NCBI GenBank assembly: GCA_963752335.1
Contig: CAVVXW010000001.1
Coordinates: 345,726-409,725, forward strand
DNA length: 64,000 bases
Reading direction: 5' to 3'
DNA from: an uncultured Acidimicrobiia bacterium
GTDB lineage: Bacteria; Actinomycetota; Acidimicrobiia; IMCC26256; JAENVU01
A model generated the notes under the pieces. It saw nothing but the letters and a program-made list of their open reading frames with translations. It did not search any database and was not told the DNA's origin. Below, piece after piece: positions 1 through 64,000 of this stretch; the first letter of the stretch is position 1; every line of letters begins with the position of its first letter. The translations under genes and the position numbers were made by a program.

Positions 1-1
1 A

Positions 2-913
2 ATCGGTTCGGGCGAGCAGCCGGTCTGGTGCCGGCGGATCGACGAGCGCTTCGCCCGGCTGCGGTTCGGCCGGGCGGTCCCGCTCGCGCCCGGCGACCGG
101 ATCGTGCTGCGCGATCCCGGGGCGAGCCGGACCGTCGCCGGCGCCGAGGTCCTCGACGTGACCCCGACACACCGGGCCGCCGACGCACCGGCGCGGCTCG
201 CCCGCCCTCTGGGTGCACGGCTGCTCGCCGACGGTTGGGTGCGGGCGGATGCGCTCGGCGCGCGCAGCGGGCTGTCGGCGGACGCCGCGGAGACCGCGGT
301 GACGCAGGGCGGCGCCGAGGTCCTCGGCGAGTGGCGCGTCGACCCGTCCGTGGCCGCGGCGCTGCGGATCGAGATCCACGCCCGGGTGCAGACGTACCAC
401 GAGGAGCATCCGACGGGGCCGGGGATCGCCGCCGGGGCCCTGGCCTCGGCCACCGGCCTCGACGCGGAGCGGATCGAGGAACTGATCGCCGGGGATGCGC
501 GGCTCGTCCTCGAGCACGGCCGCGTCCGCGATCGTGCCCGCCGCGACCGCGCCGCGGACACCGACGCCGGGCGGGCGCTCCTCGCGGCACTGGACGCTGC
601 GCCGTTCGCCCCACCGACGGCGACCGACCGCGGCCTCGTACGCGAGCTCGTCCGGGAAGGGGCCGTCGTCGACCTCGACGGCATCACGTTCTCCGCGCGC
701 GCCGTCGACTCCGCCCGCGCGCTCGTGATCGAGGCGCTCCGCGCCCGCGGATCCCTGACCGTGGCGGACGCGCGGGACCTGCTGGGGAGCACACGCAAGT
801 ACGTGGTCCCGATCCTGAGCCATCTCGACGCGAACGGTGTGACCCGCCGCCGCGGCGACGACCGGATCCCGGGCCCGCGGTCGGGCCTCACCGATCCGGA
901 GACCCGGGGCTAG
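2..913 (+). CDS. selB: Selenocysteine-specific elongation factor SelB, C-terminal part (5'-truncated by window edge)
   Basis: Open frame from nt 2. 'GDRIVLRDPG..RTVAGAEVLD' is the end of domain III, and the C-terminal winged helix reads 'LTVADARDLLGSTRKYVVPILSHLDANGVTRRRGDDR' (SECIS-binding SRKY-like motif). Confidence 0.88.
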   Translation: MGSGEQPVWCRRIDERFARLRFGRAVPLAPGDRIVLRDPGASRTVAGAEVLDVTPTHRAADAPARLARPLGARLLADGWVRADALGARSGLSADAAETAVTQGGAEVLGEWRVDPSVAAALRIEIHARVQTYHEEHPTGPGIAAGALASATGLDAERIEELIAGDARLVLEHGRVRDRARRDRAADTDAGRALLAALDAAPFAPPTATDRGLVRELVREGAVVDLDGITFSARAVDSARALVIEALRARGSLTVADARDLLGSTRKYVVPILSHLDANGVTRRRGDDRIPGPRSGLTDPETRG

Positions 914-1173
914 CTGGTGCGCGAAGCGAGCAGCTCCGAGCGCTCGGCCTCGTTGAGCCCACCCCAGATGCCGTGGGGCTCCTTGATCGACAACGCGTAC
1001 TCGAGACACTCGGTGCGCACGACGCAGTCGCTGCAGATCACCTTGGCCCGGGCCTCGCGCAGATCGCGCTGATCCCGTCGCTCCCCGCTGGCCGGCGGGA
1101 AGAACACGCTCGATCGCGGACCGCGGCAGGCTGCCTTCAGCTGCCAGACATCGTTGGCCGTACCGACGCTCAC
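910..1173 (-). CDS. whiB: WhiB-family Fe-S transcriptional regulator (WhiB3-like)
   Basis: 'WQLKAACRG..FFPP..ERR..REARAKVICSDCVVRTECLEYAL..EPHGIWGGL': 4 Cys plus the GIWGG turn. GTG start at 1173 with a GGAGG-like SD upstream. Confidence 0.92.
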   Translation of the reverse strand: MSVGTANDVWQLKAACRGPRSSVFFPPASGERRDQRDLREARAKVICSDCVVRTECLEYALSIKEPHGIWGGLNEAERSELLASRTS

Positions 1174-1317
1174 CGCTCCCCTCCTGCAGGGTCGCCTCGG
1201 ACCGTCCGCCACGGCCCGTCCGGCGAACCTACTCCGGGGGTGAGACAGGCCACAAGAGCCCGGTTTCACTGGCTCTGACGGCATCCTGAGCCCGGAACTG
1301 CGGACCGGGCGGGCGGG

Positions 1318-2634
1318 TCACCCCCGCGCCCTGGGCTCGCGGTAGTCCCGAGCGGCGCCGGCTTCGGGCTCGACCTCGAGCACCAGCCCGTCGACCTCGA
1401 CGACCCGGATCGGCGCTCCCGCGGGGATGGGCGTTGCCCGATTCGTCCGCGCCCGCCAGCGCGCCCCCCGGAGCACCACGACGCCGTCGGGCGCGATGTC
1501 CACCGCCGCCGCGCCGATCTCGCCCACCAACTCCTCCCGCCCGATCGTGGGCGTCGAGAACCGGGAGCGGACGGCCACCGGCATGGCGGCGAGGAAGAAG
1601 GCGACGGTCAGCCCGACCACGATCAGGACGACCCACCAGTAGACGTCGAGACGGGGCGAGCCGTCGTACAGGAACAGCGTGCCCACCACGAGGAGGACGG
1701 TCCCGATCACCGTCCACGAGTACGCCCGCCCGGCCTGGACGTCGACGGCGTACCCGACCATCGCGAGGAAGATGAGCACCAGCGCCCACCAGCTGACGGG
1801 CAGGTGTGAGAAGCCGACGAACGCGCCCACCAAAGCGATCGCGCCGGTACCCCCGGCCAGCCCGACGGAGATGGTGAAGAACTCGAAGACGATCAGCGCG
1901 AGGCCCACCACGAGGAGGAAGTAGGCGATCGAGGGGCTCGTGAGCGTGTGGACCGCCTGGCCGACGAGGTCCAGCTTGCGGAAGCGGATCGCATCGGCGG
2001 GCTGGCGGCGACGATCTCCGCCGGTACCGACCACCTTCGCGGTGTGGAGCGTGACCGGGCCCGCCGCGGTCGTGACCGTCCTGCCGTCGAGCGCGACGAG
2101 CAGGTCGCCGATGGTCGCGCACCCCGGCGCCACCGACGGCACGCACGGGCTGTCCGTGACCTTCCGCGCCTCGGCCTGCGGGGCGCTCATCGAGCGGTGC
2201 TCGATCTGCGCCGCCGGAGATCCGCGGGCGAAGGACCCACTGTGACTGGTGGTGTCGTCGAGGGTGATCGGGTCGATCGGCCCGATGCTCGACCCGTTCG
2301 AGACGGCGACCACCGATGCCTGCAGCGCCGCCAGTGCCGCGAGCCCCCGCGCCTTCGAGCCCGACGGTCCCACCCACGCGACCACGGGGACCCGCGACCG
2401 CCGGATCGCGCGCAGCACCCGACCCGGCCCGACGTCCACGGCACCTCCGGTGTTGAAGGTGATCAACAGGACCTCGGCGTGATCGCGGTTCGCGGCCCGC
2501 ACGGCGCTGACGATGAGGTCCGCGTTGGGCGGGTCGACGAGGCCCTCGACCTGGATCACGTCGATGGTCCCGCTCGGCTTCGCGGCGGCTCCGGCGGGCA
2601 GCGCGACCGTCCCGAGGAGCAGGCCGAGAACCAC
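1318..2634 (-). CDS. NfeD-family membrane protein (ClpP-like N-domain, TM domain, C-terminal OB fold); start uncertain
   Basis: Signal-like N-terminus, 'IDVIQVEGLVDP..NTGG..SRVPVVAWVGPSG', several TM helices, C-terminal 'GREELVGEIG..PDGVV..GARWRAR..VVEVDGLVLEV'. Confidence 0.85.
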   Translation of the reverse strand: MVLGLLLGTVALPAGAAAKPSGTIDVIQVEGLVDPPNADLIVSAVRAANRDHAEVLLITFNTGGAVDVGPGRVLRAIRRSRVPVVAWVGPSGSKARGLAALAALQASVVAVSNGSSIGPIDPITLDDTTSHSGSFARGSPAAQIEHRSMSAPQAEARKVTDSPCVPSVAPGCATIGDLLVALDGRTVTTAAGPVTLHTAKVVGTGGDRRRQPADAIRFRKLDLVGQAVHTLTSPSIAYFLLVVGLALIVFEFFTISVGLAGGTGAIALVGAFVGFSHLPVSWWALVLIFLAMVGYAVDVQAGRAYSWTVIGTVLLVVGTLFLYDGSPRLDVYWWVVLIVVGLTVAFFLAAMPVAVRSRFSTPTIGREELVGEIGAAAVDIAPDGVVVLRGARWRARTNRATPIPAGAPIRVVEVDGLVLEVEPEAGAARDYREPRARG

Positions 2635-2691
2635 GAATCCCGAGGCGATGCGTCGGAGGTACGGCCGATGCGCTCCCGTAGGCTCCGGGCG

Positions 2692-3639
2692 ATGGAGCTG
2701 GCTCACTTCTGCTCCACCTCCCGGGTGGTCATCGTGGCGGGCAAGGGGGGTGTCGGCAAGACCACCGTGTCGGCGACGCTGGCCGTCGCAGCCGCGCGGA
2801 CGGGCATGAGCGTGCTGATCGTGGAGGTCGAGGGCAAATCGGGGTTGCCGACGGCGTTCGGCCGCCCGCACCTCGGGTACGAGGAGGCCGAGCTCGCGCC
2901 GAACATCCGCGGCCGGACCCTCACGCCCGACGCGGCGCTGCGTGACTGGCTCGAGGGCAACGGCCTGAAGCGGATCTCCAAGCGGCTCGTCCAGACCGGG
3001 GCGCTCGACGTGATCGCCACGGCGGTGCCGGGCATGAAGGACATCCTGGTGCTCGGCAAGGTGAAGAGTCTGGAGCAGCAGCACGCCGCGGATCTGATCG
3101 TGGTGGACGCGCCGGCGGCGGGACACGCCATCACCTTCCTCACCTCCGCGCGGGGTCTGCTCGACGCCGTCACGGTCGGTCCCGTCCGCAAGCAGGCGGC
3201 CGACGTCGTGGAGCTGCTGGCCGATCCGCGCCGGTGCCAGGTGCTGCTCGTGACCCTGCCCGAGGAGACGCCGGTGAACGAGGTGATCGACACCGCGTTC
3301 GCGATCGAGGACCGCGTGGGGCTTCACCTCGGCCCCGTCGTCGTCAACGGGTGCTACGAGGAGCTCGGGCTCACCGAGGCCGACTCCACCGCGGCAGCCG
3401 CGCAGCGCGACGGGGCCCTGCTGGACGTGTTCGTCTCCGACCGTGAGGCCCACGACCTCGCCGAGGCCGCGGCGTTCCGCGCCCAGCGGGCCGAGATCCA
3501 GCGCAAGCAGGCGGACCGGCTGGCCGAGCAGCTCCCGCTGCCCCAGATCCGCCTGCCGTTCGAGTTCAGCGCCGAGCTGGGCGTCACCGAGATCGGTGCC
3601 CTTGCCGACGCGTTCACCGTCGGGATCGAGCAGCTGTGA
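2692..3639 (+). CDS. ArsA/Get3-like ATPase, Rv3679-like subunit
   Basis: Deviant Walker A 'GKGGVGKTT', 'DAPAAGH', 'VTLPEETPVNE'. TAGGCT -10 element just upstream of the ATG. Confidence 0.88.
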   Translation: MELAHFCSTSRVVIVAGKGGVGKTTVSATLAVAAARTGMSVLIVEVEGKSGLPTAFGRPHLGYEEAELAPNIRGRTLTPDAALRDWLEGNGLKRISKRLVQTGALDVIATAVPGMKDILVLGKVKSLEQQHAADLIVVDAPAAGHAITFLTSARGLLDAVTVGPVRKQAADVVELLADPRRCQVLLVTLPEETPVNEVIDTAFAIEDRVGLHLGPVVVNGCYEELGLTEADSTAAAAQRDGALLDVFVSDREAHDLAEAAAFRAQRAEIQRKQADRLAEQLPLPQIRLPFEFSAELGVTEIGALADAFTVGIEQL

Positions 3640-4817
3640 CCGTCCACACGCTCGGCGATGTCGTCGACCGCGGTCGCATCGCGGTGTGCTGCGGTTCGGG
3701 TGGCGTGGGCAAGACGACGACCGCGGCGGTGATCGCCGTCGAGGGCGCGCGGCGCGGCCGGCGCGCCGTCGTGGTGACCATCGACCCGGCCAAGCGGCTC
3801 GCGAACGCGCTCGGCCTCGACGGTCTCACCAACGAGCCGCGGGTGATCGACCCGGATCTGTGGGACCCCGGTCACGACCGTGTCCCGGGCGGAGAGCTCT
3901 CCGCGATGATGCTCGACACCAAGAGCACCTTCGACGGGCTCGTGACCCTGCACGCGTCGTCCGACGAGCAGGCGCAGCGGATCCTCGCGAACAACTTCTA
4001 CCGGAACATCTCCTCCGCCTTGTCGGGCACGCAGGAGTACATGGCCATGGAGAAGCTGCACGAGCTGCACGAGAGCGGCCTCTTCGACCTGATCGTCGTC
4101 GACACGCCGCCCTCGCGGCATGCGCTCGACTTCCTCGACGCGCCCGCGCGGCTGCTGCGGCTGCTGAACAACCCGATCTTCCGGGTGCTGATGGTGCCGA
4201 CCCGCACGTACCTCAAGGTCGCGGGCGCGGCGGTCCAGGCGTTCATCCGAACCGTCTCGCGCGTCGTGGGCGCCGAGGTGGTCGACGACATCGTGGCGTT
4301 CTTCCGGTCGTTCGAAGGGATGGAGGAGGGCTTCCGCACGCGCGCCGCACGCGTCGTCGAGATCCTCGGACAACCCGAGACCCGTTTCGTCCTCGTGACC
4401 TCCCCGCGACGCGATGCGATCGAGGAGGCGCGCTACTTCGCCGAGAAGATCGGCGACCACCACCTCGCGGTGGACGCGCTGGTCGTCAACCGGGTGCACC
4501 CACGGTTCGGTACCGAGCTGTCAGCGGGGTTGCGGGCGCGCGCCGAGACCCTCCGCGAGCTGCACGTGCACGGCCGCGACCAACGTGACGCACGACACCG
4601 CCTCGCGGCGCGGTACGCGAACCTCGCCGAGTTCAACGAGATCGCCGAACGTGAGCGCGCGCACATCGAGACGGTGCGGGTGCGGACGCGTTCGGCGGCG
4701 GTGGCGTTCGTGCCCTACCTGGCGCACGACGTCCACGACTTCGCCGCGCTCGCCGAGGTCGGCACGCTGCTCTTCGCGCCCGATATCGAGGCCGGGCTGG
4801 TCGCAGGTGGGGAGTAA
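3636..4817 (+). CDS. ArsA/Get3-like ATPase, Rv3680-like subunit
   Basis: 'CCGSGGVGKTT', 'TIDPAKRLANALGL', 'SGTQEYMAMEKL', 'DTPPSRHALDFLDAP'. Overlaps the upstream stop (GTGA). Confidence 0.9.
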   Translation: MTVHTLGDVVDRGRIAVCCGSGGVGKTTTAAVIAVEGARRGRRAVVVTIDPAKRLANALGLDGLTNEPRVIDPDLWDPGHDRVPGGELSAMMLDTKSTFDGLVTLHASSDEQAQRILANNFYRNISSALSGTQEYMAMEKLHELHESGLFDLIVVDTPPSRHALDFLDAPARLLRLLNNPIFRVLMVPTRTYLKVAGAAVQAFIRTVSRVVGAEVVDDIVAFFRSFEGMEEGFRTRAARVVEILGQPETRFVLVTSPRRDAIEEARYFAEKIGDHHLAVDALVVNRVHPRFGTELSAGLRARAETLRELHVHGRDQRDARHRLAARYANLAEFNEIAERERAHIETVRVRTRSAAVAFVPYLAHDVHDFAALAEVGTLLFAPDIEAGLVAGGE

Positions 4818-4827
4818 CGTCACCGCC

Positions 4828-5214
4828 GTGACCACGATCCTCGTCGCCGCCGAAGCCGCCTGGGTGCGGGACCAGGTGACCACGGCATTCGCCGGGCCCG
4901 ATCACGAGGTGATCGAGGTGCGGCGCGGGCAGGACGTCCGCGGCGCGGTCGCCCAGCACGCGCCCGATCTCGTCCTGCTCGACATGCAGATCTCCAACAT
5001 GGGTGGCATCGCATGTGCCATCGACCTGCGGCTCGAAGCGGCCGAGGGTCGTGTGCCTCCCACGAAGATCCTGCTGCTCCTGGACCGGGAGGCGGATCGC
5101 TTCCTCGCCAAACGCGCCGACGCCGACGCCGAGCTCGTGAAGCCGGTCGACGCCGGGATCCTCCGGCGGGAGGCCAAGCGGGTCCTCGTCGGTACAGCTC
5201 CGGCTGCCAGCTGA
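4828..5214 (+). CDS. Stand-alone response-regulator receiver domain protein
   Basis: 'PDLVLLDMQISNMGG...ADAELVKPVD' receiver motifs and no output domain. Confidence 0.8.
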   Translation: MTTILVAAEAAWVRDQVTTAFAGPDHEVIEVRRGQDVRGAVAQHAPDLVLLDMQISNMGGIACAIDLRLEAAEGRVPPTKILLLLDREADRFLAKRADADAELVKPVDAGILRREAKRVLVGTAPAAS

Positions 5215-5239
5215 GCGCTCGCTACACTCACGCCCCTTA

Positions 5240-5317
5240 CGGGATGTGGCGCAGTTTGGTTAGCGCGCAGCGTTCGGGACGCTGAGGCCCCGGGTTCAAA
5301 TCCCGGCATCCCGACCA
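5240..5317 (+). tRNA. tRNA-Pro(CGG)
   Basis: Acceptor stem CGGGATG/CATCCCG, anticodon arm CAGCG-TT-CGG-GA-CGCTG, T-loop GGTTCAAATCC, encoded CCA. TACACT -10 at 5223-5228. Confidence 0.97.
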
Positions 5318-5330
5318 ATGTTCCCGCAGG

Positions 5331-6866
5331 TCAGATCCCCGTGACCGCGCGGATGTCCGGCGCGGTGCAGGCGTTGGCGAGACAGGGCAGACCGAGGGCG
5401 TCCTCCCAGAGCGCCAACGTCGACGCGTATCCGATGCCGGTGGTCGCGAACGGTCCCGGGTGTGCGGAAGGGCTCAGGTAGAGATTGGGCACGGGCGAAC
5501 CCTCGTCGTACCAGATCTCGACCAGGACCTTGCCGGCCTGGTAGTCGGCGGAGTTGACGACCGGGGCCAGGTTGGCCTGGAGCCACCCGTCCACGACGGT
5601 GTTGGAGCAGTCGTGCCCGTCGTTGCAGAGCGTGGGGGTGACGAACGAGTAGTCCGCGAGATCGTTCGGGTCGAACTCCGAGTACGGGCGCACCTGCTCC
5701 GCGCAGTGGGACTGGTCGTCCCCACCCCAGAAGTACATGGCGGGCACGTGCTTGACCGCGTTGCCACTCGTCGAGCACGGGCTCGTCGCGCCCTCGACGT
5801 AGTTGATCGCGGTCTTGCCGGCGACGCGCGCCTGTCGGTAGATGTTGTCGGCCTGGGAGTTGCACGTCGTGCTCGGTGCGCAGTCGTTGAGCACGGTGTG
5901 GGTCGTGTCCCCCTGCGCCTGGCTGACGTATTGCGTTGCGGAGTTCTGGCTCGTGTTCGCCTCCGTCCAGGTCGAGAAGTAGGAGCAACCGGTCGCCACC
6001 TCGTGCAGGTAGGGCATGCCCGCGAATCCCACCCCGCCCACGCCGGACCAGGTGCGGTTCTCGAACGAGAAGACGACGACCTTCTGGTAGTGCGCGGGCG
6101 CGGTGCTGCCGGTGTTGCACACCGACGTCCCGGTGTTGGCCAGGATCGTCCCGGTCGCGTTCTTGGTGGCGAACACCGCTGACCCAGACAGCGCGACCTT
6201 GAAGATCTCCTTGGGTTCGCCGATCCCGTCGGCGACCGTCGCGACGTCCACCACGCTCCCCGTCTTCGAGCCCGCGGCGAACGAGACGGTCGTGTTGACC
6301 GCCGTGTAGTCGCCGGGAGCGTGCGCCGACTTGTCCGCGGTCTGCGCGGTGACCGTGACCGGGAGGTAGTAGCGCTGTCGGAGCTTCGGATGGAAGTGCG
6401 CGGTCGCGCCCTCGGCGACCTTGACGCCGGGCATCGCCAGCTTCGGCTTCTCGTCGTTGCGAATCTCGATCTTCTCGACGCTGTTTCCCTTCGTCGCGCC
6501 GGAGGGCGACGACAGCTTCACCGAGAACGTCTGGTAGTCCTCCAGCTTCGTGTCGCCACGGATCGAGACCGAGATCGGTGCCGTCGTCGCTCCGGGCGGG
6601 AACGTCAGGGTCCCCGACGCCGCGACGTAATCCGAGTCGCCCGTGGTCGCGCTGCCGTTCGCCGTTGCGTAGTCCACCGTCACCGTGCCCGCGCTCGGAG
6701 CCGACAGCTGCGCGGTGAGTCCTACGGTCGTGGTTCCTGCGTTGCCTTCGACCTGACCGATCACCGCCGTCGGCAGCGAGACGACCGGCTCCCCGGACGC
6801 GCCGCCGAGCGTGGCCGTGGCGGCGATTCCGGTCGCGGCCAACGACACGGCTGCGAGGAGCATCAT
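5331..6866 (-). CDS. Secreted protein with two Calx-beta-like domains and a C-terminal phosphoesterase (acid phosphatase/PLC family) domain
   Basis: Signal peptide. 'TVTVDYATANGSAT..DYVAASGTLTFPPG' (Calx-beta) followed by a second similar unit. Phosphoesterase motifs 'KVVVFSFENR', 'KHVP', 'FVTPTLCNDGHDC', 'WYDE'. Confidence 0.82.
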   Translation of the reverse strand: MMLLAAVSLAATGIAATATLGGASGEPVVSLPTAVIGQVEGNAGTTTVGLTAQLSAPSAGTVTVDYATANGSATTGDSDYVAASGTLTFPPGATTAPISVSIRGDTKLEDYQTFSVKLSSPSGATKGNSVEKIEIRNDEKPKLAMPGVKVAEGATAHFHPKLRQRYYLPVTVTAQTADKSAHAPGDYTAVNTTVSFAAGSKTGSVVDVATVADGIGEPKEIFKVALSGSAVFATKNATGTILANTGTSVCNTGSTAPAHYQKVVVFSFENRTWSGVGGVGFAGMPYLHEVATGCSYFSTWTEANTSQNSATQYVSQAQGDTTHTVLNDCAPSTTCNSQADNIYRQARVAGKTAINYVEGATSPCSTSGNAVKHVPAMYFWGGDDQSHCAEQVRPYSEFDPNDLADYSFVTPTLCNDGHDCSNTVVDGWLQANLAPVVNSADYQAGKVLVEIWYDEGSPVPNLYLSPSAHPGPFATTGIGYASTLALWEDALGLPCLANACTAPDIRAVTGI

Positions 6867-6933
6867 CGGACGCGGAGCACGAATGGGCGTGATGGGCCGA
6901 ACCTAGCCGTTTCTCGGCCTTCTGCGCGGCCGC

Positions 6934-7323
6934 CTACTGCGGACGGTCGGTTCCCCCGACGGGCGCGTTGGCGACTTCGGCGCGAAGGGAGAGCTGCTCC
7001 CACCGGTCCGTCGGGTACCCCTGCTTCGTCGCCCGCTCGACGCAGCGGCGGAACAGCTGCCGCGACAACGCGGCGCGCTCCTCGTGCGAGAGGGCGTGCC
7101 ACGCCTGCTTGAGCCGCCCTTCGTCCGACGCCACGTTCAGCGCGTCCCGCAGTGTCTCGGTGTGGGCCGCGACGAGCCCCGCCTCGTATCCGGCCGGGAC
7201 GAGCGCCGGGTCGAGCTGGGAGATGCGCGGGAGCACGTACGGGAGGAACGCCTGGTACCGCTCGGCGAGCTCACCGGGGAACCCCGCCCGGCGGCGAGCC
7301 CGAGCCCAACTCACGACTGCCAT
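6934..7323 (-). CDS. Hypothetical protein
   Basis: 129-aa ORF with normal codon pattern filling the gap between two genes. No recognised motif. Confidence 0.5.
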   Translation of the reverse strand: MAVVSWARARRRAGFPGELAERYQAFLPYVLPRISQLDPALVPAGYEAGLVAAHTETLRDALNVASDEGRLKQAWHALSHEERAALSRQLFRRCVERATKQGYPTDRWEQLSLRAEVANAPVGGTDRPQ

Positions 7324-7549
7324 GGCGCCAAGTCTTCATCGCGACCACGCAGAGCGTCAACCTCTGGGCATCGCCGGTGGGGCGCTGCTCGCGCAACGCG
7401 CGCGCGGTCGTGAAGATCGCTGGGGGATCCGTCGACGGCCTCCGACCCCGGCGTACGGTCGCCGGAGATCGGCAGACCCGGGGCACTCGCAGCCGGAGGC
7501 GCATCCCTTGGTTCGTGGACGACGGGCAGGCACAGTGGTGACGGTCGCA

Positions 7550-8713
7550 ATGGCCGCGATCCTCGGAACGGTGATCGCACCCGCGCCCGCGCCGGCGTTG
7601 CCGACCACCACCACGCCGGAGCTCGCGCTCAACCGGCTGATCCGCACCTCTCCATTCGTGGGCTCCTCCGTGCGCGTCCGCGACAACGAAGGATCGGCCT
7701 ACGTCGCGCGGGACGACTCGCTCTGGATGGTCGACGACAACAGCGACGCGGCGTACGAGATCAACCGCAGCACCGGAGCGCTGAAGCGCGTCATCAGCCA
7801 GTCCACGTTCGCCGGCGCACCCCGCCTCGGTGTGGGCACCACGGCGGGCTCGTCGCGCACCGAGGATCTCGAGGCCGTCGCCTACGACGCGAACGCCGAC
7901 GTCCTCTACGCCTTCTGTGGGAGCACGAGTGCCACGCCCACGGTCTTCCGACTCGCGCGCGACGCGAGCGGGAGCCTCCAGGTCGAGTCGTGGCAACCGC
8001 TGGCGTCGGAGCACACGGGCGCCGGGTGGCGTCTCGCCGATGGTCAGCTCTACGTGGCGAACGGAGCGACCATCCAGACGCTCGACTACGCGACGGGGGC
8101 GTTGGGACCGGGCTTCTCGGTCCCCGGACTGACGCACATCTTCGGCATCGACTTCGACGATGCGTCCGGAGATCTGCTGGCGGTGAACAGCTCCGAGCGC
8201 CTGGTTCGTGCTTCGATGACGACCCACACGATCCTCGCGGGCTGGAGCATCGACTTGACCCCCTTCGGGATCGCCGACAGCCGGGCCGTCGAGGTGATCG
8301 GCGAGCAGCTGTTCATCTCCGACGGGCTCGACACGCGCGCCGCGAACGACCCGATGAACCACGCGATCTTCGTGTTCGACGTCGGCCCGAGATCGGTGAC
8401 CGTGCACTGGACCTCCGAGGACATCGCCCGCATCGACCAGCTGGTGACCTACTACTCGCAGGGCACGCGCGATGGTCTCGTGCAGTTCGGGATCCAGGTG
8501 CTCGCGTTCCTCAACGCGGTCGACCCGCAGCCCCAGCCCACTCCGATCGTGCTGCCGCCGCCCACCGGCACCGTCGTGCAGACGGTCGCGTTTGCGGCGA
8601 GCAAGCTCGCGACGCTCGACACCGTGAAGGCCCGGTGGGTGGAGAACGACGAAGACGCACAACGACTCGGGTTCGCGGTGCTGAGCTTCATCGCCGCGTT
8701 GAACGGGCACTGA
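7550..8713 (+). CDS. Secreted beta-propeller-like (SdiA-regulated/YjiK-like) protein with an extra C-terminal domain; start uncertain
   Basis: Hydrophobic N-terminus. Repeated blade-like motifs 'DNEGSAYV..DDSLWMVDD', 'DLEAVAYD..ADVLY', 'FGIDFDD..GDLL'. Confidence 0.6.
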   Translation: MAAILGTVIAPAPAPALPTTTTPELALNRLIRTSPFVGSSVRVRDNEGSAYVARDDSLWMVDDNSDAAYEINRSTGALKRVISQSTFAGAPRLGVGTTAGSSRTEDLEAVAYDANADVLYAFCGSTSATPTVFRLARDASGSLQVESWQPLASEHTGAGWRLADGQLYVANGATIQTLDYATGALGPGFSVPGLTHIFGIDFDDASGDLLAVNSSERLVRASMTTHTILAGWSIDLTPFGIADSRAVEVIGEQLFISDGLDTRAANDPMNHAIFVFDVGPRSVTVHWTSEDIARIDQLVTYYSQGTRDGLVQFGIQVLAFLNAVDPQPQPTPIVLPPPTGTVVQTVAFAASKLATLDTVKARWVENDEDAQRLGFAVLSFIAALNGH

Positions 8714-8806
8714 GCGGTCCGGGGGTTGCGTCCGTTGCGCGCGGGACGAAGTTCGAGCCGACCGATAGGGTCCCGGACTTCACTGCGTTCCCGGGGAGGG
8801 GTACAC

Positions 8807-9626
8807 ATGAGGTTCCGCACCAGTATCAGGCTCGTGGCCATGCTCGCGCTCGGCGGCATGCTCGCCGCCTGCGGCAGCTCGAGCGGCAGCTCGAGCGGAG
8901 GTTCGGGCAAGGCCAACGACCTCGGCGGAAAGACCGTGACGGTGGCCGTCGAGAACCAGTATCCGCCGTTCAACTACATCAACAAGAACACGAACAAGGC
9001 GGAGGGCTGGGACTACACGGTCTGGCGCGACATCTGCACGCGCGATCAAGTGCACGGTGCAGTTCAAGGAGACCGGCTTCGAAGGCATGATCCAAGCCGT
9101 GTCGGACAGCCAGTTCGACGCTGCGGCCGACGGCATCACCATCACCCCCGAGCGGGCCAAGGTGGTGGACTTCTCGAAGGGCTACATCAAGGTCGAGCAG
9201 CGGCTGATGGTCAAGAAGGGCGAGGACCGCTTCACCACGCTCGCGGCGTTCAAGTCGGGTGACTACAAGGTCGGCACCCAGACCGGCACGACGAACTTCG
9301 ACACCGCCACCAAGGAGTACGGCAACAGCCGCGTCCAGGCGTTCGAGACGTTCCCGTTCGCGGTGCAGGCGCTGCTCAACGGCGATGTCGACGCGGTGAT
9401 CATCGACGACACCGCCGGTCAGGGCTACGTCGGCGCCGACCGGAACAAGCTCGACCTGCTCCCCGGGAGCATCACCTCGGACGAGCTCGGCTTCATCTTC
9501 CCGAAGGGCTCGGACCTCGTGGGACCGGTCAACGACACGTTGACCCAGATGATGCAGGACGGGACGCTCAAGAGGATCAACGACAAGTTCTTCGCACCGG
9601 ACTTCCAGGCGCCGGTGGCCGAATAG
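8807..9626 (+). CDS. Polar amino-acid ABC transporter substrate-binding lipoprotein (frameshift near 9045)
   Basis: Lipobox 'LAAC', 'VAVENQYPPFNY', then second frame 'FEGMIQAV..FDAAADGITITPERAKVVDFS'. GGAGG SD. Confidence 0.88.
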
Positions 9627-9725
9627 GCAGCGAGGACTTTCGTCGCGTGACCGAGATGCGCCAGGCTCCGGCCTGGCGCATCTCGCGTCTGCGCACCGCG
9701 TTCTCGCCGAGATGGGAGTCGTCAC

Positions 9726-10544
9726 ATGACCCTGCCGGATGCATCCGAGGCGGAGCGGACCACGCTGGTCCCGCCGATGTCCGAGCGGTTCCGTTCCGGG
9801 GCCAAGGACTTCCCGTACTGGCTCGTCGCCATTCTCGGCATCCTCGGATGGATGCTCTCGCTGATCATCACGAACGACCAGTACAACACCGCGTGGCACC
9901 GCATCCTCCCGGGCCTGGGCACCACCATCAGCGCCACCATCGTCGGCTTCGGCCTCGCACTGATCATCGGATTGCTCGCCGGGCTCGGCCGCATCGCCAA
10001 GAACGTCGTCATCCGCAACGTCGCGATCACCTACATCGAGTTCATCCGCGGTGTCCCGATCCTCGTGCTGATCTTCACCGTCGCGTTCGTCGTCGTCCCC
10101 CAGCTCTCCTCACTCCTCGGCTTCAGCAACTCCAGCGTCACCCAGTTCACCCGGGCGGTCACGGCCCTCGCGATCATCTACGGCGCATACCTCGCCGAGG
10201 TCTTCCGCGCCGGCATCGAGTCCGTCCCCAAGGGTCAGACCGAGGCCGGACGTTCCCTCGGCCTGAGCCACGGCCAGACCATGCGCTTGATCGTGCTCCC
10301 CCAAGCGGTGCGCAACATGACCCCGGCGATCGGCAACGACCTCATCGCGATGCTCAAGGACTCCTCGCTGCTCTCGGTGCTCGGCGTCCGGGAGCTGACC
10401 CAGGAGGGCCGCCTCTACGCGAGCTCCACGTTCCAGTTCCGTCCGGCCTACCTCGTGCTCACGTTCTTCTACCTCTCGATGACGCTCATCCTCTCGATGC
10501 TGCTGCGCTGGTACCGGTCGCGGCTCGGACTCGACGATGACTGA
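9726..10544 (+). CDS. Polar amino-acid ABC transporter permease
   Basis: 'YIEFIRGVPILV', 'AYLAEVFRAGIESVPKGQTEAGRSLGLS', 'LKDSSL'. Confidence 0.93.
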   Translation: MTLPDASEAERTTLVPPMSERFRSGAKDFPYWLVAILGILGWMLSLIITNDQYNTAWHRILPGLGTTISATIVGFGLALIIGLLAGLGRIAKNVVIRNVAITYIEFIRGVPILVLIFTVAFVVVPQLSSLLGFSNSSVTQFTRAVTALAIIYGAYLAEVFRAGIESVPKGQTEAGRSLGLSHGQTMRLIVLPQAVRNMTPAIGNDLIAMLKDSSLLSVLGVRELTQEGRLYASSTFQFRPAYLVLTFFYLSMTLILSMLLRWYRSRLGLDDD

Positions 10545-11293
10545 CGCACGGCACGACATGGTCGTCATCGAGCAGCTCGCCAAGACGTTCGATCGGGGGA
10601 ACGTCGTGGCGGTCGACGGCGTGGACCTGACGGTCGCGACCGGGAGCGTCGTCATCCTCGTCGGGCCGTCCGGCTCGGGGAAGAGCACCGTGCTCCGGTG
10701 CATCAACGGTCTCGAGATACCCACGCGGGGTTCGGTGGAGGTCGACGGTCGCCGCCTCACGGAGAAATCGAGCGACCTCGACGCGATCCGCGAGGAGGTG
10801 GGCATGGTGTTCCAGTCCTTCAATCTCTTCGCCCACCTCACCGCGCTCGAGAACGTCACGCTGGCGCAACGCGTCGTCCGCAAGCGCTCTCGCAGCGAGA
10901 CGGCGAGGATCGGTCGCGAACAGCTCGAGCGGGTCGGGATCCCCGAGAAGGCCGACAGCTACCCGCGCGAGCTCAGCGGCGGGCAGCAGCAGCGCGTCGC
11001 GATCCGCGCGGTCCCTCGCGATGAACCCGAAGTTGATGCTCTTCGACGAACCCACGAGCGCCCTGGATCCGGAGATGATCAACGAGGTTCTCGACGTCAT
11101 GCTCGACCTCGCCCGCGCCGGGATGACGATGGTCGTCGTGACCCACGAGATGGGATTCGCCCGGGCGGCCGGTGACGTGCTCGTCGTCATGGACCGGGGC
11201 CGGATCGTGGAGCAGGGCCGGCCGGAGGACGTCTTCGAGTCACCCCGCGAGGAACGGACACGTCAGTTCCTTGCGAAAGTCCTGCACCACTGA
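10537..11293 (+). CDS. Polar amino-acid ABC transporter ATP-binding protein (frameshift near 11005)
   Basis: 'GPSGSGKST', '[11 protein letters not shown]', then second frame '[22 protein letters not shown]'. Confidence 0.92.
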
Positions 11294-11386
11294 CGCTTCG
11301 ATCCGACGGACACCTCGAATGCCGTAGCGCCCCGCGGCGAGATTTGGTACAACCGGTCGCGGAACCTCTTCGAGCAGGAGGTGGGC

Positions 11387-12686
11387 ATGACCACACCGCT
11401 GTCCGTATCCGCACCGTCGACTCCCGCGCCGTCGGCCGCCGCGGCCCTCGCTCCGCTCGCCGAGCTGGTGTTCGACGGGCCGCCGCCGGTGGCCTTCGAG
11501 CTCTGGGACGGCAGCCGCATCGAGCCCGTGACCGACGGCGGGCCGACCGTGCGGCTGCGTTCGCCGGTCGCGCTCCGCCGATTGCTGTGGGCTCCGGACG
11601 AGCTCGGCCTCGGGCGCGCCTACGTGGCCGGTGACGCCGACCTCGACGGCGACGTCGTCGAGACCCTCCGCGCGTTGCGGGTTCCGCAGCCGAGCGCGGT
11701 CAAGCGCACCCAGCTCGTCGCCCGCGCGGCGCGTGCCGCGGTGGCGCTCGACGCGATCGGGCCACCGCCACCCCCGCCGCCCGAGGAGGTCCGCCTGCGG
11801 GGACGACGCCATACCCGCCGTCGCGACTCGCGCGCGGTCTCCCATCACTACGACGTCGGCAACGCGTTCTACCGGATGGTCCTCGGGCCGACCATGACGT
11901 ACTCGTGCGCCCGATGGGGCGATGACGTGACCGATGTCGACGCCGCGCAGAACGCGAAGCACGATCTCGTCTGCCGCAAGCTCGGACTCGACGAACGCTC
12001 CGACGCGCGCCTCCTCGACGTCGGTTGCGGGTGGGGAACCATGGCCATGCACGCCGCGCGGGAGTACCGCGCCCCGTGCGGTGGGGATCACGATCAGCGA
12101 GCAGCAGTACGCGAGCGCGACCGACCGGGTGAAGGAAGCGGGCCTCGACGACCGCGTGGACATCCGGCTCCAGGACTACCGAGCGCTGCGGGGCGAGACG
12201 TTCGACGTGATCTCGTCCATCGGGATGTTCGAGCACGTCGGGTCGGAGCGCACGACCCAGTACTTCCGGACGCTGCGAGACGCACTCGTGCCGGGCGGGC
12301 GGCTGCTGAACCACGCGATCTCCAAGACCGGCGGGTCGAAGCTGTCGCCGCGGAGCTTCGTCGGGCGGTACGTGTTCCCCGACGGCGAGCTGCTCGACGT
12401 GGCCGACGTGACCCGCGCGATGGAGGCGGCAGGCTTCGAGGTCCGTGACGTCGAGTCACTCCGCGAGCACTACGCGCTGACGCTGCGGGCTTGGATCGAC
12501 GCGCTCGAGCGCAACTGGGACGCGGCGGTCCAGGAGGTCGGACAAGGTCGGGCGCGGGTGTGGCGGGCGTACATGGCCGGATCAGTGGTCGGATTCGAGG
12601 AGGGCGACATCGCCGTCCACCAGGTGCTCGGCGTGCGCCGCTCTCGGAACGGCGCCAGCGGCATGCCGCTCCGTCGGACCTGGTGA
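11387..12686 (+). CDS. Cyclopropane-fatty-acyl-phospholipid synthase family methyltransferase (frameshift near 12075)
   Basis: 'HHYDVGNAFY..LGPTMTYSCA', 'LLDVGCGWG', 'SIGMFEHVG', 'YVFPDGEL', 'LREHYALTL'. Confidence 0.9.
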
Positions 12687-12695
12687 CGCCGCGCG

Positions 12696-13388
12696 TCAGC
12701 CGAGCTCGGCGTGCAGGAACGCGAACACCTCGGGCCAGATGCGGGCGGCCAGCTCCTCGTCCAGCGTGCCGAGCGCGTTGTGCGGCCCCATGAACGCGTG
12801 ACCGGTGCCGGCATGGACGGTGAGTTGCACGTCCTTGCCGAGTCCGTGCAACTTGGCCTCGAGCGCGTGCGCCGCATCGGGTCCGAAGAAGTCGTCCTGC
12901 TCGGCCATGTGGCCGCGCACCTTCGCGGACAGCGCCGACCAGTCCGGCTCACCGTCCCCCGACGGGAAGCCGTAGAAGGGCACCACCGCCTTCACCACGT
13001 CGCCGCGGTTCGCCGCGATGAGCCACGCCAGCATTCCCCCCATGCAGAAGCCGACGACGCCGACACCGTCACCGGTGGCCCCCTCGTCGGCGAGCAGGAA
13101 GTCGACGGCTCCACTCATGTCGCGAGCGGCGCGATCGGGCGGCAGTTCGGTCATGAGCCGCGCCGCTCGGTCCATCTCGTCGTGGTTCGCGACCTCACCG
13201 CGGAACAGGTCGGGGGCGAGCGCCGTGAACCCGGCCTCCGCGATCCGGTCGGCCGAGTGTTTGAGATCCGGGCTGAGGCCCCACCATTCCTGGATCACCA
13301 GCACCCCGGGGCCGGAACCCCCCACGGGCCGTGCGAGGTATCCGCCGACCGTCGATCCGTTGCTCGCGAACTCCACCATCTCTCCCAT
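12696..13388 (-). CDS. Dienelactone hydrolase family protein
   Basis: 'GVLVIQEWWGL', nucleophile motif 'GFCMGG', 'GHAF'. Confidence 0.9.
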   Translation of the reverse strand: MGEMVEFASNGSTVGGYLARPVGGSGPGVLVIQEWWGLSPDLKHSADRIAEAGFTALAPDLFRGEVANHDEMDRAARLMTELPPDRAARDMSGAVDFLLADEGATGDGVGVVGFCMGGMLAWLIAANRGDVVKAVVPFYGFPSGDGEPDWSALSAKVRGHMAEQDDFFGPDAAHALEAKLHGLGKDVQLTVHAGTGHAFMGPHNALGTLDEELAARIWPEVFAFLHAELG

Positions 13389-13504
13389 GCGGCCGGAGAC
13401 TATTCAGTCCCTCCGGCGGCCGGAAGCGAGGTCCCGAGGCGAAAAGGTTTCGACACCACGCGATCCGTGGCAGAATTGGCCCGTTCGCGTGGCTCGGGGG
13501 GCTC

Positions 13505-14428
13505 ATGGCGATCACCACAACGGATCTCGCACGACTCGTCGTCGGCGACCGCGTGCCGCCGTCGATCGTGCGCGCCGACGGGCGCGTCGGGCCGGCCGTC
13601 CCGCTCGGCCGGCGGGTCGAGCTCCCCGGACGAGGCACCACCTTCGTGCGGGAGCTGGCCGGACCCCCCGGCGCGCCGACGCTCGTGCTGCTCCACGGCT
13701 TCATGGCGAGCGGCGGGCTGAACTGGTTCCGCACCTTCGAGAGCCTCAGCCGGGAGTTCCACGTCGTCGCGCCCGATCTGCGGGGCCACGCGCGCGGGCT
13801 CCGGTCCCGGCGGCACGTCCGCCTCGCCGACTGCGCCGATGACATCGCCGCCCTCGTCGACTCCCTGGGCTCGGGACCGGTGATCGCCGCCGGCTACTCC
13901 ATGGGCGGACCTGTCGCCCAGCTCCTCTGGCATCGTCATCCCGACAAGGTCGCCGGCCTCGTCCTCTGTGCCACGGCCTCCCATTTCGACGTCGGCGCCC
14001 GACCGTTGAGCGACGCGTACCTCGCGACGGTCGCCACGCTCGCACGTGCCGCGGGCCGGCTCGCCGCGGTACCCGCGGCCGGTGCGAACGTGTTGCGACG
14101 CGTCCGCGCGCACCGACCGGCGGGGTTCCTCGAATGGGCCGCGGACGAGATGCGCCGCCACGACGTCCGCATGCTGACCGAGGCCGCCCGCAGCATCGGG
14201 CGCTACGACGCGCGCGCATGGATCGCCGAGATCGACGTTCCCACCACCGTGCTGCGGACCAACCGCGATCACCTGGTGGATCCCGGCACCCAGACCGAGC
14301 TCGTCGCCCGGATCCCGCGTGCCCAGGTCGTCGAGCACGAGGAAGGGCATTTCGCCTGCGCCCGACCGGCGTTCGCGACCCCGATGCTCGCCGCGTGCCG
14401 CGACGTCGCCTGGCGCGCCAGCGCCTGA
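13505..14428 (+). CDS. Alpha/beta-fold hydrolase
   Basis: 'LVLLHGF', 'PDLRGH', 'GYSMGG', and a C-terminal His. Confidence 0.87.
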   Translation: MAITTTDLARLVVGDRVPPSIVRADGRVGPAVPLGRRVELPGRGTTFVRELAGPPGAPTLVLLHGFMASGGLNWFRTFESLSREFHVVAPDLRGHARGLRSRRHVRLADCADDIAALVDSLGSGPVIAAGYSMGGPVAQLLWHRHPDKVAGLVLCATASHFDVGARPLSDAYLATVATLARAAGRLAAVPAAGANVLRRVRAHRPAGFLEWAADEMRRHDVRMLTEAARSIGRYDARAWIAEIDVPTTVLRTNRDHLVDPGTQTELVARIPRAQVVEHEEGHFACARPAFATPMLAACRDVAWRASA

Positions 14429-14456
14429 GCGACGGGCACTGGCCGCCGAGCGCTCC

Positions 14457-15488
14457 TCAGGCGATGAGGACCTCGGCCATCTGGACGGCGTTCAGGGCCG
14501 CGCCCTTGCGCAGGTTGTCACCGGTGACCCAGAGATCGAGCGTGTTGGGCTGGCTCGGGTCCTCGCGCAGGCGCCCGACGAGGACCGGGTCGATGCCCGC
14601 CCCTTCGAGCGCGCTCGGCGTGCCGGATCCGCCGTCGACCAGGACCACTCCCGGCGCGGCCGAGAGCAGATCGGCGGCACGCTCCCGCGACATCGGGTCG
14701 CGGAACTGCACGTTCGCGGACATGGCGTGCCCGACGTAGACGGGGACGCGGACGCAGGTCGCGGTGACCCGCATCGTCGGGTCGTGCAGGATCTTTCGGC
14801 TCTCGTGCACGAGCTTCCACTCCTCGCTGGTGTAGCCCGCCTCCCTCACCGAACCGGCGAGCGGGATGACGTTGCCCGCGATCGGCTTGGACCAGACCTC
14901 GCCCGGCGCGATGAAGCCGTCGATCGCGCCGGCGCGGCGCAGTGAATCGGCGTCTCCGGCGAACTTGTTCCACTGCGCATCGAGCTCGGCGATCCCGGGC
15001 ACCCCGGCGCCCGACACCGACTGGTACGTCGACACGACGAGCCGATCGATCCCGGCCGCCCGTTGGAGCGGTGCGAGCGCGGTGACCAACACCATCGTCG
15101 TGCAGTTGGGACAGGAGGCGATCCGGCGCGGCAGGTGATCGAGATCCTCGGGATTCACCTCGGCGACCACGAGCGGGACGTCATCCTCCATGCGGAAGGC
15201 CGCGGAGTTGTCCACGACACGGGCGCCCGCCGCCGCCGCCCGCGGGGCCCACTCGAGCGCCAGCGGATCGTCGACGTCGACGATCACCAGGTCCAGACCG
15301 TCGAAGCATCCGTCGCGCAGGACCTCGCACGTCACGGTGCCGCCGGCGAACGCGAGAGGCCGGCCCTCCGAGCGTGACGACGCGTAGACCCGCAGGGTGC
15401 CGACCGGGAACGACCGCTCCTCGAGGATGCGCAGCATCTCCTGGCCGACGAGCCCCGTGGCTCCGACGACGCCGACATCAACCGTCAC
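14457..15488 (-). CDS. asd: Aspartate-semialdehyde dehydrogenase
   Basis: 'VGATGLVG', 'DNSAAFRM..VPLVVAEVN', 'PNCTT', 'STYQSVSGAG', 'DNLRKGAALN'. Confidence 0.96.
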   Translation of the reverse strand: MTVDVGVVGATGLVGQEMLRILEERSFPVGTLRVYASSRSEGRPLAFAGGTVTCEVLRDGCFDGLDLVIVDVDDPLALEWAPRAAAAGARVVDNSAAFRMEDDVPLVVAEVNPEDLDHLPRRIASCPNCTTMVLVTALAPLQRAAGIDRLVVSTYQSVSGAGVPGIAELDAQWNKFAGDADSLRRAGAIDGFIAPGEVWSKPIAGNVIPLAGSVREAGYTSEEWKLVHESRKILHDPTMRVTATCVRVPVYVGHAMSANVQFRDPMSRERAADLLSAAPGVVLVDGGSGTPSALEGAGIDPVLVGRLREDPSQPNTLDLWVTGDNLRKGAALNAVQMAEVLIA

Positions 15489-15548
15489 GACTGCGCGCTC
15501 CTCCGGTGCGGACCTCCCGCGAGGGTATCGACCCGACTCCGCCCGGCT

Positions 15549-16766
15549 TCAAGCGTTTTGCAGGTCGAACGCCGTGTGGAGCGCCCGCACCGCCTTCTCG
15601 ACGTCCGCCGCGGGGACCACGCAGGAGATCCGGATCGACGAGGTGCTGATCATCTCGATGTTGACACCCTCGTTCGCCAGGACCTGGAACATCGTCGCCG
15701 CGACACCCGGGTTGGTCCGCATGCCGGCGCCGACGAGGCTCACGCGCGCGACGTCCGAGTCGTGGGTCACGCCCGTCGCCTCGATGTCGGCCGCGACCTT
15801 CTCCATCACCGCGAGCGCGCGATGGAGGTCGTCCTTCGGGACCGTGAAGGAGATGTCGGTGTGGCCGGCCGTCGAGACGTTCTGCACGATCATGTCCACG
15901 TTCACCGCGTCGTCGGCGAGGGCACGGAACAAGGACGCGGCGACACCGGGCCGGTCCGCGACCTGGGCGATGGTGACCTTGGCCTCGGACGTGTCGTGGG
16001 TGACCCCCGAGATGATGGCGTGCTCCATGTTGGGGTCCTCCTCGACGACCCAGGTGCCCGGCTCCCATGTGAACGATGAGCGCACGTGCACCGGTACTCC
16101 GTAGTTCCGGGCGAACTCGACCGACCGCAGGGCAAGGACCCGACCACCGGTCGCGGCCATCTCCAGCATCTCCTCGAAGGAGACGCGCGACAGCTTGCGC
16201 GCCTCGGGCACGATGCGCGGATCCGCGGTGAAGACCCCCGAGACGTCGGTGTAGATCTCGCAGACCTCGGCGCCCAGCGAGGCAGCCAACGCGACGGCGG
16301 TGGTGTCCGAGCCCCCGCGGCCGAGGGTGGTGATGGCCTTGTCGGTGGAGATCCCCTGGAACCCCGCCACCACGGCCACGGCGCCCGCCCCCAGCGTCTC
16401 GCGGATCCGGTCTCCCTTGATCTCGAGGATCTTGGCCTTCCCGTGCGCAGTGTCGGTCACGATCCCGGCCTGGGACCCGGTGAAGCTCACCGCGTGCTCG
16501 CCGAGATCGATGATCGCCATGCACAGCAGCGCCATCGAGATCCGCTCGCCGGCGGTGAGCAGCATGTCCAGCTCGCGCCCGTGGGGGCTGCCCGAGACGT
16601 CGTGGGCGAGACGGAGGAGGTCGTCGGTCGTCTTGCCCATCGCGGAGACGGCCACGACCACCTGGTTCCCGGCCCGTTGCGTGCGCACGATGTGGTCCGC
16701 GACCGCCCGGATCCGGTCGGGGTCGGCGACGGACGTTCCCCCGAACTTCTGCACGATCAGCGCCAC
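15549..16766 (-). CDS. ask: Aspartate kinase
   Basis: '[11 protein letters not shown]', '[16 protein letters not shown]', '[13 protein letters not shown]', and two ACT domains. Upstream of asd. Confidence 0.96.
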
Positions 16767-16883
16767 GGAGGTCGAGGGTACTCGTCGCCCTCCACGCGTT
16801 TCGGACGTCGCCGAGCGAGCCGGGCGACCGGACGACCGCCGGATTTCTGCCACAATGCCCACTTCGCTGCTGGGAGGCTGTTG

Positions 16884-19196
16884 GTGCGCATCACTCGGTC
16901 AATCGTGATCCCGATCGTCGCGATGCTGGCGATCCCGGCCTCTGGCGCGATCGCCGGCGCGGAGTCCCACGCCCGCACGCACGTGACCGTGCCCGCGGCG
17001 ACGGGCGTGGTCGTGCGCGGGAGCGTGCACCAGATCGCGGTGCTGCACGCGCCGGTCGGGGCGACGCTCTCGGTGGTCCGCAAGCATTCCGTGGTCCAGA
17101 CCGGCACCGTCGACGACCTCGGGAGCTACAACTTCCACAACCTTCCGGCGCGCTCGGGCTACACGATCCTCGTCGAGGACGCCGGCCGGACGAGCGTCAC
17201 GGACCCGGTCACCGTGCTCGACCCCGACGCGACGCCGCCGCAGTCGCTCTACTCGGGCCAGCGCCTCGACGTGAGCAACCTCGGCGGCAACTCCGGCTAC
17301 GGCTATCTGACCACCCGTGACGGCACGCAGCTCTCGGTCCAGGTGGTGCTCCCGGGCCCACCCGAGGACGGTCCCTATCCGACCGTCATGGAGTACTCCG
17401 GGTACGACCCGTCGAGCCCCACGACGGGCCAGCCCCAGTACAAGCTGATGCTCCCGGCGAACGGCTACGCATGGGTCGGCGTGAACATCCGGGGGTCGGG
17501 CTGCTCGGGCGGTGCCTTCAACTACTTCGAGAACCTCCAGGCCCTCGACGGGTACGACGCCATCGAGACGATCGCAGCCCAGCCGTGGTCCGACGGTCAC
17601 GTCGGGATGGTCGGCATCTCCTACGCCGGGATCAGCCAGCTGTTCGTCGCCCGGACCCAGCCGCCGCACCTCGACGCGATCACCCCGGTCTCGGTGATCG
17701 ACGACACGTGGCGCGGCACGCTCTACCCCGGTGGCATCTTCAACAACGGCTTCGCGCTCAGCTGGGCCCAGGAGCGCGTCGACCAGAACAAGTGGCCGAA
17801 CCCCGATGCGCCGGGTTGGGTCAAGCAGCGAATCGCCGGCGGCGACACGACGTGCGCCGACAACATGCTCCTGCGCGGCCAGAACGTGGACCTGCTCGAC
17901 CAGATCAACCAGCACCCGAACCCGTCGCCCACGCTCGATCCCGAGTTCACCTACGACTTCCCGAACGGCAGCGACTCCCTCGCGCCGGCCGCGTTCGTCG
18001 ACCGGATCCGCGCCAAGGTGTTCATCGCCGGCGCGTGGCAGGACGAGCAGACCGGCGGTCACTGGGCGAACATGCTCGATCGCTTCGCGCCCGGGGTGCT
18101 CGTACGCGCCGAGGGGCAGAACGGCGTCCACACCGAGTCACTCGACCCGCAGGTCGCGTTCGACGCGCTCGAGTTCCTCGACCTGTACGTCGGGCACCGC
18201 ACGCCCGCGGTCTCTCCGGCGGTGCGGGCCTTCGCCCCGGTGCTCTGGAGCACGATCACCGGCGTGTCCGGCCAGGTCATGCCGCCCGACCGCTTCACCG
18301 GCGCGACCTACGAGCAGGCGCTCGCGCAGTACTCGGCGGAGCAGCCGATCAAGATCCTCTGGGAGACCGGCAACGCCGAGGGTCTGGCGCCGGGAACGCT
18401 CGTCCCGCGGGCCCAGACCAGCTACCCGGCGTGGCCGATCCCGGGCACCCGCGCCCGCACGTGGCACCTCCGCTCGAACGGGCGCCTGCGCAAGAAGCCC
18501 GGCGTGGACCACGAGGGTGCGGACGAGTTCCGCCCCGACCCGACGCTGCGGCCGCGCACGGACTTCCAGGGCGGCAACATCTGGGCCGCGACCCCGACCT
18601 ATGACTGGCAGCCCGTGGTGGACGGTGCGTCGCTCTCGTACCTCACCCACGTGCTGCCGCGGACGCTGACGATGGCGGGCACCGGCAGCGTGGACCTGTG
18701 GGTCAAGTCCAACGCGGCCGACAGCGACCTCCAGGTGACGCTCACCGAGGTGCTGCCCGACGGTCAGGAGCGCTACGTGCAGAACGGGTGGCTGAAGCTC
18801 AGCCACCGCAAGCTCGACACCGCGCACTCCACCGACCTCAACCCCGTCCACAGCGACGAGCTGAAGGACATGCACGACATCACGCCGGGTCACTTCGTAT
18901 CGGCGCGCATCGCGTTGTTCCCCTTCGCGCACCAGTTCCGCGCCGGGAGCCGGATCCGCCTCACCATCCAGGCCCCGGGCGGAGATCGTCCGGAATGGGC
19001 GTTCGGCACCGATGCGACCGGCGGCAACGTCGTGGACCTCGTCGCGCACGACGACGACCGCCCGTCGCGCCTCGTGCTACCGATCGTGGGCGGTCCCGAC
19101 CTGGGTCCGACCGCTGCCGTCTGCCCGTCGTTGCGCTCGCAACCGTGCCGGACCTACGTGGCACCGGCTCCGAACCACACGGTTCCCACCTCCTAG
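16884..19196 (+). CDS. Secreted CocE/NonD (peptidase S15) family serine hydrolase
   Basis: Signal peptide, '[12 protein letters not shown]', '[10 protein letters not shown]', 'GISYAG', and a C-terminal jelly-roll ('[11 protein letters not shown]'). Confidence 0.88.
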
Positions 19197-19207
19197 ACTC
19201 CGCCGCC

Positions 19208-19957
19208 GTGTCCAAGGCAGCCAAGCGCGAACGACAGAAGCAGAACCGCGAGCTCGCCCGGGCCGAGCGCGAGCGGATGCTGAAGCGACAGCGTCAGATG
19301 AAGACGCTCCGGACCCTCCTGTACCTGCTCGCTCCTCTCGTCGTGATCGGGGTCATCATCTCGCTCGTCAACGGCGGGGACTCCTCGAGCTCGTCCGCAT
19401 CGGCGAAGCCGACGTTCGCGACGATCGAGACGACGGAGGGAAACATCGTCGTCCAGCTCGACACCAAGAACGCCCCGATCGCGAGTGGGCACTTCGTCGA
19501 CCTGGTGAAGAAGGGCTACTACGACAGCAAGTGCATCGACCGTTCCGCGCGGGACTTCGTGATCCAAGGGGGGTCGCCGAACTGCAACGCCAAGGGCGGG
19601 GAGGGCCACCCGGTCACGGGTGAGGTCCCGAAGAACCACTACCCCCTCGGCAGCCTCGCGGCGGCGAAGGCCGGCTCGGACAAGCCGGGCACCTTCGACT
19701 CGTCGTTCTTCATCGTGACCGGGTCGGGTGGCAAGACGTTGCCGAACGACTACGCACGGTTCGGCAAGGTGGTCGGCGGGCTCGACGTGGCGCAGAGCAT
19801 CGAGATGCTCGCGCCGGCCTCGGGCGACGGGCCGCCCACCAAGACGGTCACGATCACCAAGGTGACGATCGCGAACACGAACCCCGTCACCACCACCACG
19901 ACCGCCGCGACCACCACGACACTCGCGCCGGCACCCACCAGCAGCTCCACGCCGTGA
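19208..19957 (+). CDS. Membrane-anchored cyclophilin-type peptidyl-prolyl isomerase
   Basis: Basic N-terminus plus TM helix, 'IETTEGNIVVQLD..AP..F..L..GYYD', 'FVIQGG', 'FFIV..LPNDYARFGKV'. Confidence 0.87.
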   Translation: MSKAAKRERQKQNRELARAERERMLKRQRQMKTLRTLLYLLAPLVVIGVIISLVNGGDSSSSSASAKPTFATIETTEGNIVVQLDTKNAPIASGHFVDLVKKGYYDSKCIDRSARDFVIQGGSPNCNAKGGEGHPVTGEVPKNHYPLGSLAAAKAGSDKPGTFDSSFFIVTGSGGKTLPNDYARFGKVVGGLDVAQSIEMLAPASGDGPPTKTVTITKVTIANTNPVTTTTTAATTTTLAPAPTSSSTP

Positions 19958-19978
19958 CCGCCGGTCCGACCTCGTGAG

Positions 19979-20681
19979 CTAGGGAAGCGCCAGCCCGATG
20001 GCGCCGTCGGCGTACGTCGTGGTGCCGTCGGACGCGTAGATCGTCACCCGGCCCGCGCCGGCGACCGACCAGGAAGGGCCCGGCTCACGCACGAGCGCGG
20101 TCTCCTCGTCGATTCCCACCAGCACCGCTTCACGCGGTCGCAGCTCGACCGACCGCTGCCGGAGGTGATCGGCGGCGCTGCCGTGGTACGGGAACACCGC
20201 CACGCCCTCGACGAAGCCGAGCCCGACCGTGTACGCACCGCCGCGCGGATCCACCATCGGGTCGCAGAGCACCGTCGCGGCCGCCCCCGACGCCGCGATC
20301 ACCGCCCCGCTGCGATACGCGGTGAGCATCGCGTCGAACAGGGGCGAGGACTTCATCACCGAGCGCAGGTGCATCGGGGAGCCGTCCGCCAGGTAGACGA
20401 ACCGCGCCTGCTCAACCGCGGCGACGGTGTCGGCGTCCTCGGCGTCGCGCCGGTGCAGCACCGGAAGGGTGTGCGTCGTGACGCCGAGCGGCGCGAAATG
20501 TCGGCGAGGCAATCCCCTCGATCCGCTCGGGATGCTCGAAGGCCGCCGCGGTCGGGAGGACGACGATGCCCGTGGTCCCGGCGAGCGCGAGCAGCCTCCG
20601 GTCCAGCGCACGATGGTGCTCGCCCCACTCGCCGCCGCCGATGAGCGCGAGGGTCCCGGAAGCCGCCTGACGAGTCGTCAT
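19979..20681 (-). CDS. Peptidase S51 / cyanophycinase-like protein (frameshift near 20505)
   Basis: 'GTLALIGGGEW..VVLPTAAAFE', then second frame 'VYLADGSP..L', 'ASGAAA', 'VGIDEETAL'. Confidence 0.8.
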
Positions 20682-20769
20682 ACCGGGCGCACACTATGCG
20701 GGCCTCCCCTTGGCGAAACGGACCGACGCCTCACTAACCTGCGCGCTTTCCACCACGGGGAGCGGAGCA

Positions 20770-21615
20770 ATGGTGCAACGGGTCGGAATCGTGGGATCGG
20801 GGATCATGGGCAGCGGGATCGCCGAGGTCGCCGCGAAGGCCGGGTGCGACGTCGTCCTGCGCAGCCGCGCGCAGAGCACCGCCGACGCGATGGTCGCCGG
20901 GCTCGAGAAGTCGCTCGCCAAGCAGGTCGACCGGGGGAAGCTCGAGGACGCGGAGCGCACCGCGGTGCTCGGAAGGGTCGAGGCGGTCTCGGACCTCGGC
21001 GCGCTGGCGGACTGTGACCTCGTCGTGGAGTCCATCGTCGAGGACCTCGTCCCGAAGAAGCACCTCTTCAGCGAGCTCGACCGGATCGTGAAGGACGGCG
21101 CAATCCTCGCGACCAACACGTCGACGCTGCCCGTGGTCGAGCTCGCGATGGAGACGGGCCGGCCCGAGCTCGTGTGCGGCGTCCACTTCTTCAATCCCGC
21201 GCCGATGATGCCGCTCGTCGAGCTGGTGCGGTGCATCACCACGAGTGACGAGACGATCGCCACCGCCCGGGCCTTCGCCGAGGCCTGCGGCAAGAACCCC
21301 GTCGAGGTCCGGGACCAGGCCGGCTTCATCGTGAACGCCCTCCTCTTCCCCTACCTCAACAACGCGGTGAAGCTCTACGACGCCGGAGTGGCCACCCGTG
21401 AGGACATCGATGCGGCGATGCAGGGCGGGTGCAATTTCCCGATGGGCCCGCTCGCGCTGTTGGACCTCGTCGGACTCGACACGAGCCTCTCGATCCTCGA
21501 GGCCCTGTACACCGAGTTCAAGGACCCGAACTACGCGCCCGCTCCGCTCCTGCGGCGCATGGTGAGCGCCGAGCGCTACGGCCGGAAGTCCAAGCAGGGG
21601 TTCTACGACTACTGA
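20770..21615 (+). CDS. 3-hydroxybutyryl-CoA dehydrogenase
   Basis: 'GSGIMGSGIA', 'ESIVEDL..K', 'TNTSTL', 'HFFNPAP', 'GFIVNALL', 'PMGPLALLDLVGLD'. Confidence 0.93.
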   Translation: MVQRVGIVGSGIMGSGIAEVAAKAGCDVVLRSRAQSTADAMVAGLEKSLAKQVDRGKLEDAERTAVLGRVEAVSDLGALADCDLVVESIVEDLVPKKHLFSELDRIVKDGAILATNTSTLPVVELAMETGRPELVCGVHFFNPAPMMPLVELVRCITTSDETIATARAFAEACGKNPVEVRDQAGFIVNALLFPYLNNAVKLYDAGVATREDIDAAMQGGCNFPMGPLALLDLVGLDTSLSILEALYTEFKDPNYAPAPLLRRMVSAERYGRKSKQGFYDY

Positions 21616-21675
21616 TCCTCGCCGCGCGGGCGCTCGTTGTGACACTTCGCGCCGACCCGGGGGAGAATGGTGCCC

Positions 21676-23645
21676 GTGACTGATCGCCCGTGGTTGATGC
21701 GCACGTACTCCGGGCACTCGTCGGCCCGGGCCTCCAACGAGCTGTACCGGTCGAACCTGGCGAAGGGCCAGACCGGACTGTCGGTGGCCTTCGACCTGCC
21801 CACCCAGACCGGCTACGACGCCGACGACGTCCTCGCACGCGGCGAGGTGGGCAAGGTCGGCGTGCCGGTGGCACACCTCGGCGACATGCGCACCCTCTTC
21901 GAGCACATCCCACTCGACGAGATGAACACGTCGATGACGATCAATGCCACGGCGATGTGGTTGCTCGCGTTGTACGTCGCGCTGGCCGATGAGCAGGGGG
22001 TCCCGCGCGCGCGCTCTCGGGCACGACCCAGAACGACATCGTCAAGGAGTATCTCTCGCGCGGCACCTTCATCTTCGGCCCGGGGCCGAGCCGCCGCCTG
22101 ACGGTGGACCTCGTCACCTACACGGTGCGCAACATCCCGAAGTGGAACCCGATCAACGTCTGCCCGTATCACCTCCAGGAGGCGGGCGCGACCCCGGTGC
22201 AGGAGCTCGCGTACGGGCTCGCGACCGCGGTCGGGGTGCTCGACGCGGTACGGGAGTCGGGTCAGGTCGCCCCCGATGACTTCTCGGAGGTCGTCGGCCG
22301 GATCTCCTTCTTCGTCGACGTCGGCACGCGCTTCGTCGAGGAGATGTGCAAGATGCGCGCGTTCACCCAGATGTGGGATCGCATCTGCGTGGAACGCTAC
22401 GGCGTCGACGACGAGAAGCTCCGCCGGTTCCGGTACGGCGTGCAGGTCAACTCCCTCGGGCTCACCGAGGCGCAGCCCGAGAACAACGTGGCGCGCATCG
22501 TGCTCGAGATGCTCGGCGTCACCATGTCGCGCGACGCGCGCGCCGGGCGATCCAGCTCCCGTGCTGGAACGAGGCGCTCGGACTGCCGCGCCCGTGGGAC
22601 CAGCAGTGGTCGCTCCGGATGCAACAGGTGCTCGCCTTCGAGAGCGACCTGCTCGAGTACGGCGACCTCTTCGAGGGTTCGACGGTCGTGGCCGACAAGG
22701 TCGAGGAGCTCGTCGCCGCCGCGACGACCGAGCTCGAGTGGGTGCTCGATGGCGGCGGAGCCTTCGCCATGATCGACGAGGTCAAGGGACGGCTCGTCCA
22801 GTCCAACGCGGAGCGGGTCCGTGCGATCGAGGCGGGCACGCGCAAGGTCGTCGGCGTGAACTGCTTCACCGAGACCGAGCCCTCACCGCTCACCGCCGAG
22901 GGCGAGGGGCACATTCTCCGCCTCGATCCCGCCGCGGAGCGCGAGCAGCTCGCGCGCCTCGAGCGGTGGCGGGCCGAGCGCGACGACACGCTCGTCGCGC
23001 GGGCGCTCGACGCGGTCCGGAAGGTCGCGGCAACCGACGACAATCTCATGGAGGCGACGATCGAGCTCGCCCGCGGGTGGCACGGTCGGCGAATGGGCGG
23101 GTGCGCTCCGCGAGGTCTTCGGGGAGTACCGCGCCCCGACGGGCGTCGGCGGCGTCGCGGCCTCCGCGGGCGACGCCATGCTCGCCGTCCGCGAGCAGGT
23201 CCGCGCCGATGCCGACGAGCTCGGCGGGCCGCTGCGGATCCTCGTGGGCAAGCCCGGGCTCGACGGTCATTCCAACGGCGCGGAGCAGATCGCGGTCGCG
23301 GCGCGCGACGCCGGCATGGAGGTCGTGTACCAGGGGATCCGCCTCACCCCGGACCAGATCGCGGCGGCAGCCCGGGACGAGGACGTCGACGTGATCGGGC
23401 TGTCGATCCTCTCGGGCTCGCACCTCGAGCTGGTCCCCGAGACCGTCCGCCGCCTCCGGGAGCTCGGCGTCGAGGCGCCCGTCGTCGTCGGTGGGATCAT
23501 CCCGTCCGAGGACGCCCGGACGCTCGAAGCCGAAGGAATCGCCCGCGTCTACACACCCAAGGACTACGAGCTGGCCGCCATCATGGGCGACGTGGCCCGG
23601 CTGGCGGCCGGATATCGGCGGGAACGAGCGAAAAGCCTCCACTAG
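21676..23645 (+). CDS. meaA: B12-dependent ethylmalonyl-CoA mutase, MeaA/Ecm (3 frameshifts, near 22010, 22545 and 23075)
   Basis: '[39 protein letters not shown]', '[21 protein letters not shown]', '[14 protein letters not shown]', B12-binding '[14 protein letters not shown]'. Confidence 0.92.
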
Positions 23646-23672
23646 GGGCCCCGACGCGCCGATGGACCCGCT

Positions 23673-24449
23673 GTGAAGGATCGGCTTCTCGCCAGCTCCC
23701 TCGCGGCCGGATTCGCCGCGTTGACGTGTGGAGTCCTCGCGGCCGTCCTCGACAGCCGGGAGCTGGCCATCGCCGCCGGAGCGTTCGGGTTCGTCGCGGC
23801 GATCGTCGGCGCCGCGATCGCGGCCCGTCTCGGCACGCTCGGTGCTCAGGTCACCGCGCTCCAGGACGAGCGCGCCGAGATGCGCCGGGAGCTCGACGCG
23901 CTCGCCGCCATCTTCGCCGACGAGGCGACGACCGCGCGTCGCGAAGTCCTGGCCCTTGCCCGCACCGACACCACGGAGGCAATCGTGGACACCGTCTCGG
24001 GGCTGCTCGAAGAGCAGCACTTCACCGTCCTCGTCCAGAAGCGCGTCGCCGCGGCGCGTCGACAGCTCCAGCCGATCTCGATCATCAAGTTCGAGGTTGA
24101 CGGGCTCACCGAAGCGACGACCGAGCAGTGCGACCGCGCGATCGCGTCGCTCGGCGCGGTGATCACCACGACGCTGCGCGAATCCGACGCGGCATGTCGC
24201 ATCGGCCACACGATGGCCGCGGCGATCCTGGAGGACACGAGTGAGGCCGGCGCGGTCTGGGCCGCAGAGCGCATCCGCGGCACGCTGCACCAGACCGAGC
24301 TCGGCGAGGAGATCACGGTGTCGGCCGGCATCGCCTGCTACCCGACGCACACGCTCACGGCGTCGGAGCTGATGGAGCGCGCGGCCCGCGCCTTGGATAC
24401 CGCCCGGGCCCAGGGACGGGACCGCCTCGAGGTGGCCTCGGGCGACTGA
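23673..24449 (+). CDS. Membrane protein with coiled coil and degenerate GGDEF domain
   Basis: Two TM helices. 'DTVSGL', 'LRESDAACRIGHTMAA' sits where RxGGDEF is expected. 'AERIR', 'TVSAGIA', 'AARALDTARAQGRDR'. Confidence 0.8.
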   Translation: MKDRLLASSLAAGFAALTCGVLAAVLDSRELAIAAGAFGFVAAIVGAAIAARLGTLGAQVTALQDERAEMRRELDALAAIFADEATTARREVLALARTDTTEAIVDTVSGLLEEQHFTVLVQKRVAAARRQLQPISIIKFEVDGLTEATTEQCDRAIASLGAVITTTLRESDAACRIGHTMAAAILEDTSEAGAVWAAERIRGTLHQTELGEEITVSAGIACYPTHTLTASELMERAARALDTARAQGRDRLEVASGD

Positions 24450-24457
24450 CATCCTGC

Positions 24458-26263
24458 TCAGCCGTAGATGGCCTCGATCTCACGCGCGTACTTGGCGTGG
24501 ATGCCACGGCGTTTGAGCTTGCTCGTGGGGGTGAGCTCCTCCGAGTCCGGGAGCCACTCCTCGTGGAGTATCGCCACCTTCTTCACCGCTTCGGCGTTGT
24601 TGAACGGCGCCATCGCGGCGCCGACCTCGCGGTCGACCTCGGCGCGGATCGCCGCGTGGTCCGCGAGCTCGGCGAGGCTGGTCGGCTCGATCCCGTGCGC
24701 CTTCGCCCAGACCGGCGCGACCTCCGCATCGAGCACGACGAGCGCGCTCATGAACGGTCGCTGATCCCCGATCACGCAGGCCTGGCCGATCAACGACTGC
24801 GCCTTCAGCGCGGACTCGAGGTTCGCGGGCGAGATGTTCTTGCCGCCGGCGGTGATGATCAGCTCCTTCTTGCGGTCGACGATGCGGAGGTAGCCGTCGT
24901 CGTCGAGCACACCGATGTCGCCCGAGTGCAGCCAACCGTCGTCGTCGAGCGTCTCGGCGGTCTTCTCCGGATCATCGAGGTAGCCGCGGAAGACCTGGCC
25001 CCCGCGCGTCAGGACCTCGCCGTCGTCAGCGAGCGTGATCTCCGCTCCCGGCACCGCCCGACCGACGGTTCCGGCGCGGACCGCGAACGGATCCCATGTC
25101 ATGAGCCCGCTCGTCTCGCTCATGCCGTAGACCTCGGAGAGCGGCACGCCCAGCCCGCGGAAGAAGTCGAAGATCTCGACCGACAGCGGTGCCGCGCCGC
25201 TGAACGCCACGATGCACTGGTCCAGGCCGAGGATCGCGCGCACCGCGCCGAGCGCGGCGTCGGCTTCGGCGAGCGGACCCTCGAGATCGCCCGGGAGCGC
25301 CGCGCCGCGGGCCCGACAGTCCGCGGCGCGGAGGCCGATCGCGAGGGCGGCGTCGAGCTGGGCACGACGATCACGGTCCGCGTCCGCCATCGCCATGACC
25401 CCGGCGTGGATCTTCTCCCACACGCGCGGAACGGCGAAGAAGACCTGCGGCCGGACCTCCGGGAGGTACTGCGCGACGGCACCCGGCTCGGGACAGGTCG
25501 TGACCTCGTAGCCGAAGGCGAGCGCGAGGTAGTGCGAGACGTTGCGCTCGGCCACGTGGGCCATCGGGAGGTAGGACACCAGCCGGGCCCGCTCGAGATC
25601 GACCTGACTCGTGAGATGCTCCACCGACTTCAACGTCCAGACGACGTTCGCGTGGTCGAGCATCACGCCCTTGGGCGGTCCCGTCGTGCCCGAGGTGTAG
25701 ATCACGGTCGCGAGATCGGACGGCTGGGCGTTGACGACGAGGTCGTCCAGGTCGGTCGGCTCGTGGCCGAGGAGATCGGTCCATGCCCGCACGCCGGACG
25801 GGAGCCCGTCCGACGGCGGCTCGATGACCACGACCTCTCGCAGCGCCGCGAGATCCGGGCGCACCGCCAGGATCCGGCGCAGGAAGCCCTCGTCCTCGAC
25901 GATCGCGAGACTCGCGCCACAGTGCGCCGTGAGGTAGCGGACCTGATCCTCGGACGATGAGTTGTAGATCGAGATCGGGGTGGCCCCCAGGAGGACGACG
26001 GCGATGTCCGCGACGTGGAACTCGGGCCGGTTCCGCATCATGAGGACGACGCGGTCCCCCCGACGGACCCCGAGGTGGGCGAGCCCCGCCGCCACCCGGC
26101 ACGCCCGGTCCGCGTATTCGCCGTAGGTGAGCTCCCGCCAGCCGTCCCCGGCCTTCGCGCGCAGGGCGACCTGGCCGCTCCGAGCCGCCACGGTGTCCCG
26201 GAACAGGGTGGCGACGGTCTGACCGGTGGCCGCCGCCACGATGTCGTCGTCGGTCCAGCTCAC
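24458..26263 (-). CDS. Long-chain fatty-acid--CoA ligase (FadD15/FadD11-like)
   Basis: 'IYTSGTTGPPKGV', 'YLPMAHVAER', 'YGMSET', 'GWLHSGDIG', 'DRKKELIITAGGKNISP'. Confidence 0.93.
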   Translation of the reverse strand: MSWTDDDIVAAATGQTVATLFRDTVAARSGQVALRAKAGDGWRELTYGEYADRACRVAAGLAHLGVRRGDRVVLMMRNRPEFHVADIAVVLLGATPISIYNSSSEDQVRYLTAHCGASLAIVEDEGFLRRILAVRPDLAALREVVVIEPPSDGLPSGVRAWTDLLGHEPTDLDDLVVNAQPSDLATVIYTSGTTGPPKGVMLDHANVVWTLKSVEHLTSQVDLERARLVSYLPMAHVAERNVSHYLALAFGYEVTTCPEPGAVAQYLPEVRPQVFFAVPRVWEKIHAGVMAMADADRDRRAQLDAALAIGLRAADCRARGAALPGDLEGPLAEADAALGAVRAILGLDQCIVAFSGAAPLSVEIFDFFRGLGVPLSEVYGMSETSGLMTWDPFAVRAGTVGRAVPGAEITLADDGEVLTRGGQVFRGYLDDPEKTAETLDDDGWLHSGDIGVLDDDGYLRIVDRKKELIITAGGKNISPANLESALKAQSLIGQACVIGDQRPFMSALVVLDAEVAPVWAKAHGIEPTSLAELADHAAIRAEVDREVGAAMAPFNNAEAVKKVAILHEEWLPDSEELTPTSKLKRRGIHAKYAREIEAIYG

Positions 26264-26340
26264 GGATCCCCCCTCGTCCGGAAAGGCGCCATTCGTAGCG
26301 CACGCCTGCGCCGCTGACCAGGGTCTGCCGGAGGTTTCCT

Positions 26341-26573
26341 TGGGGGTAACTCCAGGTGTCCTGGGGATGAAGCACCCTTCCGTGTGGACAACGCCTGATC
26401 GACCTGGGGAGAACGTTGGGGAAACCGCAGGCGGGTGTCACGGTCCTGGCAGATCGAGCCAATCCAGGTTCGCGCCCGCGCCCGTCGCGCGACTTCCCAC
26501 AGCGATATCCCCAGCGGGCCGGTCGATCGTCCACAGGTCGTCCCCAGGGTCGTCCCCCGCAGGCTGTGGAGAA
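26341..26573. promoter_or_regulatory. Cluster of about 11 DnaA-box-like 9-mers
   Basis: Perfect TTGTCCACA (minus, 26383-26391), TTCTCCACA (minus, 26565-26573), TCGTCCACA (26527-26535), plus about 8 more degenerate NNNTCC(C/A)CA-like copies in a non-coding gap. Confidence 0.62.
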
Positions 26574-26574
26574 C

Positions 26575-27759
26575 TCAGATGCCGGTGGAGGGCATCGGAT
26601 CGTCCGGCGTGCCGTCGGGCGGTGGCGGGGCGGGCGCCTCGTCCCCGACCTCGGCGAGGACCTCGGCGGTGTCCGCGCCGAGGGCCCGACCAGCCCAGCG
26701 GATCTCCCCCGGCGTCCGGGAGAGCCGAGCGATGAGTCCCGGCATCGTCACGCCGTCGACGTCCACGAGCGAGCCGCGCGCACGGACGTGCTCGTCCGCG
26801 GCGACGTCCGCGATGGAGTACACGGGCGCGATCGCGGCATGGGCCGCCTCGAACGCGGCGAGCACCTCGGCGGCGGTCCGCGCGCCGATCCAGCCAGCGA
26901 CGATGGCATCGAGCTCCGCTCGGTGCTCCGCCCGGCGCTCGAAGGTCGCGAACCGCTCGTCACCGGCGACCCCGAGCAACCCGAGCAGCCGCTCGGCGAC
27001 CGACTCGGCCGACGCGGAGACCGCGACCCACCGCCCGTCGGCACATTGGTAGGTCCCGCGCGGGACCGAGTACGGGATGCCGCTGCCGAGGCGCGGCTGC
27101 TCGTAGCCGAGATGCGCCCAGGCGCTGTGCAGTGGCCCCATCAGCGTGAGCATCGTGTCGAGGAGGCTGACGTCGATGACCTGACCCTCGCCGGTGCGAT
27201 CGCGATGACGGAGCGCGACGAGCACCGCGAACGCGCCGACGAGGGCAGTGACCTCGTCGGTCAGCGCGATCGGTGGCGGGAGGGGCGCGCCATCGGGCTC
27301 GCCGTTGATCGCGGCGAAGCCGCTCATCGCCTCGGCCGTCGTCGCGAAGCCGGGCCGGTGCGCGTAGGGACCGGACTGGCCGAAGCCGCTGACCCGCAGC
27401 ACGACGAGTCCCGGGTTGTCGGCGATCAGCTCGGCCGGGTCGAGACCGAGCCGCTCGAGGGTCCCGGGCCGGAGATTCTCGATGAGGACGTCGGCGTCGT
27501 GCACGAGCCGCCGCATGTCGGCGAGCCCCCGGTCGGACTTCAGGTCGAGCACCGCTGTCCGCTTGCCACGCGCGACGAGCTTCCACATGTACGAGACGCC
27601 GTCACGAGGGTCCGTCCAGCCCAGCCGGCGCGTCCCGTCGCCGCCGGGCGGCTCGATCTTGACGACGTCGGCGCCGAAGTCGGCGAGGTAGCGCGCCGCG
27701 CCCGGCGCGGCGATGACCGTCGCCATGTCGATCACACGGATGCCGTCGAGCGCCTGCAC
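26575..27759 (-). CDS. CaiB/BaiF family (class III) CoA-transferase
   Basis: 'LDGIRVIDMATVIAAP..LADFGADVVKIEPPGGD', 'ENLRPGTLERLGL', 'SGFGQSGPY'. Confidence 0.93.
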   Translation of the reverse strand: MQALDGIRVIDMATVIAAPGAARYLADFGADVVKIEPPGGDGTRRLGWTDPRDGVSYMWKLVARGKRTAVLDLKSDRGLADMRRLVHDADVLIENLRPGTLERLGLDPAELIADNPGLVVLRVSGFGQSGPYAHRPGFATTAEAMSGFAAINGEPDGAPLPPPIALTDEVTALVGAFAVLVALRHRDRTGEGQVIDVSLLDTMLTLMGPLHSAWAHLGYEQPRLGSGIPYSVPRGTYQCADGRWVAVSASAESVAERLLGLLGVAGDERFATFERRAEHRAELDAIVAGWIGARTAAEVLAAFEAAHAAIAPVYSIADVAADEHVRARGSLVDVDGVTMPGLIARLSRTPGEIRWAGRALGADTAEVLAEVGDEAPAPPPPDGTPDDPMPSTGI

Positions 27760-27794
27760 GGCGGCCCAGGATAGGGAGCTACGGTGCCGGGCTC

Positions 27795-28712
27795 GTGAAG
27801 GTGATCCGTGCGCGCTCGATCCCCGAGTCGCCTGCACGTGTGCACCCGCCGCGGGGAACGCCGTTGCGGGTCGGTGCGGTGCAGACGAGCTGGCACTCCG
27901 ACCCGGCCGAACACCGGTCTGCGCTCGCGACGGGCGCGGGGCTGGCGGTCGACGCCGGGGCCCGGGTCCTCTTTCTCCAGGAGCTGACGCTCTCGCCGTA
28001 CTTCGCGATCAGCGAGGCGGCGGCCGGCGTCGAGGCGGAGGCGCTCCCCGGCGGTCCGACGCACGAGTTCCTCACCTCGCTCGCGTCGCGCCACGGCGTA
28101 CCCGTCCACGGCTCGCTGTACGAGGCCGCGCCCGACGGGGGACTCGGGTTCAACACCGCGGTGCTCGTCGCGCCCGACGGCACCCTCATGGCCCGGACGC
28201 GCAAGCTGCACATCCCGGTGACCGCGGGATACCGCGAGGACCGGTACTTCCGACCCGGCGACACCGGATTCCCCGTCGTCGACGTGGCCGGGGCGCGCTT
28301 CGGGTTCCCCACCTGCTGGGATCAGTGGTTCCCGGAGCTCGCCCGGGCGTACTCGCTGGCCGGCGCGCAGGTGCTCGTCTACCCGACGGCGATCGGTTCG
28401 GAACCCGACCATCCCGGGTTCGACACCGAGCCACTGTGGGAGCAGGTGATCCGGGCGAACGGCATCACCAACGCCACCTTCATGGTCGCGGTCAACCGGA
28501 TCGGCACCGAGACCGTCGGTGACACGACGATCACGTTCTACGGATCGTCGTTCGTCTCGGACCCCTACGGCCGCGTGCTCGTCCAGGCACCCCGCGACGA
28601 CGACGCGGTGATCGTCGCCGACCTCGATCTGGACCAGCGCGACGACTGGCTCGACCTGTTCCCGTTCCTGCACACCCGTCGCCCCGACACCTACCACGGC
28701 CTCACCACCTGA
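27795..28712 (+). CDS. Nitrilase-superfamily amidase (N-carbamoylputrescine amidase-like)
   Basis: Glu-Lys-Cys triad: 'LQEL', 'RKLHIP', 'TCWDQWFPE'. Also 'YPTAIGSEP'. Confidence 0.88.
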   Translation: MKVIRARSIPESPARVHPPRGTPLRVGAVQTSWHSDPAEHRSALATGAGLAVDAGARVLFLQELTLSPYFAISEAAAGVEAEALPGGPTHEFLTSLASRHGVPVHGSLYEAAPDGGLGFNTAVLVAPDGTLMARTRKLHIPVTAGYREDRYFRPGDTGFPVVDVAGARFGFPTCWDQWFPELARAYSLAGAQVLVYPTAIGSEPDHPGFDTEPLWEQVIRANGITNATFMVAVNRIGTETVGDTTITFYGSSFVSDPYGRVLVQAPRDDDAVIVADLDLDQRDDWLDLFPFLHTRRPDTYHGLTT

Positions 28713-28770
28713 CCCTGTCTCCTTCGCCTTGCGCGCCCAAATCCGGGGGTGCAGGCCTCGTCTTGCGCGT
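28710..28770. repeat. Left arm of inverted repeat array flanking the DUF559 gene (34-bp period)
   Basis: 28724-28747 TCGCCTTGCGCGCCCAAATCCGGG matches the reverse complement of the right-hand unit at 21/24 positions. A degenerate second unit starts at 28758. Confidence 0.8.
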
Positions 28771-28778
28771 CGGTTGAC

Positions 28779-29687
28779 TCAGGCGGCAAGGGAGAGTGCT
28801 CGGCGGATGGTCCGGATCACCGAAGTGGGGCGCCGGGTCACGTCGATCCAGCTGAAGCGCAGGACGGTCCACCCGGACGTCTCGAGCGCGCGGTCACGAT
28901 GCTCGTCGTGCTCGCGATCAGTGATGCTGTCGTGGAACGCCGAGCCGTCGGTCTCGACCACGAGACGAGCGTCGCTCCAGGCGAAGTCCACCGCACCGAT
29001 CCACCCGAGGGGCCCACCGAGGTTGACCTGGCGTTCAGGCGTCGGGAATCCATGATCCGACATCAGCTCCAGAAAGCGGGCCTCCAGCTCGGTCGTCGGT
29101 GCGACGTAACTGTCCAGGCGCTCGGCGACGACGGACCGGAGGCTCGCCGTTCCGCATCTCCCGCGCTCCGCGAGGTCCCCGAGGACGGCTTGGATCTGCG
29201 CGACGGTCACCTTCCGACCCGCCAGCGTCGCGTCGACGGCACGAGCGAGGCGCCGGGCTCCGATCGTGCCCGCGAGATCGAAGAGCGCACGCGCCGGCGT
29301 CGCAACCGGGAGCCCGTCGACCAGGGTGCGATGACTCTCGGGCAGCAGGAACGTCTGGCTGACCCCGGGCATCGCCAACCGATGCGGTCGGCGGCCGACG
29401 ACCACGAAAGCCGGCAGCATTGCGAAATCCCGGATCCCGTGCATCGCGAGAGCAGTCCCGGCGCTGGCGATGGCCCCGGGCCCGGCCGAGAGAACCGTGG
29501 CCATGACGACCGACCTCGCCGTCTGCGGAGAACCCCCCATCCGGTAGACGCGCTTGGTGACTGCGATCCATCGACCCTTGTCGAGGCGGTACGCGATGGC
29601 GCTCCCGCTGATCCCCGCGCTCCGGGCCTGGGCGCGCGTGAAGACCCCGTGCTGGCGTGCCGCGATCGCGGCGACCGTTTCGTCCAT
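28779..29687 (-). CDS. AbiEi-antitoxin-like N-terminal domain fused to a DUF559 (Vsr-like PD-(D/E)xK) nuclease domain
   Basis: 'IAARQHGVFTRAQARSAGIS..RWIAVTKRVYR' (AbiEi N-terminal-like). 'VDFAWSDARLVVETDGSAFH..DEHRDRALETSGWTVLRFSW' (DUF559). Confidence 0.85.
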   Translation of the reverse strand: MDETVAAIAARQHGVFTRAQARSAGISGSAIAYRLDKGRWIAVTKRVYRMGGSPQTARSVVMATVLSAGPGAIASAGTALAMHGIRDFAMLPAFVVVGRRPHRLAMPGVSQTFLLPESHRTLVDGLPVATPARALFDLAGTIGARRLARAVDATLAGRKVTVAQIQAVLGDLAERGRCGTASLRSVVAERLDSYVAPTTELEARFLELMSDHGFPTPERQVNLGGPLGWIGAVDFAWSDARLVVETDGSAFHDSITDREHDEHRDRALETSGWTVLRFSWIDVTRRPTSVIRTIRRALSLAA

Positions 29688-29770
29688 GTCCGGCACGGTA
29701 CGGGGCACCTGTGACCATGTCGTCGACATCCGCTCGTGCCGCCGATCAACGCGCGGAACAGTCCTCCACC

Positions 29771-29838
29771 CCCCGATTTGGGCGCGCAAAACGAGGGGTA
29801 CAGGCCCCGATTTGGGCGCGCAAAACGAAGGGGGGTCA
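29771..29838. repeat. Right arm of inverted repeat array: two exact 24-bp direct copies, 34-bp period
   Basis: CCCCGATTTGGGCGCGCAAAACGA at 29771-29794 and 29805-29828. Confidence 0.9.
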
Positions 29839-30960
29839 GAACGTGGAGGTGAAGGAGCGGTGGGCGAGCAGGCCGCGGGAGTACGCAGGGTAGAGGCCGC
29901 CGTAGAGGAAGCGGGTGCGCTCGGACCACGACAGCGCCTCCGGGCTGCGGAGCCGGTGCACGGTCTGGACGTACCCACCTTCGTGGACGCGGTACTCGGC
30001 CCACACGCCCATGTACTCCTTGACCGCGCCGATCTCGACGAAAGGCACGGATCCGGTCTCGGCGAAGCGCCGGACGCGGTGGCGGTGCGTGTGACCGGCG
30101 AAGTAGCCGACGATGTTGTCCCGGCGCGCCACCACCTCGACGAACGCCTCGCTGCTGTCGGGATCGATGCCGAAGTAGTCGGTCGAGCGCTCGGGCGCGC
30201 GCAGATCCCAGATCTGGTGATGGCCGAACACGAGCACCGGTCCGCTCGTCTCGCGGGCGAGCGCGTCGAGCCAGCCGAGCTGATCGCGTGTCACCTGGCC
30301 CCCCGCCCGGGTCGGCCGCACCGTGTCGATCACCGCGAGCGTCACGCCGTTGACGTCGACGGCGTAGGGCGCACCCTGCAGCGCGAGGGTCGGATCCTGC
30401 ATGGCGTCGTGGTTGCCGCGGACGTGGTGGAGGTCCGACCCGAAGCCCGAGTACGTGTCGAGGAACGTCTGGTACTCCTCGTCGCTCCCCAGAGTCGTCA
30501 AATCCCCCTTCGCGACCACCGCGTCGGGCGCGTACTGAGTGATCTCGGTCACCGCCCGGCGGTTCATGGTCACGGGGTAGGGATCCTCGCCCGGCTCGGC
30601 GCGCACCCACGGACCGAGCTCCTCCTCGGGGATGGTGTGGATCATCCCGCAGACCTGCTCGCCGAAGTGCACGTCGTTGACGGTCGCGAGCCGAGCGAGG
30701 AGCGCACCCCGCGGCTCGGCGAGGGTGCACACCGTCTGGGGCAGCTCGTCGGTCGGACCACCGTGACCCTCCACCAGCACCGGGTACTCCGTGTCGGGAG
30801 CGAGTCCGTCGACGGTGACGACGTGATGCGGACCGGTGGACCTGACCTCCACGTCGCCGACGTTGGTGGTGACCGAGACCTGCGGATCGGTCACGAACGC
30901 GACGGTCACCGCGTCGGTGTCCACCGCGACGATCTCCGCGTCGCGGATCGCGCCGCTCAC
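29836..30960 (-). CDS. Calcineurin-like metallophosphoesterase (CpdA/Icc-like) with an N-terminal FN3-like domain
   Basis: 'NDVHFG', 'KGDLT', 'RGNHD', 'FGHH', 'AGHTH'. N-terminal 'HVVTVDGLAPDTEY'. Confidence 0.88.
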   Translation of the reverse strand: MSGAIRDAEIVAVDTDAVTVAFVTDPQVSVTTNVGDVEVRSTGPHHVVTVDGLAPDTEYPVLVEGHGGPTDELPQTVCTLAEPRGALLARLATVNDVHFGEQVCGMIHTIPEEELGPWVRAEPGEDPYPVTMNRRAVTEITQYAPDAVVAKGDLTTLGSDEEYQTFLDTYSGFGSDLHHVRGNHDAMQDPTLALQGAPYAVDVNGVTLAVIDTVRPTRAGGQVTRDQLGWLDALARETSGPVLVFGHHQIWDLRAPERSTDYFGIDPDSSEAFVEVVARRDNIVGYFAGHTHRHRVRRFAETGSVPFVEIGAVKEYMGVWAEYRVHEGGYVQTVHRLRSPEALSWSERTRFLYGGLYPAYSRGLLAHRSFTSTF

Positions 30961-31190
30961 GCGCGCGCTCGCCGCCCGATGCGACCGGAGAGACGCCACT
31001 CGCCCCGGCTCAACCCGGTTCTCCGTGCGGCGAGGCGGGCCGACGCGACCCAGCGCGCGTCGGCCTCGGGCTCGGGATTCGCCACAGCCCTGCGCGCGGA
31101 CAGGACGCCGACAGCCGCGACGATCGCGGCGACCTCCTCGGGCGACGCGTCGGCGTCGATCACGCGGAGCCGGGGTGGGACGGGCGACAT
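30957..31190 (-). CDS. Acyl-CoA carboxylase epsilon subunit
   Basis: 'LRVIDADASPEEVAAIVAAV..W..SAR', directly downstream of the carboxyltransferase. Confidence 0.8.
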   Translation of the reverse strand: MSPVPPRLRVIDADASPEEVAAIVAAVGVLSARRAVANPEPEADARWVASARLAARRTGLSRGEWRLSGRIGRRARA

Positions 31191-32764
31191 CAGAGCGGCA
31201 CGTTCCCGTGCTTGCGGGCCGGGAGTTGCTCCTTCTTCGTCCGCAACATCTCCAGCGCGCCGACGAGCACCGTGCGGGTCGCTCGCGGGTCGATGACGTC
31301 GTCGACGTAGCCGCGCTCGGCGGCGTTGTACGGGTTCGCGAACCGCTCCGAGTACTCCTGGTCCCACTCCGCCTTGCGCGCGACCGGATCCTCGGCGCTC
31401 GCCAGCTCGCGGCGCAGGAGGATGTTGGCGGCACCGTTGGTGTCCATGACCGCGATCTCCGCCGACGGCCACGCGAACGCGAGGTCGGCACCGATCGACT
31501 TCGAGTTCATGACGACGAACGCGCCGCCGTAGCCCTTGCGAGTGATGATCTGCACCCGCGGGACCGTCGCCTCGCAGTAGGCGTAGAGCAGCTTGGCGCC
31601 GTGCCGGATGATCCCGCCGTGCTCCTGGTCCGTCCCGGGCAGGAACCCCGGGACGTCGACGAAGGTCACCAGAGGAACATTGAACGCGTCGCACGTGCGT
31701 ACGAAGCGCGCGGCCTTCTCCGACGCGTCGATGTCGAGGCTTCCCGCGAGCACCTTGGGTTGGTTGCCGACGATCCCGACGACGTGCCCGTCGACGCGGG
31801 CGAATCCGCAGACGATGTTCATGGCGTAGAGCGGATTGACCTCGAAGAAGTCACCGTCGTCGACGACCTCGGCGATGATCTCCTTCATGTCGTAGGGCTT
31901 GTTGGTCGCGTCGGGCATGAGGTCGATGATCCCGTCGCACGAACGCTGCGGATCGTCCTCCGGCGCGTAGTACGGAGGGTCCTCGAGGTTGTTCGACGGC
32001 AGGAACGACAGCAGGTACCGCACCTGCTCGAGGCACGTCTCCTCGTCCTCGAACGCGAAGGTGGCGACGCCTGACTTCGTCGCGTGGGCCAACGCACCGC
32101 CCAGCTCCTCCTGGGTGACGTCCTGACCGGTCGCGGCCTTCACGACATCAGGGCCGGTGATGAACATGTGCGACGTGCCCTTCACCATGAAGATGAAGTC
32201 CGTCATCGCCGGCGAGTAGACCGCGCCACCCGCGCACGGACCCAGGATGACACTGATCTGCGGTATGACACCGCTGGCCTGGACGTTGCGGTGGAAGATC
32301 CCGCCGTAGCTCGCGAGCGAGACCACCCCTTCCTGGATCCGGGCTCCGGCACCGTCGTTGAGCCCGACGAACGGCGCACCGACGCTGGCCGCCAGATCCA
32401 TCACCTTGTGGATCTTCTCGGCGAACACCTCGCCCAGCGCGCCGCCGAAGATCGTGAAGTCCTGCGCGAACAGGAACACCTTCCGTCCGTCCACGGTCCC
32501 CCAACCGGTGATCACACCGTCGGTCAACGGTCGGGTGTTCTCGATGCCGAAGCCGTGCGCGCGGTGACGGGCGAGCATGTCGAGCTCGTGGAAGGAGCCG
32601 GGGTCGAGCAGGAGATCGATCCGCTCGCGGACCGTGAGCTTGCCGCGGTCGTGCTGGCGGGCGACCGCAGCCGGGCTGCCGGCGTGGAGCGCCTCCTCCC
32701 GCTTCTCCGCGAGCTGCGCCATGCGCTCCTCGATCGGGTGGGGCACCGGCGCGGTGCTCGTCAT
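31190..32764 (-). CDS. pccB: Propionyl/acyl-CoA carboxylase carboxyltransferase (beta) subunit
   Basis: 'RQHDRGKLTVRERIDLLLD', 'GARIQEGV', 'GPCAGGAVYSPAMTDF', 'VDVPGFLPG..QEHGGIIRHGAK', 'RKHGNVPL'. Confidence 0.93.
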   Translation of the reverse strand: MTSTAPVPHPIEERMAQLAEKREEALHAGSPAAVARQHDRGKLTVRERIDLLLDPGSFHELDMLARHRAHGFGIENTRPLTDGVITGWGTVDGRKVFLFAQDFTIFGGALGEVFAEKIHKVMDLAASVGAPFVGLNDGAGARIQEGVVSLASYGGIFHRNVQASGVIPQISVILGPCAGGAVYSPAMTDFIFMVKGTSHMFITGPDVVKAATGQDVTQEELGGALAHATKSGVATFAFEDEETCLEQVRYLLSFLPSNNLEDPPYYAPEDDPQRSCDGIIDLMPDATNKPYDMKEIIAEVVDDGDFFEVNPLYAMNIVCGFARVDGHVVGIVGNQPKVLAGSLDIDASEKAARFVRTCDAFNVPLVTFVDVPGFLPGTDQEHGGIIRHGAKLLYAYCEATVPRVQIITRKGYGGAFVVMNSKSIGADLAFAWPSAEIAVMDTNGAANILLRRELASAEDPVARKAEWDQEYSERFANPYNAAERGYVDDVIDPRATRTVLVGALEMLRTKKEQLPARKHGNVPL

Positions 32765-32831
32765 GTCTGCTCCTCCACGGCTGCGGGGCCGCCACGATAC
32801 CGGGGCCACCGGGCCGGGGTTCCCGCCGGGG

Positions 32832-33666
32832 TCACGTGAGGCCGGCGAGCACCTGCGGCCAGCGCGCCAGGATCCCGAGATGCCCCGCGTCGGGCCAGAC
32901 GACGAGGCGCGCGTCGGGAACCCGATCGGCGTAGACGTGGGCGTCCTCCTCGTTGTGAGGATCGGCCGCACCGTGGAAGACCGTGGTGGGCACGCGGACC
33001 TCGGCCAGGGTGAACCCCCATGGGAGCCACATCGCGACGAGATCGGCCGCGATGCCGTCGGGCCCCGGCCGCAGTGCCGCGGTCACCTGGGCCTCGAGCA
33101 TCGGGCCGAGCTCGGCGTCGGTCCGGATCGCCGCGTCGGGACCACGACCGCGCCCGAGGAAGGGAATGGGGTCGGCAAGGATCGGCTCCATGTGACGCGC
33201 GAATCGCGCGCACCGAGCGATCCGGCTCGCGGCGGGCCATCTCCGCGGTCGGACGCCGGTAGTCGCCCAGCGCATCCCACCCACCCGGGACCTCGTCGAG
33301 CGGCCCGGGCGCACTCACGATCGCGAGTCGGTCGACGCGGTCCGGCGCCGTCGCGGCCAGCGCGACCGCGAACGGGCCGCCACCGGACCAGCCGACCACG
33401 GCGAACCGGTCGAGCCCGAGCGCGTCGACCAGGGCGAGCGCATCCGCGGCGACTGCGGCGACCGACGCGGTCGTGCTCGGTCCCGAATCGCCGTACCCGG
33501 GGCGGTCGAACGTCACCAGCCGAACGCCCGCGGCCGCGGTCTCGGACTCGCGCGGGCGAAACCCGCGTGAGCCCGGCGCGCCGTGGAAGAGCAGCACCGG
33601 AACACCTTCGGGCGCGCCGTCCTCGTAGGCGAGCGTGCGACCGTCGGGCAGGCGGATCGTCGGCAA
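32832..33666 (-). CDS. Alpha/beta-fold hydrolase (frameshift near 33205)
   Basis: 'LPDGRTLAY..FHGAPGSR', 'DRPGYG', 'GWSGGG', then second frame 'PWGF..HGAAD..AGHL'. Confidence 0.85.
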
Positions 33667-33677
33667 CGGTGCCGGCG

Positions 33678-34079
33678 CTATTCCTGCACGAGCTCGATGA
33701 GCGTGCCGAACGCGCCCTTCGGGTGGACGAAGGCGACCGTCGTGCCGCGACTCCCCGGGCGCGGGGCCTCGTCGATCACGCGGTGCCCACCGGCCTTCAC
33801 GCGCGCGAGCGCCTCGGCGCAGTCGTCGACGCGGTAGCCGACGTGGTGGATGCCCTCCCCCTTGTTCGCGAGGTACTTCGCGACCGGCGAGTCGTCCCGC
33901 GTGGGGGTGAGCAGCTGGACGTAGGAATCCGCGACCTTCAGGAGCGCCTCCTCCACGCCGTCGGACTCGATCACCTCCCGGTGCGCGACGGTGCAGCCGA
34001 AGGTGTCCTGGTAGTACGCGATGGCGGACTCGAGGTCCGCGACCGCGATCGCGACGTGATCGATCTCGGTGAGTTGCAT
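33678..34079 (-). CDS. mce: Methylmalonyl-/ethylmalonyl-CoA epimerase
   Basis: 'IDHVAIAVADL', 'QLLTP..SPVAKYL..GEGIHHV', 'FVHPK..GTLIELVQE'. Confidence 0.93.
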   Translation of the reverse strand: MQLTEIDHVAIAVADLESAIAYYQDTFGCTVAHREVIESDGVEEALLKVADSYVQLLTPTRDDSPVAKYLANKGEGIHHVGYRVDDCAEALARVKAGGHRVIDEAPRPGSRGTTVAFVHPKGAFGTLIELVQE

Positions 34080-34113
34080 GAGACGATCGTACCGACGTGG
34101 ACGTCCGCCGCCG

Positions 34114-34680
34114 CTAGCTCGACGGTGGCGTTGCCGACGCGTCCTGGCTGTCGCGCAGCTGCACGACGAACCACAGCGTCTCGTCGGGCGCGATGGCGGG
34201 CGGCTGGCCTTGGGCGCCGTAGGCGAGATCCGCCGGGATGCCGAGCAGGCGCGTGCCGCCGACCTTCATCCCCACCAACCCCTGCTGCCAGCCCGGGATG
34301 ACCCCGTCCAGCGAGAAGGTCGCGGGCTGGCCGCGGCTGTAGGAGTCGTCGAAGATCTTCCCGGTCGAGCAGCTCACGCCGATGTAGTCGGCGGTGATGG
34401 TCGACCCGGTAGTCACCTCGGCGCCGGTCCCGACCGCGAGGTCCTCGACGACGAGCGTCGTCGGGGGCGGCCCGACCTTGACGGGTACGTCGGGCGCCCC
34501 GTTCGGGACCGGATCGGCGAGCGCGACACACGGCTTTCCCTTCGCCGAGGCCGTGGGAGGAATCGTCGACGTGGTCGAGCCGGATGCGCCCGGGCTCGAA
34601 CCACTGCTGCCGCAGGCGCTCAGCGCGAGCGCAGCGGTGAGTGCGGCCGCGACGAGGAAGAGAGAGGGACGACGGATCAT
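34114..34680 (-). CDS. FKBP-type peptidyl-prolyl isomerase lipoprotein
   Basis: Lipobox 'LSAC', 'DLAVGTG', 'FDDSYSRGQP..F..VIPGWQQGL.GMKVGG.R..IP..LAYG'. Confidence 0.92.
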   Translation of the reverse strand: MIRRPSLFLVAAALTAALALSACGSSGSSPGASGSTTSTIPPTASAKGKPCVALADPVPNGAPDVPVKVGPPPTTLVVEDLAVGTGAEVTTGSTITADYIGVSCSTGKIFDDSYSRGQPATFSLDGVIPGWQQGLVGMKVGGTRLLGIPADLAYGAQGQPPAIAPDETLWFVVQLRDSQDASATPPSS

Positions 34681-34717
34681 GGACGGCACCGTAGCGGCAC
34701 CGCCGTGCTCGATGGCA

Positions 34718-36085
34718 TCACCGGCCGGAGGACCGCGCCTCTTCGTGACGGCGGAAGAGCGTGATCCGGGGAAGCAGGCGCTCGCGCATCTCGCCGTCGG
34801 TCACGCCGAGGCCACCCTCGGGAGCGAGGCAGAGCACGCCCAGCTTGCCCTCCGACTCGTTGTGATGCACCGCGTACGCCGCCTGACCCGCGTCGGCGAG
34901 CGTGTAGACGCGCGAGAGCGTCGGGTGCACCTTGCCCTCGCACACCGCGCGGTTCGCCTCCCACGCCTCGCGGTAGTTCGCGAAGTGACAGCCCTTGAGC
35001 GTCTTGAGGTTCATCCAGAGGTACCGGTTGTCGTACTCGATCATGAAGCCGCTCGTCGCCGCGCACGTGATGATCATCCCTCCCCGCTTGGCCACGAACA
35101 CCGACGCGCCCATGGTCGAGCGCCCGGGATGCTCGAAGACGATGTCGACGTCGCGCCCGATCAGCTCACGGATCTTCTTCCCGAGCCGCCGCCACTCGGC
35201 CGGGTCCTGCTCGCCCTCGTCGTTCCAGAACTCGTAGCCCTCGGCGCGACGGTCGATCACGGCCTCGACACCCATGTCCCGGAGCAGCTCGGCACGCGAC
35301 TCGCTCGAGACGACCCCGACCGGCGTCCCTCCGCCGTTCATGACGTACTGGCACGCGTACGCGCCGATCCCACCCGTCGCGCCCCACACGAGCACACTCT
35401 GGCCCTGGGTCATCTGTGAGCCGTTCGGGCTGACGATCATGCGGTAGCTGGTGCTGTTGCACAGCGCATTGACCGCGGCCTCCTCCCAGGTCAGGTGCTC
35501 GGGCTTGGGCATCAGCTGGTTGGCCTTCACGACGCTCAGGTCCGCGAGCCCACCGAAGTTGGACTCGAAGCCCCAGATGCGCTGGTTGGTGGCGAGCATG
35601 GAGTCGTCGTGGGCGGAAGGGTCCTGGTCGTCGAGGTAGTTGCAGTGCACCGTCACGCGGTCACCGGGCTTCCAGTTCCGCACCGCGGAACCGACCCGCA
35701 GCACGACGCCCGACGCGTCGCTCCCCATCACGTGGAAGGGCTGGTCGTGGCGGGCACCCCAGACGCTCTCCTTGCCCAGACGCTTCAGGAACCCGAACGT
35801 GGGAAGCGGCTCGAAGATCGAGGTCCACACCGTGTTGAAGTTGATCGAGCTGGCCATGACCGCGATGACCGCCTCGTCGGGGGCGATCTCGGGAAAGGGG
35901 AACTCCTCGACGTGGGTGGAGATCCGGGGGTCCTTCTCCTCGGACGCCATCCCGGCGAACATCTCCTGCTCGTCCGCTCGGACCAGCGCGCCGCGTACGC
36001 CCTCGGGCAGTGGCAGCGATGCGAGCTCGTCCCCCGGGGCACCCTCGAGGACGGCGGAGCGGATGGCGTCGATCTCGGTCGTCAT
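34718..36085 (-). CDS. ccr: Crotonyl-CoA carboxylase/reductase
   Basis: 'VMASSINFNTVWTSIFEPLPTF', 'GSDASGVV', 'QRIWGFESNFGGLA', 'FEHPGRSTM', 'CAATSGF..YDNRYLWM'. Confidence 0.95.
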   Translation of the reverse strand: MTTEIDAIRSAVLEGAPGDELASLPLPEGVRGALVRADEQEMFAGMASEEKDPRISTHVEEFPFPEIAPDEAVIAVMASSINFNTVWTSIFEPLPTFGFLKRLGKESVWGARHDQPFHVMGSDASGVVLRVGSAVRNWKPGDRVTVHCNYLDDQDPSAHDDSMLATNQRIWGFESNFGGLADLSVVKANQLMPKPEHLTWEEAAVNALCNSTSYRMIVSPNGSQMTQGQSVLVWGATGGIGAYACQYVMNGGGTPVGVVSSESRAELLRDMGVEAVIDRRAEGYEFWNDEGEQDPAEWRRLGKKIRELIGRDVDIVFEHPGRSTMGASVFVAKRGGMIITCAATSGFMIEYDNRYLWMNLKTLKGCHFANYREAWEANRAVCEGKVHPTLSRVYTLADAGQAAYAVHHNESEGKLGVLCLAPEGGLGVTDGEMRERLLPRITLFRRHEEARSSGR

Positions 36086-36252
36086 GTGCGGGACGGTAGC
36101 GGCGCGCACCTCGCCGTCGCACACCCCGAGATCGCGAAGCTCCGAGCGAGTGTGACCACGGACTCGCCTGGACGAAATGCGCGTGGCCACGGCTACCATT
36201 CGCGGCGAAACGGCCGGTCGTCGACCGGCGTCCACCTCTCCCGGGAGCTGCC

Positions 36253-37434
36253 ATGCCTGGTTCCGTGATCGTCTCCACCGCCCGCACGCCGATCGGCAAG
36301 CTCTCGGGCGCACTGTCGTCGTTCAGCGCCATGGACCTCGGCGGGGTCGCCATCAAGGGCGCGCTCGAGCGCGCGGGTGTGGACGCGGACCAGATCGACT
36401 ACGTGATCATGGGCCACGTGCTCCAGGCCGGTCAGGGCCAGATCACCGCGCGCCAGGCGGCCGCCAACGCCGGCATCCCGATGACGGTGCCCGCCCTCAC
36501 GGTGAACAAGGTGTGCCTGTCGGGCATCAACGCGCTCTACCTCGCGGACCAGATGATCGCGAGCGGTGACGCCGAGGTCGTCGTCGCCGGGGGCATGGAG
36601 TCCATGACCGGGGCGCCCTACCTCCTCCCCAAGGCGCGGGCCGGGTACCGGATGGGCAACGGCGAGCTCCTGGACTCGCTGATCCACGACGGTCTGTGGT
36701 GCGCCTTCGAGATGGAGCACATGGGTACGGGGACCCAGCGCTACGCGAACGAGCACGAGGTCGAACGGTCCGCGCAGGACGAGCTCGCGGCGAAGAGCCA
36801 CGAGCGCGCCGCCGCGGCCATCAAGGCCGGGCGTCTCGCGGACGAGATCACGCCGGTCTCGATCCCCCAGCGCAAGGGCGACCCCGTGATCTTCGAGGAG
36901 GACGAAGGGGTGCGGCCAGGGACGACGGTCGAGTCCCTCGCGGCGCTCCGGCCGGCGTTCACCAAGGACGGAACCATCACCGCGGGGAACGCCTCGCAGA
37001 TCTCCGACGGGGCGGCGGCGATGATCGTCACGAGCCGCGACAAGGCCGAGGAGCTCGGCCTGACCCCGATCGCGGAGCTCGTGGGCTTCGGCATGGTCGC
37101 CGGACCGGACCCGTCCCTGCTGCACCAACCGTCCCGGGCGATCAAGCGCGCCCTCGACCAGGCGAACCTCCCGCTCGCCGACGTGGACCTGTTCGAGCTC
37201 AACGAGGCGTTCGCGGCCGTGGGGATCGCGAGCATGCGCGACCTCGGGATCACCGACGACGTGGTCAACGTCAACGGTGGCGCGATCGCGCTCGGTCACC
37301 CGGTCGGGATGTCGGGGGCTCGCATCGTCGGGTCGATCATCCACGAGCTGCGCCGCCGCGGCGGCGGCCTCGGCGCCGCCGCCCTCTGCGGCGGTGGCGG
37401 CCAGGGCGACGCCGCGTTGATCCGCACGCTGTAG
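36253..37434 (+). CDS. Acetyl-CoA acetyltransferase (thiolase)
   Basis: 'ARTPIG', 'NKVCLSG', 'TAGNASQISDGAAA', 'NEAFA', 'NGGAIALGHPVGMSG', 'LCGGGGQG'. Confidence 0.95.
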   Translation: MPGSVIVSTARTPIGKLSGALSSFSAMDLGGVAIKGALERAGVDADQIDYVIMGHVLQAGQGQITARQAAANAGIPMTVPALTVNKVCLSGINALYLADQMIASGDAEVVVAGGMESMTGAPYLLPKARAGYRMGNGELLDSLIHDGLWCAFEMEHMGTGTQRYANEHEVERSAQDELAAKSHERAAAAIKAGRLADEITPVSIPQRKGDPVIFEEDEGVRPGTTVESLAALRPAFTKDGTITAGNASQISDGAAAMIVTSRDKAEELGLTPIAELVGFGMVAGPDPSLLHQPSRAIKRALDQANLPLADVDLFELNEAFAAVGIASMRDLGITDDVVNVNGGAIALGHPVGMSGARIVGSIIHELRRRGGGLGAAALCGGGGQGDAALIRTL

Positions 37435-37729
37435 TCGAGCGTCGCCCGGGCCGGATGTGACGCCAGGGCGACGCCGCGTTGATCCGCACGCTGTAGTCGA
37501 GCGTCGCCCGGGCCGGATGTGACGCCAGGGCGACGCCGCGTTGATCCGCACGCTGTAGTCGAGCGTCGCCCGGGCCGGATGTGACGCCAGGGCGACGCCG
37601 CGTTGATCCGCACGCTGGAGTCGAGCGTCGCCCGGGCCGGATGTGACGCCAGGGCGACGCCGCGTTGATCCGCACGCTGGAGTCGAGCGTCGCCCGGGCC
37701 GGATGTGACGCCAGGGCGACGCCGCGTTG
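37400..37729. repeat. 62-bp tandem repeat (VNTR), 5 full copies plus a 20-bp partial copy
   Basis: Unit GCCAGGGCGACGCCGCGTTGATCCGCACGCTG(T/G)AGTCGAGCGTCGCCCGGGCCGGATGTGAC starts at 37400, 37462, 37524, 37586, 37648 and 37710 (partial). Confidence 0.97.
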
Positions 37730-37738
37730 CCTGTGTCC

Positions 37739-38161
37739 TCAGGTTCCGAGGGCTCGGAACGGCGCCCAGGGCAGGTTCCGTACCACCCAGAAGACGGACA
37801 CCACGGCGACGAGCAGCTGTACCTGGCGAGGAGTCATCGCGAGCCGGGGCATCCTCCACGGTGCCCCGAACAGCTGGGCGAGGCCGAGGAAGACCCCCAC
37901 CATCAGGAACGGCAGCGCGGCGACGAAGAGGAGGTTGTAGCCCACGGCCGTCACGAGGTCGCCCCGGAGCACGAAGTGGAGCGCGCGGGTCGCGCCGCAG
38001 CCGGGGCAGTCGAGGCCGGTGATCGCCTTGAACGGGCAGAGCGTCGGGCCACCGCGAGGGTCGATCACCGAGGCGGCCGCGCAGCCGGCGAGCATGACGG
38101 CTCCCGCAGCCACCACGGGCCAGCGGACGCTCCTGCGGGTCATGCTCTCGACGGCGTTCAC
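37739..38161 (-). CDS. DUF2752-domain membrane protein
   Basis: 'LCPFKAITGLDCPGCGATRA..GDL..A..YN' with TM helices and 'FWVVRNLP'. Confidence 0.87.
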   Translation of the reverse strand: MNAVESMTRRSVRWPVVAAGAVMLAGCAAASVIDPRGGPTLCPFKAITGLDCPGCGATRALHFVLRGDLVTAVGYNLLFVAALPFLMVGVFLGLAQLFGAPWRMPRLAMTPRQVQLLVAVVSVFWVVRNLPWAPFRALGT

Positions 38162-38218
38162 GAGGCCGAGCCTAGGATCCGATCGGCCTCTCGGCGCAGA
38201 CGGCGGCGGAAGGTCATC

Positions 38219-38719
38219 TCAGGTCCCCGGAAGGCGCGGTTCGGGATATCCGGCCGCGATCCGTGCCAACCGGCTCTGACGGCAGATGAGCGCGGCGGCC
38301 CGGATCGGGTCGGGCACGTTCTTCAGCACCTGCGTCGTGCGGCCCTGGTATCCCGCGTAGTGGATCGTCAACTCGACATCGCCGATACCGAGCATGGTCT
38401 GGCCGGCGGTGAACCGCGGCGCGGCGCGGGCGATCGTCCACAGCGGCCATTCCGCCTCCGGGGGCCGATCGAGCCTCGAGTACATCCGCAGGAACACGCC
38501 GGTGAGGACGTACTCCTCGTGGCCGATCATGTCGACGCCGCGTGTGCCCTGCCAGATCACGCCGTCGTCGGGCGCGGTACGGATCAGGTCCTGGACGTCG
38601 CGGAGTGGCTCGGTGTCCTGGTGCCGGCCGGTCCGCACCGCCTCGTCCCACTGGTTGCCGTTCCACCATCGCTCGTCCCAGAGCCCCATGGGGTCGGGGT
38701 ACCAGCCGGGATCCGCCAC
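38219..38719 (-). CDS. DUF2510-domain protein with a probable PH-like C-terminal domain
   Basis: N-terminal 'PGWYPDPMG..ERWWNGNQW'. The C-terminal 'GIGDVEL..LKNVPDP' resembles bacterial PH domains. Confidence 0.75.
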   Translation of the reverse strand: MADPGWYPDPMGLWDERWWNGNQWDEAVRTGRHQDTEPLRDVQDLIRTAPDDGVIWQGTRGVDMIGHEEYVLTGVFLRMYSRLDRPPEAEWPLWTIARAAPRFTAGQTMLGIGDVELTIHYAGYQGRTTQVLKNVPDPIRAAALICRQSRLARIAAGYPEPRLPGT

Positions 38720-38752
38720 GATCTCGTCGACTCTGCGGGCCGGCCCGCGGCC

Positions 38753-39667
38753 TCAGGCCGCGGCGACCGGCTCGCCCTGGAGACGGCGGTACATGAACGC
38801 GCTCGCGATCGTGACCACCGGGATCGCGACGATCAGCCCGAGTCCGCAGAGCGCGGCGCCGATCCACGTGGCGATGTACACGCCGATCGTGAAGCCGATC
38901 AGGGTCCCGAGGTTCTTGTTCACGAGCTGGAACGAACGCCGGATCCCTTCCATCGCACTCGTCTGCTTGTCGAGGATGAAGAACCCGAAGAACTGGGCGA
39001 AGAAGAAGAAGACGAACCCGAAGCAACAGAGGACCGTCGTGCCGAGCGCGACGAGGAGGGCGCCGAGCGCGAACGTCCCAATGTTCTCGGTCGACATCAT
39101 CTTCTTGGCGTCGAGCTTCTCGCCGTAGGTGATCATGAGCCCGCCGCGGATCAGGACCATCTGGACGAGGAAATACAGGAAGTAGAAGATCAGGATCGAC
39201 ACGAAGAGCTGGACGAAGAAGAGGCCGGCGACCGTCCCACCGCCGGAACATCGCGTGGTCCCGAACGCATCGGTATGACAGCCGACGCTGTCCGACTTGG
39301 CGACGGCGGACCAGAGGAGGCCCGACAGGAACCAGAACGCCACGGTGACCAGGATGAGGCCCACGACCGCGATGACGACGATGATCAGGATGTCGCCGAT
39401 GTTCTGCTGGAACTTCAACCAGCCGTAGTTGAACGCCTCGCTCGGTGTGGCGGACTTGTCACCGCCGCCGGCCCCTGCGCCCGGAACCGGTCCGGGGACC
39501 TGGGGAGACGGGCCCGGAGGCGGGCCCATCGATGGCGGGGTCGCCGGCGGGGGGCCCGCCGGCGGTGGGGCGGCCGGCGGAGTGACCGGTCCCGGTCGCT
39601 GCTCCGGCGGATACCACTTGCCGTCGGACGCCTGCCACCAGCCCTGACCCTGCGGAGTGTCGCTCAC
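38753..39667 (-). CDS. Proline-rich N-terminus integral membrane protein
   Basis: 'GWWQASDGKWYPPE', a Pro-rich linker, then about 5 TM helices ending 'YRRLQGEPVA'. Confidence 0.8.
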   Translation of the reverse strand: MSDTPQGQGWWQASDGKWYPPEQRPGPVTPPAAPPPAGPPPATPPSMGPPPGPSPQVPGPVPGAGAGGGDKSATPSEAFNYGWLKFQQNIGDILIIVVIAVVGLILVTVAFWFLSGLLWSAVAKSDSVGCHTDAFGTTRCSGGGTVAGLFFVQLFVSILIFYFLYFLVQMVLIRGGLMITYGEKLDAKKMMSTENIGTFALGALLVALGTTVLCCFGFVFFFFAQFFGFFILDKQTSAMEGIRRSFQLVNKNLGTLIGFTIGVYIATWIGAALCGLGLIVAIPVVTIASAFMYRRLQGEPVAAA

Positions 39668-39895
39668 ACTTCCCCCTCGTGCCCCGTTCGCTGCATGTGC
39701 CCCCGCGAGCGCCGCCAGCGCGACGCCCGCGTCACCAGAGGGAGCGTAGCCAAGAGCCGTCGGCTCCGTCGGGGATCATCGCGATCCGCATCCACCGCGC
39801 GACTTCCGCGACCGGTTGACGCCGGACGCGCTTGCTCGAGGCGATCGCGCGTCGGCGGGAGCCGCGTCGCGCCGCATTGTCCGCCAAATCCAGAG

Positions 39896-41255
<1,360 letters not shown>

Positions 41256-41285
41256 ACCGGGGCCGCACGCCACCCGCGGTCGGAC

Positions 41286-42420
41286 GTGATCCCTGTGACC
41301 GGGGCGTGGCGCGCCGGTGACCCGCCCGGCCGGCGTCGGTTCACGACGCTCTTCGACGCGCGTCCGCACGTGCTCGAGACCGGGGGGCGGCTCACGCACG
41401 TCACCGTCGCGTACGAGACCTGGGGGACGCTGAACGCGGAGCGGTCGAACGCGCTGCTCGTGCTCCACGCGCTGACGGGAGACTCACACGCCGCCGGTCC
41501 GGCCTCCCCCGGCCACGACCAGGCCGGGTGGTGGGACACCGTCGTCGGCACCGGCAAGCCAATCGACACCGAGCGCTTCTTCGTCGTGTGCCCCAACGTG
41601 CTCGGCGGATGCCAGGGCAGCACCGGACCCTCGTCGGTGGACCCGGAGACCGGACGGCCCTACGGGTCGCGTTTCCCGGTCGTGACCATCCGCGATCAGG
41701 TCGTGGTGGAGTCCGCGCTCGCCACGAGCCTCGGGATCGAGCGGTGGGCCGCGGTCGTCGGCGGCTCGATGGGCGGCCAACGTGCGCTGGAGTGGGCGGT
41801 CGCCTTCCCCGACCGGGTTCCCCGGGCCGTGATCATCGCCTGTGGCGCGCAGGCCACAGCCGAGGAGATCGCGCTCTGCTCCTTGCAGGTACGCGCGATC
41901 CGCGCCGATCCCGCGTTCCGCGACGGCGACTACTACGACGCCGAACCCGGCGACGGACCATGGCGAGGGATGTCGATCGCCCGGGGGATCGGGCAGGTCT
42001 CGTACCGGTCCGAGATCGAGTTCGACCAGCGCTTCGGCCGCGGCCACCAGGGGGACGAGCAGCCGCTCGACGGTGGTCGGTACGCGATCGAGTCCTATCT
42101 CGAGTACCACGGCGTGAAGCTCGCGCGAACGCTTCGACGCGAACACCTACGTCGCGCTGTCACGGGCGATGAACCACCACGATGTCGGGCGGGGCCGGGG
42201 GGGCATCTCCGCGGCACTCGCGCGCATCCACGCCGCGGTCGACATCGCGGGCATCTCGTCGGACCGGCTCTACCCCCTCCGGCTCCAGGAGGAGCTCGCG
42301 GCGCTCATCCCCGGCGCGACGGGCGTGACCGTCATCGAGTCGCTCGACGGTCACGACGGCTTCCTCACCGAGCACGAGCAGGTCGGCGCGTTCATCCGTC
42401 ACGCCCTCACCGACGCCTGA
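41286..42420 (+). CDS. metX: Homoserine O-acetyltransferase (frameshift near 42130)
   Basis: '[17 protein letters not shown]', '[12 protein letters not shown]', 'GGSMGG', then second frame 'SSDRLYP..GHDGFL'. Confidence 0.93.
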
Positions 42421-42434
42421 GACCGTTCTCGGGG

Positions 42435-43045
42435 TCAGGCGTCGACGGCGCGGCGGCCTTCGAGAGCGCGACCGAGGGTGATCTCGTCGGCGTACTCGAG
42501 GTCGCCGCCGACGGGGAGGCCGCTCGCGATGCGCGTGACGCGCACGTCGACGTCGGCGAGCGCGCGTGCGAGGTACATCGCGGTGACCTCACCGTCGGTG
42601 TTCGGGTTCGTGGCCAGGATCACCTCGACGACGGCGTCGTCGCGGACCGCGCCGGAGCAGCTCGCCGATGCGCAGCTGATCCGGACCGATGCCCTCGATC
42701 GGGCTGATCGTCCCTTGGAGCACGTGGTACGAGCCGCGGAACTCCTGGGTCCGCTCGACCGCGACGATGTCACGCGGCTCCTCGACGACGCAGATGACGG
42801 TCCGGTCACGTCGCTCGTCGAGGCAGAACTGGCACAGCTCCCCTTCCGCGATGTTGAAGCAGCGCCGACACCAGGAGATCTTCTCCTTCACCTCGACGAT
42901 CGAGGCGGCGAGCCGCCGGGCGTCCTCCGGCGCGATGCGCAGGATGTGGAAGGCGATGCGCTGCGCGGACTTCGGACCGACGCCGGGCAGTCGGCCGAGC
43001 TCGTCGATCGAGCCGCTGGACCGGCCCCTCGTAGACGGACGGCAC
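42435..43045 (-). CDS. recR: Recombination mediator RecR (frameshifts near 43010 and 42655)
   Basis: '[14 protein letters not shown]', zinc finger 'CRRC..CQFC', 'ICVVEEPRD', '[16 protein letters not shown]', '[17 protein letters not shown]'. Confidence 0.94.
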
Positions 43046-43052
43046 CGCGTGC

Positions 43053-43383
43053 TCAGCCGAGACCGAAGGCACTCAGGTCGATGCCGCCGGTCACGCCGCC
43101 CATCTGCTCGGACTGGACGGCCTGCGACGGCGCGTGTGGCCTCGGCCACGGCCGCGACCACGAGGTCCTGCAGCATCTCGATGTCGTCGGGGTCCACGAC
43201 CTCGGGCGCGAGGACGATGGACACCAGCTCACCGGTGCCGGTCACCGTCGCGGTCACCATCCCCCCGCCGGCGCTGCCCTCGACCGTGGTCTCGGCGAGC
43301 GCGGCCTGCGCGGCGACCATCTGCTCCTGCATCTGCTGGACCTGCCGCATCATGTTGTTCATCGGCGGCTTCGACTTCGCCAC
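43053..43383 (-). CDS. ybaB: YbaB/EbfC nucleoid-associated protein (frameshift near 43125)
   Basis: '[44 protein letters not shown]', located between dnaX and recR. Confidence 0.92.
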
Positions 43384-43391
43384 GGAACTCC

Positions 43392-45222
43392 CTAGGACTT
43401 GGGCTGCTCTTCCACCACCGTCGCGCCGAACGTGTCGGTCAGGCGGGACAACGAATCTACCGCCACCCCTGCGTCCGCCGGCGCGTCCACCAGCTCCTCG
43501 GGGTCCACGAGGTCGATGGGTTCGTCCTCGCCGGTGGAGGCTCGGGATCCGGGACCGCCCGCAGCCGGTGCGGCGGCCCCTCGCCCTCACCCCACTCGTG
43601 CGGCGTGAACTTGAAACGGGGTGGCGACCCGAGCTCGGCGATGAAGACGTCGCGGATCGCGTCGGCGTTCTTCTGGAATTTCGGACGGACGGCGTCGATG
43701 TGGGTCCGGGCGACGCCGAACACCACCACGTTGCCGTCCACCGCGACCGGTTGTGCCTCCTGTACCGAGGCCCGGAGGGAGCGGGGCAAGGCGTCGAGCA
43801 CCGCGGCCCACGCCACGATCACGTCGTCGAGGTCGAAGGTCGTGGACGGATCGACGGCGGGGCGCCGCGGCCGACGGCGGCGCCGCCCGATCCTCGGTCG
43901 GCGGTGTCCACCGGCGCCGTGTGCCGCCTGCCAGTGCGCCCAGCGCGGGCGGGGGCCCAGCGCCGGCGGGCGGCGGCACCTCGGGCGTCCGGCCGGAGGT
44001 CGCGGCACGGGGCGGCCGGTGGAGCGACGACGGTGCCGGCGCCGAGTTCCGGGACCGGGATCGTTGCCCGTCCGCGAGTCGTGCCTCGATCCGGTCGACG
44101 CGGTCGGACAGGCTGGCGAGCGTGCCGCGGTCTCACGCCTCGCGAGCCGAACGAGCGCGATCTCCAGCACCAATCGGGGATCCGCGGCGTCCGTCGTACG
44201 CATGTCCACGATCGCCTGCCCCAGGGTCTCGAGCGAGCGGACGAGCGCGGCGTTCCCCATCGCTTCGCCGACGGTGCGGAGCCGCTCGCGGGTCTCCGCG
44301 GGTTCGTCCACCTCGACCCGCCCGCCGCTCGCGACGGTGATGAAGGCGTCACGCAGCGCGACGAGGAGCCCCTCCGCGATGCGCCGCGGATCGTGCGCCG
44401 CGTCCAGCAGCGCGTCCACACCGGTGAGCACCCCGACGACGTCCGAGGCCGCGATCGCGTCGAGGATGACCATCCGCAGCTCGAACGGGGCGCCGCCGAG
44501 GGCGTTCTCCACCGCCACGACCGTGATCGGCCCTCCGTTCGCGAGGACGAGATCGAGGAGCGACTCGGCGTCGCGCGCCGAGCCGCCCGCGGCCCGGGCG
44601 ATCAGCGTCAGGGCATCGGGTTCGGATTCGACGCGCTCGTCCTCCAGGACCGATGCGAGCAGCCCCGACAGCTCCTCGACCGTCAGGTAGCGGAACTCGA
44701 AGTGCTGGGTGCGTGACCGGATCGTCGGGAGCACCCGCTCCGGCTCGGTGGTCGCGAGCACGAACACCACGTGCGCCGGCGGCTCCTCGAGCGTCTTCAG
44801 CAGCGTGTTCGACGCGTCCTTCGTCAACATGTGCACCTCGTCGAGGAGGTACACCTTGCGCTTCGACGAAGCACCCAGCCCGAGGTTGATTCGCTGTACA
44901 GATCACGCGCGTCGTCCACGCCGCGGTTGGACGCGGCATCCATCTCGATCAGGTCGGGGAAGGTTCCGGCCGCGATCGCGACGCAGTTCTCGCACTGGCC
45001 GCACGGTTCGCCGTCGACACCGAGATCGAGGCAGTTCAGCGCCTTCGCGAGGATGCGCGCCGTGGTCGTCTTGCCGTTGCCCCGCGGTCCGGAGAAGAGA
45101 TAGGCGTGACCGACCCTCTGCTCGCGCACCGCCGTCCGCAACGCCGACGTGATGTGGTCCTGGCCGACCAGCTCGCCGAAGCGCTGGGGTCGGTACTTGC
45201 GGTAGAGCGCCTGGAACGACAT
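43392..45222 (-). CDS. dnaX: DNA polymerase III subunit gamma/tau (several frameshifts)
   Basis: '[13 protein letters not shown]', '[14 protein letters not shown]', '[16 protein letters not shown]', 'IRSRTQHF', 'GGSARDA'. The C-terminus ends '[13 protein letters not shown]'. Confidence 0.94.
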
Positions 45223-45233
45223 CGGACACGACC

Positions 45234-46059
45234 CTATCGAGCGGACCGGTCGAGTTGAGCCGTCGCGGCGCGACGCCGGGCGGCGGGATCGTCGGCGAGC
45301 GAGCTCGGTGAAGGTGGCCCGCATTCCCGGATGGAGGTGGCCGACGTACCAACCCGAGACACCGTCCGTGGGTGCATCGGCCGGCAGCGCCACCACGCCC
45401 GCATGCGTCGGGTCGTCCCATGCGGGCTCGGGCTCCGACCGCAGCCAGACCTTCAGGCGGACCGCCGGCCCCTCGGTCCGCGCGCACATCCGCCACGGCA
45501 GCGGGCGCGGGACCTCGGGGTCGCCGGCAACCGCGAACGCGCCGGTCAGGTCCACGCTGCCGACGGGACGGAGCTCGTTCGTGATCGAGTCCCAGACGTG
45601 CACGTTGAAGACCCAGTACGCGTCGAGCGCGACGTTCTTGGTGACGACGACGGCCCGGACCCGCCCGCCCTCGTCGCCGATGCGCAACGCGGCGCCCTGC
45701 TGGACCTGAGGGCTCGTCGCCGTGGCCCACGTGCTGCACGAGAGCCCCTCCGTGCCGACGGGCGCGTCCGACGACCAGAAGAGCACCCGGAGGTTGGACC
45801 CGACGTTCTGGGTGGGTGCGGCAGCCGTGATGACGCCGGACCGTTCGCTGATGGAGTAGCCGTCGGCCACATCGGGAGTGAGCACCGAGGTGAGGAGGTG
45901 GACCGGTTCGGATCGGGCACCGCCAGCCGACGGGAAGCTGAGCAGGCTGACGACGACCAGCGCGAGGAACACGAGCACGATCGGCATGACCGGGATTCCG
46001 GGCGTCGGCGCGGCTCCGAGCACCGGTCGAGACCGAACGGGCGTCGCCTGCTCCGCCAT
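45234..46059 (-). CDS. Hypothetical exported, beta-rich protein between ffs and dnaX (3' end uncertain because of a probable indel)
   Basis: Hydrophobic segment 'IVLVFLALVVVSLL' then a Trp-rich beta-type domain. TACGCT -10 lies 6 nt upstream of the ATG. Confidence 0.6.
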
Positions 46060-46130
46060 CGCCCGAGCGTAACGGCGGGCGATCGCGGTGCCGACGCACG
46101 TCCGCGCCGCGTCCGTCTCGTGCAAGTCAT

Positions 46131-46407
46131 GCGGACCGTGCACCCACCGTCGACCCGACGCAGTGAGGCGCGGGTCTCGTCGCCGGCTCAGACCAGGCGA
46201 CCCCACGGCACACGAGAGGGCCCGCTGAGAGCTGCTTCCTTCCGGACCTGACTCGGTTCACGAGATCTCGTTGCGTAGGACCCGGCCCTCGACGCTGCGT
46301 GCGAGTCGCCTTCCCCACTCCGGCTCGAGCCTCGGGTGGGGATTCAGCCCCCCATACGTGGATTTGGGGTACAGGGCACCACGGACTCCCCACCTAGCAC
46401 GGTCCGC
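46131..46407 (-). ncRNA. ffs: Signal recognition particle RNA, large (Alu-domain-containing) type
   Basis: Domain IV 'TCAGGTCCGGAAGGAAGCAGC' on the minus strand. 5' Alu-like 'CCGTGCTAGGTGGGGAG..GGTGCCCTGTACC'. Perfect 11-bp terminal helix (46397-46407 / 46131-46141). TAGGTT -10 upstream. Upstream of dnaX. Confidence 0.92.
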
Positions 46408-46469
46408 GGCCGCAACCTAGCAGCAGGTCCCCCAGTACCATCACCGCTTCGACGTTCCGCGGAGCGCCG

Positions 46470-46554
46470 GGAGGGGTGCGAGAGCGGCCGAATCGGCACG
46501 CTTGGAAAGCGTGTGTGGGGAAACTCACCGTGGGTTCGAATCCCACTCCCTCCG
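46470..46554 (+). tRNA. tRNA-Ser(GGA), CCA not encoded
   Basis: GGAGGGG/TCCCTCC acceptor, CACGC-TT-GGA-AA-GCGTG anticodon arm, long variable arm, GGTTCGAATCC. Confidence 0.96.
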
Positions 46555-46562
46555 CTCATCGC

Positions 46563-46937
46563 CTAGATCGCCCGGCGCCCCGCCAGAGCCACGAGGTTCC
46601 CTTCCGAGTCGCGGAAGAAGGACATCACCTCGGCCTCACCTGGCGGACCGAACTGTCCAGCTTCGTCGACGTGAATCACGTGCGGTTCCGACTCGATGCT
46701 CACACCGGCGGTGCGCAGCCGGTCGGTCATCGACGCGACGTCGTCAACTCCGAGGTAGAGGAGCGAAGCGGGTGCTCCGGCCTCGAGCAGCAAACGTGTC
46801 GGTCGAGACGGAAGAACGCGAGGCCAGGTGGATCGAAGCGGTCGATGAACTCGAGGCCGATGACGTCGCGATAGAAGGCCACGGCGCGGTCAGTCTTCGA
46901 CACGGAGCGCGACCTGCCGGAGATGGGTGACGGACAT
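46563..46937 (-). CDS. VOC/glyoxalase family protein (frameshifted)
   Basis: Pieces 'RAVAFYRDVIGL..PPGLAFF', 'LYLGVDDV..LRTAGV', 'FFRDSEGNLVAL' lie in different frames. Confidence 0.78.
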
Positions 46938-47015
46938 GCTCGAATAGTAGGTAGGCTACCTCCCGAGCGGACCGTTCGGACGCGTCGGCGGGACATGGGT
47001 GACTGCCGCACGCAT

Positions 47016-47807
47016 CTACGAATCGGCTGACAAGGAGTTGAGCACGGCGACCTCTGGGAACGTCGCCGGCGCGCCGTAGCCGTGCTCAGCCAGCCACCGG
47101 ATCACCATCAGACTTCGCAACGACCAGTACGCGCGAATCACGTCGATCTCGACGTCGCCGCCATAGCCCGCGACGACATCGTCGAGGTGCTCCTCGTGTG
47201 CGAGCGTCAGAGTGGCGAGGTCATACATCGCATCGCCCTGGCCGCCCTCGGACCAGTCCACGACGCCGCTCACCTCGTCACCGTCGACGAACACATGAAC
47301 GATCTGCAGGTCGCCGTGGATGAACACCGGTGTCCACGGCCGCAGCGCCGCCTCCGCGACCTGACGATTGCGCCTGACAACGTCGGCGGACACGACATCG
47401 TTGGCGACGAGCCACTCACACTCCGAGTCGAGCAGTGGCGGAAACTCGACCGTGCCCCGACTGCTGCGAGCGGGCTGCTGCTGACACTGGCTGCTGGGCC
47501 ACGGCGGCGGCGGAGCGTCGTGCAGCGTGCGGACGGCGGCACCCGCCGCAACCCACGCCGCCGAAGACGCACGCGAAGGCTCTCCAAGCACGCCGAGCGC
47601 CGCTCCAGGAACTGCCGCGAGGGCGAGCACCGGCGGCTTGCGCCAAAGGACCTCGGGGGTGGGGATCGGTGCCCTCGCCATGACCTCGACCTCTCGGTCG
47701 ATGCGCGCTTGATCCGTGTCGATCTTCAGGAACACGTCGCCGACGCGCAGCGTCACGCGCTCCGAATGCGCGACAACGACTTCGATCTCCCGCATGTCGT
47801 CAATCAT
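47016..47807 (-). CDS. Aminoglycoside-phosphotransferase (APH) family kinase
   Basis: 'VFLKID', Brenner-like 'FIHGDLQIVHVFV', 'GVVDWSE..GD..YDLA'. Confidence 0.85.
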   Translation of the reverse strand: MIDDMREIEVVVAHSERVTLRVGDVFLKIDTDQARIDREVEVMARAPIPTPEVLWRKPPVLALAAVPGAALGVLGEPSRASSAAWVAAGAAVRTLHDAPPPPWPSSQCQQQPARSSRGTVEFPPLLDSECEWLVANDVVSADVVRRNRQVAEAALRPWTPVFIHGDLQIVHVFVDGDEVSGVVDWSEGGQGDAMYDLATLTLAHEEHLDDVVAGYGGDVEIDVIRAYWSLRSLMVIRWLAEHGYGAPATFPEVAVLNSLSADS

Positions 47808-48286
47808 CGCTCTGGGCCACCGACCGCGCAGAGAATATCGAGCACCTCCGACGGACCGGGCCTTGCTCGCACGACCGAGGAGGTGCCCCACAACGCCGGG
47901 ACGCTCTCGAGCCGGCGCTCCACGTGGGGTCACGGCGCCGCTGCTCACGGCACGGCGGTCACGTCGGTTCGTGCGACGGAAGGACTCGGCCACGCGGTTC
48001 GGGGGCGTGCTTGGCGCGGCGGTGCAGGTGGGCGACCGTCTCCTGGTTGCCCGAACGATGCGATCACGCCCTCGAGACGAAGACGCCATCGAACGTGGCC
48101 GTGTCCTTGCCGTGACCAGCGCGTTCTACCTCAGGCCCGCGGCCGGCTCGGTCGTTGCCTTCGCCGCGAACCGCATCGGCCGTGATCGCCGCCCCGGGTC
48201 ACCGGTGCCGGCCACTGCCGTCGTGCTGGTCGTCGCGGGCTTCCACCTCGCGCACTGCCCCGAACCTCGGCTCGGCGGCAGATGCT

Positions 48287-48934
48287 TCAGGCCAACAGCA
48301 CCTCGACAAGCCCAACCGGGTTGGCAAGCGCGGGAAGGTGACCCACGGCGACGTGTTCGGGCTCCACGCCGAGACGGTCACGGATGAGCCGGTCCATGAA
48401 GGCGACTGGGAAGAAGCGGTCGTTGGTCGCCGCGATCCCTCGCGTCCTGACCGCCGGCAGCGCTGGGAGCGGGAACGGGTCTGTCATGACGCGGCCGGCC
48501 TGCTGGGGCTCGCCGCGCTCCAGCGCCTCCCGAAGCACGGTCGGCGGGAGGTCGTGGAGGAAGTGCTCCATGGCGTCCATCTCCTGGTCGCCCCATGCCT
48601 CGTGGAAGCCGCTCGTTGCCCACCAGTCGCCGGCCGTCTCGCCTGGCTTCGGGATCATCGCGGCGACGAAGACGAGCGTTGCCGCACCGAGGCGCTCGGC
48701 GACGACGGGAGCGGTGAAACCTCCGAGCGACTGCCCGACGACCACCGCATCGCCCTCGGGCGAGCCGACCGCATCGAGCGCGGCGGCAACGTATGCGTCC
48801 AGTCCCGCGTCGGGGTCGCTGGCGGGCAGCGCGACCGGTATGGCGCGGTGTCCGGCTGCCTCGAGCAGGGGGCCCACGAGATGCCAGTACCAAGCGTCCC
48901 CGCCCGCACCCGGGATGAGCACGTAGGTGGCCAT
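48287..48934 (-). CDS. Alpha/beta-fold hydrolase
   Basis: 'TYVLIPGAGGDAWYW', 'GQSLGG', 'DRFFP', 'GHLPAL'. Confidence 0.87.
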   Translation of the reverse strand: MATYVLIPGAGGDAWYWHLVGPLLEAAGHRAIPVALPASDPDAGLDAYVAAALDAVGSPEGDAVVVGQSLGGFTAPVVAERLGAATLVFVAAMIPKPGETAGDWWATSGFHEAWGDQEMDAMEHFLHDLPPTVLREALERGEPQQAGRVMTDPFPLPALPAVRTRGIAATNDRFFPVAFMDRLIRDRLGVEPEHVAVGHLPALANPVGLVEVLLA

Positions 48935-49018
48935 GCGGGGTGGACGGTAGCCGCAGCCTCGACCCATCGGTCCCGTCGAGCTCGGGTCTCCGATCCGCCG
49001 AAGACTGCTGCCGCGCTC

Positions 49019-49471
49019 CTACCAGCCTTCGGTGCCGTGCCAATCCCAGCTGGGCAAGGGAAGGTCGTTCGGAACGTCCTCGGGCGTGGCCCACCGGTGG
49101 TTGAGCATCGCCGTCGCCCACGTGAACCAGGCGATGAGCTGGAACCGAAGCGACGGGTCCGTCGGGATGCCGACGTCGTCGAGTGCGAGCGCGAAGGCTG
49201 CGACGGCTCGGCCGTCCATCTGTTCGTGCGGTCCGTTGCCACTGTGCATCCGGGCCACCTCGGAGTAACCGCTGATCGACTCGGTGTAGACGGGTGGGCC
49301 GCCGAGCTGCTCGGCCCAGAACGCGGCCAACCGCTCGGTGTGCTGCGCGTGGACACCACCTTCGAAGGGATGCGCCAGGATCGAGTCGGCGAGGCAGCGT
49401 CGGTGCCACGCCTCGGCGAGCGCCACGACCGCTTCGGCCCCGCCCATCGCCTCGTAGATCGAAGCCTCCAC
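49019..49471 (-). CDS. Truncated (2/2) hemoglobin-like protein
   Basis: 'SIYEAMGGAEAV..L...W..R...D..LAHPF', 'FWAEQLGGPPVY', proximal His in 'RMHSG'. Confidence 0.8.
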   Translation of the reverse strand: MEASIYEAMGGAEAVVALAEAWHRRCLADSILAHPFEGGVHAQHTERLAAFWAEQLGGPPVYTESISGYSEVARMHSGNGPHEQMDGRAVAAFALALDDVGIPTDPSLRFQLIAWFTWATAMLNHRWATPEDVPNDLPLPSWDWHGTEGW

Positions 49472-49568
49472 GACCGGCGATCGTAGACCGGCGATGCGAC
49501 TGCTCGTCTGCGCCGTTCCCCGCCGCATCCCCGACGGTCGGCATGGCCGAGCGGCACGACCTGCGACA

Positions 49569-50180
49569 TCAGGCGAAGGCATGGGACGTGTACAGGTCCT
49601 TCGCCCGGTCGTAGTCGAACCGCCGAACGAGACCCAGCGATTCGATCGTCGATATCTGATGGACGAGCTTCTCGTTGGTCACGATCACGGGCCGCACCAG
49701 CGGCCACGCGTCCCGTAGCCACACGAGGAGCGCCTGGAGCAGGACTCGTTCGAACCCGGTGTCCCACGTCGACACGCGAACCCAGAACGCGACGGTGGCG
49801 TCGACCGACGACAGGTCGCTTCCGTCGTGCGAGGTCACTTCGGCGGTCTCGTACATTCGGTCGTCGTTGGACAGTAGGTAGATGCAGCCGAGCACCTGGG
49901 TCTCGTCGGCGTTCATGACGGTGTAGGTGTATCGAGTCCCGTTGCGGTGCTCGCTGTCCATCTGCTCGAGGTCGGCCCGGTTCTGCTCGACCGAGAAGTC
50001 CACGGGCGGGTACGGAGGGTCTTGCTCCCAGTGAGAGAGGAACTCGCGGCTGGACATCACCGCTTCGTGATCGAGCACTGCGTCCTCCGGCACGAGCGGC
50101 CGGATGACGAAGCCGTCTCCCCTGCATCCGTCCGCCGGTTGGATTCCTCGCTCGCGGAAGCCCACAGCCGCAATCGTCAC
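49569..50180 (-). CDS. GNAT-like (RimL-type) acetyltransferase; start uncertain
   Basis: 'IRPLVPEDAVLDHEAVMSS', 'YTYTVM..VLGCIY', 'FWVR'. Confidence 0.7.
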   Translation of the reverse strand: MTIAAVGFRERGIQPADGCRGDGFVIRPLVPEDAVLDHEAVMSSREFLSHWEQDPPYPPVDFSVEQNRADLEQMDSEHRNGTRYTYTVMNADETQVLGCIYLLSNDDRMYETAEVTSHDGSDLSSVDATVAFWVRVSTWDTGFERVLLQALLVWLRDAWPLVRPVIVTNEKLVHQISTIESLGLVRRFDYDRAKDLYTSHAFA

Positions 50181-50286
50181 ACGGCAGGTCGACGCGGCCG
50201 GCCCGTTTTCGCTCGACGTCCGGATGCCCGGGAAGACCGGACTTCCTTCCAGGACGACGAGCGTCTCGTTCCGGGCGGAAAGGTGA

Positions 50287-50784
50287 TCAGCGTGAGCGCG
50301 TTGCGTGTCTGACCATCGTCCAGGACGATCCGCGGTTGACGACGTCCACGAAGCCGACCGACACGTAGAGGTCACGCGCCGGATTGTCGCCGTTGACGCT
50401 GAGACTCAGAGCCCGGTGACCCTGAGCCATGCTGGCCTCGACGAGGTCGATGAGAAGCCGACGACCGATCCCCTCGTGCCGACGCGACACGACGACGGCG
50501 ATCGACAGCTCCGGGACAGCCTCCGAGATGAACCCGTAGCCATGGCTCGCCTCGGTGTAGGTCCGATACCAGGCCGCGCCGAGCGGCCCATCCTGTTCGG
50601 CCACGAGTCCGTAGTCGCCGGACCTCGGCCATCCGGCGAGGTACATCGCGTAGCGCGGATCGGCGAGCACCTCGTCGGCGGTCGGCGTCGGCTTGTCGGG
50701 ACGCCAGACCGCGGCCTCGCCGAGCATCGTCGCCAGAAACGGGAGGTCCTCAGCCCCAGCCGGGCGACACCGGATGTCATTCAC
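50287..50784 (-). CDS. GNAT family N-acetyltransferase
   Basis: 'PELSIAV..RHEGIGRRLL', 'LSLSV..NPARDLY..GF'. Confidence 0.88.
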   Translation of the reverse strand: MNDIRCRPAGAEDLPFLATMLGEAAVWRPDKPTPTADEVLADPRYAMYLAGWPRSGDYGLVAEQDGPLGAAWYRTYTEASHGYGFISEAVPELSIAVVVSRRHEGIGRRLLIDLVEASMAQGHRALSLSVNGDNPARDLYVSVGFVDVVNRGSSWTMVRHATRSR

Positions 50785-50814
50785 CTGGCTCAGTCCATCA
50801 GCTCGGCCGACCCA

Positions 50815-50843
50815 TTGACTTGAGTTTAGTCATCCTGTTAAAT
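50815..50843 (+). promoter_or_regulatory. Promoter and probable operator upstream of arsR-SRPBCC
   Basis: TTGACT (50815-50820) followed by an unusually AT-rich imperfect palindrome, TTTAGTCATCCTGTTAAA (50825-50842). Confidence 0.55.
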
Positions 50844-50881
50844 AACTGATCTGTGAAGTATCCGCCCGTGGGACGCCAACG

Positions 50882-51247
50882 ATGACCGTGACCGCCCCCG
50901 ATCGGTTCGACGTCGTCTTCGCCGCCTTGTCGGACCCCACGCGGCGCTCGATCGTGCGTCGCCTGGCCGACGGTGAGGCGACCGTGCTCGAGTTGGCCGA
51001 ACCCTTCCCGATCAGCCTGCCGGCCATCTCCCGTCATCTGAAGGTGCTCGAGCAGGCGGGCCTGATCAGCCGCGGCCGGGATGGACAACGGCGACCATGC
51101 CGACTGCGACCGGAGCCTCTCGTCGAGATCGCCGCATGGGCCGAGCACACCTGCGCGGCATGGGAGCACCGCCTCGACCGACTCGATGCGCACCTCCGGC
51201 GCACCTCTGACCGAACCGCATCCCCACCGACACCGGAGAAGCCATGA
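50882..51247 (+). CDS. ArsR/SmtB family transcriptional regulator
   Basis: '[14 protein letters not shown]', '[19 protein letters not shown]'. Confidence 0.92.
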
Positions 51248-51732
51248 GCAACAACCCGACCGTCACCGATCCGACGACGTGGGCTCTCGACCGTGAGATC
51301 GTCCTCGTTCGAGTTCTCGACGCCACGCGCCAAGCGGTGTTCTCGGCGTGGACCGATGCCGACGCCTTCTGCCAATGGTTCGGCCCCGATGGGTTCACCT
51401 GCACGGTCCGAGAGATGGACGTGCGCCCGGGCGGCCGAGCGCGCTTCGACATGACCGCCGGAGACGGCACCGTGTTCACCAACCGCTTCGACTATCTCGA
51501 GGTCGTTCCCGACGAGAGGCTGGTCCTGGATCACGGCTCTGACCGCGACGATGACCCAGAACGCTTCCGAGTGACGATCACCCTGGACACGCAAGCCGAC
51601 GGGAAGACCGTGCTGACCCTGCGACAACTCCACCCGACCGTCGAGCAGCGAGACGCAACGATCGGCTTCGGCGCGGTCGAACTGGGTCTGCAGACGCTGC
51701 GCAAGCTCGCTCGTCATCTCGGGGTCGCCTGA
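51244..51732 (+). CDS. SRPBCC (AHSA1-like) domain protein
   Basis: '[31 protein letters not shown]', 'EVVPDERLV'. Confidence 0.88.
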
Positions 51733-51856
51733 ACGTCCACGATGGCCGTGACCGAGCGTCCGCGACGCGGCAGGTCTCGTCGGGTTCACCCGTCCCCGAC
51801 CGCGCTTGCAGACCATGCGGACACGGCGTACGAACAGATCGAGAAAGGATCGAGGA

Positions 51857-52528
51857 ATGTCTCAACTGCTGCGAGTGCAGAACTTCTGCGTGTCGACGGA
51901 TGGCTTCGGCGCCGGCGAAGGCCAGAGCCTCGAGGCGCCGTTCGGGCACGCCGACCCCCGGAGTGGTGGCGTCACCCGCCTCCCGGCCGATCTGGCCTCG
52001 TGGGCGTTCGCCACCGCGAGCTGGCCGAACCGAACCGAGCCCGGCGGTTCCCGAGGGTTGGACGACTACTTCACTCGCGACTTCACGCGGAACATCGGGG
52101 CCGAGATCATGGGCCGCAACAAGTTCGGGCCGCAGCGTGGCCCGTGGGAGAACCTCGACTGGAAGGGATGGTGGGGAGAGACCCCGCCCTTCCACACCCC
52201 CGTCTTCGTCCTCACCCACCATCACCGACCCAGCTTCACGCTGGCCGACACCACGTTCCACTTCCTCGATGCGACGCCCGCGGACGCGGCGCGGATTGCC
52301 AAGGATGCCGCCGAGGGGAAGGACGTACGGGTCGGAGGCGGCGTCGCCACGGTTCGCCAGTTCCTCGACGCCGATCTCATCGACACCATCCACGTCGCCG
52401 TCGCGCCGATCGAGATCGGCCGAGGGGAGCGACTCTGGACCTCCCCCGAGGACCTGCTCGACCGGTTCAACCTCGAGTCGATTCCCAGCCCCAGTGGCGT
52501 GACCCACCTCCTCTTCTGGCGGCGGTAG
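51857..52528 (+). CDS. Dihydrofolate reductase / RibD C-terminal family protein
   Basis: 'SxDGF', 'IMGRNKF', 'PPFHTPVFVLTH', 'KDVRVGGG..RQFL..LID'. Confidence 0.88.
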   Translation: MSQLLRVQNFCVSTDGFGAGEGQSLEAPFGHADPRSGGVTRLPADLASWAFATASWPNRTEPGGSRGLDDYFTRDFTRNIGAEIMGRNKFGPQRGPWENLDWKGWWGETPPFHTPVFVLTHHHRPSFTLADTTFHFLDATPADAARIAKDAAEGKDVRVGGGVATVRQFLDADLIDTIHVAVAPIEIGRGERLWTSPEDLLDRFNLESIPSPSGVTHLLFWRR

Positions 52529-52597
52529 GCACAACGGACGACGAGGCGAGAGCGATCCACCCAGCCCGCTCGCCGATCCGAACGGATCGGCACTCGA

Positions 52598-54088
52598 TCA
52601 GCCGCCGAGCGCGACCGCCGGGGTCACCAGCTGATCCCCGTACCACCGGAAACGGGGTGAGTAGGGGAATCCCTTCGTCGCCCGGTAGTCCAGCGTCGAT
52701 CCGGTGCCGTGGCGGACGTCGACGAGCAACGATCCGCTCAGCAGCCATGTCCCGTCGGACGAGGTCGTGCAGTCCTGGTCCAGGCCCACCGACGTCGACG
52801 TGGCCACGGAACGTGCGCTGTTGGCTCCGACATCGAACAGCCCGAGCCCGGTCTCGGTGACGAAGAGCACTGAGCCGGTGTCGCCGATACGACAGGCGCT
52901 CCGGGCACCGGTGCGAGCCGTGCCGATGTTCGCCTTCTTGCCGCCGGAGCCGTCCGCCCGGACCACGAACGTGCCGTTGCCGTCCACGAGGAGTGACCCC
53001 GCGTCGGCGGACCAGCTGATCGGGGCGCCCTCGCGCGCGACCTTCGTGCGCTTCCTCGACGTCAGATCCACGACGTAGACACCATCGTCGAACGCGAAGG
53101 CGAGTTGCTTGGCGTCCGGCGACACCACGGGACAGTCGAGCCGGCGGGTGGTCGACGCGTCGCCCACGTCGATCTCGCTGCCGTCGGTGGCGTCGTAGAC
53201 CATCCACCGATCGGACGTCGCATCACGTTGCTCCCAGGTGAGGAAGCGTCCGCACGCGCGGCTCTGCAGATTCGACGTGGGGAACTCCGCGCTGAGACTC
53301 CGGCTGGCGCCACCCGCGACCGCGCGGAACGCCTGTCGGTGGAGCGACGACGGGTTCGTGTCCGCGTACAGGACGACCGGCGTTCCCCCGTCGTCGAGCT
53401 GCGCGATCACCGACGCCTGTGCGATCGGGTCGAAGTGCCCGGACACGTCGTCCACGACCAGCAGTCCGGCCCGGGTCGCCGCCGTCACGGTGCTCCCCTC
53501 GGTGGAGAACCCGAGATCCACCCCCGGACGATTCCCGTACGAGGAGTCGCCCCCGGCCGACGACGCGGTCGCGCCCGAGATTCGGTGCAGATAGAGCTTG
53601 TCCGAGCCCGACACGAGGATCGCCTTCGCGTCCGGAGACCACGTGACCGCAGCGATCCGGGCGTCGTCGACATCCAGACGATCGACTTCCTTGCCGGACT
53701 TGACGTCGATGATCGTGACGCCGCCGCGGTTCACCGCGTCCTGCGCTCGCACGAGCGCGGCCCAGTGGCCGTTCTCGGAGACGACGGTCGGTGGAGACTG
53801 CTGCTGGTCCAGCCCGTCCGAGGATCGCGGAACGGCGTTGGCCGTCGCGAGGTACCACACCGGCGCGTTGATGGTGCCGTATCCCACACTCGAGACGGCG
53901 ACGAGCGGCGGCGTCTTCGAACGATCAGCGGTCGGGACCGCCGTCGACGTCGGGGTGGAGCCGGACAGCCGCGGCGCGGTCGTCGTCGACGTCGTGACGA
54001 CGACGTGCGCCGTGCTGCCCGAGCTCGAACAGGCCGCGGCGACACCCATGATGACCACCAACCCGATTGACCACGTTCGTGTGCGCAC
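52598..54088 (-). CDS. Lipoprotein with TolB/WD40-like beta-propeller repeats
   Basis: Lipobox 'AAAC', Ser/Thr linker, repeats 'WSPDAKAI', 'VSPDAKQLAF', 'WSADAGSL', 'SSDGTWL'. Confidence 0.75.
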   Translation of the reverse strand: MRTRTWSIGLVVIMGVAAACSSSGSTAHVVVTTSTTTAPRLSGSTPTSTAVPTADRSKTPPLVAVSSVGYGTINAPVWYLATANAVPRSSDGLDQQQSPPTVVSENGHWAALVRAQDAVNRGGVTIIDVKSGKEVDRLDVDDARIAAVTWSPDAKAILVSGSDKLYLHRISGATASSAGGDSSYGNRPGVDLGFSTEGSTVTAATRAGLLVVDDVSGHFDPIAQASVIAQLDDGGTPVVLYADTNPSSLHRQAFRAVAGGASRSLSAEFPTSNLQSRACGRFLTWEQRDATSDRWMVYDATDGSEIDVGDASTTRRLDCPVVSPDAKQLAFAFDDGVYVVDLTSRKRTKVAREGAPISWSADAGSLLVDGNGTFVVRADGSGGKKANIGTARTGARSACRIGDTGSVLFVTETGLGLFDVGANSARSVATSTSVGLDQDCTTSSDGTWLLSGSLLVDVRHGTGSTLDYRATKGFPYSPRFRWYGDQLVTPAVALGG

Positions 54089-54313
54089 CACGCCCTCCTC
54101 CACCGCGCCGGACACGAGGCGCTCCGACCCGGGTGCTCGATGGACGCTTCGACCCTGCCGCGGCGAGACGGTAGCCGCTCGTCGCGCGTGCTTGCGGCGC
54201 GGACGACGGCCGTGCCAGGCTCTCGCCGCGAAGCGGCCGGGGCAGACTGACTCGCGGATGGTGCTGCGCTGCTCCCTGCGGAGGACGACGCGCATCAGTG
54301 CAGGGACCGCCTG

Positions 54314-56329
54314 TGAAGACGAGGACGAGCGAGCGGGGCCGGCGCCGCCGCACGGGTCTGGTGTGGCGCTCGGCGCTCTGCGCGTTCATTCTCCTCGTGC
54401 CGGTCGCGTCGTCGCCGGCGGCACATGCTGCGAACGACGCGTGTGCCGGGGTGGACGAACAGGCGATCGCTCGCATCCTCGGACCGACGCGCAGCCCCGT
54501 GGCGACGGTCCTCGACGGGGAGAACGCGTGCGAGGTGGCGATCCCACCCGATCTCGAGCTGGTCGTGGTCGACTCGCACGACGGAGCGGACGGGTTCTCG
54601 CGCCGTCGCAGCGCGTTCGCCGACGGTTCCATCGAGGAGATCCACGACTACGTGAACGGCGCGTTCTTCGGGTGGGGCCGCGGCGGCTCCCTCGTGCTCG
54701 TCGCGCGCCGCGGCGACCAGACCGTGACCATGCGACTGACCGGCTCCGATGCGAATCTCGACTTCGACGGCGCCGACCCGGTCGCATCGGCGCCCGGTCG
54801 CGGGCCGAGTGGGTCGACCGCGGGTTCGGGGCTCTGGGTCCTGATGACGGACTACCTCAGCCGGACCGGCGACGCGTCCCAACGGCCACCCGGCACCGAC
54901 CTCACGGGCCTGTGGCGCACCGCCGACATCACTCCGTGCGCTCCGCGGGGATCTGGGCGTCCGCGTGACGCTGATCACCAGCACGGGCGGCGGGATTCGA
55001 GGCGTCAAACGCACCGGCGACAGCTGCCTCGACGACGGCGCCGTCGATCTCGAAGGCGCGGTCGCCGCCGGAGCCGGCTCCGGCCGCGCCTTCGGTCGCT
55101 TCGGCGACACGGTCGGGCGGGCCGGGCAGCCCTACGACCTGACCGTGGTGTCACCCACGCTGATCCGACTCAGCGGTCGGGCCGGGACGCTCCAGTACAC
55201 CAGGGAGTACACCCGACTCAGCTGGCCGGGCCTCGCGCCCGCCTCGGAGCCACACACGTCGTCACTGCTCGGGATCCCGACGCCGACGCAGACGCTCACG
55301 AAGAAGAACGTCCTGCTCTCGGGTCTGTTGGCCGTCCTGCTGTTCGCGATGGTCGCGTTCCCCACGACCGTGTTCAACAGCACGCTCGATGCGAATCTGG
55401 ATCACTACCGGGCGCTGCTGGCCCGGGTCCCGCGCCGCCGGCGGGAGCGGGCCGACGATGCGGTCCGGCCGATCTGGCACCAGCCTCGCGGTATCGCGCT
55501 GTACCTCGTGATGAGTGGCCTCCTCTACAGCGTCATGCAGCCGCAATGGGGGTTCAACGTCGCGACGATCATCACGTTCCTCGGTTTCACGGGAGCGTTC
55601 GTCCTCACGGGCCAGTTCGCGGTGTGGTCGACGCGGAGCTACCTGGCCCGGCAGTACCACGACGCCTCGGGACACACGCTCGTCGAGATCTCCACGCTCG
55701 TGATCGCCGCGGTGTGCGTGCTCGGGTCACGCGCGGTCGGCTTCGTCCCCGGATACCTCTACGGCGTCTTTCTCGTGTGGGAGCCGAACCATCGGCTCGA
55801 GGAGACCGACCTCCCGCACATCGCCCTCGTCGGCGGATGCTTCGCGCTCGTCGTGACGATCGTCAGCTGGCTCCTGATCCCGGTGATGAAGGGCTTCTCG
55901 GGCGACGCCGGCTCGATCAGCTCGGTTCCGCTCGCGATCGACAGTGGGGTGTTCGTGACCTCGGTGGAGGCACTGACGATCGGGATGATCCCGCTGCGAT
56001 TCCTCCCGGGCGCGATGCTGCGCGAGAACTTCCACAAGTCGTGGATCCTCCTGTGGTGCGCGGGTGGCTTCCTGTTCACCTTGGTGCTGCTGCGGCCAGG
56101 TCTCGTGTCCGGCCAGAGCCGGAACGTGGTCGGGACGGTGGTGCTCGCGGCGTGCGTCAGCGCCGCGGCGTTCGCGTTCTGGCTGTTCCACCGTGTGCGC
56201 CCGAGGCCATCGCCCGTCGTCGCGACGACGCAGGGGTCGGTGGCGCCCGCCACGCACGACGCGGCCGGGTCACGCCCGCCCCCGCCCGAGCCGTTGACGG
56301 GACTCCCCCCGCCACCGGTCATGGAGTGA
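54314..56329 (+). CDS. Large exported-domain membrane protein with an FGLLP-motif-like C-terminal TM region (frameshift near 54935)
   Basis: Signal peptide and extracellular domain, then about 9 TM helices with 'FPTTVFNSTLDAN', 'GFVPGYLYG', 'IGMIPLRFLPG'. Confidence 0.68.
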
Positions 56330-56428
56330 GCGGACCCACCATCAGACGGGTCCGAGCACCGGCGCGGAGGGAGCGCGAGCTGATCGCGCGGCTCGAGCAA
56401 CGCGAACCGGCGCCCGGCCCGGCACGCC

Positions 56429-56701
56429 TCAGTCGCCGGTCGTGGGATCGATCACCGCGCTGACGAGCGAGATGGTGTTCGCCGGGAAGCCCCCACAGCG
56501 CGCGTGCTCCATGAGGATCTCCTCGTCCGGAGCCGAGTAGACGCAGTAGATCTTGTCGTCGGTCACGTAGCTCGTCAGCCAGCGGATCTCGGGCCCGAGG
56601 CTCGCGATGACCTGATTGGACTTGCGGGAGATGTCCGCCAACTGGCCACCGGTGAGCTTGCCCGCACCGGGAAGCTCTCGCTCGATCACGTACTTGCCCA
56701 T
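56429..56701 (-). CDS. DUF4242-domain protein
   Basis: 'KYVIERELPGAG..W..SYVTDDKIYCVY.APDEE..EHA..GGFPAN.I'. AGGAGG SD. Confidence 0.88.
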   Translation of the reverse strand: MGKYVIERELPGAGKLTGGQLADISRKSNQVIASLGPEIRWLTSYVTDDKIYCVYSAPDEEILMEHARCGGFPANTISLVSAVIDPTTGD

Positions 56702-56729
56702 TGTGTCCTCCTGAGTTCGGTCGAGTAGG

Positions 56730-56764
56730 ATACTGCGAGTACGTATGATGCATACCGACGGTAC
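56730..56764. promoter_or_regulatory. Two probable TetR operators
   Basis: ATAC-N5-GTAC at 56730-56742 and 56752-56764 (22 bp apart), at the junction of the divergent DUF4242 and tetR genes. Confidence 0.5.
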
Positions 56765-57389
56765 GAATGTCAACCGGAAAGTCGCGCAGGGCCGGGAGAC
56801 CCGCGCGCACCTGGTCGCAGTCGGGCGCGCCCGGTTCGGTGCCCAGGGCTACGCCGAGACGGCGATGGACGACATCGCCGCGGCCGCAGGCGTGACCAAG
56901 GGCGCGCTCTACCACCACTTCGCCGGCAAGCCGGACCTGTTCCGTGCGGTGTACGAGGAGATCAAGCGCGAGATCACCGACCAGGTCGCGCCCTCGTTTC
57001 TCGAGCCGGCGCCACGGGACGCGCTCCTCGCCGGTTGCGAGGCGACGCTGGACGCCCACCTCGACCCGGTCGTCCGCCAGATCGTGATGGTGGACGGTCC
57101 CTCCGTGCTCGGTGCGGACGCGATCCACGAGATCGAGGGCCGCTACGGCGCAATCGTGCTCCGGGGCGCGCTGCGTCGAGCGATGCATGCCGGTGACATC
57201 AGACGCGCGCCGCTCCCGGTGCTCGCGCAGATGCTGAACGGCGCGCTCGTCGAAGCGTGCGTGCTCATCACGTCGTCCGCCGACCCGGAGCGGACCCGCG
57301 CCGAGGTGCGCGGCGTCCTCGCCCAGCTCTTCGACGCGCTGACTCCCGCGGGTGCCGAAGCACCGGGCGGGCCGGAGCCGTCGCGCTGA
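56745..57389 (+). CDS. TetR/AcrR family transcriptional regulator
   Basis: 'F..QGYAETAMDDIAAAAGVTKGALYHHFAGKPDLF'. Confidence 0.92.
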   Translation: MMHTDGTNVNRKVAQGRETRAHLVAVGRARFGAQGYAETAMDDIAAAAGVTKGALYHHFAGKPDLFRAVYEEIKREITDQVAPSFLEPAPRDALLAGCEATLDAHLDPVVRQIVMVDGPSVLGADAIHEIEGRYGAIVLRGALRRAMHAGDIRRAPLPVLAQMLNGALVEACVLITSSADPERTRAEVRGVLAQLFDALTPAGAEAPGGPEPSR

Positions 57390-57417
57390 CGACCCCGGCC
57401 CGCCGACACCCGTTCGC

Positions 57418-57918
57418 TCAGCTCGCCAGCGGTCCGCCGGTCTCGAGCAGGGTCTTGAGGTCCGAGAGGATGAAGGCCCATCCGCCCCCGCCCTCACCCA
57501 GGTCGGTCGAGCCCTCGATCATCGCCGCGGTGACCGGCGCGTCGGTGACGTCGTGGGTGACCGTCAGCCGCGTCACGCCGCCGTGCTCCGCGTGGATGTC
57601 CCATGTGAGCTCGTGGAACCCCTCGGCCACCTGGTCGGGCATGAAATGGAAGCGCCAGGTCTGCACCATGCGGTGAGGCGGGTCGAGCTCGACGATCTCG
57701 CCGTCCGCGGCGAGTGGGTCCATCTGCATCGCTTCGCACATGTCGGCCGGCATCAGCACCCGCATCTGACCGCCGGGACGCAGGTCGTACTCGGAGTGAC
57801 CCGGGTAGCCGTACTTCGCGGTCCACTCGGGTGACGTGATCGCCTCCCAGACCGCTTCGGGAGTCGCCTTGATGTAGACGCGGTACATCTGCGCGGTGCG
57901 CGTCGTGGTCTCGGTCAT
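57418..57918 (-). CDS. SRPBCC domain protein
   Basis: 'YRVYIKATPEAVWEAIT.PE', 'GEIVELDPPHRMVQTW', 'GWAFILSDLKTLLETG'. Confidence 0.9.
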   Translation of the reverse strand: MTETTTRTAQMYRVYIKATPEAVWEAITSPEWTAKYGYPGHSEYDLRPGGQMRVLMPADMCEAMQMDPLAADGEIVELDPPHRMVQTWRFHFMPDQVAEGFHELTWDIHAEHGGVTRLTVTHDVTDAPVTAAMIEGSTDLGEGGGGWAFILSDLKTLLETGGPLAS

Positions 57919-58235
57919 GCGGATTCCTCCAGGCTGTGTTTGAGGTCGGCGAGCGCGGAGACCCGACGCTCGGTGTACTTGTCGATCCAGCGGTCGTGCA
58001 CGAGCCGGATCGGCACGGGGTTCAGGTAGTGCAGCTTCTCCCGACCGGAGCGCTTCGTGACCACGAGCCCGGCCTCCTCGAGCACCCGCAGGTGCTTCAT
58101 GACGCCGAACCGCGTCATCTCGAGCCCGGATTCCAGATCGGTCAGCGTGCGGCCGTCCCGCTCGAAGAGCAGGTCGAGCAGGAACCGACGGGTGGGGTCG
58201 GCCAGCGCCTTGAACACCCGGTCGTCGTCCTGCAC
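57915..58235 (-). CDS. ArsR/SmtB family transcriptional regulator
   Basis: 'VFKALADPTRRFLLDLL..DGRTL..MTRFGVMKHLRVLEEAGLV..GREKLHYLNPVPI'. Confidence 0.93.
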   Translation of the reverse strand: MQDDDRVFKALADPTRRFLLDLLFERDGRTLTDLESGLEMTRFGVMKHLRVLEEAGLVVTKRSGREKLHYLNPVPIRLVHDRWIDKYTERRVSALADLKHSLEESA

Positions 58236-58241
58236 GCCATG

Positions 58242-58271
58242 AGAATAGGTGACTGTTTAGTCACCTGTCAA
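58242..58271 (-). promoter_or_regulatory. Leaderless promoter of arsR-SRPBCC with an embedded palindromic operator
   Basis: Minus strand TTGACA-N18-TATTCT, ending 6 nt before the GTG. Perfect palindrome AGGTGACT-N4-AGTCACCT (58247-58266) fills the spacer. Confidence 0.8.
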
Positions 58272-58330
58272 GAGGTGCGTTGGCACCCGAGCGAGGGCCG
58301 CGCCGCGGCGAGGCCCGTAACGTGCAGGTC

Positions 58331-59227
58331 GTGAGCGACGTCATCGAGGTCACCGATCTCCACAAGTCCTACGGCGACGTCCACGCCGTCCGTGGCATCG
58401 GCTTCTCCGTGCGGTCGGGCGAGATCGTCGCCGTCCTGGGGCCCAACGGCGCAGGCAAGACCACGATGATCGAGATGCTCGAGGGCTACCGGACGCCCGA
58501 TTCGGGATCCATCCGCGTGCTCGGCGCCGATCCGATGACCGGTGGGGTGGCCCTCCGCCAGCGCGTCGGCATCGTGCTCCAGGAGTGCGCGATCGATCCG
58601 TACCTCACGGTCGAGGAGGTCCTGCGGATGCACGCGGCCTACTACGACCACCCGCGAGCGCCGGCGGAGGCCATCGAGCTCGTCGGCCTGGCGGCGAAGC
58701 GCACGAGCCGGGTCAAGACGCTCTCGGGCGGACAGCAACGCCGTCTCGACGTGGCGCTGGGGATCATCGGTGACCCGGACCTGCTCTTCCTCGACGAGCC
58801 GACCACGGGCTTCGACCCCTCCGCCCGGCGGCAGGCGTGGGAGCTCGTGCACCGGCTCCGGGAGCTGGGCAAGACCGTGCTCCTCACCACCCACTACATG
58901 GACGAGGCCCAGGTCCTCGCCGACCGCGTCATCGTGATCGCGACCGGCCGGATCCTGGCCACCGGGAGTCCGGACGAGATCGGTGGACGAGCCTCGGCGC
59001 GCGCCACGATCCGGATCCCCTGGCCCGTGGATCGCCCGCTCGACACACTCCCCCTCCCGGCGACACGCGACGGCGCGACCGTGACGCTGGAGACGGACTC
59101 CACCACCACGATCCTGCACACCCTCACCGGCTGGGCCATCGATCGGGGCGTGGACCTCGAGGGGATGACAGTGACGCGACCGTCCCTGGAGGACGTGTAC
59201 CTCCAACTCGTGGGGGACGACGCATGA
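58331..59227 (+). CDS. ABC-2 type (drug-exporter-like) ATP-binding protein
   Basis: 'GPNGAGKTT', 'LSGGQQRRL', 'FLDEPTTGFDP', 'LTTHYMDEA'. Confidence 0.92.
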   Translation: MSDVIEVTDLHKSYGDVHAVRGIGFSVRSGEIVAVLGPNGAGKTTMIEMLEGYRTPDSGSIRVLGADPMTGGVALRQRVGIVLQECAIDPYLTVEEVLRMHAAYYDHPRAPAEAIELVGLAAKRTSRVKTLSGGQQRRLDVALGIIGDPDLLFLDEPTTGFDPSARRQAWELVHRLRELGKTVLLTTHYMDEAQVLADRVIVIATGRILATGSPDEIGGRASARATIRIPWPVDRPLDTLPLPATRDGATVTLETDSTTTILHTLTGWAIDRGVDLEGMTVTRPSLEDVYLQLVGDDA

Positions 59228-59995
59228 ACCCGGCGCGCACCTTCGCGCACCAGGTCGGGTGGGAGCAGCGCAGCTTCTGGCGCAACCCCGCGAGCGCATC
59301 GTTCACGTTCGCGTTCCCGCTGGTGTTCCTCGTGGTGTTCATCGCGATCAACGGCAACGACACCGTCCGGCTCCCCGGTGGGCCGGTGAAGTTCGCGCAG
59401 TTCTACGTCCCCGCGATCGTCGCCTTCGGCATCATCGAGCGCGTCGTACACGAACCTCGCCTTCACGCTCTCGATCCGGCGGGACAACGGGCTCCTCAAG
59501 CGGGTCCGCGGGACGCCGCTTCCGCCGGGGCTCTACCTCGCCGGGCTCGGCGGGAACGTGATCGTCGTCAGCACGATCCTCACGGTGCTCGTGACCTTGC
59601 TCGGCATCCTCGTCTACGGCGTGACGTTCCCGGGCCGGTACCTCGGCTTGTTCGTGGACCTCGCGCTCGGGGCGTTCACCTTCGGGGCGATCGGATCGAT
59701 GGTCTCCACGTTCGTCCCCAACGAGGACGCCGCACCGGCGATCATCAACTTCATCGTCTTCCCCTTGCTCTTCATCTCGGGCACGTTCGGTCGCGTCGAT
59801 GCGTCCTCCACGCTCGGACGCATCGCGTCGGTGTTCCCGGTGTTCCACTTCAACAAGCTCCTGGAAGCCGCGTTCAACCCCAACGCGAGTGGCACGGGAC
59901 TGATCGCCTCACACCTCGCGGTCATCGCAGCCTGGGGTGTGGGTGCCCTGATCATCGCCGCGCGCCGGTTCAAGTGGGAGCCGAACCGTCGGTGA
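59224..59995 (+). CDS. ABC-2 type permease (frameshift near 59440)
   Basis: 'FWRNP..FTFAFPLVFL', 'LKRVRGTPL', 'FPLLFISGTF', 'RRFKWEP'. Confidence 0.88.
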
Positions 59996-60432
59996 CCGCG
60001 GGTCCGCGGATCGCGTTCGGTGCCGACGACACGAACGAGACCGTTCGGGCGGTGCGCGACCGGCTCGGGTCCCGCGGCGAGGTCGTCGAGATCGACGCGC
60101 TCACCTGGCCCTCGCTCGCCCGATGCGTCGGAGAGATGGTCGCGTCGGGCGACGCCGATCTCGGAGTGCTCATGTGCTGGACCGGTACGGGCACGGCGAT
60201 CGCAGCGAACAAGGTACGGGGAGTGCGCGCTGCGCAAGCCGCCGACGCCTGGACGGCGCGCGGGGCACGGCTCTGGAACGACGCGAACGTCCTCGCCCTC
60301 AGCCTCAAGCGGCTCGCTCCCGACGTCGCCGTCGAATGCGTCGACGCGTTCCTGGACACGACCGAGCCCGCTCCCGACGAGGCGAGTGCCATCGCGTTGC
60401 TGCGCTCGATCGACGACGACCGCGAGCGCTGA
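59992..60432 (+). CDS. RpiB/LacA/LacB family sugar-phosphate isomerase
   Basis: 'GVLMCWTGTGTAIAANKVRGVRAA..ARLWNDANVLAL'. Confidence 0.9.
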   Translation: MTAGPRIAFGADDTNETVRAVRDRLGSRGEVVEIDALTWPSLARCVGEMVASGDADLGVLMCWTGTGTAIAANKVRGVRAAQAADAWTARGARLWNDANVLALSLKRLAPDVAVECVDAFLDTTEPAPDEASAIALLRSIDDDRER

Positions 60433-60468
60433 GGACCCGGTCGGACCGGGAGGTAGCGTCCCCGCCCG

Positions 60469-60933
60469 ATGGATCCGGTGGTGCTCGACGAGCTGATGGA
60501 CCTCGCGCTCGACGAGGCGCGGGTCGCGCTGGAGCACGACGACGTCCCCGTCGGCGCGGTGGTGGTCCGGCGCGAGGACGCGACGGTGCTCGCGCGCCGC
60601 CACAACGAGCGCGAGCTCACCGGGGACCCGACCGCCCACGCGGAGCTGCTCGCGCTCCGCGACGCGGCCTCGATCCTCGGCCGCTGGCGACTCGACGAGT
60701 GCGCGCTCGTCGTGACCCTCGAGCCCTGCGCGATGTGCGCCGGTGCGCTCGTCAACAGCCGCATCGGCTTGGTCGCGTTCGGATCGCCCGACCCCAAGGC
60801 GGGCGCGCTCGGCAGCCGCTACCACCTGCTCGCCGACCCCCGCCTCAACCACGAGTGCCCGGTCCTGCCCGGCATCCGGGCGGAGGAGTCGGCCGGACTG
60901 CTCCGGGGCTTCTTCGCGAGCCGTCGGTCCTGA
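60469..60933 (+). CDS. tadA: tRNA adenosine(34) deaminase
   Basis: 'DVPVGAVVV', 'HNERE..DPTAHAE', 'VTLEPCAMCAGA', 'DPKAGA', 'LNH'. Confidence 0.92.
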   Translation: MDPVVLDELMDLALDEARVALEHDDVPVGAVVVRREDATVLARRHNERELTGDPTAHAELLALRDAASILGRWRLDECALVVTLEPCAMCAGALVNSRIGLVAFGSPDPKAGALGSRYHLLADPRLNHECPVLPGIRAEESAGLLRGFFASRRS

Positions 60934-60991
60934 GGAGGCCGTCGGTACACTGACCGGCTCGTGTGGTGGCGCTCCGGTGCCATCGTGCCGA

Positions 60992-61079
60992 GGAGGGGTG
61001 CGAGAGCGGCCGAATCGGATGGTCTCGAAAACCATTGTGGCGCAAGCCACCGTGGGTTCAAATCCCACCCCCTCCGCCA
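60992..61079 (+). tRNA. tRNA-Ser(CGA)
   Basis: GGAGGGG/CCCCTCC acceptor, ATGGT-CT-CGA-AA-ACCAT anticodon arm, long variable arm, encoded CCA. Confidence 0.97.
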
Positions 61080-61105
61080 CCGACCCGGGCCTCGACCCGG
61101 GTCGG
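61080..61105 (+). terminator. GC-rich hairpin directly after tRNA-Ser(CGA)
   Basis: CCGACCCGGG-N6-CCCGGGTCGG, a perfect 10-bp stem with no U-tract (common in Actinobacteria). Confidence 0.6.
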
Positions 61106-61179
61106 CTCGCGTGACCCGAACCACCCCGGGCGGCCGTGGCGGCCGTCAAGCGCCGGGCGCCGGGCGCCGATAGCCCGGT

Positions 61180-63168
61180 GTGCTCCAAAAGCGTTCCGGG
61201 TTCGGGCTGTTCGGCTTCTACGCGGCCGTCACCCTGGTCCCGATCCTCGTCCTCGGCGTCCTGCTCGCCCGCTCGTTCCGCGCCGATCTCGACGCGCGCG
61301 GCCTGGCCGAGGGGAGCGCGGTCGCGAACGCCGTCGCGCGATCGGCGGTGGAGCCGAACCTGACCGGCGACCCGCTCGCGGGCGGCCCGACCGCGGCGGA
61401 GGAGCGAGCCCTCGGCCGCGCGTTCCAGCCCCTGCTGAGGGAAGGCGACGTCATCCGCCTACGACTCCGCGACCGGCAGGGTCACGTCGTGTTCGATCCG
61501 CGCTTCCCCGGTCGGGGATCCTTCGGGCCGGCCGACGCCGAGGTCGTCGAGGCCATCGAGGGCACGCCGGTCCGGCTGCTCACCCACCTGAACGCCGACG
61601 AGAGCGACGGCGGTGCCGTCGGCGGTGCCCGGGCCGTCGAGGTCTACGTACCGGTGCGCGCGGCGGGGGGATCCGAACGGGCACTCGGCGCGCTCGAGGT
61701 CTATGTGCCGTACGCGCCGATCGCCGCGTCGATTGACAGCGCCGCGCGCCGCGCGACCACACTGCTCGCCGCCGGGCTCTTCGTGCTCTGGGGCCTGCTC
61801 GGCGCCATCACGTGGTCGGTCACCCGCCGCTTGCGGCGCTCCGCCGAGGCGAACCGTGCGCTGGCGCGCACCGACGCGCTGACCGGCCTCGCCAACCGTA
61901 CGGCCATGGCGGAGTACCTGCGCCGGACCCTGGAGACCGAGGGGACACACCCCGTGTCGGTCGCGGTCATCGATGTCGACGGGTTCGGCCAGATCAACGA
62001 GATCCTCGGGCACGAGAACGGCGACCGCTTCCTCCAGCACGTCGCCGCGATCGGTCGTGGCGCCGTCGGCGAGGACGATCTCATCGCCCGCACCGGCGGT
62101 GACGAGTTCGGCATGGTGCTCCCCGGCACGGACCACCGGGCCGCCGAGTCGGTCATCGAGCGCATCCGGCGGGGCCTGCTCACCGAGGTAGACCTCGGCG
62201 GCGTCGCGGTGACGGCCGAGATCGCGGTCGGGCGCGCCGAAGGCCACGCCGGCGACGACGCCGGCGAGATGATCCGCAAGGCCAACGTGGCGTGCCGCGC
62301 CGCCAAGCGCGCCAAGGTTCCGCTGCTCGACTACGAGCCGGCGCTCGAGGGCTTCGATGCCGACCGACTCACCCTGGTCACCGAGCTTCGCCACAGCATC
62401 GACGCAGACCACCTCGTGCTGCACTACCAGCCCAAGGTCGACATCACGCACGACCGCGTGGTGGGGGTGGAGGCGCTCGTGCGCTGGCAGCACCCGACGC
62501 GTGGACTGCTGATGCCGGGCGCGTTCCTGCCCGCGACCGAGTCGACCGAGCTGATCATCGAGCTGACGGACTGGGTCGTGGACACCGCGTGCGGCCAAGC
62601 CGCCCGTTGGGCCGAGGCGGGCCGGCCGGTACCGATCGCGGTGAACGTCTCGGCTCGGTGCCTCCGAGACGGTGCCTTCGCCGACCGGGTGCTCGCGGCG
62701 CTCATCCGCCATCGCCTGCCGGTCGGGCTCCTCACGGTGGAGATCACCGAGACCGCGGTCATCTCCGATCCGGCCCGTGCCGCGGGGACGCTGCGCCGGT
62801 TGGCCGAGCGCGGCGTCAAGATCTCCATCGACGACTTCGGCGTCGGCTACACGTCGCTCGGCCACCTCGACCGACTCCCGATCGACGAGCTCAAGATCGA
62901 TCGCCAGTTCGTGGCGCCACTCGTGACCGGCGCCGACCACGGCGCGATCGTGCGGGCAGTCGTGTCGATGGGACACCAACTCGGCATGACCGTCGTCGCC
63001 GAGGGGGTCGAGGACGACGACACGCTCACCATGCTCGCGGAGATCGGCTGCGACGTCGCTCAGGGCTACGGAATCGCGCGGCCCGCGCCGGTGGACGTGA
63101 TCGACGCATGGCTCACCGACCGAACCGGCACCGCCGCGACGTCGAACGATGTCAGGTCGCCGGCGTGA
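61180..63168 (+). CDS. Membrane GGDEF-EAL diguanylate cyclase/phosphodiesterase
   Basis: Two TM helices with a sensor region, 'TDALTGLANR', 'RTGGDEF', 'HYQPK..EALVRW', 'EITE', 'IDDFGVGY', 'VAEGVE', 'QGY'. Confidence 0.94.
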   Translation: MLQKRSGFGLFGFYAAVTLVPILVLGVLLARSFRADLDARGLAEGSAVANAVARSAVEPNLTGDPLAGGPTAAEERALGRAFQPLLREGDVIRLRLRDRQGHVVFDPRFPGRGSFGPADAEVVEAIEGTPVRLLTHLNADESDGGAVGGARAVEVYVPVRAAGGSERALGALEVYVPYAPIAASIDSAARRATTLLAAGLFVLWGLLGAITWSVTRRLRRSAEANRALARTDALTGLANRTAMAEYLRRTLETEGTHPVSVAVIDVDGFGQINEILGHENGDRFLQHVAAIGRGAVGEDDLIARTGGDEFGMVLPGTDHRAAESVIERIRRGLLTEVDLGGVAVTAEIAVGRAEGHAGDDAGEMIRKANVACRAAKRAKVPLLDYEPALEGFDADRLTLVTELRHSIDADHLVLHYQPKVDITHDRVVGVEALVRWQHPTRGLLMPGAFLPATESTELIIELTDWVVDTACGQAARWAEAGRPVPIAVNVSARCLRDGAFADRVLAALIRHRLPVGLLTVEITETAVISDPARAAGTLRRLAERGVKISIDDFGVGYTSLGHLDRLPIDELKIDRQFVAPLVTGADHGAIVRAVVSMGHQLGMTVVAEGVEDDDTLTMLAEIGCDVAQGYGIARPAPVDVIDAWLTDRTGTAATSNDVRSPA

Positions 63169-64000
63169 GCCCCAGCGCGTCGTAGATCAGACGCGTCGCC
63201 CGCGACCGGTTCAGGGTGATGAAGTGCAGACCCGGAGCCCCGCCGTCCAGCAATGCCCGCGAGAGCTTCGTCGCCTCCTCCACCCCGACGCGGAAGACCG
63301 CCTCCGGGTCGTCCTGCACCGCGTAGAGCTTGTCGGCGAGCCACGCCGGGAACTCCGAGCCCTGGAGCTCGGTCATCCGCTTGATGCTGCTGATCGCCGT
63401 CGCCGGCATGATCCCGGGGATCACCGGCTTGTCGATCCCGAGGTCTGCCAGGCTCGACACGAGGTCGAAATAGTGCGCGGGGTCGAAGAAGAACTGGGTG
63501 ATCGCGAAGTCGGCCTCTGCGAGCTTCTCGGCGGTGCGCGCCCGGTCCGCGGCGAGGCTCGGCGCGCGCGGGTGCGGCTCGGGGAACGCGGCAACGCCGA
63601 TGGAGAAGTCGCCGACGTCCCGGAGGAGCCGGACGAGCTCCACTGCGTACCTGAGCTCGCCGGGCGGGAGGTCCAGGTTCTTCGGCGGGTCACCACCGAG
63701 GGCCAGGATGTTCTCCACCCCGGCGTCGCGGTAGCGGGCTGCGATCTCCTCCAGCTCCGCACGGGTGTGGCACACGCACGTGAGATGGGCCATCGGCGTG
63801 ATCGATGAGTCCCGCCGGAAGTGCGTGACGATGTCGTGGGTCATCTCACGGGTTCCACCACCCGCGCCGTAGGTCACGGAGACGAACGACGGCGCAAGCG
63901 GCTCGAGCTCCACGAGCGCCTTCGCCAGTGTCTCGGACGCCTCGGGGGTCTTCGGAGGGAAGAACTCGAAGCTGTAGGTGGGCCCGGCGCCGAGCGCCTC
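63152..64000 (-). CDS. metF: 5,10-methylenetetrahydrofolate reductase (5'-truncated by window edge)
   Basis: 'SFEFFPPKT', 'FVSVTYGAGG', 'AHLTC', 'NILALGGDPP', 'AITQFFF', 'GLHFITLN'. Confidence 0.94.
   Translation of the reverse strand, partial: EALGAGPTYSFEFFPPKTPEASETLAKALVELEPLAPSFVSVTYGAGGGTREMTHDIVTHFRRDSSITPMAHLTCVCHTRAELEEIAARYRDAGVENILALGGDPPKNLDLPPGELRYAVELVRLLRDVGDFSIGVAAFPEPHPRAPSLAADRARTAEKLAEADFAITQFFFDPAHYFDLVSSLADLGIDKPVIPGIMPATAISSIKRMTELQGSEFPAWLADKLYAVQDDPEAVFRVGVEEATKLSRALLDGGAPGLHFITLNRSRATRLIYDALGLTPAT

What the first reader, a model, noticed from the sequence alone, without database searches (positions are those of the whole stretch)
28710..29838. Candidate non-transposase mobile or REP-like element: orphan AbiEi-DUF559 nuclease gene bracketed by inverted 34-bp-period repeat arrays anchored on neighbours' stop codons
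Seen: a 1.13-kb unit between two convergent genes. The right end has two exact copies of CCCCGATTTGGGCGCGCAAAACGA 34 bp apart (29771, 29805) and a decayed third copy further in. The left end has the inverted copy (28724-28747, 21/24 identical) and a decayed copy exactly 34 bp further in (28758). Read inwards, both ends begin TGACCC, where TGA is the stop codon of the flanking gene, so the unit reads TG...CA. No target-site duplication is visible. The only cargo is an AbiEi-like HTH fused to a Vsr-like DUF559 nuclease, with no AbiEii toxin and no DDE, HUH or tyrosine recombinase. Known: AbiEi N-domains bind inverted repeats, and REP/RAYT systems pair one nuclease gene with flanking inverted repeats. 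Inference: the protein may recognise and spread these repeats, an analogue of RAYT-REP that uses a PD-(D/E)xK nuclease. I know of no characterised system of this form.
Basis: partly seen in the sequence, partly recalled or inferred. Interest (0 to 1): 0.8.

Follow-up and report, generated by a model that had tools for sequence, protein, structure and literature searches.

The report
Nuclease gene with its own REP-like repeats
A gene for a DNA-binding nuclease sits between two inverted arrays of a short hairpin repeat that is also scattered through the genome, and the same pairing recurs in related and distant bacteria, which points to an undescribed counterpart of the known REP-repeat/transposase partnership.

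Summary
The 24-mer is one unit of a genome-wide, 34-bp-period, quasi-palindromic repeat: 49 units at 22 loci in this 55%-complete Acidimicrobiia genome, nearly all just after gene 3' ends. The gene (window 28779-29687, minus strand) encodes a full AbiEi-like DNA-binding module fused to a Vsr/DUF559 nuclease.

The link between gene and repeats is not chance. In the genus, 25 of 30 homologues are bracketed by their own matching hairpin repeats, against 6-7 of 1096 control genes. All five flank families tested are also dispersed as gene-less copies. Sixteen of 22 arrays in this genome carry, in register, the special terminal unit found at the gene-proximal ends.

The sister genome that lost the gene has no intact units, only decayed single units at 3 of 3 orthologous sites. 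No RAYT/IS200 transposase was found in 21 genomes. A Myxococcaceae genome holds six 96-97% identical copies of such a gene-plus-arrays unit, and a cultured Paraconexibacter has one gene plus about 40 near-identical solo hairpins.

Within this genus the gene is inherited vertically, and the empty sites are losses.

Best reading (0.55): a REPIN/RAYT-like system run by a PD-(D/E)xK nuclease. The biochemistry is untested.

The parts
28710..28712 (+). Stop codon (TGA) of the upstream carbon-nitrogen hydrolase gene (27795-28712). The outer end of the left array starts here.
28724..28747 (-). Left regular repeat unit, the inverted copy of the 24-mer (21/24 identical).
28758..28778 (-). Left inner-type terminal unit (contains GCGCGTCG at 28765-28772), 34 nt in from the regular unit. 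It abuts the nuclease gene's stop codon.
28779..29687 (-). AbiEi-like / DUF559 nuclease gene. It encodes 302 aa from the probable start ATG at 29685-29687. The longest ORF runs to 29978, but homologues align from this ATG.
29157..29678 (-). AbiEi-like DNA-binding module (winged HTH plus AbiEi C-domain), residues 4-177.
   Evidence: PADLOC AbiEi E 2.8e-29; Pfam AbiEi_4; Foldseek 6Y8Q, prob 1.00
28794..28991 (-). Vsr-like PD-(D/E)xK nuclease domain (DUF559), residues 233-298. D234, E245, H252, D261 and R264 are invariant in 21 homologues.
29695..29700 (-). Putative -10 box (TACCGT on the minus strand), 7 nt upstream of the ATG, suggesting a leaderless transcript. This is inference only.
   Evidence: Reading. 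The same arrangement is seen in the G010 and G013 orthologues.
29708..29716 (-). Motif GGTCACAGG upstream of the start. Similar GTCACA motifs lie upstream of many paralogues. Its role is unknown; it could be an operator.
29742..29759 (+). Right inner-type terminal unit (contains CAACGCGC at 29747-29754, one mismatch from the complement of the left inner 8-mer).
29771..29794 (+). Right regular repeat unit 1 (exact 24-mer).
29805..29828 (+). Right regular repeat unit 2 (exact 24-mer). Units 1 and 2 fold together as one long hairpin (-25.6 kcal/mol, z -5.2).
29836..29838 (-). Stop codon of the downstream metallophosphoesterase gene (29836-31491, minus strand). The outer end of the right array lies here.

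Best explanation
The unit is the resident 'master' locus of a REP-like repeat system. A single-copy, vertically inherited gene encodes an AbiEi-type DNA-binding module fused to a Vsr-like PD-(D/E)xK nuclease. It is bracketed by inverted arrays of the same quasi-palindromic 34-bp units that populate about 20 other intergenic sites of the genome.

Shown here:
- the architecture of the unit;
- that it recurs with a different cognate hairpin family for each paralogue;
- that those families are dispersed as gene-less copies;
- that solo arrays share the gene-proximal terminal unit;
- that the units have decayed in the sister genome that lost the gene;
- that no RAYT/IS200 enzyme was found;
- that a whole gene-plus-arrays unit is multi-copy in one distant genome.

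Inferred: the AbiEi-like module recognises the terminal unit or the hairpin base, and the nuclease nicks or cuts there. Host replication or repair then duplicates, homogenises or moves the arrays. The protein would thus maintain its repeat population in trans, as a RAYT does for REPINs. In some lineages (Myxococcaceae) the gene still travels with its ends.
For: Flank repeats are specific to this gene family. In the genus, 25 of 30 homologues have a flank-versus-flank repeat score of 40 or more. Among G000 control genes of 200-450 aa, 6 of 1096 reach that score for inverted repeats and 7 of 1096 for direct repeats, and this gene ranks top. In other taxa 23 of 75 loci are positive, against 2 of 369 mismatched flank pairs. 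The positive loci fall into 29 distinct repeat families.

Every tested flank family is also dispersed:
- REP-1: 29 matches in G000, 30 in G002, and 0 in 13 of the 19 genomes. The other four (G017 8, G013 9, G014 1, G010 1) match through the related variant or a stray hit.
- REP-2, which flanks the orthologue in G010 and G013: 34, 21 and 14 copies in G010, G013 and G017, and 0-1 elsewhere.
- The variant flanking group B genes in G013 and G017: 8-9 copies.
- The group C family: 8-16 copies in five genomes.
- The Paraconexibacter hairpin: about 40 solo copies at 92-100% identity.

Solo arrays resemble the element's ends. In G000, 16 of 22 arrays carry the inner-type 8-mer in exact 34-nt register, and none carries it in the wrong orientation. 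Mixed-orientation arrays are always '-...+', as around the gene (4 of 4).

Repeats decay when the gene is lost. G015 is nested inside the occupied clade (100% support). It has no DUF559 gene and no intact units. It keeps single decayed units at 3 of 3 orthologous sites.

The gene is under purifying selection. dN/dS is 0.17-0.30 and the catalytic-type residues are invariant.

No RAYT-type enzyme was found. Y1_Tnp gave 0 hits in 19 genus genomes and 0 in G041 and G042, while the control search hit 6 of 14 known genomes.

The whole unit can be multi-copy. G041 holds six copies at 96-97% identity at unrelated loci, four copies of a 70% subfamily with their own arrays, and many gene-less arrays.
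Against: No biochemical activity is known for any member of this fusion family, and no mechanism is known by which a PD-(D/E)xK nuclease alone would copy DNA.

The association is not universal. 5 of 30 genus loci and 52 of 75 wider loci (most Solirubrobacterales) show no flank repeat within 300 nt.

G017 lost the group A gene yet keeps 14 REP-2 copies. Dependence therefore rests on one clean contrast (G015 against G002), and related genomes are not independent samples.

The frameshifted paralogue in G000 (C6:8512-9436) has no flank repeats.

G000 is only 55% complete, so another enzyme could be missing from the assembly.

Distant paralogues are flanked by direct rather than inverted hairpin copies. 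That fits an 'insertion into a hairpin' reading as well as it fits this one.
Confidence: 0.55

Rival explanations
1. The repeats spread by some other, unknown means. The AbiEi-DUF559 gene is a selfish, homing-endonuclease-like gene that cuts such hairpins and is copied into them. That would explain why it ends up between two repeat copies.
For: The nuclease domain matches the catalytic domain of homing endonuclease I-Bth0305I (3R3P, prob 1.00).

Distant paralogues are flanked by direct duplicates of one hairpin, and the stop codon often lies inside the downstream copy. This resembles the 'insertion with long target duplication' reported for restriction genes (PMC2853133, abstract).

The unit is multi-copy, with variable numbers of end units and no visible target duplication, in G041.

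Gene-less '-+' doublets exist that look like unoccupied targets.
Against: In this genus, groups A, B and C each sit at one conserved syntenic locus in 4, 9 and 9 genomes. Gene divergence is similar to that of the flanking genes, so there is no sign of repeated homing.

The repeats decayed in the genome that lost the gene. A mere parasite of the repeats would not predict that.

No alternative mobilising enzyme was found.
Confidence: 0.2
2. The hairpins are cis-acting signals (operators, insulators or terminators) of an autoregulated AbiEi-type nuclease that serves defence or addiction. The dispersed copies are a binding-site regulon or ordinary 3'-end hairpins. The protein neither moves nor maintains them.
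For: The N-terminal two thirds is a full AbiEi module. AbiEi proteins are known to bind inverted repeats in their own promoters (recalled, not read here).

The nuclease domain gives weak hits to the C-termini of the anti-phage proteins Hhe, ProA and PDC-S37.

In G000, 21 of 22 arrays lie just downstream of a gene's 3' end and 12 of 22 lie between convergent genes.

Two adjacent units fold as one strong hairpin.
Against: There is no AbiEii partner beside the gene.

Identical repeats stand at both ends of the gene, not only in the promoter.

The T-tract lies inside the 5' arm of the stem rather than after it, unlike canonical intrinsic terminators (reading).

Solo copies at 92-100% identity at about 40 loci, and family turnover between sister species, need an active copying process.

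The whole unit is multi-copy in G041.
Confidence: 0.15
3. Chance. A common intergenic repeat happens to occupy both spacers around an unrelated small gene.
For: The repeat prefers spacers after 3' ends, and this gene creates two such spacers. Two other pairs of arrays 2-4 kb apart in G000 bracket ordinary housekeeping genes.
Against: 25 of 30 and 23 of 75 homologues have matched flanks, against about 0.6% of control genes. There are 29 different repeat families, and in each case both flanks are of the same family. The terminal units face the gene in register.
Confidence: 0.02

Closest known systems
REPIN-RAYT systems (REP doublets and REP-associated tyrosine transposases)
   Same: A single-copy, vertically inherited gene is flanked by its cognate extragenic palindromes in inverted orientation. 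Dozens of gene-less copies form hairpin doublets. Each gene family has its own repeat family. The repeats are conserved where the gene is present and decayed where it is lost (compare the abstracts of PMC3116915 and 10.1101/2021.07.10.451892).
   Different: The protein is not an HUH/Y1 transposase. Y1_Tnp is absent from all 21 genomes searched. The protein is an AbiEi-like wHTH module fused to a Vsr-like PD-(D/E)xK nuclease. The repeats form 34-bp-period arrays with a specialised terminal unit. The hosts are Acidimicrobiia, Thermoleophilia and Myxococcota.
AbiE type IV toxin-antitoxin / abortive infection system (AbiEi antitoxin)
   Same: The N-terminal 175-200 residues match AbiEi in sequence and fold (PADLOC E 2.8e-29; 6Y8Q, prob 1.00). 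Inverted repeats lie near the gene.
   Different: There is no AbiEii nucleotidyltransferase gene next to it. A nuclease domain is fused instead. The repeats lie at both gene ends and across the genome.
Vsr-like homing endonuclease I-Bth0305I, and the DUF559 structure 3HRL
   Same: The nuclease fold is the same (3R3P TM 0.69-0.74, 3HRL TM 0.77, Vsr 1CW0/1VSR). A nuclease is the sole gene of a possibly selfish unit.
   Different: The gene is not in an intron or intein and has no conserved host-gene target. It is flanked by dispersed hairpin repeats, and in this genus it is vertically inherited.
IS200/IS605 insertion sequences
   Same: Imperfect hairpins lie at both ends of a one-gene unit. In the distant paralogues the two hairpins are in direct orientation, as expected for recognition on one strand.
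   Different: There is no HUH transposase and no TnpB. In groups A and B the ends are inverted arrays.
Restriction(-modification) genes flanked by long direct or inverted repeats, with 'insertion with long target duplication' (Furuta, Abe and Kobayashi 2010, PMC2853133; abstract and outline read)
   Same: A restriction-endonuclease-fold gene without a recombinase is bracketed by long direct or inverted repeats.
   Different: There is no methyltransferase. Here the flanking repeat is a hairpin family with many gene-less copies, and each paralogue has its own.
REP13E12 repeats of Mycobacterium tuberculosis (recalled from memory, not checked here)
   Same: An actinobacterial repeated element whose only gene encodes a nuclease-type protein.
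   Different: As recalled, that protein is an HNH/DUF222 protein, the element is about 1.4 kb and multi-copy, and it has no dispersed hairpin arrays.

Membership tests
AbiE (type IV TA) system | AbiEi-type winged-HTH antitoxin domain | tested here: met
   Pfam AbiEi_4 35.7 bits (cut-off 25); PADLOC AbiEi E 2.8e-29 over residues 4-177; Foldseek 6Y8Q E 8e-6, prob 1.00
AbiE (type IV TA) system | Adjacent AbiEii (nucleotidyltransferase) toxin gene in the same operon | tested here: not met
   The 1123-nt unit holds one supported ORF. The neighbours are a CN_hydrolase and a Metallophos gene. AbiEii was not searched for elsewhere in the genome.
DUF559 / Vsr-like PD-(D/E)xK nucleases | Family profile match above the curated cut-off | tested here: met
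   PF04480 45.6 bits (cut-off 20.6); PF18741 38.3 bits (cut-off 38.2); PDB 3HRL by profile E 9.6e-5
DUF559 / Vsr-like PD-(D/E)xK nucleases | Vsr-like fold with conserved acidic and His active-site residues | tested here: met
   AF2 model pLDDT 88.6. 3R3P, 3HRL, 1CW0 and 1VSR all match at prob 1.00. D234, E245, H252, D261 and R264 are invariant in 21 homologues. Which of these are catalytic is recalled, not tested.
REPIN-RAYT system | Associated gene is an HUH/Y1 (IS200-like) transposase | tested here: not met
   The protein has no Y1_Tnp match. PF01797 gave 0 hits in 19 genus genomes and 0 in G041/G042, with positive controls.
REPIN-RAYT system | Gene flanked by its cognate REPs in inverted orientation, and the same REPs dispersed in extragenic space as hairpin-forming doublets | tested here: met
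REPIN-RAYT system | Single copy, vertical inheritance | tested here: met
   One intact copy in G000. The gene is syntenic in 4 genomes, with losses nested in the tree.
REPIN-RAYT system | Repeat conservation depends on the presence of the gene | tested here: inconclusive
   G015 lost the gene, has 0 intact units and has decayed relics at 3 of 3 sites. G017 lost the gene yet keeps 14 REP-2 copies.
Insertion sequence / transposon | Transposase of a known catalytic class (DDE, DEDD, HUH, Ser, Tyr) | tested here: not met
   Only AbiEi and DUF559-type domains were found.
Insertion sequence / transposon | Terminal inverted repeats | tested here: met
   49-nt arms at 82% complementarity
Insertion sequence / transposon | Target-site duplication, and several near-identical copies at unrelated loci | tested here: not met
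   No duplication is seen at this locus, and G000 holds a single intact copy. Several copies are seen only in the distant G041 element, also without a visible duplication.
Homing endonuclease gene | Sits in its own recognition site inside an intron, intein or conserved gene, with occupied and empty alleles produced by gain | tested here: not met
   The gene is intergenic. The empty sites are losses according to the tree and the relics in G012, G015 and G017.

The most novel reading that the evidence does not exclude
AbiEi-DUF559 proteins are a new class of repeat-propagating enzymes, PD-(D/E)xK 'RAYT analogues'. Each paralogue recognises the base or terminal unit of its own hairpin family and, by nicking it, drives the copying, homogenisation and occasional transposition of hairpin arrays, and sometimes of itself. 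No DDE, HUH, serine or tyrosine recombinase is involved. On this reading, many of the unexplained intergenic hairpin repeats of high-GC phyla that lack RAYTs (Actinomycetota, Myxococcota and others) are populations kept by these genes. The thousands of genes now annotated as 'AbiEi antitoxin / DUF559' would be their maintenance enzymes.
Probability: 0.4. Interest if true: 0.9.

Novelty: new variant of a known kind. Interest (0 to 1): 0.82.

Why it matters
REP-type repeats have so far been tied to one enzyme family, the RAYTs, which descend from IS200. Here the same genomic logic appears with an unrelated protein, in lineages where no RAYT was found. That logic is a resident single-copy gene, flanked by its own palindromes, with a matching population of solo copies.

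If the link is functional, four things follow.
- A large orphan family, routinely mis-annotated as an antitoxin, gets a role.
- The origin of abundant intergenic hairpin arrays in high-GC bacteria is explained.
- A restriction-endonuclease-fold nuclease would be shown to sustain intragenomic replicators, either by a new mobility mechanism or by homing into repeats.
- A set of natural protein/hairpin recognition pairs becomes available: 29 families seen here.

A cultured strain with a complete genome, Paraconexibacter sp. AEG42_29, carries the system and makes it testable.

Tried and rejected
- Public sequencing runs, to look for excision or empty-site reads: none was listed.
It was repeated with the 9-sequence alignment A2.
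- The two other close pairs of arrays in G000 (C4:343.5/345.6 kb and C3:658.7/662.4 kb) were checked as possible further cargo brackets. They hold ordinary genes (SDR-like, ilvBNC region), so they were dropped as analogues.
- The 1.9 kb between nitrilase and phosphoesterase in the more distant G030 holds DUF1269 and a DAG-kinase-like gene, which are unrelated.
- A RAYT/IS200 enzyme as mobiliser is rejected: 0 of 21 genomes.
- Canonical intrinsic terminator was considered and thought unlikely, because the T-run lies inside the stem (reading of the sequences only). scan_promoters_terminators was not run.
- CRISPR was dismissed, because a 24-nt unit with a 10-nt spacer of near-constant sequence does not fit.
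- Literature. 'DUF559' occurs in 25 papers, and none of the 22 listed is on repeats (listing only). 'DUF559' with 'inverted repeats' gave 3 unrelated papers. 'REPIN, RAYT, Actinobacteria' gave 0. 'AbiEi, Vsr' gave 3 unrelated papers. 'extragenic palindromic' with 'restriction endonuclease-like' gave 0. One query was malformed. Subscription journals and supplements were not seen.
Full report
THE OBSERVATION

- The 24-mer occurs exactly at 29771 and 29805 (+). It occurs inverted with 3 mismatches at 28724-28747. No match appeared in 100 shuffles.
- The repeat finder reports 49-nt inverted arms (28721-28769 and 29783-29831, 82% complementary) and the 34-nt spaced inner copy.
- The stop codons of the convergent carbon-nitrogen hydrolase (27795-28712, +) and metallophosphoesterase (29836-31491, -) genes lie 1123 nt apart. 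Both ends read TGACCC inwards.

THE GENE

The only supported ORF encodes a full AbiEi-like module fused to a DUF559 nuclease domain.
- AbiEi-like module: Pfam AbiEi_4, and PADLOC AbiEi at E 2.8e-29 over residues 4-177.
- DUF559 domain: 45.6 bits against a cut-off of 20.6.
- The AlphaFold model has pLDDT 88.6. Its N-terminal part matches AbiEi (6Y8Q). Its C-terminal part matches the catalytic domain of homing endonuclease I-Bth0305I (3R3P), the DUF559 structure 3HRL, and Vsr (3HRL also by profile).
- Homologues align from the ATG at 29687, giving 302 aa. D234, E245, H252, D261 and R264 are invariant in 21 homologues.
- dN/dS among orthologues is 0.17-0.30, like the neighbouring nitrilase at 0.22.
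The gene is therefore intact and under purifying selection.

THE REPEAT IS GENOME-WIDE

The window lies in a 2.46-Mb assembly that is 55% complete. Related records are titled Acidimicrobiia MAGs.

A degenerate core finds 49 units at 22 loci (raw lists).
- Arrays hold 1-4 units with a 34-35-nt period.
- 21 of 22 lie just downstream of a gene's 3' end, and 12 of 22 lie between convergent genes.
- Each unit is a near-palindrome with one G/C asymmetry. Two neighbouring units fold together as a long hairpin (-25.6 kcal/mol, z -5.2; -35.4 kcal/mol, z -6.9).
This is a REP/BIME-like family, and on its own it could have made the finding trivial.

WHY THE GENE-REPEAT LINK IS NOT CHANCE

(a) Flank repeats are typical of this gene family.
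- I collected the 30 best homologues from the 19 genomes of the genus. For each I aligned 300 nt upstream against 300 nt downstream, in both orientations.
- 25 of 30 score 40 or more. The exceptions are L046, L052, L053 (at a contig end), L057 and L058.
- Among 1096 G000 genes of similar length, 6 reach 40 for inverted and 7 for direct repeats. The gene under study is the top inverted score.
- Close homologues (groups A and B, 51-81% identity) have inverted repeats of 45-95 nt.
- Distant paralogues (29-42% identity) have direct copies of a 50-80-nt hairpin, and the stop codon often lies inside the downstream copy.

(b) The pattern extends beyond the genus.
- In a scan of one genome per species, 75 of 80 loci had enough flank to test, and 23 of those 75 are positive.
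- Only 2 of 369 mismatched flank pairs are positive.
- Seven of the 23 are the genus loci again.
- The positives are nearly all the Acidimicrobiia (14 of 15), a few Solirubrobacterales, one Gemmatimonadaceae locus, and 4 of 4 loci from one Myxococcaceae MAG.
- 52 of the 75 show nothing, mostly Solirubrobacterales.
- The 48 positive loci fall into 29 unrelated repeat families, and in each case both flanks belong to the same family.

(c) Every flank family tested is also dispersed as gene-less copies in the same genomes.
- REP-1 (this window): 29 core matches in G000 and 30 in G002. It is absent from 13 of the 19 genomes. The other four (G017 8, G013 9, G014 1, G010 1) match through the related variant below or a stray hit.
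- REP-2 flanks the orthologous gene at the same nitrilase site in G010 and G013. It has 34, 21 and 14 copies in G010, G013 and G017, often as perfect 48-nt hairpin doublets, and 0-1 elsewhere.
- A related variant flanks the group B genes of G013 and G017 and has 8-9 copies there.
- The group C family has 8-16 copies in five genomes, including the two copies that bracket each gene.
- In the complete genome of Paraconexibacter sp. AEG42_29, one gene sits between two hairpins. About 40 solo hairpins of 92-100% identity are spread over the chromosome. Its 70% paralogue has a different flank hairpin.

(d) Solo arrays carry the element's terminal unit.
- The 'decayed' innermost copies on both sides of the gene are a distinct unit type containing GCGCGTCG (left) or its complement (right).
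- In G000, 16 of 22 arrays carry this 8-mer, with at most 1 mismatch, at exactly the next 34-nt register on one or both ends. None has it in the opposite orientation.
- The same motif is kept at the gene-proximal ends of the group B repeats of other species, although their outer hairpins differ.
- Arrays of mixed unit orientation are always '-...+', the arrangement found around the gene (4 of 4).

(e) No RAYT/IS200 enzyme was found. PF01797 gave no match in the 19 genus genomes or in the Myxococcaceae and Paraconexibacter genomes. The same search hit 6 of 14 control genomes.

HISTORY OF THIS LOCUS

The site is occupied in G000, G002 (gene 81% identical), G013 and G010 (64-65%). It is empty in 17 other genomes examined.

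A tree of the two flanking genes gives (G000,(G002,G015)) and (G010,(G013,G017)) with 99-100% support. G015 and G017 are therefore losses. The empty sites also hold remnants:
- G012 keeps a 105-nt relic of the gene.
- G017 keeps the outer piece of the repeat.
- G003 keeps an inner-unit-like remnant.
- G015 keeps one unit with 6 of 23 positions changed, all A/T to G/C.

Groups A, B and C each occupy one conserved syntenic locus, in 4, 9 and 9 genomes. In G006 and G007 the group C gene is inverted relative to its neighbours, as recombination between its flank hairpins would produce.

In this genus, then, the genes are stable residents, not jumping elements. That is what is reported for RAYTs (abstracts of PMC3116915 and 10.1101/2021.07.10.451892).

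A NATURAL KNOCKOUT

G015 is the sister of G002. It is 87% complete in 4 contigs.
- It has no DUF559-family gene at all.
- It has no intact REP-1, REP-2 or group C unit.
- At two further orthologous sites where G000 has 2-3 units, and where G002 also has units at the one site it retains, G015 keeps a single unit with 4-5 changes.

Meanwhile G000 and G002 differ by a dS of 0.33-0.51. Yet their units are almost identical to each other and within each genome.

This fits repeat maintenance that depends on the gene. It is only one clean contrast. G017 lost the group A gene yet keeps 14 REP-2 copies.

MOBILITY ELSEWHERE

In the Myxococcaceae MAG (G041, 9 Mb) a 1.47-kb unit occurs six times at 96-97% identity.
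- Each unit is the gene plus inverted terminal arrays, with 66- and 86-nt periods and variable unit numbers.
- The copies have unrelated flanks and sharp ends.
- No target duplication was seen.
- There are also four copies of a 70% subfamily with their own array variants, and many gene-less tandem arrays. One of these starts directly at a gene's stop codon.
The gene-plus-arrays unit can therefore be multi-copy.

MECHANISM

What is shown is the cognate, recurrent and partly gene-dependent association. What follows is inferred.
- The AbiEi-like module recognises the terminal unit or the hairpin base. In many families the stem starts with a similar CG-T-run motif, while the rest of the stem varies with complementary changes in both arms.
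- The Vsr-like nuclease nicks there.
- Replication or repair then copies or homogenises the arrays.

I give 0.55 to this REPIN/RAYT-like reading. The rivals are:
- 0.20 that the gene is instead a homing-type parasite of hairpins spread by something else. The direct-repeat flanks recall the 'long target duplication' of restriction genes (PMC2853133, abstract).
- 0.15 that the hairpins are regulatory or terminator signals of a defence-type nuclease.
- 0.02 that the adjacency is chance.

NOVELTY

The searches of the held library found no description of DUF559 or AbiEi-nuclease genes linked to dispersed repeats. Only listings were seen for those, and subscription journals were not covered.

The genomic logic is that of REPIN-RAYT, but the enzyme class and the host phyla are different. 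I therefore file it as a new variant of a known kind. If the nuclease truly drives the copying, it would be categorically new.

Noticed in passing
G000:C4:343531-345710 (L139 2532-4711) against L142 (G002) and L141 (G015): G002 lacks the 3.2 kb (two genes) that lie between two REP arrays in G000 and G015, and has a single array at the junction. This looks like a deletion by recombination between REP arrays.
   Followed up: partly
L042 (G006) and L049 (G007) against L041, L050-L055: The group C AbiEi-DUF559 gene is inverted relative to the same flanking genes in two genomes of the genus. Inversion between its flanking palindromic hairpins would produce this.
   Followed up: partly
window 29695-29716 (minus strand) and the upstream regions of L031, L032, L035, L040, L041, L049, L054 and others: A GTCACA-type motif, followed by a TAnnGT box 7 nt before the ATG, recurs upstream of many paralogues. 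It may be a leaderless promoter with an operator. In my first ORF calls it was translated as a spurious N-terminal 'SHP' extension.
   Followed up: no
G000:C6:8512-9436 (L026): The second AbiEi-DUF559 homologue of this genome (35-42% identity) is split over two frames and has no flanking repeat (score 26). It is probably a decaying copy.
   Followed up: partly
G000 arrays, e.g. C1:125370, C4:68214, C4:345592, C4:948590; G041:C2:1172100: The outer end of many arrays starts at or within a few bases of a neighbouring gene's stop codon (TGACCC... in G000; TGA followed directly by the first unit in the Myxococcaceae genome). This suggests either insertion specificity for, or selection at, gene ends.
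   Followed up: no
G015 (whole genome): This is the only one of the 19 genus genomes with no AbiEi-DUF559 homologue, by both protein and Pfam searches. It also scores 0 for all three hairpin patterns searched (REP-1 with its variant, REP-2 and group C).
   Followed up: yes
G000:C1:93046-93132: An array of three units of a REP-1 variant (35-nt period, ...CCCATTGC...), preceded in register by the inner-type unit. My crude gene caller placed it inside an ORF, but it is probably intergenic, just upstream of an ATG.
   Followed up: partly
L024 (G030) 2640-4560: In a more distant relative, the nitrilase-phosphoesterase spacer holds a DUF1269 gene and a diacylglycerol-kinase-like gene instead. The junction seems prone to gene gain.
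   Followed up: partly
L141 13480-13600 (G015) and L142 (G002), orthologous to G000:C4:359.7 kb: G002 and G015 have a solo hairpin of the group B flank type where G000 has a 1.7-kb segment (MarR-like and luciferase-like genes) ending in a three-unit REP-1 array.
   Followed up: no
fold search of the model: Several Toxoplasma and Tetrahymena mitoribosomal large-subunit proteins, and the restriction-like endonuclease domain of R2 retrotransposon proteins, appear among the weaker structural matches. This is presumably through the shared nuclease fold.
   Followed up: no
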